A stretch of 64,000 nt of DNA from Gekko japonicus (lineage: Eukaryota): contig NW_015170281.1 in NCBI RefSeq assembly GCF_001447785.1, positions 269,522 to 333,521 of the forward strand, written 5' to 3'. The notes below the pieces were generated by a model, which was given only the letters and a program-made list of their open reading frames with translations, ran no database searches and was not told the origin of the DNA. Below, piece after piece: positions 1-64,000 of the stretch. Within the stretch, counting starts at the first letter, position 1; each line of letters starts with the position of its first letter. The position numbers and the translations under genes were made by a program.

Positions 1-356
1 GGAGCTGCTCTGGACCTGGGTATGGGGGGGGGCAGGGGCTCCAACAGCGCCTCTGGGCCCGGCTGCAGTATTGGTGGTGTCCAGGAGCTGCTCTGAGCCT
101 GGATGTAGCAGCATCAGCAACTTGGAGGTGCTCTGGACCTGAAGTCAGCTGCAGAGGCCTGGAGATGCACCAGGCTTCATGACAAGGGGGCAGAATTAAG
201 AGGGAGCTGTGCTGGGGCTCAGTGGGCAAGGTGGGGATGGGATTTTCCCCATGAGTCTCATTCACCCCAGCTTGTTCTACTTAATAGTGCCCCTGATTCT
301 CCCTATCCAGGATCTCATCACATGGTTGAAACATGTGCTTGGGCCTTTATCACTTA

Positions 357-445
357 GAGCACAGTCCTAAGAAAAGATATGCCCTTTTAGGTCCACTGAA
401 CTCAGTTGTCTTAGAAGGGTATAACTCTGCTTAGGATCACACTGT
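357..445. mobile_element. ~88-bp palindromic PIF/Harbinger-type (Chompy-like) MITE, degenerate
   Basis: cagtcctaag...cttaggat arms; similar to cleaner copies at 10470 and 11521. Confidence 0.55.
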
Positions 446-799
446 ACCTCTGGGTTTGAGCCATAATCTCATCTCCATGGACCCCTGCATGTCTGGACAG
501 GTTGTATTACCCAGTAACTAACCCATCTATTCACTATCAATCATCTCTGCTTTATTTTGAATATTTAGTGTGCTTGTACTTAGGGAAATACCTTAATAAA
601 AACTATTTAATTTACTCCAAATCTGGAGTTTTTCTACTGTGCTGGACCTTGGTATACAAGTGGTGTGCGATTCCTATACCCCTGTGGCCTTGCCTGCTGC
701 CTAGCTAATTTCCCCAAACAACAAAGCAGGCCACTGGGGGTAACAGTTTCCATGAACTTTCAAGCTGTTTGTGGAGGTTTGTGCTGGTTCATGAATGGA

Positions 800-1178
800 T
801 ACATTTCCAGACAGACTGTCTCCACTCAATCTAAATATTTACCAAACTTCAAAGCAAAAGGAGGGCAGAACTTGGAGAACATGTAGAGGTAGTCATTTCC
901 CCAGAAAACATTTTCCTGGGGGCATCATCTGAGGGACCATAACTTGGACCCCACAAATCTCATTCTCACCAAAGATGGAAGGCAGGTAGAGGAGTCAGCC
1001 AGAGATCCTCTGTGTGTTTGGTATCTTTAGCATGCCGGGGGGGGGGGCTTTTACCATCTCATGAACCTCATGAACTGAACCGGTTCATCTGGCTTCTAAA
1101 CGTTCCTGAGGGTTGATGGTTCACGAACTGGGCACACCACAAACCAAACCATATTTTCCCAGTTCGTGCCAATCCCTA
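800..1178 (+). mobile_element. Right end of a non-autonomous hAT element (TAGGGATGGGCACGAA-type TIR); left boundary approximate
   Basis: Ends gttcgtgccaatcccta; subterminal region resembles 14870-15124, and the TIR is the inverse of 51190. Confidence 0.6.
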
Positions 1179-2330
1179 CTCTAGAGTTTCAGGTCTTTCA
1201 CATCACCTTACTACCTCACATTTTTATCTGGATATTCTAGTGGTTGAATATGGCATCGGTCCATGGTCTGTCCTCTGTGGGCCACAGCCACTCTCCTACA
1301 AAGTTTCCTCCCTGGCTACATCCTTTAAAGAAGGCATGCAAGCTGTCCATGCTTGTTCATGCTTCCAAATCTCTCATGGGAGTCCTTTCTTTTGGGGGTA
1401 GGTCAGAAGGCACTCTGGCTGCTGTGGCAGCCCCTGACAGCTGTCATGTCCCACCCAGAGGCTTTCACTATTGCAGTGGTGCATCAAAATCCAGCCTTAT
1501 CATTGCTTCATAGCCACCAGCCAGGGGCCAGGAAGCCCCAGTCCCTGGACAGAAAGAGAAGTGATTAAGAATAGTTTTACAGGCATTATAAATCTATGCA
1601 TTAGAGGTATTAAATTAATAGCTATTTTAACAGGGTAGACCATACTATCATTATCTCAGGCTTTTGTGGTATCATTCTCTCATTAAACATTCTTGAAGAG
1701 GATTTCACTTGAGTTAGATTCTTTAAATTACTCTGTAATAAATCCATTCTTTTAATGAGTCTATTCCCCCCACCTTTTTAAAGGTATTAATTAAAATTGG
1801 CTGGGGAAGAGATAGATATAGTAAATGGATAAACCAGTGGCCAGGCAAAAGGTTAAGGATTTGCCATCCTTACAGAAGCTCACCTTGGAAGTACCTCATT
1901 AATCGGAAAAACCTTCCCATCTTATATGCACCAACAAGAAGTTCATTACTGAGTGAACCTCTGCTTATTGGGGATTACTATTTCCCTTTTCTAAAAAGAT
2001 GCCTTTATCCTCTGATAACAGAGGTGTACATGCTTTGGGGTATGAGTCTGGCTTAATACCTGAAATAGTCACGGATTTTGTTATTGCAGCAGGATTCCCT
2101 CCCCCCACTGGACAGAGTGAGCATGTAAAATGAAAAGGACACTGGTGATAGCTATAAAGCTGAACTTTCAAAGTGAGGAGAAAAAGAATCTAAAGCAAAT
2201 TTAATTCACAGACTGGGAATGGAAATGTCATTGCCTCACTCAGAGGGTTAATCACTTTCTAATTTAAACTGGCAAATTTTATAATGACACTGTTAAATTA
2301 GCAGCATTTTATTGTGTTAATTATCTACAG

Positions 2331-2397
2331 GACACTACATCATTACTTCTAATAAATGTAAATGAGATTGTCTCTCCTAGGACAATATACAGGCAAG
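2331..2397 (+). CDS. Candidate 67-nt internal coding exon of an unidentified host gene (DTTSLLLINVNEIVSPRTIYRQ)
   Basis: Acceptor ttatctacag, strong donor AAG|gtgagt, open in frame 0, ends in phase 1, non-repetitive AT-rich flanks. Confidence 0.55.
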
Positions 2398-2915
2398 GTG
2401 AGTTTTTATTGGCTAAAACCTATTTACTTGATTCCAGGCAAATCTTGTCTTTCTCTCCCCCAACCCAACCAATAAAATACATTACATGATTTATGGTGCT
2501 ATACTGTCTTATCTGAATTTGATTCTCATAAAGGATAGACATTTTGTAGAAGGTCATTATACACACTCCTTTGCTCATTTTAGCCACTTTTCACACAAGG
2601 CAAAACTTAAAGCATGTTGTATGTTCAGATTTTACAGTCCAAATATATAAATAATTAAATATTCAAGATGGGGTGGTGGTATTTTTTTTTGACACACTTA
2701 AAATAGCGACCATGTTATATACTAGCCATCACAGACAGGAGAGTGTTTCTCTGAGAAACACATCATTCAAAATGCTGGATACTGCAGATTTTAAGCATTG
2801 CAAAGACTGGCATAAAATTCCTATTAAGAGATATTTCATTGGACAAATTAACAATTAATAAAGACATGTGGAAGAGGGGAAAGTTTATTCAGAGGTAGTC
2901 TCCCTTTATACAGTA

Positions 2916-4019
2916 CTAGTAGTAAAGTCCATTGTGAAAGCAATACAATGAGCTCTAGAAAGATGTGATGTGTAACAAATGCATAGGCTGGACGGAGGTA
3001 AAGTAAATATTAGCAGTCTGTAAATGAAAGATACAAATGTGGAAGTAAAGTCTCACACAACGTGGGCCAGAAAATGTTGCACACAGGGGTCTGTGGAGTA
3101 GTGTCAACAACTGGGCAGTCTGCAAAGTCATTTTATGTTGGATGTCCATGTCATTCAAAGTGGTTGTGGTCGCACTGTCCACCCTGTAAGAGCAGAGTTC
3201 TCAAGGGAAGGTGGGTTGAAAGTGAGTGGTCATGATGAAAGTCTCAGTAGGTTATATGGGAATGAGAAGGAGGAATCTTGGGAAATGAGTGTTGTGAAAT
3301 GTTTATAGTTTTGAAAGTTGTCATTTATGGTACAGAAGTGTGGCTGAGGAATGTTTTCCAGCAAAATAGTTTAGGGCTGTATAGTTTCCGGAAAACAGGT
3401 AGGCCGGCCGTGGACCTCCCACACCCCCAGACAGTCCCTACCAGCCCAGGTAGGCCGGCCGGGGGGCTCCAACCCGCCAGACAGGCGCTGCCAGCCCAAG
3501 TAAGCCAGCCGTGGGCCTCCCGCCAGACAGGCCTCCCCCCCTACAGGCCCCACCGGCCCAGATAGGCCAGCCAAAGCCCTCCCCCACAGACAGGCCCTGC
3601 CAGCCCAGGTAGGCTAGCTGCGGCCCTCCCACCCCCGCCAGACAGGCCCTGCTGGCCCAGGTAGGCCAGCCGTGGGCCTCCCACCCACCCAGACAGGCCC
3701 TGCCGGCTCACCTCAGAATCCAGCTGGGGAGGGAATGGGCCCTACCTGCTGCAAGGCTCTTCTGAGTGCTGAAGAATGGTTGGCAGGCAAATGGCCACGG
3801 CTGCTCCTCTGCTGATCTTCTCCTGATGGCTGAAGAAGGCTGGTCAGGCAAATGGCTGCTGGGCTGCTGAGATGAATTGTTTGGATTGGAGTTTCAGTGG
3901 GAGCTGGCTCTGTGGGCAGGACTCAGGCAAACCTTCTGATTGGCAGTTCAGACAGCCAACTGATTTTGGCAAGCATAGAATATTGCCATGCGAAAACATG
4001 TTTATATATAAGGACAAGA
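2916..4019 (-). mobile_element. Non-autonomous Helitron-like element
   Basis: Minus-strand 3' end is a hairpin (cattgtattgctttcacaatg) about 10 nt before CTAG|T; candidate 5' end TC..TTATATATAAA at 4014-4019; the same 3' terminus recurs at 57313. Confidence 0.65.
3396..3708. repeat. GC-rich minisatellite, ~6 units of ~50 bp, inside the Helitron-like element
   Basis: Repeats of caggtaggccagccgtgggcctccc...cagacaggccctgccagcc. Confidence 0.85.
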
Positions 4020-4637
4020 TTTGAAGCAAAGTAATCTGACTGACAACATTAAGACAGAGTCTTTGAATATATGTAGTTTTTTGTTTTTGTTTGGAGTCTA
4101 ATGTCTATAAGCTCCATCCTTCAGAATGGAAGCCTAGCCCTTTTCCAATGCATATCAGAGATACTCTGATTTATCCAATAAATATGCTGGTTTTAGGATG
4201 GGGTTATTGCTAGCAATTTTTATTTGCTATTGTTAATGATTTTTGATGCATAGATATATATTTGATTATTAAATATGTGATTATAAAATTTATGTTAACT
4301 AAGTTAGGTGGAGGTGCATCCCTTTCCCTTGTATGTTTATATAAAATTATTACATAAAAAGAGAGACCTATTATTCTGATTATTCATATAATACTGTTCC
4401 ATGGTGATATTATTCATGTTGGATAAGCAGTTCTGCCTACAGAATTATCAAATGGTGTAAGAAGACATCACAGCTAAAAATCAATTCATCTTTAACATGG
4501 ATACTTAAATATATTTTAAAAACCTTATTACCTACTTCTTGGGATTGCAGTTTGGTTATAAATTGTGGTCTGTATCCTTGAACATTTGGAAAAAGTTCAT
4601 TTTTTCCAAATGTCAAAGTTCTGTTCTAGATCCATCC

Positions 4638-5340
4638 TAGAACTAACACCAAATAAAAATGTCCTTATTATCATAGGGGACTGGAATGCTGAAGTAGGAA
4701 GTCAAAAGGTAGCTGGAATAATGGACAAGTTTGGCCTTGGAGAACAAAATAAAGCTGGGCAAAGGCTAACAGAGTTTTGTCAAGAGAACATGCTGGGCAT
4801 AGCAAATACCTTCTTCCAACAACCTAAGAGGTGACTCTACACATGGACAGCACCAGATGGGCAACACCAAAATCAGATTGATTATATCATTTGCAGTCAA
4901 AGATGGAGAAGCTCTATACAGGCAGTAAAAAACAAGACCTGGAGCTAACTGTGGCTCAGATCATGAGCTACTCATAGCAAAAATCAGGCTTAAACTGAAG
5001 AACATTGGGGAAATTACTAGGCAATTCAGGTTTGACCTAGATTACATCCCTTATGAATATACAATGGAAGTGAAGAATAGGTTTAAGGGACTAGATTTGA
5101 TAGATAGAGTGCCTGAAGAACTATGGACAGAGGTTCATGACATTGTACAGGAGGCAGCAATCACCACCATCCCCCAAAAAAAGAAATGCAAGAAAGCTGT
5201 CTGATGAGGCTTTACAAATAGCAGAGGAGTGAAGGAAAGGAAAAGGCAAAGGTGAAAAGGAAAGATTTACCCAACTGAATGCAGATTTCCAGAGAACAGC
5301 AAGAAGAGATAAGGAGGCTTTCCTGAATGAACAATGCAAA
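4638..5340 (+). mobile_element. RTE-BovB LINE fragment (APE endonuclease C-terminus plus linker), with stops and frameshifts
   Basis: IIIGDWNA, EFCQEN and NTFFQQPKR motifs; highly similar to 6550-7260. Confidence 0.93.
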
Positions 5341-5904
5341 ATCAGGATACTTATTTTCTGGGAACAACTTAAAGAGAAATTGGTAGAAGCGCTGGTAGGA
5401 ACACTTCAACAAACATTTGAAAAAATCCTGGGATGTTACGACGATGAGCAGAACAGCTTACTGGAAGCTGCCACGGAGCAGGAAGACATTCAACAACAAC
5501 AGACATCATTTAAAGAATGGGACCTCAAACAAGACGCTTTTCCTGATGAACTGACTATTTCAACTAGAGAGATAACAAGCAGTCACACAGACCAAATAAA
5601 CAGTGTAACAGAAAGCTTGCCAAGTTTTTCAAGTTCCAGACGTGGCAAAGGGGAACACAACCTAGTCAGAAGATAAAATAGAATTAATGGTTTTTTTAAT
5701 TGATTTGAGAATTAAATATAGAGGGGGAAAGATACGAGAAAATGATTCCACTTTTAAAGGGAAAAGGCATAAGATCATGATAGTCTTAAAAATGTACAGA
5801 GAAAGCAGAAAAAGTTTAAATATTATAAGTAAAATTTATTAGTAATGAATATGTAATTGTGTGTAATTGACCCTGATCTATGTCCATTGATTAAATTGAT
5901 CTCA

Positions 5905-8220
5905 GACCAAGTGTCATCCACTGGAGAAGGAAATGGCAACCCACTCCAGTATCTTTGCTAAGAAAACCCCATGGACAGTATCAAAAGGCTAAAAGATATG
6001 ACATCGGAAGATGAGCCTCTCAGGTTGGAAGGTGTCCGATATGCTACTGGGGAAGAGCAGAGGGCAAGTACAAGTAACCCCAGAAAGAGTGAAGCAGCTG
6101 GGCCAAAGCCAAAAGGACGCTCAGTTGTGGATGTGTCTGACGGTGAAAGGAAGGTCCGATGCTGCACAGAACAGTACTGCATAGGAACCTGGAATGTAAG
6201 ATCTATGAATCAAGGTAAGCTTGACATGGTCAAAAATGAGATGGCAAGACTGAACATCGATATCTTAGGAATCAGTGAATTTAAGTGGACAGGAATGGGC
6301 GAATTTAACTCAGAAGACCATTATATCTACTACTGTGGCCAGGAATCTCGTAGAAAAAAATGGTGTGGACTTTATAGTCAACAAGAGAGTGCAGGGGTCA
6401 GTACTGGGATACAATCTCAAAAATGACAGAATGATTTCAGTCCGATTCCAAGGCAAACCATTCAACATCACAGTAATCCAAGTCTATGCCCCAACCACTG
6501 ATGCAGAAGAGGCTGAAGTGGACCGGTTCTATGAAGACCTACAACACCTCATAGAACTAACACCAAAAAATGATGTCCTCATCATCATAGGGGACTGGAA
6601 TGCTAAAGTAGGAAGTCAAAAGGTAACCGGAATAACAGACAAGTTTGGCCTTGGAAAGCAAAATGAAGCAGGGCAAAGGTTAACAGAGTTTTGTCAAGAG
6701 AACACACTGGTCATAGCGAACACCCTTTTCCAACAACCTAAGAGACGACTCTACACATGGACATCACCAGATGGGCAACACCGAAATCAGATTGACTATA
6801 TAATTTGCAGTCAAAGATGGAGAAGCTCTATCCAGTCAGTAAAAACAAGACCTGGAGCTGACTGTGGTTCAGATCATGAGCTACTCATTGCAAAATTCAG
6901 ACTTAAACTGAAGAAAATTGGGAAAACCACGAGGCCATTCAGGTTTGACCTAGATCGCATCCCTGATGAATATACAGTAGAGGTGAAGAATAGATTCAAG
7001 GGTCTGGATTTGATAGATAGAGTGCCTGAAGAACTATGGACAGAGGTTCGTGACATCGTACAGGAGGCAGCAATCACCACCATCCCAAAGAAAAAGAAAT
7101 GTAAGAAAGCAAAGTGGCTTTCTGATGAGGCTTTACAAATAGCAGAGGAAAGAAGGAAAGCGAAAGGCAAAGGCGAAAAGGAAAGATTTACCCAACTGAA
7201 CGCAGATTTCCAGAGAACAGCAAGGAGAGATAAGGAGGCCTTCCTGAATGAACAATGCAAAGTAATAGAGGAAAACAATAGAATGGGAAGGACTAGAGAT
7301 CTCTTCAAGAAAATTGAAGAAATCAAGGGAGTGTTCCATGTAAAGCTGGCCATGATAAAGGACAAAAATGGTAGGGACCTAATAGAAGCAGAAGAGATTA
7401 GGAAAAGATGGCAAGAATACACAGAAGAACTATACAAGAAAGACCTCGATGTCCTTGACAGCCACGACAGTATAATCACTGACCTCGAGCCAGACATCCT
7501 GGAATGTGAAGTTAAATGGGCCTTAGAAAGCATTACTAACAACAAAGCTAGTGGAGGGGATGGTATTCCAGCTGAGCTATTCAAAGTCTTAGAAGATGAT
7601 GCTGTTAAAGTGCTGCACTCAATTTGCAGCAAATTTGGAAAACGCAACAGTGGCCACAGGATTGGAAAAGGTCAGGATACATTGCAATGCTCCTTGGGAA
7701 GAAAGTGATGGCGAACCTCTAAACAGCATGATAAAAAGTAGAGACATCACCCTGCCAACAAAAGTCTGCATGGTCAAAGCAATGGTATTCCCAGTAGTCA
7801 TGTATGGCTGTGAGAGTTGGACTATAAGGAAGGCCGAGCGCTGAAGAATAGATTCTTTTGAACTATGGTGCTGGAGAAGACTCTTGAGAATCCCTCGGAC
7901 TGCAAAAAGATCAAACCAGTCAATCCTAAAAGAAATCAACCCTGACTGTTCCCTGGAAGGCCAGATAATGAAACTGAAGCTCAAATACTTTGGCCACCAA
8001 ATGAGAAGGGAGCACTCACTGGAGAAGACCCTGATACTGGGATAGATTGAAGGCAAAAAAAGAAAGGGACAGCAAAGGATGAGATGGTTAGACAGTGTTA
8101 TCAATGCAATGAACATGAAATTAAGCAAAGTCCGGAGGATGACAGAAGACAGGAGGGTCTGGTCCATGGGGTCATGAGGAGTCGGACTTGACTGTGCAAC
8201 TGAACAACAACAACAACAAA
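5905..8220 (+). mobile_element. RTE-BovB LINE with 5' region, endonuclease and 3' end; RT core deleted near 7675-7700; (CAA)n tail
   Basis: IGTWNVRSM, QVYAPT, GDWNAKVG, QIDYI and SDHELL motifs; jumps from just upstream of the RT core to KSRDITLPTKV..YGCESWT; A-run frameshift near 6355; tail tgaacaacaacaacaac. Confidence 0.96.
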
Positions 8221-8423
8221 AGTTCTGTAAACTGGATTGTAAATACTTAGTGCATGCATGGCCTGACAGTACTTTGCTGCACCCCTATACACCCATTTGT
8301 CCAAAGAACCAAAAGATTTTTTTTTCTGAAGAAAACCATTTTCTTTCCAAAGGTAAAGAAATCAATTTACAAGACATGTTGTCTCTCAATTAAGCATGAG
8401 CCCCACACAGCCAATGATATTTA

Positions 8424-8447
8424 AACACACACACACACACACACACA
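8424..8447. repeat. (CA)n microsatellite
   Basis: Direct. Confidence 0.9.
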
Positions 8448-8454
8448 TATTAGC

Positions 8455-8593
8455 AGGGAAAGTGGCATGGTACAGTCCAATCTCATCAGATCTCAAAAGC
8501 TAAACAGGGTTGGTACTTGGAAGGGAGACCTCCAAGAAAGACTCTGCAGAGGAAGTCACTGGCAAACCATCTCTGCTTCTCACTTGCCTTGAA
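8455..8593 (+). mobile_element. 5S rRNA-derived SINE (5S-Sauria-like)
   Basis: ccaatctcatcagatctc..aagctaa.cagggt..gtacttgga.gggagacc (5S-like) followed by a BovB-like ggcaaacca.ctctg..cttgccttgaaa. Confidence 0.75.
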
Positions 8594-10469
8594 ATCACAG
8601 GAATCTTTGGTTCCCAATCAATGCTGTCCCAGTATATATAAAATTGACAAGATTTTCTTCATGTAAATTTCAGGCTCAGTCAATTTCAAGTTCCTCCTTT
8701 GGAAGATGAGTTTCCATTCAAACTATCACACTGGGGTGACTTTATGTACTGATAATAAAATTGAGTGGAAAGCTTTAGTGCCTAGGTGTGCATTATATTT
8801 TTCACAGGTCCACAACAGGCACAGATAGATACAGCTCACAGCACACACAGAGAAGGGGCTTCAGCCCCCCTCCATTGTTTTTATGACCTGAAAACAGGCA
8901 TGGGGTGTTATTTCCCCCTTCGGGGCTCCACATATCCTGATCAGGTACCCCTACATTTCTCCAATGGGGCAATGGCCCCTCTGGGGTAAGTTCAAGTCCT
9001 GAAATAACATGGTGTGATGCCAAGATGGTGCAGGGCACCCAGGATGGCTGAGGACACCTAAGAAGATGGGCTTATCAGCAAGAGGGCTGGAAAGACAAAG
9101 AGGACAGTGGTCACAGCAATCAGTGTGCTGGGATTGTCCAGGAGTCCCAATGGCTGGGTGAGGGTGGCTGGTGTACACAGTAGTGGTGTGCAGGGATGGG
9201 ATACCCTTAGGGAGGAGGTCAGGGAGGCATGTTCACAAACACGGTGGGTGTCCCTGGTCCTTAGGTCAGGATCTTTTGAAAGTGGTCCTATGCAGTTGGA
9301 TGGCCCTAAACTGAAAGGGGGGAGAGAGAGCAGAGAGTGGTGTTAACTACCCTAGTGGCAGAGTGCAAGAACTCAGCAATGATTGGACACTCTCATTGCA
9401 GAGCGTATAACGCTCAACAGATATTAAAGCTGGGATTTTTGACCAATGCTTGTGAGTCTTGTCTTTGAGGGGGAGGATGGAAACCTGGCCAACACCTAAC
9501 CTGTTACCAGCATTGTCCCTGCAAGTCCCACACCCAACTGCCGTCACACAGCTTGTATCTCACCATGGTCCTGTCCAAATTTGAGCCTCTGCATGCCTTG
9601 AATTAAGTTCCCAGCATGACACTCTAAATACATACATGATCGCAAAGGATGAAGAGGATCCAGGGGAAATGTAGCATGTAATTAGGGCCTTAGTCATTTT
9701 TACTTTCCATATGGGCATTGGATGGCAACAGTGCTCCCCGACCAGGTACTCGAAATGACCGAGGGTTTGTTAGCTGCAGAGATGTGTGCCTTTGAGAAGT
9801 GTAGAACAAAAAGGTCCTGGCTCTAGAGAACAATAGAAGATGAGAAGATAGAGGAATGTCACCAACTGTGCAAGTGCAAAAGCAGCACATACAACTTAGC
9901 TGCTTTTCAGAGATAACCTAAGATGGGCCTAGAACATCAGAATAATGCTGCTGCAAAACCACTCACCTGGTTAAATACTGCCACAGTGCAGATGCAAACC
10001 TGTTCACAATCTTGTTTGTTTCAAATTGTCAACTAATCTATGAAGTGAACAAGAGAGGGTCAGCTCAACAAAAATGAGCATTTAGAACACTGTAATTTCA
10101 AATGTCAATTACATGTTTGCAGTGTTTGCAACATCCCTAAAAATGTACCAAAGTTTACCTCCTTATACCTGGAGAAATAGGACTCTGGGGTAGAGGTGAA
10201 AGGGTTGGAAAAGTCAGGGTCTGTTTCCTCTTCCAATGACATTAGGCAGCAGAGCTGAAATTTAATTTTAGAAAACATGAAGCCAGTCAAAATTAGATTT
10301 GGATTTTGAATTTGTATCTCACAGAATACAGATGAAACTCAAATATAATTGATTTGGTGTTGGCCTTTTGAATGGTGGTATGCATTAGAAATGTCACAGA
10401 CTATTTCCTAAAGAGGATAGGAAAGACTGCTAAATCCATATCTGGTCAAGTTGGCTTTTGTGTGATTTG

Positions 10470-10556
10470 CAATGCAATCCTAAACAGAGTTAAAGTTTTC
10501 TAAGACTATTGACTTCAGTGGATGTAGAAGGGCAAACTCTGCTCAGGATTGCACTG
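10470..10556. mobile_element. 87-bp palindromic Harbinger-type MITE, TSD TTG
   Basis: tgcaatcct..cagagtt / aactctg...aggattgca arms; attgacttcagtgg core; ttg on both sides. Confidence 0.75.
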
Positions 10557-11520
10557 TTGGCCTTGAAATTCCTCCAGTGCGGCTGGTCCAGATTTTACAG
10601 CATAAACTAGTGAGACCTGGACTCTCTTTGAATGGATTCTGTCAGCCTGTTAAAATTATACCGATGCTCTGGTGATAATCAACTTATGTGCAAGACCTTT
10701 TCCCACTGTTATTATGACAATATCTTCTTGTGGCAAGTGACACATGATCTGGCTACCATGGAATAAGTAATTGCAATCAGTCATCATGTGAAAAGGTTGC
10801 TTGAACCTACTCTGAGGAGCATTCTTTCATGCTTTGAAATTGTGTTAGCCTCCAGTCTTGTTTCATGCCATTATTGAAGTCAGCTCTTAAATAACTGGCT
10901 TCAGGATCTTGAAGTGAAGGATTGGGAAATGGATGTGAGGGGGATCGGCTTCAGCATTCTGCAAGCAGGACGGCAAAAGAAGCAAAAGTGACCATGTTGA
11001 TGGGTGGCTGGGGATCTGAGACTATTTGGATTACAAATTAAAACAACAGCCTGAAATCAAATGGTCTTTTCTTAATTGTTACTAACAGGATTATTTCTAC
11101 TTAATTCTGTGTTCCTGAAGAACAAGATTAAAAAGCCTCCGCTGATTCTTTTGTATGGTGAACTGAGCCACAATGCAAAAACAGAATTTTCAATCTAACA
11201 AGAGAATGTTTAAGATCTCTGGATTCAGAGCAAAGTGATATTCCCTAAGGAAGGGCCCAATGCTGATATTTATTTTATTATTTCTTTTCATTGCTGTTTT
11301 GTATCTCCTTCTGCTTTAAATGTAAAAATGACAACTGAAATCTGGCCATCCTTTACAATATACATTTTATCTGATTGGCTGTGCTCTATAGTGCTTTTTG
11401 GCTACACCACACAATCTGACTTCAATCTGACTTCTCCCAAGACAAAGCCTTTTGATGTCTGTGTAGTGACTATTTTTTGCTTAACAGTTCACATCCGCTT
11501 CCAGCAGTGTATTTATCCAA

Positions 11521-11608
11521 CAGTGCAATCCTAAACTGAGTTACACCCTTCTTATGCCATTAATGTCATTGAATTTAAAAGATTGTAACTCTGTTTAGGA
11601 TTGCACTG
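11521..11608. mobile_element. 88-bp palindromic Harbinger-type MITE, TSD CAA
   Basis: cagtgcaatcctaaactgagttaca / tgtaactctgtttaggattgcactg; caa flanks. Confidence 0.8.
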
Positions 11609-12889
11609 CAAGGGTTTTAACCAACTAAGCCATACCATTCTACTTAATGCCTTCTGAATAGCATCCAGGTTGGACTGATTCTATGCACCAGAAGATGCTT
11701 GTCCCACATTCTCTCTTAGATATGCTGGTTTATTAATCCTCTGGGTCACTTCCCTAATTGCTCTGAGTAGTCAGCAACCTCTTTTATTGAGAAACAAATT
11801 AAGCACTTCCCACATTCTGTCTCTACAAAAACTAAACTGAATTCCCTTGATTTTTTTTTTCTGATTGCATACATCTGGTGTGATCCCAAACCTACTCCAG
11901 GAATGTACAATGGCACACTGCTGAGACACTACACCAGATGTTAGCTCTTTCATCCACTAACACATTAATTCTGCAAAGCATTTACCCATGTTTGGAACTT
12001 TAATCACCTGAATTGTTCCAGTGAAACAACTCAGGCGATTTTTCTCTGTCTTTTACTGTTCCTTTTGGAATGGAAGAATAAGATCCTCATAGCTGCGACA
12101 TCAACTCTGTTTTTCTTTCATGGAACAATTATTATTAATGCTAATGATTAATGATTATATGGCCTTTGGTGGACCCAAGAATCCACCAGGGACTGCTTTC
12201 AAAACTATATTTCCAGTTCAAAATGTAAACACTTTATCTATTAACAGAGTATACATATTAGTCCTTGCTTTCATTTTATTCACTCCTTGCTCCCACTATT
12301 GAGCATTGACCAGAGGGCAGGGTTTCTGCTACCAAAAGCTTGTGGATACTTTTGGAAGGACTGTGTCCCAGCTCTGCTTTTTTCCTCATTCAGGACCTTG
12401 GACAGTGGTTTGTATATGGTCAGGAGGAGATGGAAAGGAAAGAAAACACATCCTAGGATGGAAAAGTAACCCTTCTTTGTTTACAGTAACTGCACTGAGG
12501 GGTTCTTTGAGAATGTGCAGGGTTCAAAAAGAAATTGTAGCAACAAATTATTCCAAGTAAAAGGGGGGGATGGAGGGGGGGAGAGCACCCATTGAGCCAA
12601 CTAAGACCCAGAGAAAATTGACAAAGCCACAAAGAAAATAAAAACATAAACACATCAGTTAGCTTAATACCTTGCATGGGTGCTATCCACTGAAGATCAG
12701 TTGTCTTCCCCATTCCACCTCTTTGCAAAGTTCAGAATAGCACAGGAGTAAACCAGACTGAATGGGACAAGACAAGACAAAGCCCACAGATGTGTCTCCT
12801 TTTTATAGATTATTTGGAACCGGGCATCTAGCCATCCCATTGACTTAATTTCCAAGAGCAAACTGAGGGATCTCCCCCCTCATATATTC

Positions 12890-13300
12890 AGGTGGGGGTC
12901 AATGAGCCAAAAGAAAACCTGGAGGAGCAGTTACTGGTAGTGGTGAGGGCTGCACTCCTCAAAAGCATCATCTGCCTGACATACACTCTGCACCTGATGG
13001 TGAAGGATACTTTGGAGCTAGGGAGCACAGTGTGGCCCACAAAGGTGATGGTGAGGGAGTATCTTGCCGAGTCCCTCAAGCTCGCCTTGGCCAATCCCCT
13101 TGATTAGCGGTCACACAAGGCCATCTTCTGGGCTGACCTCTCTTGCATGGCCATGAATCACCTCTCCTGCCCTCCCACCAGCATGCAGAATGAGCAGGTG
13201 TTCTCCCATCTGGGAGACCTTCTCAGTATTTACTGCTCCTGCCTGGGCCTGGCCAGGGTAGATGAGTTAGCCTTCCTGAAGGTCAACCTCTCCCTGCTGG
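12890..13300 (+). pseudogene. Degenerate, internally deleted hAT (ZBED/Ac-like) transposase
   Basis: IICLTYTLHLMVKDTL (decayed CxxH region) fused to a C-terminal dimerisation domain VREYL..PL..LSCPPTSMQNEQVFS..G....VDELAFLKVNL. Confidence 0.8.
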
Positions 13301-14129
13301 GCCACTCTGTTGTAGACCTGCTGGAGGGAGATCCAGGCCTCCCAGTGTTGTCTCCTTGTGTGTCCCCTTTCCCCATTCCTCCTCCTCTCTGTGTAATCTG
13401 GCATGCGGCCCATGGGTCGCACCCTTGGAGCTTGGGTGAGAAGTTGGCCACCACTGCTGAGTGGGCTTGGGCTTGGGCTTGCCTCACAGCCAACCCAAAT
13501 AACATCTACTTCATAAGCAAACACCTACATGAACCAACATCTACCTCAGCAAATATCCACCTCTACAAACATCTGCCTGTACAAGCAAGGCCATTTGACT
13601 ACTCCTTTCCATTTCACTTATACAATTCATAGTCATAATAGATGATCTCTTATCTGTATGATGTGTTCCACTAATGGTGAAGAGCCATCCAGAAATTTCA
13701 CCTAGAAATGGGCAGTGACCAGGGGATCTTTGTGTTTGGGCCTAAGGGGGTGTCTGGCTGGGATGCCTACCAAGCTGCTGTGTCGTTATTGTGGGGATCC
13801 CCCATCAAAACTCTGGGGATGCCTGGGATGCCTTTCCGATGTCTTTCTGTTTATCCATGGAGTAGAAGTATTCACTGCAGTGGATAAGCGCACTCTGGAC
13901 CCAGGTGCAGAGTCAAATTAAAAAACCCCATTGGTGGGCATGCTCTGAGGGGGTGCCTCAGCTGAGTACCCACATCAATTACACCCTCCCAGCTGCCATG
14001 GAGGTACTTTGGGGAGCCCCCGTCAAATGTTTGGGGGTGACCACCTTTCCATCCATCTTTCATATACTGGTTGCATGTTTCAGCCCTTGTTGGGGGTGGG
14101 CACACTTTGGGATTTGTGTGCCATAGGTG

Positions 14130-14670
14130 GAATCAGGGCTTTGACCCAACACAACTACTTCCTTTTCAGGGCATTGACCCACCACATGTATTTCCTTCTC
14201 AGGGCTTCCAGTCACTATATCAACATACATCATTGCACACTGGTTTGTGTTTGACCTATCACATCACCTTCTGTCTCAGGGCTTTGTCCCACCACATCTA
14301 CTTCCTTCTCAGGGCTTCCAGTCACTATATCAACATACATCGTTGCACACTGGTTTGTGTTTGAGTGTCAGGGGTGGGCTCAGCTTGGAACTACCACATC
14401 TACATATGTCATTGTACACCTTGGGGTTTGGGTGTCAGGGGTGGACTCAGGGCTTGGACCCACCATGTCTACTGTTGTCTCAGGGCTTCAAGCCACAATG
14501 TCTACTCCCTTCTCAGGGCTTCAAGCCACCATGTCTACTTCCTTCTCAGGGCTTCAAACCACCACTTCTACCCCCTTCTCAGGGATTCAAGCCACCATGT
14601 CTACTTCCTTCTCAGGGCTTGGGGCCATCATGTCTACATAAATCTCAGGGCTTGGAGCTACCATGTTTAG
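14130..14670. repeat. ~33-bp minisatellite (ctcagggcttcaagccaccatgtctacttcctt) plus a ~110-bp higher-order duplication
   Basis: Direct; translates as repeated PSQGFKPPCLL. Confidence 0.85.
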
Positions 14671-15569
14671 ATATCTAATTGCATGCTGGTTTGGGTTTAG
14701 GTCTCCAGTAGTCTCAGGGCACATTGTCCTGGTTCTGCTGGGTTGGCAAAAATGCCCCCCCACCTTCAGTTTCTACTGGAGAGATTTTGGGGGAGGTGAT
14801 TCTGTTCCTGTTCTGCTGGGCTTCTGCCCTTGCTTTTTTTGCTGTTTCCCCCTTCCATGGGAAACAATGGAGTATGGGAGCACCTTCTTTGGGGAGGCAT
14901 ATCTTGGATCCTGTAAATCCAATCCTCACCAAACATGGAAAACAGGTAGAGTCAGCCAGATATGTGCTGCAAGTTTGGAGTGCCTGTTGTACCACATACT
15001 GAATTTACCAAAATCGTTCAGTTTGTATGAATGAGTTTTCTGTCCATGACAGTCCATGTTTGGTCCATGGGTGCACCACAAACTATGAACCAAACCACAT
15101 TTTCTTGGTTCATGCCCATCCTTGTTCAGTAGTCATGGGGAAAGACAGACCTACATGCTCAGATATTATCTGATAATTAAATGGGTAGTTATAGTTATAT
15201 ATTACTGTTTGGGTTGGTATGCAGAACATACAGTCATTATGTAGGTTTTTTTGGTTGATGGAATTGAGAATGTGGCTCTTTGTGAATACAACTGACATAG
15301 CCCTTGCAATAGTCTTGATCTTATCCTATAGAACCAGGCCAGGGAACTCTCTGTTGCTAGGTTATACAGCTGTTCCCTTCTTGTGTTGCATTGTTGTGTG
15401 TTCTGGTCTGGATTAGGTTTTTTGATGTTTTGGGTCTGCTCTGAAGTTTTGGTCATGAAATTGAAATGAACTGGATTTGGGCACCTTCCTGTCATATAAT
15501 AAATAAAATAATTTCATTCAGACAGAAGGATTTCCTATGAACATTTCAAAGCAGCATTAAAAACAAGAC

Positions 15570-15775
15570 CCAGTGCAGTGTATTGCAGAGACCAGAAGCT
15601 GGGAGACTCTGGTTCAAATCCCCACTCTGCCATGGAAGCTTTGGCCAATTTCCTACTCTCAGCCTAACTTACCTCTCAGCATTCCTGTGAGGAGAAAAGA
15701 GAAGAACAATGTAAGTCACTTTGTGTCCCCTTAGAGGACAAAGGTAGGGTATAAATGAAGTAAATATATAAATAA
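15570..15775 (+). mobile_element. Old tRNA/CORE-type SINE (Squam3-related)
   Basis: ggttcaaatccccactctgccatggaagct..ctctcagcctaac..gggtataaat. Confidence 0.7.
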
Positions 15776-17447
15776 AATAGCCACACATTAAATAACCAGT
15801 TTGTATTTTGGAGCTGAAACTATTCAACAAGTGACAAGTGACGGCATCCAACTGGCTGCTGTTGGAAACAGTTGTCTAGGCTGGGTAGACTTTGGTCCAA
15901 TCCCGAAAGTAACTCTAATGTCCTTATCATGCTAAATGCACTAGGAAGAGATTGCCTTGCTATCTGGATCCATAAAATTTGTAAGATAGCATATATCCAA
16001 TTATTTCTATCCCATTTCTATCCCCCCACTGCTACTCTAGTTCTTGACAGCTTTCCTGTCACATGAAATGTATGGATTACATAAGCTCCATTCTATGAGG
16101 TCATCTGATGACTAGAACAATTTCAACATATTAGCTGGATTTTACCTTCAGCATTTGAGATGAGAGTGTTTACAAATCCCTTACTTTATCTGTTCTGTAG
16201 AACAGAATTATCATTTTGCTGGCACTACGTAGCACCTGTAACTGCACCTCATTCAAGGGATATCATTTTATAAAGTAATCTCTGTTGTTAAGTGAGATTG
16301 AGGACACATTATGTGAATTCTCTCTAATAACACTGTCAGTGAGGAGAGGAACCTGAATTGCTTTGTAGTCCTGAAAGATTAAAGAATTTTATTAGTGTAA
16401 GTTATAAAAAATACCTCTCCAAACAATTGCTAAAACATCTGAATTTGAATTCATATTGACGTTGGTAGAATTTCTAATGAACTTGAAGTGTGTCTTTGAA
16501 CACTAAATTTCTCCAAGGTATGCTACAAAGTGCAATAAATGAGCAAATTATGAACAAAATTTCTCTCTCACCATGTTTGTAGTATAATGAGGGAGCTCTG
16601 ATAGACTGCAACACAGGTGTGCTCTTCTATGTTAATTTCAATGTACAAGGACTGCATACTTTAATGCAGTGATCCTCAGATTTTGTATTCACTCCTCTTC
16701 CCCCAAGTTAGCTAACCTTTTGGGAGTCCTGAGTCAAGCAACAGCGATCCATTACAAAGGTGAACATGAAGAGATCTCTGTATCCAGTTAGGTGCAGTAG
16801 ATGTGCATATCTTTGGTTATTAATTACAAAAATTACAAAAAATCAGTGTTCCATAATTACTGTAATTAATATGAAAAAACACAAATTCCCCATCGAAACA
16901 TTCTATAACTAACCCCCCATGTTTTTCTGTCATTTTGTTCTTTTTTCTTTTGTTAATGCAATCTTACTTTTTTTTTCTACTAGTTTCACATTTATAAGAC
17001 AGCCAGTGTTTTCCTAATAAGGGCATAAGCCATGCTCCTTAAAGAAAGAGGAGGCAAAGAGGCTGTGGGCTTTCTTGATTGACTGCTAGCTGTAGCCACT
17101 AGAATTACATACATGTAAGAGGTATTCCAATCTTGCCCTGCTGTGCCAAATTTCCCCTTGAAGTCTGAACTCCCATGCTTGCCTGGTGTTCTCCAAACCT
17201 TGTCCCTTCTCCAAGCAAAGCAAGTTCCTTTTGCCTGCTTGCCCAGATGCCTTACCTTCCTTGTGTCACCAAATGTCCTTGCCTTGTCATGCTATTGTCC
17301 TTCAAGCTGGCTGCTATGACAGATTCCCTCCCTGAAGGCTGTTGTCTGTATTACCATGTGTTTGGAATCTTTCTCCAATAGACTTTAATATTAAACGTGT
17401 GTGCTTTTCATTGCCTCAAAGGAGGGGGGGGTTGATTTAATATGTCT

Positions 17448-17700
17448 GAGAGTCAGTGTGGTGTAGTGGTTAGGAGCAACAGACTCTAATCTGGAGAACT
17501 GGGTTTGATTCCCCACTCCTCCTCCACATGAAGCCTGGTGGGTGACCTTGGGCCAGTCACAGTTGTCTCAGAACTCTCTCAGCTCCACCTACCTCACAAC
17601 GGGCCTGTTGTGTGGATAGGAAGGGAAGGCGATTGTAAGCTGCTTTGAGATTCTTTAAAAGCAGAGAAAAGCAGGGTATAAAAACCAACTCTTCTTCTTT
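17448..17700 (+). mobile_element. Squam3-like tRNA-derived SINE
   Basis: A box tggtgtagtggtt, B-box-like gggtttgattccc, (CTT)n tail. Confidence 0.85.
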
Positions 17701-18101
17701 TGAAATTTGGGAATATGTATGTCTTGGTGGAGTGCTACAATTACCCTGAGGTTTGCCCAATCTGAATGGAAAACCATGAAGATACAGGCCAAGAAGAGAG
17801 GGAGGTCTCCCATTGAAACCTATGGGGAAAACACAGTAGAATCATAAAAATGAAACAATAACAAGATAATAATGAAACAAAACTTTACAAAATAGCCCAA
17901 CAACAAAATAGTCCCACTAATGAAATGAAGCAAACTCCCACGCGCAAGTCTAATATGCATACAGTTTATTGTTTTAAACAAGAGGCTTTGGATTGCAAAA
18001 ATATCCCACACTGGCATTAGATGAGTAGGATGTGTGGCCCACTAAAGCCAGAGACAGGGAAACCTACAAACAAGTGTATGTGTGAAGATACTAGTGGTAC
18101 C

Positions 18102-18386
18102 AGAGCCAATTTGGGGTAGTGTTTAGAAGCATGGACTCTAATCTGGGAGAACTGGATTTGATTCCCCACTCTCCATGTGCAGTTATTGACATGACCTTGG
18201 GCCAGTCACAGTTCTCTCATAGCTGCTCTGGAAAGAGCAGTTCTCAAAAGAGCTCTCTCAGCCCCACCTACCTCACAGGGTGCCTGTTGTGGGGAGGGGA
18301 AGGGAAAGGAGATTGTAAGCCACTCTGAGACTCCTTTGAGTAGTGAAGGGTGGGGTATAAATCCAATCTCCTCCTCCTCCCCCTCC
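18102..18386 (+). mobile_element. Squam3-like SINE
   Basis: Same body as 17448; (CCT)n tail. Confidence 0.85.
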
Positions 18387-18584
18387 AAACAAAAACAAAT
18401 CTGTATCCTTAAGTACTAGTAAGTATTCATTCCACTCAGATCTTGGTTCATGGAAAAGACAAATACAACCCACCTGTGTTTCGAACTGGCTCCTCAGTCC
18501 TTGCTGTCTTCAAAATGCCCGTGTCCACTGATGGAGAAGGAATAGTGTGCGAAATATTGTTGTCATACTAATGACCTTGATACT

Positions 18585-19820
18585 CACGGATGACAGAACA
18601 AAAAATCTTAGGTATAGAACAAGCAGGATTTTGTCAGGGGAAGTCAACTTTGAATCACTGTATTGTGTTAAGTCACTTAGTGAATAAATACAAAAAAGGG
18701 AAAGGGTCCAAGTTGTACGCTGCCTTCCTAGATTTGAAGAGCGCTTTTGATACGGTCTCGAGGGAGCTTCTATGGAAGAAGTTAAGGATGAGATTGTTCC
18801 TGTTGATTAGGAAATTATATACAGATACCACTTGTCAAGTAAGAGGCTCTAGGGATGGTGATTTAACCCCGAAAATTTCCATCAATATAGGGGTTAAGCA
18901 GGGCTGTGTATTGGCTCCCCTCCTTTTTAATCTTTTTTTAAATGATTTGGCCACGGGGTTAGAGGGGATTGCTGGACACAGTCCAATTTTGAGCTCGCGC
19001 CCGGTGCCCCTGCTATTGTATGCAGATGATGCTGGGGTTGCCTCTGTGTGTTCCCTATGCCGCCATTTGTTTGGAAGTCAATTTGATATGCTTGGAAACC
19101 AGGGCTTGGATAATTACTTTCAGATTTCGGCTATGTTTGCATTTTAGGAATTGTCCCAATAGCCTTATTACATAGCTGTTGAAAGAGTCTCATTGTTCTG
19201 AGTGGTTTGCTGCTATAGAAAGGAAAATCGTCTCAATAGGCTTATGCTTGAAGGATATGATGGCCTTATCTGAAATACACATCTTTGCCCTGCTCAAACA
19301 GAGATTAATTGATAATGAGATGCAAGAGCTTAGAGCTTTGGCTTCTGGTAGATGTTCCCCTTTAAGATGGGCATGTTTTCTGATCAACGCCCCCGCACAA
19401 TGCTTATCGGATTTGACTTCCCCACAGCTGCATGGAGCATTTATGCTGGCCCGCTTTAACATGCTTCCCTCTGCGGTTTTAGCAGGAAGATTTAAGAAAA
19501 TCCCTTACTCAGTTAGGTTTTGTGATTGTGATTCAGAGGAGATTGAAACAACCGAACACGTATTCCTTTATTGTAGTTTGTATGATGACATTCGAGCAGT
19601 TTATTTAGAAGCTATTCTGAAGAAAGATGTCAAGCAATCTGATGACAGAAGGTTGTACTGTTTACTGGCTTCACAAAATATAGTGGTTATTGAAGCGGTG
19701 GCTAAGTTCTGTAATGGTCTTATAATGAGGAAGCTGTGTGCTAAATCCATGAACTGAAGGGTGACGGTTTATGATTCTGATCTATGCCAATAAAGGTTTT
19801 GAAATTGAAATTGAAATTGA
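18585..19820 (+). mobile_element. RTE-X-like non-LTR retrotransposon, 5'-truncated and internally deleted
   Basis: EQAGF, FLDLKSAFDTV, GVKQGCVLAPLLF and LLYADD motifs; C-terminal CxC..ETTEHVFLYC zinc motif; AATAAA plus (GAAATT)n tail. Confidence 0.8.
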
Positions 19821-20340
19821 TATTTTTTCCCTATGTCCTCCAATTCTATGAAGTTTAGTTAGTTTTTAAATTGTTTAATTTCCTTTAAAACCATTTTCTA
19901 TGAAGTTTTTATATGTTGATCTTCCAGTGTTTTAATTCTTTTTTATTATTTTGGTAGTTCTTTCTATTTTTTCTTTCTTTTTCCTAGAGGTTATCACTAT
20001 AAGGTTTCCCTTCATAAAAGCTTTACTTGCCTCCCAGAGCAATGCCACCGATACCTCTTCTCTGATGTTTACTTCAACAAACTCTGACAAATCTTTTTTG
20101 CACTTCTTAGTTATTTCCTTTTGGAGTAAGAGGTCATAATTTAGTCTCCATCTCCTTGTTTCCTGTTTTTCCTCCTTGCCATGATATCTATAATGGATTA
20201 TGGGCTGCAAAAAACTTTGGTTGAATCTCTGCATTTTTTAAATTTGTAATTAAATTTTGGACACCCAACACATATCAATTCATGAGTAGGTTTGACGTCT
20301 GTCAGAATAAAAGGTATAATTTCTGGATTTAGGATAATTA
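19821..20340 (-). mobile_element. L1-type LINE ORF2 fragment (endonuclease end and linker)
   Basis: YTFYS..IDMCWVSK, WRLNYDLL and LWEASKAFMKG motifs. Confidence 0.8.
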
Positions 20341-20460
20341 CTGAGATTTCTTCTGTTGCTACAAAGGAAGCATTTCAAGTCTGATCTTGGCAACCCTATT
20401 TAGGTGCCAAAGCCTTCGATTTTCTTATTTATTTTTCCCCAAATGTCCTGAGTAATCTCA

Positions 20461-20548
20461 CTGTGCCAACCTAAGAAAAGTCCTACCCTTCTAAGACCAT
20501 TGACTTCAATGGAATTAGAAGGATGCATCTCTGTAGAGGATTGCACAG
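20461..20548. mobile_element. 88-bp palindromic Harbinger-type MITE
   Basis: ccattgacttcaatgg core, ctgtgc / gcacag termini. Confidence 0.7.
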
Positions 20549-20807
20549 TTAGTTACAGAAAGACTGAATTACTCAGCTTTTAGGGACTGAATTCAAACTT
20601 GCTGTGTTTTTGAAGATGTAATAAATGACAGCAGCTTGGGGAGGCACTCAAAATTCACTTTTTATCATTAAAAATAAGGCCTTTATCTTCTCTTGAAGGA
20701 AGTATGACTATAATAATGTTGTGCCTCGGAACAAACAACATTGACTATAGATGAGCAGTGACTAATCAAAATGCAAACTTAAAATGCTTATTCATTATTA
20801 TAGTTAG

Positions 20808-21710
20808 TGTGCCAGAACGTGCCTGCTCTGTCCTGCAGGCCCTGTTCTACCTTGCCCTCCTAGGGGTTCCCAGCTCCCTGGAGGGGCTTTTACTTCTCTC
20901 TAGGGTAGCCCGCCACCACCACCTGCCCTTTTTGCAAGGAATTGCCTGCTGGTAGGGAGAGGACTCCCAGCTTCCTTTACAAGATCTGAAGCCTTGATTC
21001 TATGTCTCCCACTGCCCAGCGTCTGGTCACCATGGGGACAATATACTGCCTTGTGCACCTGTGGGGGACTAGCCACTTGTGTACTGACTGCCTTCCCCCC
21101 TTTCTGGTGCTCCTTTTAAAATAGCATATCCAAAATGGTGGATGTCTATGTGGTACAGAGAATCACAGCCAGCATCAAAAGTATGAAGTATTTATTAAAA
21201 AGACAATGTTTATAGGCATACTTTTCTAACAACACCAGATTGAGCAAGGAAACCAAAAGAAATGGATATAAACACAAATCCTCTTTCCAAACTTTCCCTC
21301 TCACTTTACATGCCCTATTTGATGTTAAAATAGGACAGGCTCTTTAAGCTTAGAAAGTTACAAATCCCCACAAAGTTCCATTACCTTGAAGATCCCTCCT
21401 TCTGTAAGCGAGCACATGGTCAATGGCTGCCATCCCAGAAGAGAAGTCTGTGTACATGCTCTCATGTCCTCAGCATCCCAGGGGAAAAGAGACCGCCTTC
21501 CTCTTGTCAAGGAAGCCTTTCCTGTCATCTCTAAAAAGTTTCTTCCTCAAGCCTCTCTAGAATCTGACACCCTCCAACTCTCTGTTCCCTGCCTGAAGAA
21601 AGGGGGGAGAAGGGGGAAGCTTGGCCATCTCATTGTCTCTAACTATATCCATTAGCATATGTATACAAGTAAGCTGGAAAGCCATTGCACCAACTCCCCC
21701 CCCCACACAC
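20808..21710 (-). mobile_element. Possible solo LTR; boundaries uncertain
   Basis: Starts TGTG, minus-strand AATAAA near 21195, LTR-like composition; possible TTAG TSD if it ends at 21651. Confidence 0.3.
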
Positions 21711-21842
21711 ACATCTGTTCCCAGCCCAGAGGGGAAAAAACTGTTAAAACGCAAATTGGAGGCTGTATTCCTTGCCAACCTACCAGAAGAAAATGCTTTT
21801 CCTCAGAGTATTATAATTAATCTAAACTGAAACATGAATGAC

Positions 21843-22080
21843 AGGGATGCCACTCTCCAGGTGGAACCTGAGGATCCCCTGGAATTACAGATCATCTCCA
21901 GACTACAGAGATCAGTTCCCCGAGCAGATAGAGATGCTTTGGAAGGTGGAGTCACTGGCACTGTACTCCACTGAGGTTTCTGTCCTCTCCAGACTCCATC
22001 CCCAAATCTCCAGAAGTTCTCCCAAACTGGATCTGGGACCACCACCACCCCCGCTGGTGGCCCAGGGGGACCTGCTTACC
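21843..22080 (+). mobile_element. Abundant ~230-bp hAT-type MITE (TAGGGTTGCCA TIR family)
   Basis: Body atctccagactacagagatcagttcccc shared with 31996, 35546, 36926 and 57405. Confidence 0.75.
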
Positions 22081-24060
22081 ATAATGACAGTTGCTAGTAT
22101 TTAGAAATCTTCAGATCTATCCATTATTCTTGCTCTCTGGATTGGACTCTACAGAGGTCAGAAGGAATGAGAAAAGGGTCATTCAGCAGATACGTAAATG
22201 ACAGGGGCATTTCCCAGTAAGTGGAGCCACAAATGGATCCCCTTCTAAAGAAGACTTCACTGGTATGTCTATAATTCCAAAATGTTGTTTACAGCAATCA
22301 TATTGTTTGCTCACTGGCTTAGGGAGGGCCTTAACTCTATACAGAGGGTGGTTCCGGTTTGCTTGCCACTCTCCTTGGTGCTGTTCCTAATGAGTAGAGG
22401 GGCAAACATTTTGCTTGCACACATTGATTATACAGGCATGCAGCATTTGGGGAGGGAATAGGAGCAATACATACTTGCCCTCTACAGATGTAAGCCAGGA
22501 ACAATTGTGCCATCTGTTCTCAATAATATGTGTACATCAGGGATGCTTGATCACCTGTCAATTCAGTTTATGGTTTGTGTGTAAGTCACACTCAGTACAG
22601 TCTAGTGTTCAGCAAATTGTTCATTTGTATTCAAACAATTTTCATACAGTCAATCCTGGAAAAAACAAAACTCACACCAGTTGGACAAGTGTTTACCCTC
22701 CCCTCCCAGTCTGCTGTTTGCCACACTGAGTATATAAAACATATTTCTCAGTTATTGACACGTGAGGGGTTTCTCTCTACCCTTCATAGTTGCCTGACTC
22801 AGTATTCATTAATGAAAAGTTAGACAAGCTATCAAGATCTGCGGCAATTCACGCATGCACATTTTCACACTGCTTTAGGGGAACTGTAGCTTCCCCACCA
22901 CCACCTTATCGACACTCTAGGTCATTTAAATTATGCATGCTGACTATGCAGACATGGGGGGGGGGGAGGATGCAAAAGTATTCTTGAAAAGTATGAGCCA
23001 ACTATAACCCTAGGGGACAGTTGCCTTCCTTGGAGTTTGAGCAGGTTCTGTCTGCCAACTGCACAAGTGCAAGAGCTACACCACATCCACAAAAGAGGAC
23101 AAGGCTTGTATTCAGTGCTGAAGTATGTGTATATTGTTGATACAGCCAGGCATAGGGCTTGAGTTTAGATAATCTAAATACCAGCAGAGAAGGGAAAATA
23201 AGTAGCCAACACAGGCAGAAGAGCAGACAGGGAGGAAGTATTAGCAAACTGTGAAATCAAAACCTCAAAGGAAAGAGGAAAATTATTAAGAAAAATTCAG
23301 GTAAAGCCAAAGAAAGCAAGATGATGATATCAAGGAAAATTACTTTGTGCCAATTTTGAGATTCACAGAGTGCATCTGAAGAATTATGTGGGCATGCATA
23401 AAAAAGAAACACATTATGTGGGGAATGATTTCAGATCCTTGGAGCTAAGAAAAGATGGGGAAATTAAAATACATTACTCACGTAGTATTATCTTTCTAAA
23501 ACATACCATTACCTTGTAAAAATGGAGTGCTAGAACTTGGAGATTATTGGAACCAGCAGCAGAAATCTGGTCACTTTAACTAAGGCAATCTTAAACAGTT
23601 ATAGCCTTCTAAACCAAATGGCTTAAGCAGAAATAGAAGGGTGTTGCTCTGGTTAGGATTGTCCTGCTACACAGAGGGTCACAGTAAGTTAAAAGAAATG
23701 GTACATATGCTCAGGGTTACTCGCATCTTTGTTATTTTTCTACAAGTACCTGAGCTGATTTGGATGCTGGATTTGCATACAGGTTCTGGAATGGAAGTTG
23801 AGTGAATTCTGATTGAAATATAAACAAGAACAAATATTACAAAACATTCAATTACTATGTAATATCATCAGGTGTCGATCAAAAACTGTGGTTTCAGGGA
23901 CCCAAGTGGACACCCAATCTCTGTTATTCAACATCTTTGGATTGCTGAACTAGTCACAAAAGAACCATCATTCACTATGTCCTTGTCAAAAATGGGTGGG
24001 TAGCATCAGTACGGAAGGTGTATCAAGTAAGTGGAGATAGAAGAAATGCCATTGTTAGGT

Positions 24061-24340
24061 AGAAGAAGAAGAGATTGGATTTATACCCTGCCCTTCACTA
24101 CCCAAAGGAGTCTCAGAGCAGCTTACAAACTCTTTTCCCTCCCCCTCCCCACAACAGACACCCTGTGAGATAGGTGGGGCTGAGAGAGCTCTGACAGAAA
24201 CTGCTGTTTTTCAAGAACAGCTGTGCCAGAACTATGGCTTGCCCAAGGTCATCCAGCAGGTGCAAGTGGAGGAGTGGGGAATCAAACCCGGTTCACCCAG
24301 ATTAGAGTCCGTGCACTTAACCACTACACCAAACTGGCTC
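24061..24340 (-). mobile_element. Squam3-like SINE
   Basis: Reverse complement of the 18102-type element with a (CTT)n tail. Confidence 0.85.
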
Positions 24341-24927
24341 CACACCAAACGCACCAAAGAGGTACAGCACTCTTTAAAGTATAGCGTGATACTTCATGTA
24401 TACTACAAGCTTTGTTACCTGGCATTCATGGAGAATGGGGTTTGCCACCTAGTCGAGTATGCCAGTTATTCAAAGTTTACACTGTCTACCTTTGAGGCTT
24501 TCTGCCAGCCCTGCTCTTGCCTTCCAACCTCCCCTGGCTCATCCTCCTCATGTCCCAAGGGCCCCACACACATCTTCATTCTCACAGTGGCTCACTGTCT
24601 CCATTGCAGGTTCATCTCTCCTCCCTCTCACCCATCTCCCTTTGTGTCTGAATGCCTACCCAGACAGTTTGCTTTTCCAGCCATTGCTGCAGCTTGCTGT
24701 CTGTTCTCTCCATACACTGATTTTTCAAGCCAGCCTGGCTGGACCAGAACCAGACATCATTTAAATGAGGTTTTTGGATAATAAAGATCTGAATAATAAA
24801 GCTTGCACTGTAAATATTTGGGATATTTACCTGTGCATACATTTTAGATATATCTGTCACTGTAATCTCTCCTAAATTTTTTTAGACACATTTCTAGGAG
24901 CTGTATTAAGGGCTTTTTAAAAAATCA

Positions 24928-25960
24928 ATTTATTTATTTATTAAATTAGACTTTTAGGCTGCCCCCCCCCCCCGAAAAACAGAGCTCAGGGTGGCGTACA
25001 GCACACAAAAAAAAAATCCAATACAATTTATAAATTGCAGTTTAAATTCCAGAATTAGAATATAAAATATACCTAAAACATTTAACGCAGACTCCATCTG
25101 ATGGCAAAAGGTTTGCAGGAGATGCCACAGCCTCATAGGGGAGGGAGGTTGGAGGAGATGGGAAGGGGAAGAGTACCATACTATGTCATAGCCATCGCTG
25201 TCCTCAACCAAATGCCTGGTGGAACATCTCCGCCTTCTATGCCCTGTGGAAAAGTAGCTAGGGATGTCAGGCCCCAGGAGGCGGAGGGGATCCTCCAATT
25301 GGTGGGCTCCTGCCTGCCACCGGCCATCTGGCTAGTGGGGGAAGCCCCACCTCTATGGCCCACCACCAACAGCTACCATCAGCATCACCCCCTCTTCCTC
25401 CCCTCCTGCCAGATTTAAAGGGCCCTCCAGCTGATCGGCAGGAGCACGTGGCCCACCGACCAGCTGGAGGGCCCTTTAAATCTTGCAGGAGGGGAGAGAG
25501 TGGGGCAGCAGCTGGCTGCACACCTGAACTTCAAGCAGTGAATTCACTGCTTGGAGTTCAGGTGCCCCCCCCCCGCTTGTTTAAATGCTTTGGGCAAGAA
25601 GTGGGGGGCAGGTGCACTGAACTCCAAGCTGCTTGGAGTGCAGGTGCATGCAACCTACGCTTCTTCCAAAGCATTTAAAGGGACCTTTTAAATGCTTTGA
25701 GCAAGAAGTGGGGGGCTGTGACTGAACTCCAAGGTGCAAATTTGGTGCTTGGAGTACAGGGGGACCAGTCCCCAATGTGATTATGTCACTTTTGTGTGAT
25801 GTCATCATGTTGGGGACATCCCCTCCCTCTCCAGAAATGCCCACCAAAGTCCCCCGCCAAAGACTTGGAAGGACCTGGCAACCCTAAAGGTAGCAGATTC
25901 TGCAGGGCACAGATGTTATCTGGCAGAGAGTTCCACCAGGTAGGAGCAGCCAAAAGTAGA
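24928..25960 (-). mobile_element. L2-type LINE 3' end, split by a hAT MITE
   Basis: (TAAA)n tail; APTWWNSLP..I motif continues across the insertion. Confidence 0.7.
25259..25886. mobile_element. 628-bp hAT-type MITE with 8-bp TSD
   Basis: tagggatgtcagg / cctggcaacccta; TSD aaagtagc / aaggtagc. Confidence 0.85.
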
Positions 25961-26880
25961 CTAATGAACTGGCTTCTAAAAAGGAACAATTCACTCACTG
26001 TTGTAATAAACTGTAACATATCAGCTTTAGCTAAAAGGAAGAGAAACTGAAGAGGGCTGCAATGTGTGAGAATGGCATTTTTAGACAAGAACTGAAGCAA
26101 TCAAAGTGAATGGTGTATACATAGTAGTTATACAGAGCAGGTTTGATCTTTTTAATAATAAAGATGTTTCTTGACAGATTTGTCTTCAGTAATATATCCA
26201 AACTTAGAAGACTGTTGGCAGATGGATGGATACCGTTTTACAACTGAAAGTGGAATTAATTCACCATGTTATAATTTCTGCTAGAAAGCAGCACTTTTCT
26301 GAAGAGGCAACATTTTGGGAACGAATGTTAAGTTTATATTTAATTAAAAACCTAAACTTTTTTCCCCCTGAGAATAAAATTGTTTAAAATTCCCCATCTC
26401 TTGCCTTTGAATAAGATACAAATCGTCTCCTTTCCTTCTCCTGTATTGTGATATCTCATTTTGATTGACACCCAACCCCTCCTCCATAAATGAGGTCATG
26501 GAATTGGATGCAGCACTTTGGATGGCAACTGATGGAATTCAGCTTTGACCATTCCTTTGCATACTAAGCTCCATTCAAATTTTAATTCTATCAAAGATAG
26601 AATTATAAGGCACATAAAGGAACAAAGCCTAGTGAGGGAAAATTAGCATTGCTTCTGCAAAGGGAATTCCTGCCTCACCAACCTTTTGGAGTTCTTTGAG
26701 AAACTGGACAAGCATGTAGATAATGGAGATCTGGTAGATATTATATACTTGTACTTTCAAAAGGCTTTTGACAAGGTACCTCACCAAAGACACCTGAGTA
26801 AATCTAGCGGTCATGGGATAAGAGGATGTGTTCTGTTATGGATTAAAAATTCATTAAATGACAGGAAGCAAAGAATAGGA

Positions 26881-27070
26881 CTCATAGTCATAGAATCATA
26901 GCGTTGGAAGGGGTCATACAGACCATATAGTCCAACCCCCTGCCCAGTGCAGGACCAGCCTAAAGCATCTCTGACAAATATTCCTCCAGCCTCTTCTTGA
27001 AAGCTGTCAGTGAAGGGGAGCTAACCACCTCTCTATGCAACTGATTCCACCTTTGAACTACTCTGACCGT
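26881..27070 (-). mobile_element. Second CR1-family 3' end inserted antisense within the CR1
   Basis: catagaatcatag = reverse complement of the (ATTCTATG)n tail, followed by the CR1 terminal region. Confidence 0.8.
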
Positions 27071-27570
27071 GAATAAATGGACAGTTCCCACAATGGAGGG
27101 AAGTAAGCAGAGGGGTCCTCCAGGGATTGGTTTTGGAGCTGGTACTATTTAATTTGTTCATAAATGATCTGGAACTAGGGGTGAGTAGCGTAGTGTCCAA
27201 GCTTGCAAATGACGCAAGAGTATTCAGGGTGGTGAAAACCAAGGCTAACTGTGAAGAGCTCCAAGAGGACCTTCATAAACTGGGTGAGTGGATGACAGTG
27301 TGGCAAATGAAGTTCAGTGTTGGTAAGTGTAAGGTGATGAAGTTGGGATTTTTTTGTCCCAGTATGCAAGTATAGGCTAACGGGATCTGGACATTCTGAG
27401 AATGAGAGGGAAATTAGATCTTGGGGCCATAGTGAATAGCCCAGTGTGCTGCAGCATTGAAAAAGGCAAACTCTGTGTTAGGGAGTATTAGGAAAACGAT
27501 TGAACATAAGACAGCCAATATTGTAATGCCCCTGTATAGATATATGGTGTCGCCTATTTTGGAATACTAT

Positions 27571-27973
27571 GGCCCCAGTCACACGAGAGGATTCGGGCCA
27601 GGAGAGGGACAGATCGGGGGTGGAGCAAACAGGCACGATCCCACCGCAACATCTGGGAAGCGTTGCGCGCCCGTCCCCAATCCATCCCTTCTGACGATAA
27701 CCCGCAGCAAAAAGGCCACATCAAAGCCGGCCGTGGGATCGCCGGCGCATCCTTCCACCGGCGCATCCCCGGCTCCTGGCCGAACTGCGCATGCTCAGAC
27801 ATGTGCAGCTCTGCAGCCTCCCGTGGCTTTCTCCCCGGTCTCTACAGCATCTGATCGTGCCAGGGAGCAATTGCACGGTGGCTCATGGGATCTGTATGAT
27901 CCCGCCGCCGCGTGCCTATTTCGGTGTCAACCCATCCTTGCCCGTCCTTTTTTCCCCTCGTGTGGCAGGGACC
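27571..27973. mobile_element. CpG-rich Harbinger-like MITE (GGCCCCRGTCACAC TIR), 3-bp TSD tat/tgt
   Basis: Interrupts the CR1 sequence tactgtgtacag; TIRs visible. Confidence 0.8.
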
Positions 27974-28680
27974 TGTGTATAGTTCTGGTCACTGTATCTC
28001 AAAAAGAACAACACAGAGCTGGAAAAAGTACAGAAGAGGGCAATCAAGATGTTTAAAGGGCTGCAGCACCTTCCTTATGAGGAAAGACTGAAGAATCTGG
28101 GACTTCTCAGTTTAGAAAAGAGACAACAAAGGGGGGGCATGATAGAGGTCCATAAAATTATGCATGAGGTGGAGATAGTTGACAAACAGAATTTTTTTCT
28201 CCCTCTCCCAAAATACGAGAACTCGAGGGCATCCCATGAAGCTGATGAGCAGTAGATTAGGGACAGACAAAAGGAAATACTTCTTTATACAGAGGGTGAT
28301 TAAAATATGGCATTTGCTGCCAGAGAATGTAGTGATGGCCAAAGGCATATACAGCTTTAAAAGGGGAATAGGTAAATTCATGGAGGATATGTCTATCAGT
28401 GGCTACTAGCCATGGTGAGCAAAGGGAACCTCCATGTTCAGAGGCAGTCAACCTCTGAATCCCAGTGCTGGGAGGCAACATCAGGGGAAGGCCTCTGCCT
28501 CCATGCCCTGTTGTTGGACCTCCAGAGAAACTGGTTGGCCACAGTGTGAGACAGAATGTTGGACTGGATAGATCGCTGGTCTGATCCAGCAAGGTTCTTA
28601 TGTTTTTAAATATCCTTTAGGTACATAGAAATATAACTCCAAAGTGAGGACATTTTCATCTACCTTTCTTTGTCTACTGT

Positions 28681-29121
28681 GTTCCTGGTCACACTGGCGG
28701 AAAAAGCCATGCCGGAAGTGCGGCTTCTTACAGGGACCAAAGGAAAGCACGGCATCGGGATCAAACACTTCCCCTGAGCCACCGCACATATTCTGTCTGG
28801 TGTGATCACATGGCTGGGGGAAGCGAGGCAAAGATGGGCGAGCCAAGGCTGCTGGAGTATTCGTGCACATGCGTAGTCCAGCAGTCCTTCAAATAACACG
28901 GGCTGCCGGAGCGTCCGCGATCCCATGCCCGGCCTTGCTGCAGATCTTCCGTTAGGTACTACATTTCCCCTAATACCTTTTTGATCCGCGTTTTCGGCCG
29001 GAAGGGACGGGTTGGGGGCGGGGGCACAACACTTGCCAGATGTTGGCATCTGATTGCACCCATTTGATGTGCCCTCAACCCATCCGCTTTGCGGGGCAAA
29101 TCCTCCCATGTGACCGGGGCC
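28681..29121. mobile_element. CpG-rich Harbinger-like MITE, TSD TGT
   Basis: gttcctggtcacac / atgtgaccggggcc, tgt on both sides. Confidence 0.8.
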
Positions 29122-29237
29122 TGTGCTGGTTTTCTATTTTTATGGGGTGTTTCACATGGGGAAGGATTTCAAAATGTAAGCCTTCATGATACTTCACCTG
29201 CAATCTACTGTTGTACTATCCATTCTGCCACCTTATA

Positions 29238-29455
29238 GAGAACCAGTATGGTGTAAAGCTAGAGAGCTGGAGTATGACTGGGGGGGGGCAGGTTTAAATT
29301 TCCACTTAAGTAAGTAGCTTATTGGCTGACCTTGGGCCAATAAACAATCCTTTCTCAGCCTAACAAATCTTACAGCAATGCTCTGAGCTTAAATGGAGAA
29401 GGGGACAACAACCTATTCCACCCTGTATGTTCCTCGGAAGAAGGGTGGGATGAAG
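29238..29455 (+). mobile_element. Old tRNA/CORE-type SINE
   Basis: tggtgtaaagc..tgaccttgggcca..tctcagcctaac. Confidence 0.6.
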
Positions 29456-29799
29456 TGGGACAAGCAGGTATTCTCCACTCAGTCTCCTGCATGTGTATAT
29501 CTGGTCTTGCTGATACACATTTTCTACCAATTTCCCTGTAATAAGCTTGTCCAGGCAGATGGGCATCCACATTATGCCCTCCCCCTCTTCTTCACATGCA
29601 TGATACTGCCAAAAGGGAGGAGGAATATTTCCTCTCTGCAACAGAAACAGCACTTAAAGAAAGAAGCACTGAATGTAGTACTTTTCACATGACAAAGATG
29701 TAATGTAATATAATATAAATTCTGGGAGTGTGATTGCAGTGGCAAATTCCTTCCAAGACTCGCATACATTCACTAGACCGTGTAGCCTTGTTTAAAAGT

Positions 29800-30029
29800 T
29801 TATTTACTCTAGTTATATCCCACCTCTCTTCACAAGCCCCCCCCCCAAAGCAGCTTACATCATTCTCCTCTCCTCCATTTTATTCTCACAACAACCCAGT
29901 GAGATAGGTTAGGCTGAGAGAGGGTGATTGGCCCAAGATCACTCAGTGAGCTTCCATGGCAGAGTGGGGATTTGAACCTGGGTGTTCCAGATTCTAGTCC
30001 AACACTTTAACCACTACACTATGCTGGCT
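29800..30029 (-). mobile_element. tRNA/CORE-type SINE (Squam3-related)
   Basis: gggatttgaacctggg, ttaaccactacac (reverse B and A boxes). Confidence 0.8.
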
Positions 30030-31816
30030 GCATGTATAATCCATGTACAGCATACAGCACACTGAGTAATTTTCATTTACATTCAATGCATGCACATCTG
30101 AATGTGTGGTTGAAACACCACATTTAACCGGGTACTGGTCCCCAGTTTCATTTGTAAAGGGAATGTGTGTTGGCTCTTGCATGTACAGGCAGGATTCACT
30201 GGGGTATGTGAACTGGACTAGTGTATTGTTCCTAACTCTGTACAGACTGCACATCGACAGGGCCTGAATAGGGACCCTTAAAAAGCTATGTGTGTGCGGT
30301 TTGTGCACATACGGAAACTATACACACAGTCTAATAAATGCTGGAATTACATTCACTCTTCGGCATGCCATGAGGCTGTGCATTTAGGTCTTCTGAAAAG
30401 GGTTCATCTTTCTTTTAAATTGCAGAATACCTAAAATGCATGATAGGTTTCCCTTTGGAAATAACAAAGTGTTACAGTTTAATGAAATAAAATGCTAGTT
30501 CTTATTCTTAAACACTATCTCGAATATTTTATTTTGTCAGGTCCTATTACAGTATCATAGTGGAACCAAAACAGCCTAGAAAGTGATCATGTGTGACCTT
30601 AACTTGCAGCCTTACTGGTTAAAATTGGCCTCACCAGTTCACCATCTAACTTTCTAGCTGAGTAAACTACCAATTAAACTGATTATAGCTTGTGCTCTTA
30701 ATATGGTATACCTCTGCACCAGAGTTCCCTTTCCCCCTTTTTAAAAACACAGTTTGCTCCATTTCATACATAGGGGAGTGATACAAAGGGATTAAATGCT
30801 TTGCCTCAGTTACTATGTTTAAACAGGAACTGCCAAATTTAACATGGTAATTACCAAGCAGAAGCAGTGAACTTTCACTTGTAGGAACATTGCTTTTATT
30901 TTTTTTATTGCTTTCTTTGACTGCCATTCTAGGTTCGTTCCAAACTCAACATAAAAGGGAGACCTTAAAGCCTTTCCATGGTTCATTGTCTAAAATGTGC
31001 TTACTGATCGATGGCTCAAGGTGTTTTGCGGCTTTCTCCCTTCTTTCCTCCTATGCTTCACAGCTGTTGCCACAGTGCCTGTCAAGGAAATGGAGGAGAT
31101 AATCCACTTTACATCTTAGATGGCCCGTCTTAACTCTCTCTTTTCTTGGGGAGAGGTGTTTGTAAGCCTGGTGTTTGTAAGCCTGGAAGTCATGGTGAAT
31201 TCTGGGGACCTCTAATAGAGCTGGGATGTTTCAGAGAGGTGGCTTATATTACTTGCCTCTGTGTTCTGGCCCTGGCATTCCTTGTAGGTCACCCTTACAC
31301 TGATGTGTATCCAACCACCTGTGCTTGGAAGGCATACTGATGTTTCCATGCTCCTCTGTGCTTCTGCAGCCCCTTCTAACCCCTGGGCACATCATTCTTG
31401 GGGTCTCGGGACCCATGTGGAAGAATAGCTGTGGCAGTCAGGAGGTTGGAATTAGGAGAGAAAAAGGGACTCATTCCCTTCACTCAGTGGAGTTGCACTT
31501 GCAAAAGAGGGAGGGGTTGTCATTTTTGTCCATGGTCCCTCCTCATTCCAGCCCTCCAATCTAGTCTTCTGTGAGTCCAGTAACCATGGTAATGATCTCC
31601 CCAGGAGTCAAAGCAACCTCTAGGAAGACAGAGGAATGCAGGAAAACCATATTCTGTGCACAGACAGTTGGATACAGACCATTCTTACTGACCAATGGAA
31701 ACACAAGGTTTGGATTCACCTGAGACCAATACATCTCTTGTGAGTTAGGGTGAGAAGGGGCAGAGTTGGGAGTTAGTTGTTGGTTACAAATGATGCACTT
31801 GGAGATCATTAGGAAA

Positions 31817-32260
31817 ACAGCCAGCATGTAATGGTTAGAGTGCTGGACTAGGATCTGGGAGGCCCAGGATCAGACCCCCGCTCTGCCATGGAAGCTGGCT
31901 GGCTGGGTGACCATGGGCCAGGCATGTACTCTCAGCCTAACCTACCTGTGGATAAAATTGAGAACTTTGAGAATGATATAAGCTGCTCTGGGTCTCCAGC
32001 TGCCAACTTCCAAGTGGCACCTGGAGATCTCCTGCTATTGCAATTGATTTCCAGGTGATCAAGATCAGTTCCCTTGGAGAAAATGGCTGCACTGGAAGGC
32101 AGACTGCATGGAATGATACCTTGCTGAGGTCCCTCCCTTCCCCCAACTCCACCTTCCCCAGGCTCCACCCCCCAAATATCCAGGTATTTCCCAGCCCAGA
32201 GCTGGCAACTATCTGGGTCCCCCATTGGGGAGAAAGGTACGGTATAAATGAGGTGAATAA
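31817..32260 (+). mobile_element. tRNA-derived SINE interrupted by a hAT MITE (31996-32212, TSD ctgggtct / ctgggtcc)
   Basis: The SINE body resumes after the MITE. Confidence 0.75.
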
Positions 32261-33739
32261 TACAGATGCTGTGAATTTTGCTACTAACAGATTTGACTGT
32301 CAAATTTACCACGTTCCAAGGTCGTGATTAGATGTCAGCCAGCCAGTGTGTCTGGTTTGTGCTGAGTAGCCAGAAGTGCCTGCAGAACCAGTTTGCACTG
32401 GGTTTTCCCAAAACTGTGTATGTGCAAGGATGCTGCTGATTCACACTGATCAGCAACCATTAACGTCACTAAGGACTACTTAGACAAACACCAAAAGGTA
32501 GGATTTTATTGAAACACGGCATTTGTTGATGACTGATTTATATGATTTGTGAGTGATCTAACTGTCTATTGCTTGCTGAGCAGAGCAGTTACACAGCAAG
32601 GGTGGGGGAGCAGTAGAACTCACTTGGGCTGTGTGACAATCTAAGAGTGTTGTACTGCATGGTTAGGAAAGAATACAATGAAACAACCTTCTGAGCACCC
32701 ATGAACAGACTGATGGCAATATTAAACCAACTGTTTAAAAAAATCAGATCTGTTTGTAATTGGCATTAGGGTACAAGCTGAATCGGTGGGTGTTCAAGCA
32801 CCCTCATAAATAAATAAATAAATTCCTCCCAACTTAGGGTATGATCTGAGAACAATTCGTAAGTGAGGTTTGACCCTATTAGGAGATAACCTGGTACCAG
32901 TGTAGAAATGTTTGCAAGTTCTTTTTTTATACTTCTTGTTATTTCTATCAATTTTCTGCTAACTACCTTTTTGAATCTCATTTATATTTCCTATTTTCCC
33001 CTTAAAATAAATATATTTTAATTGTTAAAGTTAGAAAGAAATGCTCTGCAGATGAATATATTTTTCCAGGACATCCCTGGAAGTTCTTACTTACCCTAGC
33101 AGATTTTGGCTCAAAACCTTCCAGCTCTTGTAAAGACATCGGTTTTGGACTGATGATACATTAATAAAATGTACCCCTGGGAAAGGCACACCTCAGCAGT
33201 TTACGGGTTTTGGTTTATTTTTGACTTTTTCTAAACTTCTCTTTGTGATATTCCCCCTTTTAATATAGTGATTTTTTAAAAATGGGGGCTTTTACAAAAC
33301 TGAAAAGGAGTGTCAGAGGACATAAAGTGAAGTATTTGACATAATTAAATGTAAATCCACATGAATTTAGACACCATGGTCATGCTTAACTTAACTGAAA
33401 GAACTGTTTGAGTAAGTATCTAGAGGGTTTGAGAGAATAAAAGCTGGGGACAAATTTTACCTGGATTTTAAAAAAGCTTTTTTGATACAATACTTTATAG
33501 GAGGCTAATCCATAAAATGATAGTTAAACACACAGGGATGGTGAGCTGCTTTGCCATATTAAACAGTGGCTTGTCTGCTGAATGGGTAGAGAGTATGGAA
33601 ACTTGCAAAAAACCCTCACTGTTAAGTATTTGGCTGATACCATATATTTCTGCTTCAGGTACTATTTATCAGGGAGTGTCCTTATTTTCTTGCCCCCATC
33701 ACTGTCCCTGTTTTTGCCAGCTGGGAATGCCTAACAAAC

Positions 33740-34005
33740 TAGGGTTGCCAGACCCCCCCCCAGTGGAGGCGGGGGACCCATGCTGCCAGGCCAAACCTCC
33801 CTGTCGCTGATCAGATGGCCAGTGGGGGGGACTTACCCCCCAAAGAGGGAGATCCATCCAATGTGCAGCGACATGTGTATGTCACTGCCCATGTGACCCA
33901 GAAGTGATGACATCACATCGGGGACATCAGGGTGATACTCGGTATTTGTGGGGAAAACTCTACAGAAGAAGCCAAATTTACTATATCGTTTTTGCCCAAA
34001 AACCC
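33740..34005 (+). mobile_element. hAT MITE left part (tagggttgcca), followed by a partial Squam3-like SINE at ~34006-34130
   Basis: Perfect TIR at 33740. Confidence 0.65.
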
Positions 34006-35545
34006 TATAGTAGCGGTTAAGAGTGACGGACTCTAATCTGGAGAACCAGGTTCGATTCCACACTCCTCCACATGAAGCCAGCTGGGTGATCTTGGGTCAG
34101 TCACAGCTCTTTCAGAACTCTCTCAGCCCAAAACATAAGCTCAGCTCTCCACCTAGTGGTGCATGATACTAATGAGTTAGAACTTAAGGCCGTCAGACAA
34201 TCTTCGGATCTCCTGTCTATACTACACACAATGCCATACGATGATGACAATGATGACGACGATGATGATTTATTTCAATCTGTTTGCTGCCTAACTGAAG
34301 AAATCTGGGGATCAACTCACCTTGACTGCAGTTGTCAAAGCAGGTAAATTCAACTGATTAATGCATTTGCAGCACAATTCATGGCATCCAGATCATAATG
34401 GATGTATGTCTTCCATTAGCATGCTTTATGTAAACTTGACAGCAGTTTTGCAGCACTGTGATTCAGCAAGAGACAAACTTTTTAATCTGTCATCAGTTGC
34501 GTTTTCATCTCAAGGGCTCTGCAGTGAGCCAGGGTCAAAGGCATCACTACAAGACACTTTTTAAAGCACTTTCTAAGTGTTGCCCTGGAGCCGTCAGATA
34601 AATGTTTCAATCAGTTAAATAGTTGTTCTTATTGAAGCACTGAAATGTCTGTGCTATTCTCACAACACAATAGGACACACAATCAAGCCACACTTTTATT
34701 CCAATTGATTCCAGTTCATGGTTAACTTTCCCCTTTTTATACACTGAGATTTAATTTTGAATGTTTCTATGGAGAACATTTTGTACTGGGCATATGCTGG
34801 GATGGGTGGGGGAAAATGCAAGTGTGGACAGGAGATCTTGAAGAGTGGGATGTCTAGAATGAGGAATGATTCTTCCTCTTCTCAGCCTTTAGATTGAGAA
34901 ACATGCCTTGCTTTGGTATGATATGCACATATTGTTTTAGTCAGCTCTGCTATCTTTGCCCAGAGCAAAAAGTAAGTCCTTAATAATTTAGTTTTACAGA
35001 TATCTCAGAATTATCATATCACAGCTTTAGCCTTAAACTAAAGCTATTCATGGCTTGAACTTAGCTCTGTAGCTTTAAAATTTATGACCTTAGGAACAGA
35101 AATCCTTTTCAGTGCTACCCACCCCAAGTCTCCCAATACATCTATATCTATAGATCAGACCATTGGGGTTTAGATTGATCATTTTTCTTTCTTTGCAAAG
35201 ACTGTGAAAGATGAAACTAAGCTGCTCCGACTAAGAGCCTGTGAACAGTTCTTGTGATCTCAACTTCACTGCCAGTCTTGTCTTCCTAATGTTAAAAGTA
35301 AATGACTTCTCATTTGACAGCCAGTCTCTCAGACACCAGGCAATCATCATCAGGCATCTTTTACAAGCCTCTTGCTCCTGTATATGTTCTATGCAAAGTT
35401 TCTCTGATTGGGTTCCATGGTCACTGGTGCAGTTGAAACTCAGATGATAATCCAGTATAGAAATTGTCAGTGAAATTATTTTCTGTATAAAATCCTAGGA
35501 TTAGATGTATAGATTGAAGGCACTTATCCTTCCTGCAGGTGTTTG

Positions 35546-35755
35546 CTAGGGTTGCCAACATCTAGGTGGAATCTGGACTTCTCACAGAATTAACAACTGA
35601 TCTCCAGACTGCAGAGATCAATTCCTCTGGAGAAAAATGGCAGCTTCAGAGGGAAAATTCTATGCTATACCCTTGATTGTAGGTGAAATCCCTCCCTTCC
35701 ACAGGCACCACCGCTAAATCTCCAGGAATCGTCCAAGCTGGAGTTGGCAACCATA
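35546..35755 (+). mobile_element. hAT-type MITE (TAGGGTTGCCA family)
   Basis: tagggttgccaac / gttggcaaccata. Confidence 0.8.
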
Positions 35756-36925
35756 GTAGTTACCCAAAATTTCCCCCTGGCTGCACATTCCCGGATCCTC
35801 AAAAGAGCCACACTAGTAGGCTTCCCAACATTCTACTGCCTGTTTCGGGGGGGGGGGCTCCAGTTGGGGTGAGGGACTACAATGTCCACTCATGCAGCAG
35901 GATCAGCTATATTGGGGCAAGAGGTAATGCTGCATTTCTCAAAGAGAAAGACATAGAAGTAGCTATTGCATATGAACTGGGCAACCCTGTCACTCAGCTC
36001 TCTCTGCCTGCTTCTTGCTGGCAGTCAAATTATTCCCTGCAGCATCAGGCTCCTATTTGTTTTGTCTGGCTGCCTTTTCAGGCACCTGGTGTGAATGGTT
36101 TTTGAGGGATCAGAGGCTGGCAATGAATGCTGACAGAAACAGGTCTAGTAAAACAGGTTCTGCTAGTGCATACTGCATACAAGAGGTCAGGGACCAGGAA
36201 AACAAGCCAAGCTGAACATCAAGCCAAAATTGTAGGTGAAGTTCTGATGAGATAATCACAACCAAAGTCAATTTTCAAGAAACTGGGTTCAAGAATGGAC
36301 AAGTCAAGCAAGAATCAGAAACATATCAAAATCTTGATCTGAGCAAGCTGAAAAGCATACTTTGGGTGATAACAGATAAAGTAGCTCATTGCAAATTATA
36401 AGGATCAAATTTATAAGGATCAAATCGTGTTCATATTACTAGGGCCTCAATCAGTATAGGAGTTGCACTCATAGTTTTGGAGTTAAGAAACACGAGAGAG
36501 CTTCAAGAAGTTGCCTTCCTGCATGACAGAAGGTTCTACTCCTGTGGATGCAGTTTCCATCCTGTGGATGCAGGTTCCACTCCTGTAGATGCAGTTCCAG
36601 TTTCAGATGCTAGTGTAAAAGCACTATGGATTGGATCCAGACCAGCTTTTCTGTTAACACAAAGCACTCCTGTCAATGGAACAGAAACTTTCTGCCTCCC
36701 CCTCTTCCAGTGATCTTCCCAAGATGCTGCTCATGGGGGACATAAGAACCTCAGAAACAGCATGAAGGAGAAAATGGGGGTGGGAATTACCCCACCTAGG
36801 CTTGCCAACTCCAGGTTAGAAAACTCCTGGATATTTGGGGGAGGAGCTTGGGAGAGTGGAGTTTGGGGAAGGGAGGGAGCTCCCTGGGGATTTTTTTTTG
36901 TAGACTCCATGGTATGCCCCAAAGT

Positions 36926-37180
36926 TAGGTAGGCCAGCCTCCAGGTGGGACCTGGGGATCTCCTGGAATTACAGTTATTCTCCAGACTACAGAGATCAGT
37001 TCTCCTGGAGAAAATGGATACTCTGGAGGATGGACTCCAGATGTTGGCTTTGTACCTCACTGAGGGCCTTGTCCTCCCCCAGGCTCCACCCCCAAATCTC
37101 AAGGAGTTTCCGAGCCTGAATCCGGCCGCCCTTACCCACCCATCCCCCACTAGTGGTCAGCGGGTGACCAGACATCCCTA
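36926..37180 (+). mobile_element. hAT MITE nested in an oppositely oriented copy that begins at 36797
   Basis: Family body sequence present in both orientations. Confidence 0.7.
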
Positions 37181-37215
37181 CATAGATATTGCTCTCCAAA
37201 GCTGCCATTTTCTCT

Positions 37216-40076
37216 TTCAAATTTTTTTTCTAAAACACTACAAGAAAAATAGGGATGAGGAACTATAAACTACAGGAGAAAGTAAAGAAAAACCACTAAA
37301 ACCCCAAGAGGTGGTGGTCATACAATGGTTACAATACAAAGCTTATAATAATAAAAATATTGGTTACATTAAATGTGATCATTAAATTCGCTTATATGTT
37401 TCACATCCAGAACTTCTGACTTCTTCAAAAACAATATAAAAGAACTCTTATATGTTATCAACAAAGAACAAAAACAGACTTCAGAAAAAATTAGCATCTC
37501 ATTTTTTATCTTTTCTTTCCCTCAAACGATATTCTTGCTTTGGGGCTGCCACCCCGAGTTCCAGTAGGTGATCCTTCATCACTTCCCTTGTGACTCTTTG
37601 TTAGCCGAATTGCTCCAAAAAGGAAACAATTGATACAGTTTTTAACTTCGGGAACAACCGTCTTTGTTTACGGAGGATGGCACTGATTCTGAGGTCCCCA
37701 ATAAGAGACTGAGGCAGACTTCTTAATAAGAATAATTGTTTACTAGCACACTTCACACAGTAAGCACACAACAACCACAACACACAAGAACTAGGAAATA
37801 CAGAAATTCAGCACAGTTGCAATTTGCAGGTAACGTTGGTTGATGCTTTGGGGTATAATTACCTGGCTGCTTCTGCGTGGCTCCAAACTTCAAGCGAAGG
37901 GGTAAGGATGGGGAGAAAATGGAAAGGAATAGCAAATGGACTCAGACTAGCTAAGACCACGTGCTAAGAAGTTCTAGCTGTGCACTGCTAGAACAAAGAG
38001 AGGGATGGGAAGGATTTGGAATGGAAAGCTGAATTGAAGGGTAAAGCAGGTTAAATAGAGGGCGTAGTTTGAGAGCGCTGGGGGGTTTCAGGTAGAATGC
38101 TCAAGAGAACGAACTGGAGGTGCGTTCCTGATTATATCAAAGAGGGTCAGGGGGAGGAGCTGGGGCCAGGAGACCTCCCCTGTGACGAGGCGTTCTGTCA
38201 TAGCCAAGAGGTCTGGGATTGGCTATTGTAATTCTCTGGGAGGGCCTGGAAACTGGAGGGCAGTTTGAGATCTAGTGACTAACTCAATTAGGACACCTGG
38301 GCTAGGGGTATTCGCATGTAGATGTATGACTCATCGCCAGGAGGCCAGGTTGAATAGAGAGTCTTTGTGAGGACGTGCTGTCCGTTGGTGTGAGGGGGAG
38401 GGGGCTTTCAGGTATGTGACCATGTAGCTGGTTTGAAATGGAGTCTGCTGCTTTTGTGTGACCATGTGCTTGGAACAAAATGGAGTCTGCTGCTTGCTGT
38501 GGCCGTGTGCTTAGAACAACATTGCGTTTGCTGGACATGGGAACACCTCAGGAATAGCAACCATAAGAGGAAACAGTGTCTCTGGTATGTATCCTATTGG
38601 GAGCTCACAGCATGTCAGTTTCTGGCACAGTCTGTCATTGGCACACTTCATCAGGTACAGTAACTCAGTTCATAAAAACACCATGGCAGGTGTGCAGGCT
38701 TACATCTTCTCATCTTCTTCCTCTGATGGTCCAAGTTGCTGCTGCAAGAACGCGCTCGCTTTCATAACAGAGTCAATTTTCCCCCTTTTGTCTTTAAATT
38801 TAAACAGCATGAATTCAGGTATGATTCATTTGTAGGGGATGTTATTCTTTTGTAAAAACAAATCCAAGTCTCTGTATTTTTTCCCTTTTCTTTCTTATTT
38901 CAAAGGGAATGTCTTTCAAAACTCTTATCTCCTTGCCGTCAATTTTAAGGGTAGTTCCATTTGTTGCCTTTAAGATCTGGTCTCTCACTTGTCTTCTGGA
39001 GAATCTAACCACCACCTCACCGGGCAGATTATTTTTCTTTATAATATAATTGTTCTTTATAATATAATTATAGATCACATCCATTTCACTTTGAAGAACA
39101 TCCACTTTTAAATCTGCAACCAGACCGAGGGCATCAATCATGATCTGCCTTAGATTCTCCTCTTTGGTCTCAGGAACTCCTTGATATCTCAGAATAAAGC
39201 TTGCTTTTTCCATTTGCAGCTGTAGAAGCTGAGCCTCATCTGAGTTTCTCTTCTTTTCCATCTCCTGTATTTGTTTTTTAAGCTTTTTAGTGTTGGCATC
39301 CATTTCTTTGTTCTCAGCTGTTTGCTATGTTTTTTTAATGCTCTCACTTAGTTGCTGTTGCTGTGCAGCGAAGTTATAATTGAGCATCTTCATTTGCTCC
39401 AGCAGGGCTTGCAAAGCATCTGTTAGCATCTTAGAAAAGTCTATGGTTACATCTGGTTGCGTGATCGCACTCGTTGGGCTGGCACTTCCTGAAGAAGGCT
39501 TAAGTTTCAGATGCTTATCTTTCTCCATCTTTTTCAGCAACATCTTTGAGGATGTTTACATTCAAAGTAAAGTTGCCAAAAGCCTCTCAAGTCTGCAAAA
39601 TGCCTAAAAGCCTCTTGTAAATTCTTTAATATCATCTCTTTCACTTTTAGTTCTGCCCCCCTTCTATTTTAAGTCCATTTTTATTTCAATGGGGGGGGGT
39701 TCCCCCCCTCGCTTTAAAAGGAACTTTCAACCGGTTCTCTGGCGTCTGCTTCAACCAAACTCACTTTTATTGTAGATCAAATAGATCATGCCATTTGTCA
39801 TTTAAAATGCTTGGCCTCCACACACTTGTCCCGGTGTGCATCTCTGAGTCCAGTACTGGAACACAGCGGCGAGACCATCGGGGCATCAGAACGCCTCAAT
39901 CCACTGGCAGTGTGCCATGGGAGAGGCCATCTCTGGCACCCCATGGCTAGAAACCCTTTGCAAGGGTTCCAGGGGAGTGCGTATGATCACACCCCCTCTC
40001 CAGCCACCAGTTCACAGATCGCGCCCTCGGGAGATCCCGTCCGGCATGTCTGCCATTAGAGCACCAAAACCGGAAG
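37216..40076 (-). mobile_element. L1-type element with 5' UTR, ORF1 and A-rich tail but no ORF2; 22-bp TSD
   Basis: TSD ctccaaagctgccattttctct at 37194-37215 and 40077-40098; ORF1 coiled-coil, RRM and CTD motifs (LRYQGVPE..EENL, VVVRFSRRQVRDQIL, LKDIPFEIRKKR). Confidence 0.85.
37599..38704. mobile_element. 1106-bp solo LTR with 4-bp TSD TCTT, inserted in the L1 ORF1 tail
   Basis: tgttagcc...ggcttaca inverted termini, tctt flanks; removal restores the ORF1 reading frame. Confidence 0.85.
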
Positions 40077-40359
40077 CTCCAAAGCTGCCATTTTCTCTAG
40101 GGGAATCGATCTCCGAAGTTTAGGAAATTTCCTGACACCACCTGCAGGAAGACAATTCTAACCTCACGCCATGCACTAGCAGAAAAATTTGTCCTGATCC
40201 AACCCTATATAAACAACTAACCACATAAATAAAGCACAACTGAACATTCTTGTTAAAATGGTCTCAACCCATTTCCCCACACCTTCAAACTTGGAAAACA
40301 ACATTGTTTGCAAGGCAATTCTAAGTTTGCACCACTTCATAGGGGCAACAATAGAAGGA

Positions 40360-40475
40360 CCGTTTTTCTTCTTTCCTTGACTGTGGGATTCCCAGGAGCA
40401 TCTGGTGGGCCACCATGGCAAACAGGATGCTGGACTAGAAGGATTCATGGTATGATACAGCGAGGCTTCTTATTT
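40360..40475 (+). mobile_element. CR1 3'-end fragment
   Basis: ctggtgggccac..caggatgctggactaga..ggcttcttat, similar to 28530-28604. Confidence 0.65.
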
Positions 40476-40539
40476 ACTACATGATATGGTAGCCAGTGAC
40501 CTGTTTGCCTTCCCTATTGCTTGCAGTTTCTGAATCAGG

Positions 40540-40740
40540 TCATAACTCAGTGGGAGAGCACATGGTTTGCATGCAGAAGGTGTTCTATCTCTCGCACTTC
40601 CATTTAGAAAACTATCTCAGGTAGGAGTGCTAAAGGAGATCTTGGAAAAACTGTTGCCACTCAGAGTAGACAGCAAACACTGCTGCCAGTGGTAGTACTG
40701 AGACAGAGACCAATGGTCTCAATCGTAAGCAGTTCCAAAC
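40540..40740 (+). mobile_element. Squam2-like tRNA-derived SINE, degenerate
   Basis: ctcagtgggagagcacatggtttgcatgcagaaggt head; gaccaatggtct tail region. Confidence 0.6.
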
Positions 40741-41419
40741 ATTCAACATTAAATATAAAGCATCATGTTATGATTCTTACCATCTGTATTTTTTTAAAGA
40801 AATGGGACTATTAATACAAAATAAAATCCTGAGAGCCATTACTTTTTAAATCCCACCCCCCACTAAATAAATCTCTCGTGTTTAAGACATGGAACACATA
40901 ATATGCCTGGAGAAGTACTTTGGCATTTGCTACAGTGGTCTCCTGATAATGATGATGATTATACTATTGCTAATCATATCTCACACTTTAAAATCTTAAT
41001 GAATACATGAGTCCCACAGATTAATAACATCATGCCAAAATATTTCTAGTAAGCTACATAAATTTGGAGCGGCTGGTAAATATCTGTCAGATTAGCAGTA
41101 TTGTTTCTGATTTTCCATTTTTCTTTATGAGCATGTTGGGTGAACTGGAGCAAAATTACAATTGCAATCATTTGCTAGAGTCTGAATGCTCACTTGAACA
41201 CCCTCATGTTCTTGCTTCATATACTTACATCCCAGGAAAATCAATTCTGTCTAATCCTTGTGTTGCATACTAACATTTCTTCTGAAATCAGACTGCATAG
41301 TTTTAGTATACCAATTATAACTACAAAGGGAATAAAAAAGTATGCAAATTTAAATGCACTATGTAAACAGAAGTGTGGAATAAGAGTCATTATAAAAGAA
41401 GAGGTTAAAAAAATGCTGG

Positions 41420-42205
41420 CATGGCGACCTTAATTGTAAGCCAATTGAGCTGATTGAGCGCACGGGCCGCTTTGCCCCCGGGAGGAAAGGTGAGATTGAC
41501 AGCTGCACTGAGATGCAGCGTGTCTCGGCGCTGAGTGGGCGGGGCTGGCCTTTATAGGCTCGGCCCCGTTCCCCCTCTTGTCAGTTGCGCCTCATGCTTG
41601 GCCCACCCGCCCACCCTGTGTTCTGTGTAGGCTTGTGCTGGCCGCTTGTTTGGGGCCGGGTAGGAATTTTTTCACACTTATCCAGATTGGCAGGCGGATG
41701 AGTGTTTTTTCGCCTACCTTACAACGAACATATGGGAATCTGTTCGGGCCTTCTTGGAGTACGGGCCAGTAATTAGCCAGTCACTTTGGCAGAGTAGGGT
41801 GAGAAAGAAAGCAGAACCAGTAAGCACTTTCAGCCAGTTCCAGTTTGGGACCAGGGGGTCATCAGGAAAGGCCCCAGGGCTGTAGGACTTAGGGCTGGGA
41901 ATGGTGACCACCTCAGGGAGCCTCTTGGGTAAACTCCTCCCTGAGGCTGTAGGGCTTCAGGGGTAGGCGCTCCTGGGGGGTGACCTGTGTGCTGGGCAGC
42001 CAGTCGCGGGCCAGAGACTTGGCCCTAGACTGGGGCTAGTGACTTGCCCATACATCTAGGCAAGGAGGTTGGCTGGAGTGACACCTGCCTGGCCTGTTCT
42101 GCTCCCACTTAGTTCCCTTGCTGTTGATTTATTATGCAAAAGAAATAGTTAATAAAGTGGTCCTTGTTTTGAATTCCAAACAGTTGTCTGTCTCATTATT
42201 TCTGG
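41420..42205 (+). mobile_element. DIRS/Ngaro-like terminal-repeat remnant (non-coding)
   Basis: CpG-rich; GC box 41537-41544, TATA-like 41551-41556, cccacccgcccaccc, structured U-rich motif, aataaagtggtcc end; family assignment is from memory of such elements. Confidence 0.5.
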
Positions 42206-42419
42206 CTCCAGGGGCAATAGATGAATAGGAAGCGATCAAGTAAATCCTAAGAAGGTGCAGGTGATGGACGGATTCAGAAAGATGGAGGTGAATAGAAATG
42301 AATGGATTCAACATCAGAATAAAACTAGCCAACCAACTTCCCACAGTGGAAGTTGGTGGCACAACATAGAATAATTAACGTGAAGAATACTGGGTAAGAG
42401 TAGGGGTGCCACCAAAGAT

Positions 42420-42980
42420 TGTGACATTCAAATTTCACCCCAGAATCTTGGTATGGAGAGGTATCTTGATATGGGGAGGTAAACACGTTACTTACCTGCT
42501 CTTCTCAACATGCAACAATATGTGAATATGCATGGACATTGGGGACGCTACATCACTCTAAGTATGTATAGGTGTTATCTCCTTGAATGGGATGCCTCTT
42601 TTTGTCTTAACCTGGGAGTTGCCCTCTGACCCTTCCTCTTTCTCCCTTTGTCATCTCACTCTCTTTATTTGGCCTTCCATGGAGACATGTGTCTCTGCAG
42701 GTCTCTCCAGTAGATATATTGCCCTCATACTCCCACACACGTGATGCTCCCTCTACTTCCCAGCACACAGCCTAAGGACAAGCTGGGCATTTGTGATAGG
42801 GAAAGTACTCTTTAGACTAGTCTTCTCTCTCTCCTTTCAACTGTAACCTGAATGTGAACTGGATCTACTTGAATAAATGTGTTTACTTTTTCTGCAATAT
42901 GTATTTACTGCACTCAGGATCATGCTTCTATGACTGGACAAACTCTGCTATATTAAACAAGTATCCCAATACTTCCCACA
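42420..42980 (+). mobile_element. 561-bp LTR-like unit in a tandem array with short spacers
   Basis: TGTG...CACA termini, AATAAA at 42872; junction sequence repeated at 42336-42455 and 42971-43075. Confidence 0.6.
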
Positions 42981-43664
42981 GTGGAAGTGGGTGGCAGAAC
43001 AAAGAACAATTTGGGTAAGAGTAGGGGTGCCACCAAAGATTGTGACATTTAGATTTCAGCCCAGATTTTGGTATCATGGTATGGGGAGTTTACTTACCTG
43101 CACTTCTCATATGGCAGTGTCACATGGCAGTCAGTTGCTTTGGGTTCCAAATTGTTCAGGAGAAGCCGCCACCCCCTTTGCCTTCTTCACATTGAAGGTG
43201 TTGATGGAAATACTCTAAATAGGCCTGGTCTGCAGGAGACTAATTAGGCCCTAATTTGGGGGTGGGAAGAATAGTGTGGGACTAGTAATTCAGGTTTATT
43301 GGATCAGCAAGCACTATGAGGTATTTATTCCTCAATCAAGCTATACCATTGTCTGGAGGCAGTGGGAAAGCTTCGCTGGGATTCTTCAACCCAGTGGTAG
43401 CAAAAAGTGGATGTGAAGAGTGACTTTGCAACATCATTTCTGGTTTGTACCCAGAAGTACAACTCTCTAGGAATTTGTCCATCTATGGTAAACATCACAG
43501 AGATGGGTCAACTCCCTGTTTCCAAAATGCTCCCTCTACTTCCCAGCACACAGCCTAGGGAGGGAACTCTCTTGGGTTTTGGCATCAAGGACTGAACCCA
43601 TATTCTGATCAGCATCAGGAGATGTTGACAGTCAGCATTTCTCAGCACCTTTTGTATTTGCAGA

Positions 43665-43870
43665 CTATTTATTTATTAATTTATTTAGAATATTTCTATG
43701 CTGCCTCTTCAGACTCGTTCTGCAGATGACTTACAAAGAAAAAACACATTATTTAAAATACAAACTATTAAAACAGAAGTCATTAGACATAAGCAGCATA
43801 AAAGCTATCCATAAATCAGAAGCAGAGTATTAAAAAGCTTTTGTGAGCAAATAATTCCTGAAGGTAATTT
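43665..43870 (-). mobile_element. Old L2-type 3' end
   Basis: (TAAA)n tail and terminal stem region. Confidence 0.5.
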
Positions 43871-45002
43871 TGTTCCATAAAACATTTAATTGTGATAACA
43901 TGCATCTTTTATCCTATGCAGTGTCTTTGTTTCCTGTATTTTCTGTAATAGTGTCATTATTTGCCCCCTTTTTTCTGAATGGGGGATGCAGCAGCCCTTC
44001 TTCCTCCCACGGTGCCATTCCAAGTCCATTTTGGGCTTTCCGTTTTTTAATTTTACTTGTAGTTCCCAGCAGCTGTTTTGTAGCTGCAGAGAACACGGTA
44101 AAATGAGTGTAAACATGTGACCCTTGAGTATATCGAGCATGGGTTTCAGTACAATCCTTAACCAGGATACAGTGTCTCTGTGAAGTTTCACGGATCAGTC
44201 CAACAAAGGATTTGGGACTATCAAAGTCAATACCCACTTGGGGACAGAATACTACATCAAATACTCATTATTACTGGTTTTTTTCACACTGGCTGTATTA
44301 ACATGATTAAATGTTGATTAGAAATGTTAAACCTCTGAAATTATATACAATGTAGATTATAGTTACACAATATTCATCTCATGTAGAATTTCACCATTGA
44401 AGCAGGTCTGTATTTCTGTTGTGTACTTTTTTTGCATCAATACACAAACACACATACATGTATATAATGCTGTCTTTAGAATACTTGTTTTCATTTTGTA
44501 TATTTTTTGTATTTTTATAAGTGCCCATACTATATTCCCCTTTGGGGAGGGGGGGGGGACAGATCTTACAGAGAAAAGTCCAGCATTGGAGGCACACTGA
44601 ATATATTATGAGTATGGCTTTGTCTCTACACTGAATTTACTAATAACAATTTTTACATTACTATGAAAGAAATGTGTGGTTTTCTGAGCCACTCAGAATC
44701 TGGTCCATGGCATCAGAGGAACCAAGTAGTATGTGGTGTGGGAGGATGCAGCATAAAGGTGGAAACTGGGGGAGGGAATCAACCACCCACTCACCCACCC
44801 ACACACACCCTTGTATAAGTTATTGTTTTCTTTATGGAAGAGCTCACACAAAAAAGAGGGGGTGATTTCTGCTGATCTCCTCTCAGACTACAGCCATCCA
44901 TTCTTCATTCCATGCTGTCCCTATGGGTTTTCCAATATTTATAATATGTTTCTCAGGGGACACAGGAAGAACTGGGGGAGAAAGGAAATACATGCTTTCT
45001 AG

Positions 45003-45407
45003 CAGGGGTCATTTCGTAGAAAAAGAGGTGCAGGAGCTCATTAGCATAACTCTTTAGCATAACTTATTTGCATATGCCACACCCCCTGACATCACCAGAA
45101 GTGCGTCAGAAGGCAACACCCACTGCTCAGGCTCCACTGGACTGTTTTAGATTGCTGTCTATTGGGGGGGGGGGATGTGCAGATCTGTCCTGGCAGAGGA
45201 GGGAGAGCTTGTACCTGAATAAAACTTGGTCTTAAAGGTGCCACTGGACTGTTTTGGACCGGGGGGGCTCTGCAGCTTACCTGGCTGCTTCTTGAACTGA
45301 CTGAGGGCTGCTGGGAGCAGGGGGTGGGGCTTGTTGCATGTGCCCGCCCCTGGGCTCTTTACTGCCAGAGCTCCGCTCCTGTGCACTCCTGCAGGAAATG
45401 ACCCCTG
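45003..45407 (+). mobile_element. hAT MITE (CAGGGGTCATTTC TIR), perfect 8-bp TSD ctttctag
   Basis: TIRs and TSD directly visible. Confidence 0.9.
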
Positions 45408-45943
45408 CTTTCTAGGAACCCCTTTCCCTCACAATTCATAGTATCCAGTACAATTTGTATTAGTGACTCAGTAAATTAATCCGGTACTGTCAGCATTCAC
45501 ACGGAGCCAGGTTGTGAATATTCTATATAACATATTTTCTGGATCCATATCAGGATATATATGTATATCCACGACTTGTAACATTTTAATAACATTGTAT
45601 CCAGAAGAAAATCAATAAACAACAAGTATCAAATTATTTAAATCCAGAACAAAAGTTTCTGTATAACAATGGCTGTCGGAAAAGTAAAACCCCCAGCCTT
45701 TAAAAAAATTCAATAAAATAATGCAAGGCCTTGAACACACATACAGCTTTAGCAAGCTATAGGCATACATCTTTTTTTTTAAGTTTGGGGAAATGATTAA
45801 TTTCATAATCTCCAAATTCACCAAACCTCAATAAACCAATAAAAAAGAAATTCTTTCAAAAACAGTTTCCAACTTAAACTTTCCTTTCTTGCTTTTTTTT
45901 AAAATATATTTTTAAGAAGCCCTTGGAATGTATTTTATCATCT

Positions 45944-46083
45944 NNNNNNNNNNNNNNNNNNNNNNNNNNNNNNNNNNNNNNNNNNNNNNNNNNNNNNNNN
46001 NNNNNNNNNNNNNNNNNNNNNNNNNNNNNNNNNNNNNNNNNNNNNNNNNNNNNNNNNNNNNNNNNNNNNNNNNNNNNNNNNNN
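45944..46083. other. Assembly gap (140 N)
   Basis: Direct. Confidence 1.
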
Positions 46084-47282
46084 CTGGGAATTATATCACC
46101 ATAATCAGCTTGTAATGAAAGCCTCTGTCGCTGTTCTCTCCCAATCATAATCTGCCTGTCTTTATGAAAAAAAAGGAGGGGGTGTCTGGGTTCATCTGCA
46201 AGCTTTAATTGGAAGATGTCTTCATTTCATTCCAGCCTACTGGGATAATAACTCAGCCCTGTGTTTAAACACAGGCCCTTGCTGCTGATATTTTTTCATT
46301 TAGTAAAGCATGTCTCTTTAAATGATTTAGCAAATCATCAAGAATGCCAAGCCTCTGTGATTGGCAGCTGATTGCTAGTGCACCATTTGCATGACATTTG
46401 TTCTTCAGCTAAGAAAGCTGCAGCAGGTAAACAAGCAGGCCCTATACTGACTCCCTTTGAGTCCCTTCCTGTTTATTTTCTCATAATCAAATGACATTTA
46501 CGGAGAGGCAAATGCAGCTGCACATATATGGAGAAAAAATGTAATCAGGCTAAACATGATGACTTCATTCGGGTGATATTTTGATTAGAGAAAGGACATT
46601 TTTATGACATAGGATTTTTTCCAAAGAAAATCAGTCAAATTTCATTTTATAGTCTCTAGCTTGCTTTCATTTTTTTTAATATAAAGGTTGGATTCCAACA
46701 ATTGACTGCTGGTTGATGGCACCATGAGGGTTTGATTACAAGATGTAGGAGCAAGCAGTAGGGTCTCTGCTGGGGTTCTTTACAATAAGTCGGGTCTCTA
46801 GGATATAAAAGGAGCTATGTTTTGGTGTATCTTAATGGTTTTCCCTAGAAGAGACTTCGGAAAGAATTCTCTGAAGTTTCAAGGTGATAAAACTTGCAGA
46901 GTGACACATCACAGTGATGAACAAGTTGCATAAGAACAAAGTGGCCAGTTAACAGACGTAAGACACAGAATGTGTCTTTTGCATAATGCAAAGTTAGTAT
47001 TACAGCAAAAGAGAAGGAAGAGGAGACAGCAAGAAGGAAGAGAGGAGGTAAAGCTGAAACAAGTGCTCAAGAAAAAGAAATTATGGAGTGTACCAAAGCA
47101 TTTTGGTTAAATCTTTATACTTGCAAGTTCTGTGGTGACCAAACGTTTCTTTCAACCTCTGGACTTAACATAAATTGTAGTTGTAATTTTTGAAGAAGGC
47201 ATCAAAATGCTTAATAAACATTTGTTCAGGATCTCTTTGAGGCTCAACAGCTCTTCCCTTTATTTTTTATTTTTATGAAAAT

Positions 47283-47546
47283 GAGCCAGTTTGGTGTAGT
47301 GGTTAAGTGCGCTGACTCTAATCTGGGAAAACTGGGTTTGATTCCCCACTCCTCCACTTGCAACTGAGGGATAACCTTGGGCAAGCCATAGTTCTGGCAC
47401 AGCTGTTCTTGAAAAAGAGCAGTTTCTGTCAGAGCTCTCTCGGCCCCACCTACTTCGCAGGTGTCTGTTGTGGGGAAGGGAAGGGAAAGGAGTTTGTAAG
47501 CTGCTCTGAGACTTTGGGTAGTGAAGGGCAGGGTATAAATCCAAAC
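47283..47546 (+). mobile_element. Squam3-like SINE
   Basis: A and B boxes plus family body. Confidence 0.85.
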
Positions 47547-47756
47547 TAGTATTAGAATTTTTGTTCATATGCCTTTCCATGGGTCTTATCTTTGAATAAT
47601 TCAATTTTTTAAAAAAATATTGTACAGTAAAGAGCATCTAGTGACACACTTGCGACGAAGGTAACTCTAAATGGTTGGTGTTTGTACAGTCTCTATCAAT
47701 ACCTATTCATGCCTGTTTCCTAGAACACATGCATATCTCAAACACAAAGAAAGCAA

Positions 47757-48300
47757 GATCCAGTTGGTCAGCTGTGTTGGTCTGAAGCAGTACAACAAAT
47801 TTAGAGTGATGGCACCTTTAAGACCAACAAAGGTTTATTCAAGGTATGAGCTTTTATGTGCATGCACACTTTATCAAAAACATTAGAATGGCAGACAAGG
47901 TTCAAACTTATAGCCAGAGAATGAACAGCAAAATAACATGCATGATGATGATGATGATATGCAAAGTGACACTAAATAACAAGTTAAGGTTATAGGGTCA
48001 ACAGCTGTAAAGCAATAAATATGTCAAACTAGCAGATAAATGTCTAAAGGTGTCTTTTCTAATTGTGGGAAGTGACTGGGAATCTATCCCATATATCACA
48101 TATGTATTCTCAACAAGAAGGACTATAAATTCTCTGTATTTTCATGTATTTTTCAGAATACTATATTAGGACGCTGAATATATGCAAGGGATATTAGGAT
48201 GTCTGCTGACATAGCAGCAATTTTTGGAGGGGGAGGAGAGTATGAAAATTCCTTGAATAAACCTTTGTTGGTCTTAAAGGTGCCATGGGACTCTAAATAT
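47757..48300. mobile_element. Penelope-like element remnants in inverted arrangement
   Basis: tggcacctttaagaccaacaaaggtttattcaagg (47810-47844) and its inverse at 48251-48286. Confidence 0.7.
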
Positions 48301-48695
48301 ATTTTTATATCATGGTTTTTAATTCATGATTAGATGGTCTTAAGTAGAAAATTGCTTGTGTAGCTTTCTTTGATAGAATAGCTTTCTTGTGGATAGGCTC
48401 ATTCATAGAACAACTGGATTTAGTATGAGTACTTTTAGAGGAGCCAGTGGAATGGGTGAGGATAATACTGGAAGATAAAGAAGATATGACAGGTCAAAAC
48501 AGTTATGGTGGAACAGTATAGTGTGCCCATGAAGAATTTGTTTGGCGAAGTAACATTGATACAGCACCTCCCTCAGTAACTCAGTAACTCTCCTCAGTAA
48601 TTTTGACAAGCTGGAAAAAGACATAGCATCAATACAGATAACAACAACAGAAGAAGAAGCATGTTGGATGAAAGCATAGAGATATGAGAGTTTAT

Positions 48696-48980
48696 GGGTG
48701 ATTTCCCACAAGCGCTGCTCCACTCCCACTCTTCTCTTTGCCCCGATGGTATGTGTCAATTTCACACAAGCTGCTGCGTGGCCGCATTTCCCCCCGCAGT
48801 TTTGCACGATTTCCCCCGCGTCTACTCAATCCTGTTTTTTTAGGGTTGAGTAGACGCGGGGGAAATCGCACGAAGCTGCGGGGCAAAATGCAGCCATGCA
48901 GCAGCTTGTGTGAAATTGACACGTACCATCGGGGCAAAAGGGAGAAGTGAGCACGGAGCAGTGCTTGTGGGAAATCACCC
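48696..48980. mobile_element. 285-bp foldback Harbinger-type MITE, TSD TAT
   Basis: ~138-bp inverted arms around an 8-nt loop; tat flanks. Confidence 0.9.
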
Positions 48981-49422
48981 TATATCTCAAAGCCTGCAGT
49001 GTTCAAGGGCCAGTGTATGAGGCAACACTTGGTTGTCTGCTTGAAGTAGTTCACACATAAGAAATTGTACTACACCATGGCAGAAGAAATAAATAATCAC
49101 TAGTAACTTGTATCCACTCAAAGAATCGTAGACACTCAAGTAGACACAGCTGTAGGTAGCATACTTTCAATGTTATTATGTAACAACTATGCAAATGATG
49201 ACTTGTTCAAAATAGTAAATCTTTTGGAGATTAAACAAATTTGTGCGATACCAGGCAGGTGGAAACTTGTACTGCTAGCTATGTTGTTAAAAACATCAGC
49301 AATTATTCAGATAAGGTTACAATTCTGGTAATGTGGCACCCCAAGATTGACATGGCCAAGTCACCTTATATCTGTGCAACTCTAGCAAAGGAGACCTTTC
49401 AGGGTTTAAACTACTCTATCCA

Positions 49423-49886
49423 GGCCCCAGTCACACGGCAAAGTTGCTGTGGGAGAGGCACGGGAGTCCCGCGGATTTTTCGGGCGTGATCACACCCCAA
49501 CATCTGGGAAGCGCAGTGCTCCTGTGGCGAACCCGTAGCTCCCCGCCGAAGGTGCAGATTAAAAAGTTACGAGGTACTAGTTTCTGGAAACCGCGGGCCA
49601 AGGGCGGGTGTCTCATCACGTTTCCGGTGGAGTTCCATGGCATCCGGCACCCATCTCCACAGGTTGTGCAACAGCGCCCAACAGCGCATGCGCACAAAGA
49701 GTGATTGCTAGTGTGATCGCGCAGTGCAGCTTATGTGCTGCGCTGCAGGATACCCGTCTGGTCGGAATCTCCCCCCTAACCACGGGACCTCGACCGGGAC
49801 ATGTGCTCGGGCGGCTGCGCGATAGTTTCCTCGGGGGTAATTAGCCACGCCTCCCCCCGCGATATCCGGCCCGTGTGACCGGGGCC
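49423..49886. mobile_element. CpG-rich Harbinger-like MITE, TSD CCA
   Basis: ggccccagtcacacgg / ccgtgtgaccggggcc. Confidence 0.85.
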
Positions 49887-49889
49887 CCA

Positions 49890-50005
49890 GTGTAGTAGCT
49901 GTGTTGTCTGTTGCAGCAGAAGCAAAAAGGAGACTTGTGGCATCCTGAAGACTAAAAGATTAATTGCAGCAGAAACTTGTGCGCATGGGAGTCTGCTTCA
50001 CCAGC
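49890..50005 (-). mobile_element. Penelope pseudo-LTR remnant
   Basis: tagctgtgttgtctgttgcagc..cttgtggcatcctgaagactaa. Confidence 0.65.
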
Positions 50006-51189
50006 TTTATCTCAGCATACTTTTTACATGAGGCATGGTATAACTTCGCTTACTAGCTGGTTCGCCTACTAGCTCATTTCTTTGGTACACTGGGACTGAA
50101 GAGCATTTGGAAAAGAGAAAGAATAATATCCTCTGTACCTAGATGTGTCTCACCCATTATAGCCCAAATAATCAGGGGTTTGAAGAAATAAGGTTTGCTG
50201 GGCTGGAAACTTGGATGATCTGGTGATCTCATATCCTTGTTTTAGAAAAAAATGCACAAATACACTTTCTTAAAATTATCTCTATTGTATTAAAAAGGAT
50301 GACATGATTATCAAGACAATGATCAAGGATTAGTCAAACAATAATGATTGAATGGATAACAGTTCATTCATTAGAAGCTCCCATTTTCTACAGCTCGGGG
50401 GGGGGGGGACATTTGCTTTTTCAGCTGCTCACTTTAAGTCAAAGCATGCTGTTCAGTGCTTACCCAAACAGGTGGAAATTGGCATTCCAGTAAAGCCTAT
50501 AACTTATCCCAGTGGAGGTGAAAACATTTTCAGGTTCCTGAGGCCTTGTAGTTGGGCAATAAATATTCATTTAACATCCTAACATTGAGAAGAAGAAATT
50601 GGTATGAACACTGAAGTTTCTTTAATAGAACTGACTTTCATTCCACACCAGAAAGAACCCTGAACTAGTACCAATAATGTGGATTTGGCTTCCATTATTT
50701 TTTTCTAAATAGAATTTAGGTTCATCTAAATATAACCTCTATAGAGCTTTCAAATCCCTTTTAAGCATTCACTTTACTATAGAATGAGTAATCTGGACTC
50801 AGCTTCAGTGAACAAATTAAAGTCTTTGCAGTCCTGGGAAGATTTGTGTTTGCCACAAAATTTAAATTTGACAAACAGCCAAAAGACACATCTCCATGCA
50901 ACAGCATTTCCTGAAAAAGGTGTGATATTCAGCAAAGGCATAATTTTATGTCAGTTTTGGAAGAAAGGTTGCTTCTGCTTCCTGACTTAAGGGAAATCCA
51001 TTTCCTGGTACATAAAACCACAACCCCTTGAGCAAAGGGTCTGTTTCCAAATGAAACTCCTTTATACTGAGGTAAACCCTTGGTTTACCAAGATCAATAT
51101 TGTCTATTTTAACTGTCTGTGGCCTTCCAAGGTCTCAGCTAGAGGTTCTTTCCATCACCTATTGCCAGATCCTGTTGAGATGACAGAGA

Positions 51190-51490
51190 TAAGGATGGGC
51201 ACGAATCAGCTCACGAACTGACATTCATGACAAACTTTTGCTGGTTCATGGTTCAGGAGCCGAAGTTTGCGAACTGAAGAGCCATCTAGTCCAGGCAGTT
51301 TGTGGTGGTTCATGAGAGTTCATGAAGAGCAGAAAGCAGGGGTTTAACTGGCTCAGAACAATTTAACACCCTGCCTTCTGCTCTTCCCGATACAGCTGAG
51401 TGGCGGGGAGAAGAAAGCAGGGTGTTAAATGGCTCTGAGCCAGTTAAACCCCTGCTTTCTGCTCCCTGTGAAAAGCACCTGGGGCAGAAA
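51190..51490 (+). mobile_element. Left end of a hAT element, adjoining a minus-strand Squam2-like SINE (~51090-51189)
   Basis: taaggatgggcacgaa TIR; internal hairpin at 51327-51464. Confidence 0.65.
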
Positions 51491-54400
51491 CTTTTGTCTA
51501 GATTGGGTGCTCTTTCTATTTCAGTTCTTGCTTTTATTTTATTATGACCCCACACAGGACACGAAGTTACCTGATGCAACAACCATACCAAAGTGAAGCA
51601 GATCTGGGTCTGTCAGTGCTTGGATGGAAGACCTGGGAAAGCAATCTATACTGCCATAAATTGCAAGAAAGAAAGATGGGGTAATAAACCACCAGTTTAG
51701 GGGCTGCACACCAAGTTTAGGAGGTGTGTACTCTTAAAGGGCATGATTTTCACTATGCTGGAATTTTGGGAGGCTTAATACTGTTTTTGTAATTTTTTTC
51801 AAGCAGTGTTTTTGGGATCAGGAATTTTGGCACCTGAAAATTATACCCTCATTTTAAAGGGTCCTGAAATTAAAAAGAAAAAATTTGGTGTCACGCCCCA
51901 AGGCAGCAAGAATGGAGAGTGAGGAAGGAAGAGAGAGAAAGCACCCCAGCAAACAGTTCATGGGCAGCACATGTGCCCTTGAAATTTTAAAGGCCCATTA
52001 TTTTCTATAGGAAGAAAACCCAGACTGGTGTAACCCCATAGAAAATAATGGTCTTTTAAAATGTAAAGGGTACATGCATTGCCAAACATCTGGCAGTGCT
52101 ATAAATAATGTGCTGTAGACCTGGTGTCTTCAGTCCAAATGTCAGGTCTCCTGTTGATTCGTTTTTCTAATGGTGGGAGACCGGGCCTCTGGAGACCAGG
52201 TCTACTGCCCATTAAAAATAAGGTCTCTTTCAAGTTTAAAGTGACAACATTTTTAATGGAAGGTAGGATTCTGGAGACCAGGTCTACCAACAATTGATAA
52301 CAAAGTATCTTTAAAGGGTCGATATTTTGAATGCCACCATGGGCATTCACTTTAACAGCACTAATGCTTTAAATGGCATTGCCCATGTACTTTGAAGCAC
52401 ATATTAAGCTTTATATACATGTTATGATGAGCATGTGGTAGAAAGAGAACAGGATAAACCATGCTGGCTTCATTTCCAAGTTTCAGACCTCCACACATTT
52501 AATTGAATGTTTGCATAGTCGTCGCACATACAACTGTATGCACATGGGACTCTCGCTGTGCAACTGGGAACCTTGGCAAAACAGGTTTTCCAATCACATG
52601 AGGAGTTTATACATGCAAAGTTATAAATATGATGGCACTATGCTAGCTTTGACTGAACATGTGAATGTTGGGAACAGGAACAACAGGCACAGTCCTGACA
52701 CCCCTCTATATTATCAGTGTAATGTAATGTATACAGGATTTCAGTAGCTATAAAGGCTAGAACTTGCTTTTCATTTTAATAAGAAAAATGAGATTCCTAA
52801 GAAACTAAATGCTACAATCTGCACTTTTCTTGCCATCTTATGGAACTGCAGCAAACAAACAGTCCTGAGAATAACATCCCTCATTTTTTGTTTGTTGTAA
52901 CATGAAGGAACAGTGCTGCTAAATAGCCTTCATTTTGCAGGACAAGAGAGTTTAAAGGGCCTATAGTAGAATGTCCTTTGGATAATTCTACCATCAATGG
53001 ATATTGACTCTGAAGTTTGGCATCCCCATGACTTTATATTGACAAAAATATGAACTAAAGTGTTACAATGGGAACTTTATTGGTTAGCAGATCTTGCTTG
53101 TTATTGCATTGTTATTTCTGTGGATCCAAATGCTAATAAACACTGGCATAGGTTACTATTTATTTATGTAAGTTCAGTGGCCAGTAATTGGAATTCACTT
53201 GCTCACCTATTGTTTTGTTTAAAAAAAATAAAGCAAAACAGGGCACCTATTGTACTTGTAAACTGATAGCCCAGTCGACAGACATTTTCAACACATGTTC
53301 TTCCCCTCCTTCTGATTCTATGATGACAAAGTGATATCAAGGGTGCTGTGAAAGCATTCCCTCCTCACAGCATGAATGTCAGATTCCCCTCTGGTACTTA
53401 CCTTCCCCTTCAGCATTTTTAATGCCCACTGATACACAGCCAAAATGACATCTCTACCTTCCTTGCATCCTTGCAAAAGTGCATTCAACCTCTATCTGAC
53501 TCTTGCTGAGACAATAGATGAAAAGTTGTTTGTTCCTATTGGAATAATTGCAGTATGTCTGGCTTTGTTATCCAAGGTATCAAAGGTACACAGTGAAAAA
53601 GGCAACCACATTTAATTCTCTGATGCGGGGGATACAGTATCTTTCCCCCCTTAGACTGGAATTCTTTTAAATTGTAGAGATGTGTACTTCTTTCTGGCCC
53701 AACCACTGTTCCTTGAGAGCCAGGAAACTGACTTGTGTGACAGTGACCATAAAACTGTAACACGTTGTCAGAAAACTATTCCCACCCTGTCAATCTAAAA
53801 AGTCCTAATTCTATTCATATAATTTCATTAGTATTAGGAATACTTGAACACCCATCAGTCCAGCTCATATCCCATTCACTGGCTGCAAATAGGAAGCTGA
53901 GTTTTTAGCAGCTGTTCAACTGAGCCTATGTGTTGTGTTACTTTTTGTATATTCCAGCAGTACAGTACAGTGCAGCAGGCACTCAGGAAGCCTGATGAGA
54001 GCTCTAGTGCCCCCCTCCCTCACATACCAGTGTCACTATATGTTGCTGTGCTGCCTACTGTATAAATAAATAGTGAGTATATCAGTCAGTTTGCCAGCAA
54101 TTACCAATAAACTCGGGAGGGGGTTGAAGTCTTACCTTTTGGTGTTCAATTAAGTTTATGTTATTAAAGCTACTTCATGGATTAAGTCTTTGCACAGCCT
54201 TATGGAGGGTGTAGTTCCCCTCCCATTTCATTTAATACCCTGACATGCACTTGTCATAACCTTGGGAAGAATTGATTTCACTTACTGAGCAGATGCAAAA
54301 CCACCCACAAGATAAGGAAATGAAACTCCCCTTCCACAGTTAGCATACAGCTGTAAGTGTTTTCCTCTAACTATTTGACTTACATGGCAGTGAGCCAAAT

Positions 54401-56969
54401 GGATCTGAGGCTTGGCTCAAGAGTGATTGTGACTGTCGAACACACTATGTTTTCCTGCCAAACCTATTTGCCACAGAGTTTGTAGCATCCCTGATCCAGG
54501 TGGTGACCCACATAATTCATGATGGGCAGAGGGGGGGGGGCGGGAGAGGAAGAACAGATCTTCTATGCCTCCCATCACTTTCCCCTTCTACTTATCCAGT
54601 ATATAGATTTCCTCTGACATTTTTCTCTGATAACCATCTCCAACCAGATCTCAGTCACTGGAGATAGCAGAGATACCACTGAGCCTTGTGCTAATATGAT
54701 AAAGATTTCTATTGGTTCCTCATTATGGATGGAGTGTGCATAGCCTCTCTCCCCCCTCCCTCTCCCTCCCCATTCTGACCATGTCATCTCTGGCTTTGGT
54801 TCTTTCATAGGCTCTTTGCAACCTTCACATTAACTTCAAGTTTTTACTTTAAAAACTCTTCAAGCCAACTCTCAGTCTCCCTTTAACAATAAATACCATT
54901 GCTGCAATTCTTCATAAACTCCTTTACAATCAGGCCCTTTGTCTCTTTCCCCCATTCCCTTCTCTATGCCTTTTTCACATACTGCTTCCTGCACCAGGGA
55001 AATATCTCCTTTCCTATTCGTTACGCTGCCTCTTTCTACCACCCTTCTTTTCAAGTCAAATCTATGGCAGCAAAGCATTTTGGCAGTCATTGCAAGGCTA
55101 CCTTATTTGTTTCTGCACTTGCCATCACACTTGCTTGTTCCCAATCCACCACATTCATATGTCAATTTACCCATCCCTGTCCCATCCATCTATGTAATCC
55201 TGTGTGACATTAATGTACAGTACCTAGGGCTCTGTAAACACCAAACAATAGTTTCTGCAGTAGTTATATACCAGGAAAAAAAGTCTCAGGTAGCAATTCC
55301 ACTTCCCTGCTCAGTCCGTAACATATACTTCTGTTGGCTGATGTATTCTCTAGTAACTATGTTCAGATAAAGTAAAGACACTTAAGCTTAGGAACTATGA
55401 GACAGAGCCTAACAAGTTTCACCCAAGCCCACTGAACTCTTCACAGGATAGTGTTGTGTGTCACCTTACAGGATTTTCTATAATAGACAAATATGATTTA
55501 TTGAGTGCTTTTTAAAAAAAAAAAATGTGAGGGAAAAGGGAGCTGTGTTGTATGCCTATGTGAAAGTGATCAATTTGAAAAGATTCATTTTGGGGGGAAA
55601 TAGCATGCCAACAGTTCTCTTGTTTGTAATACTGATCCTGGTGTATGTTCTAATAAAAGGAGGAAATTGAAAACATTAGCTCTAGGGCACCCATCGCCCT
55701 AGAAGGACTGGGGGTTAATAGTGAAATACTGTCTTCCTAAACCCACTGACTTCAAGGAGGATGTAACTATGCATAGGATGTACTGCATGTCCCCTATGCA
55801 CCAAAGCTTCAAATGTCTAAAAGTGACAATAGATATGGAGCTCTTTTTAAAAAACCAGTCAGGTAGGATGTCTATCTCAGCTCTTTGAAACTGAAATTCT
55901 TCTTGAATCTGCATTAATCATGGCAGGTGATGCTCTTCAGCAATCAGGTTCACAGGTTGGATTCCTATCAGGGAAAGTGGAGATATTTTAAAGTAAAAGT
56001 GCTGCCAAGTATAACCAGAATTACTCCATTTGGTAGCATTTACTTAAAAATGTTCCATCTTCTTTTCCCAGTATTGCTTATGCATTGGGGCATCTAGCAT
56101 GATGACATGAAGTTTTCACCTAGTAAGCACTGTGGATGTTGTCTGAGGCAAGCAAGTGACAAAAAGAATATCTGTGGAACATTGATAGGCCCTGAACAAC
56201 TTTATATGGGTCAGAGGAAAGTAAAAAATGAGAAACTGGGATATTATTATTTGTGTGTGTGTGCATGCTATTGTTGTATTCTGTCAAGTGTTTTTTGTAA
56301 TAGAATTTTACTTGCTGGCATTCAACAGGGGAAAAAGATTACTGCATTTCACTGGCATTACAAAGAAGGTGAAATTTCCATGGACATTAGTTCTATTATT
56401 TAATAAAAAAACACTTTATGTGTAAATATATTCTTGTCTATAAGAGAACTCTAGTTTGTTGGGTATTTTGTACTGAGGGATTGCCTGTAAAATACTCTTG
56501 CCTTGGACATATATTATAATAATTTGCATCTGCATGGAGTTTATTTTATTTCCAGATTATATTTCAATACCTCTTCTCAGCAAAAAAAGGTTCCCAAACT
56601 GGCTAACAAAATTAAAAAGCCAATAGAAATGGCAGTTAAATTCTACTCAAATGTTCTTCAGGGAGGAGATTCTCAACTGAGTTGGCTATAAACAGTGTGT
56701 GTGTGGGGGGGCATAGCTGCCTTCCATCCTTCCAATGGCCTCAATTCTGGCAGTTGAAAACTTGGAGCAGTGACTGTCAAATGGAACAGTGTTGCTGGAG
56801 TAGACCAGTTCTTTTCTGTCTTTCGTTCTGACAGCTTTATCAATGGTAGTGAGAGGCTAGAAGATTTACTGATGTGATGTTAATGCTAACTATGGCTTGT
56901 ATAAACCACTGCTTGAGAAGATAACTTCTGACTATGATGCAAAGATTTGATTTGGTACTACTTACAGTT

Positions 56970-57060
56970 AGGGAGCAATCCTAAGCAGGTCAGCTCAGAG
57001 GTAAGTGCAATGTTATTCAATATGCCTTGCTCCGAGAAAGGTGTCCTTAGGATTGTAGCC
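56970..57060. mobile_element. ~90-bp palindromic Harbinger-type MITE
   Basis: caatcctaag / cttaggattg. Confidence 0.65.
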
Positions 57061-57312
57061 ATACCATACCATTTGTGATAGTGTACAATTTGTGTACAGA
57101 AATGCAGAGTAGGAATACTATTGAATTTTGTACCCTTACCCAGTATTTAACAAGTTTCATGCAGGTTTTGCTTCTTCCTTGAGCAAAGCAAATCCATCAG
57201 TCTGTATTTTTGCATCATATTTTGTTTCCTTGTGCCAAATTCTTCCCAGTAGATTTTTGCAACATTTTTGCATCAGATGTACTATGTGGGGGACTACATG
57301 ATATATAATATA

Positions 57313-57402
57313 CTAGCAGTAAAGCCCGTTGTGAAAGCAATACAACGAGATCTAGAAAGATGTGTTTTGTAACGAATGCATAGGCTGGAAGGAGGTAAAG
57401 TA
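57313..57402 (-). mobile_element. Helitron-like 3' terminus
   Basis: Hairpin cgttgtg.aaagcaa.tacaacg and CTAG|T on the minus strand; ~90 bp shared with 2916. Confidence 0.7.
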
Positions 57403-57404
57403 CC

Positions 57405-57800
57405 TCCTGGAGATTTGGGGGGTGGATTCTGTAGAGGGCAGCATTGGGGGGGGGGGTGGAAGGACTCAGCAGGTATAATGTCATAGGGTCTACCCTCCAA
57501 AGCAGCCATTTTCTCCAGGGGAACTGATCTCTGTCATCTGGAGATCAATTGTAACAGCGGGAGATCTCCAGGTCCCACTTGGAGATTGGCAACCCTAGGG
57601 GAAAGGCAGCTGCACAGCAGGGGGTTGAAGAGAATGGTTTGATGGCTGCTGGGCCAAGACTGGCAACAATAGTTCCCCAGGAGCAAATGGCTGGTTCGGA
57701 GGGTGGAGTCTATGGCGCTGTACCTGTCTGAGGTCCCCCTCTCCAGGCTCCACTCCTCAAATCTCCAGGTATTTCCATACCTAAAGCTGGCAACTTTATC
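57405..57800. mobile_element. Two partial hAT MITE copies in opposite orientation
   Basis: Family body; tggcaacccta near 57588-57598. Confidence 0.7.
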
Positions 57801-57969
57801 TCCTCCCCTCTCAGCAGCCTCTTTGTAGGCAAAATTCTGTCTTTCTCATTAGCAGGGAGCAAAGCAGCTTACTTCATTCTCTTTGGCTTTGCGATCTGTA
57901 CAGCAACACTGTAAGGTAGGTTAGGCAGAAAGTCTGTGGCTGGTCCGAACTCACCCAGTCAGCTTCCAT

Positions 57970-58940
57970 NNNNNNNNNNNNNNNNNNNNNNNNNNNNNNN
58001 NNNNNNNNNNNNNNNNNNNNNNNNNNNNNNNNNNNNNNNNNNNNNNNNNNNNNNNNNNNNNNNNNNNNNNNNNNNNNNNNNNNNNNNNNNNNNNNNNNNN
58101 NNNNNNNNNNNNNNNNNNNNNNNNNNNNNNNNNNNNNNNNNNNNNNNNNNNNNNNNNNNNNNNNNNNNNNNNNNNNNNNNNNNNNNNNNNNNNNNNNNNN
58201 NNNNNNNNNNNNNNNNNNNNNNNNNNNNNNNNNNNNNNNNNNNNNNNNNNNNNNNNNNNNNNNNNNNNNNNNNNNNNNNNNNNNNNNNNNNNNNNNNNNN
58301 NNNNNNNNNNNNNNNNNNNNNNNNNNNNNNNNNNNNNNNNNNNNNNNNNNNNNNNNNNNNNNNNNNNNNNNNNNNNNNNNNNNNNNNNNNNNNNNNNNNN
58401 NNNNNNNNNNNNNNNNNNNNNNNNNNNNNNNNNNNNNNNNNNNNNNNNNNNNNNNNNNNNNNNNNNNNNNNNNNNNNNNNNNNNNNNNNNNNNNNNNNNN
58501 NNNNNNNNNNNNNNNNNNNNNNNNNNNNNNNNNNNNNNNNNNNNNNNNNNNNNNNNNNNNNNNNNNNNNNNNNNNNNNNNNNNNNNNNNNNNNNNNNNNN
58601 NNNNNNNNNNNNNNNNNNNNNNNNNNNNNNNNNNNNNNNNNNNNNNNNNNNNNNNNNNNNNNNNNNNNNNNNNNNNNNNNNNNNNNNNNNNNNNNNNNNN
58701 NNNNNNNNNNNNNNNNNNNNNNNNNNNNNNNNNNNNNNNNNNNNNNNNNNNNNNNNNNNNNNNNNNNNNNNNNNNNNNNNNNNNNNNNNNNNNNNNNNNN
58801 NNNNNNNNNNNNNNNNNNNNNNNNNNNNNNNNNNNNNNNNNNNNNNNNNNNNNNNNNNNNNNNNNNNNNNNNNNNNNNNNNNNNNNNNNNNNNNNNNNNN
58901 NNNNNNNNNNNNNNNNNNNNNNNNNNNNNNNNNNNNNNNN
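57970..58940. other. Assembly gap (971 N)
   Basis: Direct. Confidence 1.
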
Positions 58941-59233
58941 NAGGAGGAGGAGGAGGAGGAGGAGGAGGAGGAGATTGGATTTATACCCCGCCCTTCACTA
59001 CCCAAAGGAGTCTTACAGCGGTTTACAAACTCCTTTCCCTTCCCCTCTCCATAATAGACACCCTGTGAGGTAGGTGGGGCTGAGAGAGCTCTTGACAGAA
59101 ACTGCTCTTTTTCAAGAATAGCTCTTATCAGAACTACGGCTTGCCCAAGGTCATCCAGCCAGGTGCAAGTGGAGAAGTGGGGAATCAAACCCGGTTCTCC
59201 AGATTAGAGTCTGCGCATGCAACCACTACACCA
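58941..59233 (-). mobile_element. Squam3-like SINE with (CCT)n tail abutting the gap
   Basis: Family body. Confidence 0.85.
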
Positions 59234-61576
59234 ATCTGAAGAAACTTAATTGGGAACACTGCCAGTGCAAATGGGTGAAACAAAAAGATTCACAACAACA
59301 TAAAAAAACAAGAAAAGAAAATTTCCTTCTTATATATTCATTAAGCATATAAGATAATCTGAAGAATTTTGGGACATTTGGTAGCCTGATAAGCAACATA
59401 GTGTATTACATGCTACCTGTTTAACATTCATCTTGACCATGAAGTCATTAGTCAGGCTCTGCAATGTATCTTCTCTGAACAATAAAATCATTTCTGACAG
59501 AGCACTGAAGTATAGAGTTGAAAGATAATCACTCTCCCTGAAGACGAGATAAATGGCTCTGCATTACCTATAATTAAGAAAACAAATTTATTTCAAGGAA
59601 TGTTTATTTCACACAACCTAAAGTGTCAGGCCATAATTGCAATGGTACCTTTTCTGGGATCACCATTAGAAAGAAATTAATTCCATTTGCAAGGTACTTG
59701 AAGGCAATAGTTGGAATCTCTACTCAAATTTCTACAAGGTGATGACATTTTCAGACCACTGTTTCCCTAGTTATTAATAGTTAATCTGTTCTGTTTCTTA
59801 CCCACAAAGCAGCCAATTTAATTTCAGCTGAAACCACAAAGCTATGCCTATATGATGTTTATAGAATGAAGTTACAGTTTTCAACCATGCACTTGTGTAA
59901 CAGATTAATTGGTTGTAAATATCAAAGAATGCAATGACAGGTGCTCAGGATGAAGAAGAGAGTCATAGGATATGAATGGTAATAAACTGCAAAAGCTACA
60001 TTGTGTCCAATGGCAAAATTTTACAAGTGTCCCTTTTTTAAAAAAGGGTATCATTACTGGTGTGAAAGCATGCCTTAAGGATTGTATGTACAGGAAGTCA
60101 CTGTGTTCTCATATGAAGGAAGACTGTTGTGGAGCTTCAAGAGGTAACTGCTTATTTCCAAACTTGTTCCAGAAGCTTCTATAGGTATTTATTCTGGATG
60201 TAGAACTGCTCCACATTTTTGTGAAGGTACATAAGTCAAGGCTCCTTAGAACTTACACCTGTGGCTTGGAAATCTGTTATGTACAGCAGCCTGCCATGGG
60301 GACATGGTAATGTGTTTAAAACATCAGTTAAAAAAGAAGTCAAAATGATTGCTAAAAATATATGACCAAGTTCCTACCAACAAGATTACAAACTGATAGC
60401 TAAACTGGCTATGTGACAACCATTTTATTGAAGTCAGACAACAATATGACTTCCAGCATAGATTTCTCATCTAGATTATTAGTATTTTTATTATAGTTGG
60501 AAGTAACAATGAACTCATCCTCATGTCTCCAAATTATGAGATACATTTAATATTGTCCCAGTCTTGACCGGGAGCTCCCGGGCCCAGCAGGAGACGGAGG
60601 GAACCCACTCGCCAGCCAGCTAACCGTACTCACCCGGAGGATCAGGGAAAGGGGCAAGGAGCTTGGAGGAGGGCCGAACGCATGAGAGGTAGCTGCGAAG
60701 GGGTGAACACACAACACTGATGACAAAAAAGGCAGCAGGAAACAAAATTCAAAATCAGGAATTCCTCACTGGAAAACTGAGTTCAGATCTGAAGGGAAAA
60801 AAGCACAGAAAAAGTGGATTCGGAAAATGCGGGGTAACGGGGCACTAAATTCAGATCTATTCCCGGGGAGGCAAAAAGTTGGGCAGAAAGTTTTATGAAC
60901 TTTTATTATTTAAGAACGCTGATGCGGTATTTTGAACTTGTGTGGAAATGGTGAGAATCCCCAGATAAAATTCAACAACTGAACCACTGCATTATCAGCT
61001 GCCTCAAGCTGCTCTCTAAAGAGGCAGCATATACATTTCATAATAAATAACTACCGATTAGTAGCATTAAAGGACTGTGATCCAATCCATCTTATTTTTT
61101 ATGTAACATGAAAAACATCAGTCCCTGTAAATATTTCTTCTAACCCCAGGAAGACAAACATTTTGAAGCTGAATCTCCAAATCACCAAGTCATATGTACT
61201 ATCTCACATCCCAAGTTTTTTAAAAAGGAGTAAAAAAAGAGGCAGATTCATAATTATGTTTTTATACTAAAAAGTGGTATCATTTTTGTAGAGTGGCTGC
61301 CTTCTGAGCACAGACTCCCACATACATCTCTGTGCCAAAAAAATTCAGCATAAATATTATACACCAATGGCAGTAACAAAAATACTGTTACCTGTACAGA
61401 AAATTTCCTTAACTTCAGCACTACATGACTACATTTTGCTGAGGAATTGCCTCAGGTACCAAGTATCTAAAAATGGTGGTAGACATTTCTGGGATCCCAG
61501 CCCAGAGTATATAGCTTCCTCTTTCCTTTCTCTTCTCATTTTTCTATTCATTGCCTTTATCTACCCTTCATTGCTG

Positions 61577-61862
61577 GAAGAGGTGGAGGAGGAGGAGGAG
61601 GAGGAGGAGATTGGCTTTATCCCTTGCCCTTCCCTCAGCGTCTCAGAGCGCCTTACAGACTCCTTTCCCTTCCCCTCCCCACAACAGACACCCTGTGAGG
61701 TAGGTGGGGCTGAGAGAGCTCTTGACAGAACTGCCCTTTCAAGGACAGCTCTTGTCAGAACTATGGCTTGCCCAAGGCCATCCAGAAGCTGCAAGTGGAG
61801 GAGTGGGAAATCAAACCCGGTTCTCCCAGATTAGAGTCCACACACTTAACCACTACACCAAA
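61577..61862 (-). mobile_element. Squam3-like SINE with (CCT)n tail
   Basis: Family body. Confidence 0.85.
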
Positions 61863-61894
61863 GAGGCAATCTCCTGTTTCTCAATGTCAGGTGC

Positions 61895-62235
61895 CAGAGG
61901 TCATTTCAGGGGGGAACGCGGGGGAACACAGTTCCCCCGGGTGAGGTGCAGGGGGCGGGGCACATGACGAAGCCTCGCCCCCTGCTTCCGGCCGCCCCGC
62001 TTCCAGCCCTTATTCAGCCAGGAGGAGGCAGGAGAAGAGGGAGGGTAAGTTGCTTCCTCCTCACCTCTCCCCACCCCTGCCTGCCTGGGGCCAGGGAGGG
62101 CCTTGGCAGGGCTTCCTCGCACTCCCGCTGGCCTTGCAGGTCCACCGCCAGGCCCCTGATGTCAGGGGGTGTGGCATATGCTAATGAGTTATGCTAATGA
62201 GTTCCCCTAGCTCTTTTTCTATGAAATGACCCCTG
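61895..62235 (-). mobile_element. hAT MITE of the 45003 family, TSD tcaggtgc / tcaggcgc
   Basis: cagaggtcatttc / gaaatgacccctg. Confidence 0.88.
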
Positions 62236-62440
62236 TCAGGCGCACATGGAGGAGGAAGGAGAACATGGTTCTATTGTACTCTGTTTAGCCCACTGCCACA
62301 GGTTCTGTCAGGAGATGGACCAAAGTCAGCAAAGCCCCCCTTCCTAGAGCATAGGATTTCACCGGTGCCCAGTAAGGCTGACCCTTGATGCTGACCCTTC
62401 ATATTCTTAATGAGTCAATTCCCTGCATCCTATATTTAGA

Positions 62441-62589
62441 AGATGTGACAGATCCATTCACGTGTTATTTGCACTTTTCATAAATAAGCTACTGAACGGC
62501 ACTTACAGAGAATGTAGGAGATGTGACAGATCCATTCACGTGTTATTTGCACTTTTCATAAATAAGCTACTGAACGGCACTTACAGAGA
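62441..62589. repeat. Tandem duplication, 71 identical bp, period 78
   Basis: Direct. Confidence 0.9.
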
Positions 62590-62853
62590 TTGTCAGGAAA
62601 AAATTGCTATGTGAAATAAACTTGGAGAAAAAAGAGTTTGAATCAATTAAGTTTTTCTCATGCTAAATTCTTGTGCAAACCAGTAAGAGAAAGAAAACAA
62701 CTGGTGCCTATGATGTAAAAGCCAGTTTCTGTATGTGGGACAAGTTTTTAGAATCCTGTGTGTCCATGAAAACATGCTTTTAAATAATAAAACAAGTCCC
62801 CTATTTAAAACAGTGCTAAAATTACCATTTTATATTTTTATTGCATTACTGAG

Positions 62854-62972
62854 CTGAAGAATCTGTTGTACAAGGAAGTAGTGAAGAGGAAGAGGATGGC
62901 TCTTTAAAATTAGATGTTGCTGATGAAGCTCTGAACAGTTCTGTTCCTGAAAACAATAACCTGCATTTAATG
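62854..62972 (+). CDS. Candidate 119-nt internal coding exon ((A)EESVVQGSSEEEEDGSLKLDVADEALNSSVPENNNLHLM)
   Basis: T-rich tract then gag acceptor (an in-frame aag alternative lies 6 nt downstream), donor ATG|gtaaga, purine-rich open frame starting in phase 1. Confidence 0.55.
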
Positions 62973-64000
62973 GTAAGAAATCATCCACAAATTCCATTAT
63001 TTTTGTGGGTTTGACATGTTGTACTTATTAAATGTAGGAACAAAGCCACTTTGTAGATCATAATGTTCACATTACAAATTCACTGTTCATAATGGTGCAG
63101 CAAGGATGTAATACAGTTTTTTTCCTGAACTTATGAAATATATTTCTGGCACTTCAGGTATTGATATATGCACTCTTGATACTGTCCCAGTGCAGAAAGG
63201 GAGACTTAACTGATGTCTCCAGGATTTGATTTATTACTGGTAAATATGATTGGCTTCATAATCTGATTTTATTATGTTCGGAGTTCTCACAGGTAAACTT
63301 TTAGGAAGAAGGCCAATTTTATTAAACCAGCCTTATTTCTGTTAACCAAATACTTCCAAGACAAAAGTGAAGAAAAAGCAAGAGGAAGCATCTGATTTAC
63401 AAGCTGAATTAAAGACCCACTAGTTACCCCTTTCCTTTTCCTAATTTTTTCTTTTTCATAATTTTCATCATACAAGCAAGGGAGTCAAGATGTAATTCCC
63501 ACACCATATGTTAGACCTGGCTTGGCACATTCTTTCCTGGGGTGCTGGCTACTATGAGGGGGACTTTGGGCATCTATGTTATAGACTCAAATTGGTTTAA
63601 CAATAATTTCTTCTCCTAAGTGAACTGTGAGAGAGCTTGGGAAAGAATTATGAGCATCTTCACCAATTCCCAGAATTATTTGGGGAAAGTACAGACAATT
63701 AAACTGGTATAAAATCAATGAGTGGTTATTGTAGATATACTTTTATTGCCTGCATTTTCTGGTAGCCAGGTTGCCTTGCACTATGTGTATACCAAATGTG
63801 TATCACTGAACATTTCTAAGATGAAAACAGGGACACTTTGGTATACCTGCAATGCTATCCTTGGCCCCTTATGCACACATATCTTCCTGCAGATTTTCAG
63901 AGCAGTAAACCTTTAATCTTGACTTCATATTATGTACCCGCCTTGCACACCATTCTTTTTCCTCCAGTGTTTTTATTCTGCAGCTACAATATTTAAAAAA

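Follow-up and report, generated by a model that had tools for sequence, protein, structure and literature searches.

A 64,000-nucleotide stretch of the genome of the gecko Gekko japonicus (contig NW_015170281.1, positions 269,522 to 333,521; hereafter the window) carries a solo end of a Ngaro-type retrotransposon with an ENE-like RNA hairpin, in which a U-rich internal loop is framed by two stems. This hairpin forms one of the arms of a larger three-way junction whose stems covary among Ngaro families of the same genome, and the same fold recurs in the 3' UTR of LINEs of the CR1 type. With moderate confidence, we favour the reading that the U-rich arm acts as an ENE of the type known from the PAN RNA of KSHV, and that it would clamp the poly(A) tail of the full-length element RNA in a U-A-U triple helix and thereby slow its decay.

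The ENE-like arm is part of a three-way junction

A preliminary description of the window had reported two stems separated by opposed U-rich strands, interpreted as the architecture of an ENE, with a GC box at 41537 and a TATA-like TTTATA at 41551 upstream and an AATAAA at 42151 downstream. All these features, indeed, lie where they were reported, and the stems and U-rich strands constitute the minimum-energy fold of positions 41640-41740, comprising a lower stem (41658-64 with 41713-19), a 9x7 internal loop and a 10-bp upper stem (41674-83 with 41696-705). The predicted stability of this fold is -34.4 kcal/mol (z -3.24), with none of 200 shuffled sequences being equally stable, and the minus strand of the same segment folds more weakly (-25.3 kcal/mol). 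The minimum-energy fold and the comparison of families (see below) together delimit the arm as 41658..41719 of the + strand, with the loop strands AA-U6-C (41665-73) and U5-CG (41706-12) and an apical loop containing ATTGGC (41686-91). The copy in the window is slightly decayed, as position 41706 is T instead of the G found in most relatives, and the pair closing the upper stem is lost.

The analysis with RNAalifold further showed the hairpin to form an arm of a three-way junction (41624..41725, + strand), which was overlooked in the preliminary description. The other parts of the junction are a closing helix P1, formed by positions of about 41624-31 and 41718-25 and with six of its eight pairs changed on both sides, and a side hairpin P2 at about 41638-57. 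Searches against Rfam yielded nothing at the gathering score for the hairpin and two chance matches only (E about 6) elsewhere in the unit 41440-42218. An exact pattern of the two arms has 413 matches in the genome and the reversed pattern has none, so the two-arm pattern is not due to chance.

The arm resides in the solo end of a Ngaro-type retrotransposon

The unit hosting the arm (41440..42218, + strand) represents the solo A-C-B end of a tyrosine-recombinase retrotransposon of the hydrolase-bearing Ngaro type. It belongs to a high-copy repeat (2128 first-look candidates, 40 of which were scored), whose top copies are about 91% alike and have common ends. Repeat A (41440..41600), the first ~20 bp of which are missing from the window copy, contains the GC box (41537-42), the TATA-like sequence (41551-56) and an initiator-like TCAGTT (41581-86), the spacing of which suggests a transcription start near 41583. 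It is followed by the unique spacer C (41601..41787), occurring only between A2 and B2, and by repeat B (41788..42218), which is folded into covarying helices and includes the AATAAA signal (42151-56), a conserved CCA (42176-78) representing the putative cleavage site, and a terminal GGGGCAA (42211-17), all on the + strand.

Longer relatives of the unit exhibit gag-like, reverse transcriptase (RT), recombinase and hydrolase frames between its first 175 bp (A) and its last 435 bp (B), and the full Ngaro form reads A1-ORFs-B1-A2-C-B2, with C of ~185 bp. This order is displayed by an intact relative, L085, in which A1 and A2 are 100% and B1 and B2 99.3% identical, and which has Pfam matches above the cut-off to PF00078 (RT), PF00589 (recombinase) and, after the recombinase, PF13472 (SGNH hydrolase). 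The split-repeat layout and these domains bear out the DIRS/Ngaro-like affinity suggested by the preliminary description. In the window's own family the RT scores above the cut-off and the recombinase just under it in two copies, and the hydrolase, with no Pfam match in the one copy tried, is 53% alike to that of L085. Ngaro elements with the layout A1-ORFs-B1-A2-B2, an RT, a recombinase, an SGNH hydrolase and solo AB repeats have been described before (PMC9210276, PMC8547959; for the layout also PMC7192593), but the parts of PMC9210276 and PMC8547959 that we could access do not mention a unique, structured spacer lying between A2 and B2.

Spacer C is absent from 39 of the 40 loci picked by their recombinase, and the B1-A2-C-B2 end was seen at seven loci, including one (L053) that belongs to the window's family and has the coding part deleted. 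A junction pattern specific for that family matched a single true B|A junction, its other match being due to chance. A unique spacer in a solo repeat is known from the Chlamydomonas element TOC1. Most copies are either of the A-ORFs-B form or solo A-C-B ends with precise ends, the full-length form being rare (one of 40 coding loci); this split could be explained by homologous recombination or by the element being resolved through its own recombinase. The copy in the window, a decayed solo end, shows no sign of having an independent function.

Several other features were observed in passing. The sequence at the natural B|A junction forms a long hairpin (L085:6746-6832; also in L204, L053, L176 and L203), with RNA z values of -2.4 to -5.5 in five of six junctions and -0.5 in the sixth; the sequences are unrelated between families, and the hairpin is a candidate for a folded single-strand substrate of the recombinase. 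Inspection of the window by eye identified LINE fragments at 5962-7708, 18581-19757 and 38842-39324 (an endonuclease-RT frame, RT pieces and an ORF1-like piece), and a local duplication lies just downstream of the element (42336-42507 and 42971-43109, with a spacing of ~620 bp).

The fold covaries among Ngaro families

To compare the fold across relatives, all within the single genome of Gekko japonicus from which the motif counts and families stem, 112 cores were reduced to 77 complete units, leaving 35 without a complete gap-free C-B unit out of the clustering, and these were grouped into 19 families with a median identity of 56%, each represented by one natural copy. The upper stem has been rewritten among the families yet remains paired, and the opposed U tracts and the UUGG loop are kept. 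Upper-stem arms pair better with their own partners (-14.4 kcal/mol) than with those of other families (-9.4 kcal/mol; permutation p 2e-5, 19 families), and a register test agrees with this preference. The polarity of the fold assumed in the preliminary description is likewise upheld, the + strand being the more stable one in 19/19 families, with 54 G-U pairs on the + strand and seven on the other. Stem covariation with persisting U tracts, one of the checks proposed there, is thereby supported.

The first set had been picked on the motif itself, and a second set of 50 loci was therefore chosen by a different motif located 60 nt upstream. Allowing up to two mismatches, the 5' arm is kept in 48 of these loci and the 3' arm in 45; one of the 50 is not an element and one has a gap. 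The 5' U run measures 5-6 in 41/45 and the 3' run 4-5 in 42/45.

The apical loop is mostly GATTGGC, with ATTGGC occurring in 97/112 cores and in 40/45 loops of the second set. This sequence matches the NF-Y site, and it might be argued that the conserved segment is a DNA element, namely a reverse CCAAT box between inverted repeats, or else a by-product of repeat amplification. The G-U asymmetry and the compensation between families, however, speak against this interpretation, as do subfamilies with TTTGGC (nine among the 100 matches listed, and most CR1-type matches), in which CCAAT is broken; we consider it largely refuted and its residual probability negligible. A separate idea, that the TGG in the loop is a primer site for a tRNA, was ruled out, as the bases past TGGC differ between families.

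Covarying helices predicted by RNAalifold extend through all of B. In the C+B RNA as a whole, 73/154 pairs have changed on both sides and 0/500 shuffles reach as high a number, a count biased towards the structure, which was derived from the same rows. Two conserved G-C pairs cap the lower stem, with the AA/CG loop standing between them and the U tracts. Pattern scans of metagenome and viral contigs gave no matches.

The same fold occurs in a divergent Ngaro family and in CR1 LINEs

Relaxed patterns searched over the genome uncovered two further carriers of the fold. The first is a divergent Ngaro family with 41% identity in the recombinase. Its P1 helix has an unrelated sequence with both arms present in 19/20 copies, and a different 7-bp complementary pair (arms in 16/20 and 14/20) takes the place of the poly(A)-signal helix (see below). 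The second carrier is a LINE, with 237 exact matches of the CR1-type module in the genome against none for a control. The module sits in the 3' UTR and includes the same AA, U tracts, CG, UUGG loop, side hairpin and closing helix. An RT (PF00078) was identified in the host element at L226, the ORF stops 114 nt before the module at L234, and a common tail is shared by 23/30 loci; we take the element to be a CR1 from recognition of the ORF end and the 3' tail. Across the main families, the divergent family and CR1, the closing helix has three unrelated sequences, and one pair of the lower stem is U-A, C-G and A-U, respectively.

The CR1 copies are not uniform. One amplified subfamily (24/30 loci) keeps the U tracts and has two mismatches in the lower stem, the G-C pairs atop the lower stem are broken in one CR1 subfamily, and an AATAAA is found within 200 nt in 5/30 loci only. 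At L250, L251, L259 and L260 (contigs C249 and C599), the CR1-type module was observed in duplicated units rich in tandem repeats, with a new AATAAA ~110 nt downstream; here it has possibly been captured into a host 3' UTR.

The sharing of the module by two elements with unrelated replication and proteins argues for a function directed at the host. It also bears on the hypothesis that the structure is a packaging, dimerisation or reverse-transcription signal read by the element's own Gag or RT and marking replication-competent RNA. Such a role would fit the single occurrence of C, confined to RNAs with a B|A junction, and the structured nature of the whole C+B RNA (the 73 pairs noted above), and the primer of DIRS-order elements is, as far as the accessible part of PMC7192593 goes, unknown. 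However, the CR1 elements carrying the same module differ in both proteins and priming, and priming from a tail held by the loop would be expected to leave the 3' half of C uncopied, making this hypothesis rather improbable. Self-priming from a clamped tail was rejected on logical grounds, as part of C would be lost.

Spacer C is linked to the 3' end of the RNA

The end of C (41779..41787, + strand) is complementary to 42154-62, a segment overlapping the AATAAA, with one mismatch and one extra G-U pair in the window copy. The corresponding helix measures 9-11 bp in 16/19 families, a length of 9 being reached by 5% of shuffles. A longer duplex, in which the 3' half of C would pair with the end of B, proved not to be family-specific (p 0.07). 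In Ngaro, 390-441 nt separate the arm from the AATAAA. The CCA is located 18-22 nt past the AATAAA in 107/115 B ends and is followed by A in 96 of them; it is conceivable, as a guess, that the UUGG loop pairs with CCA and the first A of the tail, and the same CCA can also pair inside C. A genomic A tract that might serve as a third strand was not found in common, an A5 run being present in only 4/19 units.

Two other short complementarities or words deserve mention. The start of C (window 41601-41608) is complementary to the extreme end of B (42211-42216), and both change jointly in the divergent family (L275-L294); the extreme end of B lies beyond the putative cleavage site, so this pairing would need B1 or an uncleaved RNA. 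In addition, a word resembling a 5' splice site near the start of B (window 41820-41827) is kept in most families.

A similar word, resembling a 5' splice site, occurs at the base of the stem in 17/19 families (CAGGTAGGA in nine and CGGGTAGGA in eight). In HIV-1, U1 suppresses a poly(A) site. The structure might accordingly be a binding site for a host protein or an element of 3' processing that works with no triplex, choosing between the identical poly(A) signals of B1 and B2 or recruiting a stability or export factor via the U tracts and the UUGG loop. The complementarity between the end of C and the AAUAAA-overlapping sequence, which could mask either signal, and the invariance of the loop and the lower stem are also compatible with this possibility. 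On the other hand, CR1 holds the fold with neither the poly(A) signal nor the splice-like word, read-through of the B end has already been seen (see below), so that B1 may just be leaky, and two opposed U tracts of matched length are left unexplained. We thus regard this alternative as unlikely, albeit compatible with the poly(A) clamp and not exclusive of it.

Expression of the element

Among the sequencing runs searched, no carrier recorded as RNA was listed. Three raw RNA runs, from tissues not stated, provided 1676, 830 and 766 reads mapping to L085. All three runs contain a GT..AG splice on the + strand, which indicates sense transcription of the L085 family. The splice itself (L085:2180-5724, in the three raw runs and one contig) removes 3543 nt from a Ngaro RNA and places the SGNH hydrolase in frame behind the start of the gag frame, the RT and recombinase being excised; two minor splice joints are likewise in frame.

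Read depth in L085 is 0.2-1.3 over C and 27-45 over B, C being at least 20-fold scarcer in all three runs, a comparison that is no clean test, since 39/40 coding copies examined lack C. Six first mates in run X7 start at the C of the conserved CCA, whereas read ends at 7481 and 7487 in run X8 are at odds with it. Reads crossing the B end in copies numbered 25 in X7 and eight in X9. On the window unit 114 raw reads could be placed, none at least 99% alike, and no poly(A) loose ends were listed among them, nor was a tail junction seen on L085. From the read data, a protected full-length RNA can be neither demonstrated nor dismissed, and there is no support in them for an abundant 0.6-kb RNA.

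These results bear on the model put forward in the preliminary description, a separate non-coding RNA of ~595 nt that would be transcribed from A2 or from the promoter of a solo unit and stabilised by the fold. The promoter is present, A2 being the same as A1 (100% in L085), the distance from the putative start site to the CCA is ~595 nt, and the few X7 reads over C share one orientation. Nevertheless, C reads are scarce in all three runs, and no cluster of read starts was found at the predicted start site among the few reads mapped. With the unit itself being the solo end of a retrotransposon and none of its 114 reads closely matching it, the stand-alone ~0.6-kb RNA is not supported, and we deem it very improbable that such an RNA is the selected product.

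Comparison with known ENEs

Published criteria for ENE searches include a stem-loop, an internal loop rich in U and neighbouring G-C pairs (PMC7583470). The KSHV PAN ENE, a single-domain, poly(A)-clasping element, resembles the gecko module in the succession of a stem, opposed tracts of 4-6 U and a second stem, partly in G-C pairs by the loop and in having no genomic A tract, leaving the tail as the candidate third strand, as far as it is described in the accessible part of the same source. The gecko module, characterised here by its sequence and predicted fold, differs in that an AA/CG loop separates its U tracts from the lower stem, in its setting within a three-way junction, in a conserved apical loop with UUGG, placed at a constant 27-30 nt from the base of the stem, and in its distance of several hundred nucleotides from the AAUAAA, bridged by a long-range helix.

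ENEs of transposons, namely those of Evade/Copia93 (PMC12501189), the double ENE of rice TWIFB1 and the ENEs of stickleback retroviruses (PMC7583470, PMC13541005), are likewise found in non-coding sequence towards the 3' end of a retroelement RNA, and Evade provides a functional precedent (PMC12501189). Interrupted lower stems are also seen in double ENEs (PMC7583470, PMC13541005), but the predicted folds in Ngaro and CR1 have a single U-rich internal loop and do not qualify as double ENEs, and the hosts here are a reptilian tyrosine-recombinase element and a LINE. According to the portion of PMC7583470 at our disposal, transposon ENEs are reported from plants, fungi, a slime mould and stickleback retroviruses, the last being the only case among vertebrate mobile elements, and no host of the two kinds described here is named.

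The ENEs of MALAT1 and NEAT1 share with the gecko module the U-rich internal loop between two stems, but the latter has no G/C interruption in the U tracts, no tRNA-like element and, as mentioned above, no common genomic A-rich tract that would serve as the third strand of a MALAT1-type structure. In the literature searched, we found no account of an RNA fold in either Ngaro or CR1 and no report combining triple helix, ENE and DIRS; the tables of the Tycowski 2016 survey, lying outside that search, could bear on novelty. The gecko module is thus ENE-like by its predicted shape, with an atypical AA/CG loop.

A possible role in protecting the full-length RNA

The interpretation of the arm as a PAN-type poly(A) clamp is favoured by the opposed U tracts between covarying stems, by the lack of a conserved genomic A tract, which implies that the poly(A) tail would be the third strand, by a helix that would bring the 3' end near, and by the presence of the module in elements with unrelated proteins. 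The 3' end of the full-length element RNA contains the fold. Spacer C would be carried only by RNAs reading through B1 as far as B2 or starting at A2, and it is the read-through RNAs that would contain the B|A junction required for rebuilding the element's ends. With B folding back and the end of C pairing at AAUAAA, the 3' end, ~430 nt away, could be brought beside the loop, where the 4-5 opposed U's would take 4-5 A's; the clamp would then selectively protect C-bearing RNAs and so favour the replication template.

Some observations do not sit easily with such a clamp. The invariant AA/CG loop parts the U tracts from the lower stem, and the invariance of the lower stem and the UUGG loop hints at contact with a protein or at a tertiary contact, which would be dispensable for a simple ENE. 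Further points against it are the CR1 copies with no poly(A) signal of their own, the amplified CR1 subfamily with its mismatched lower stem, the longer C-to-B-end duplex that is not family-specific, the scarcity of RNA over C, the failure to observe poly(A) loose ends and the X8 read ends that misfit the CCA.

A broader and more tentative scenario, which we consider possible but doubtful, is that a portable RNA module consisting of the three-way junction, the ENE-like arm, the UUGG loop and a downstream pairing strand has moved between CR1 LINEs and Ngaro, and that in Ngaro it serves both to dock the 3' end and to clamp the poly(A) tail, such that, of two identical poly(A) sites, a protected and replication-competent RNA arises only from the distal one.

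Even if no triplex is formed, a covarying fold common to a LINE and a recombinase element represents, within the literature searched, an undescribed cis element. If the clamp is real, poly(A)-clamping would reach two widespread groups of vertebrate retrotransposons, with hundreds of natural variants per genome, and it may offer a handle on how Ngaro elements with two identical poly(A) signals make and keep the read-through RNA that they need.
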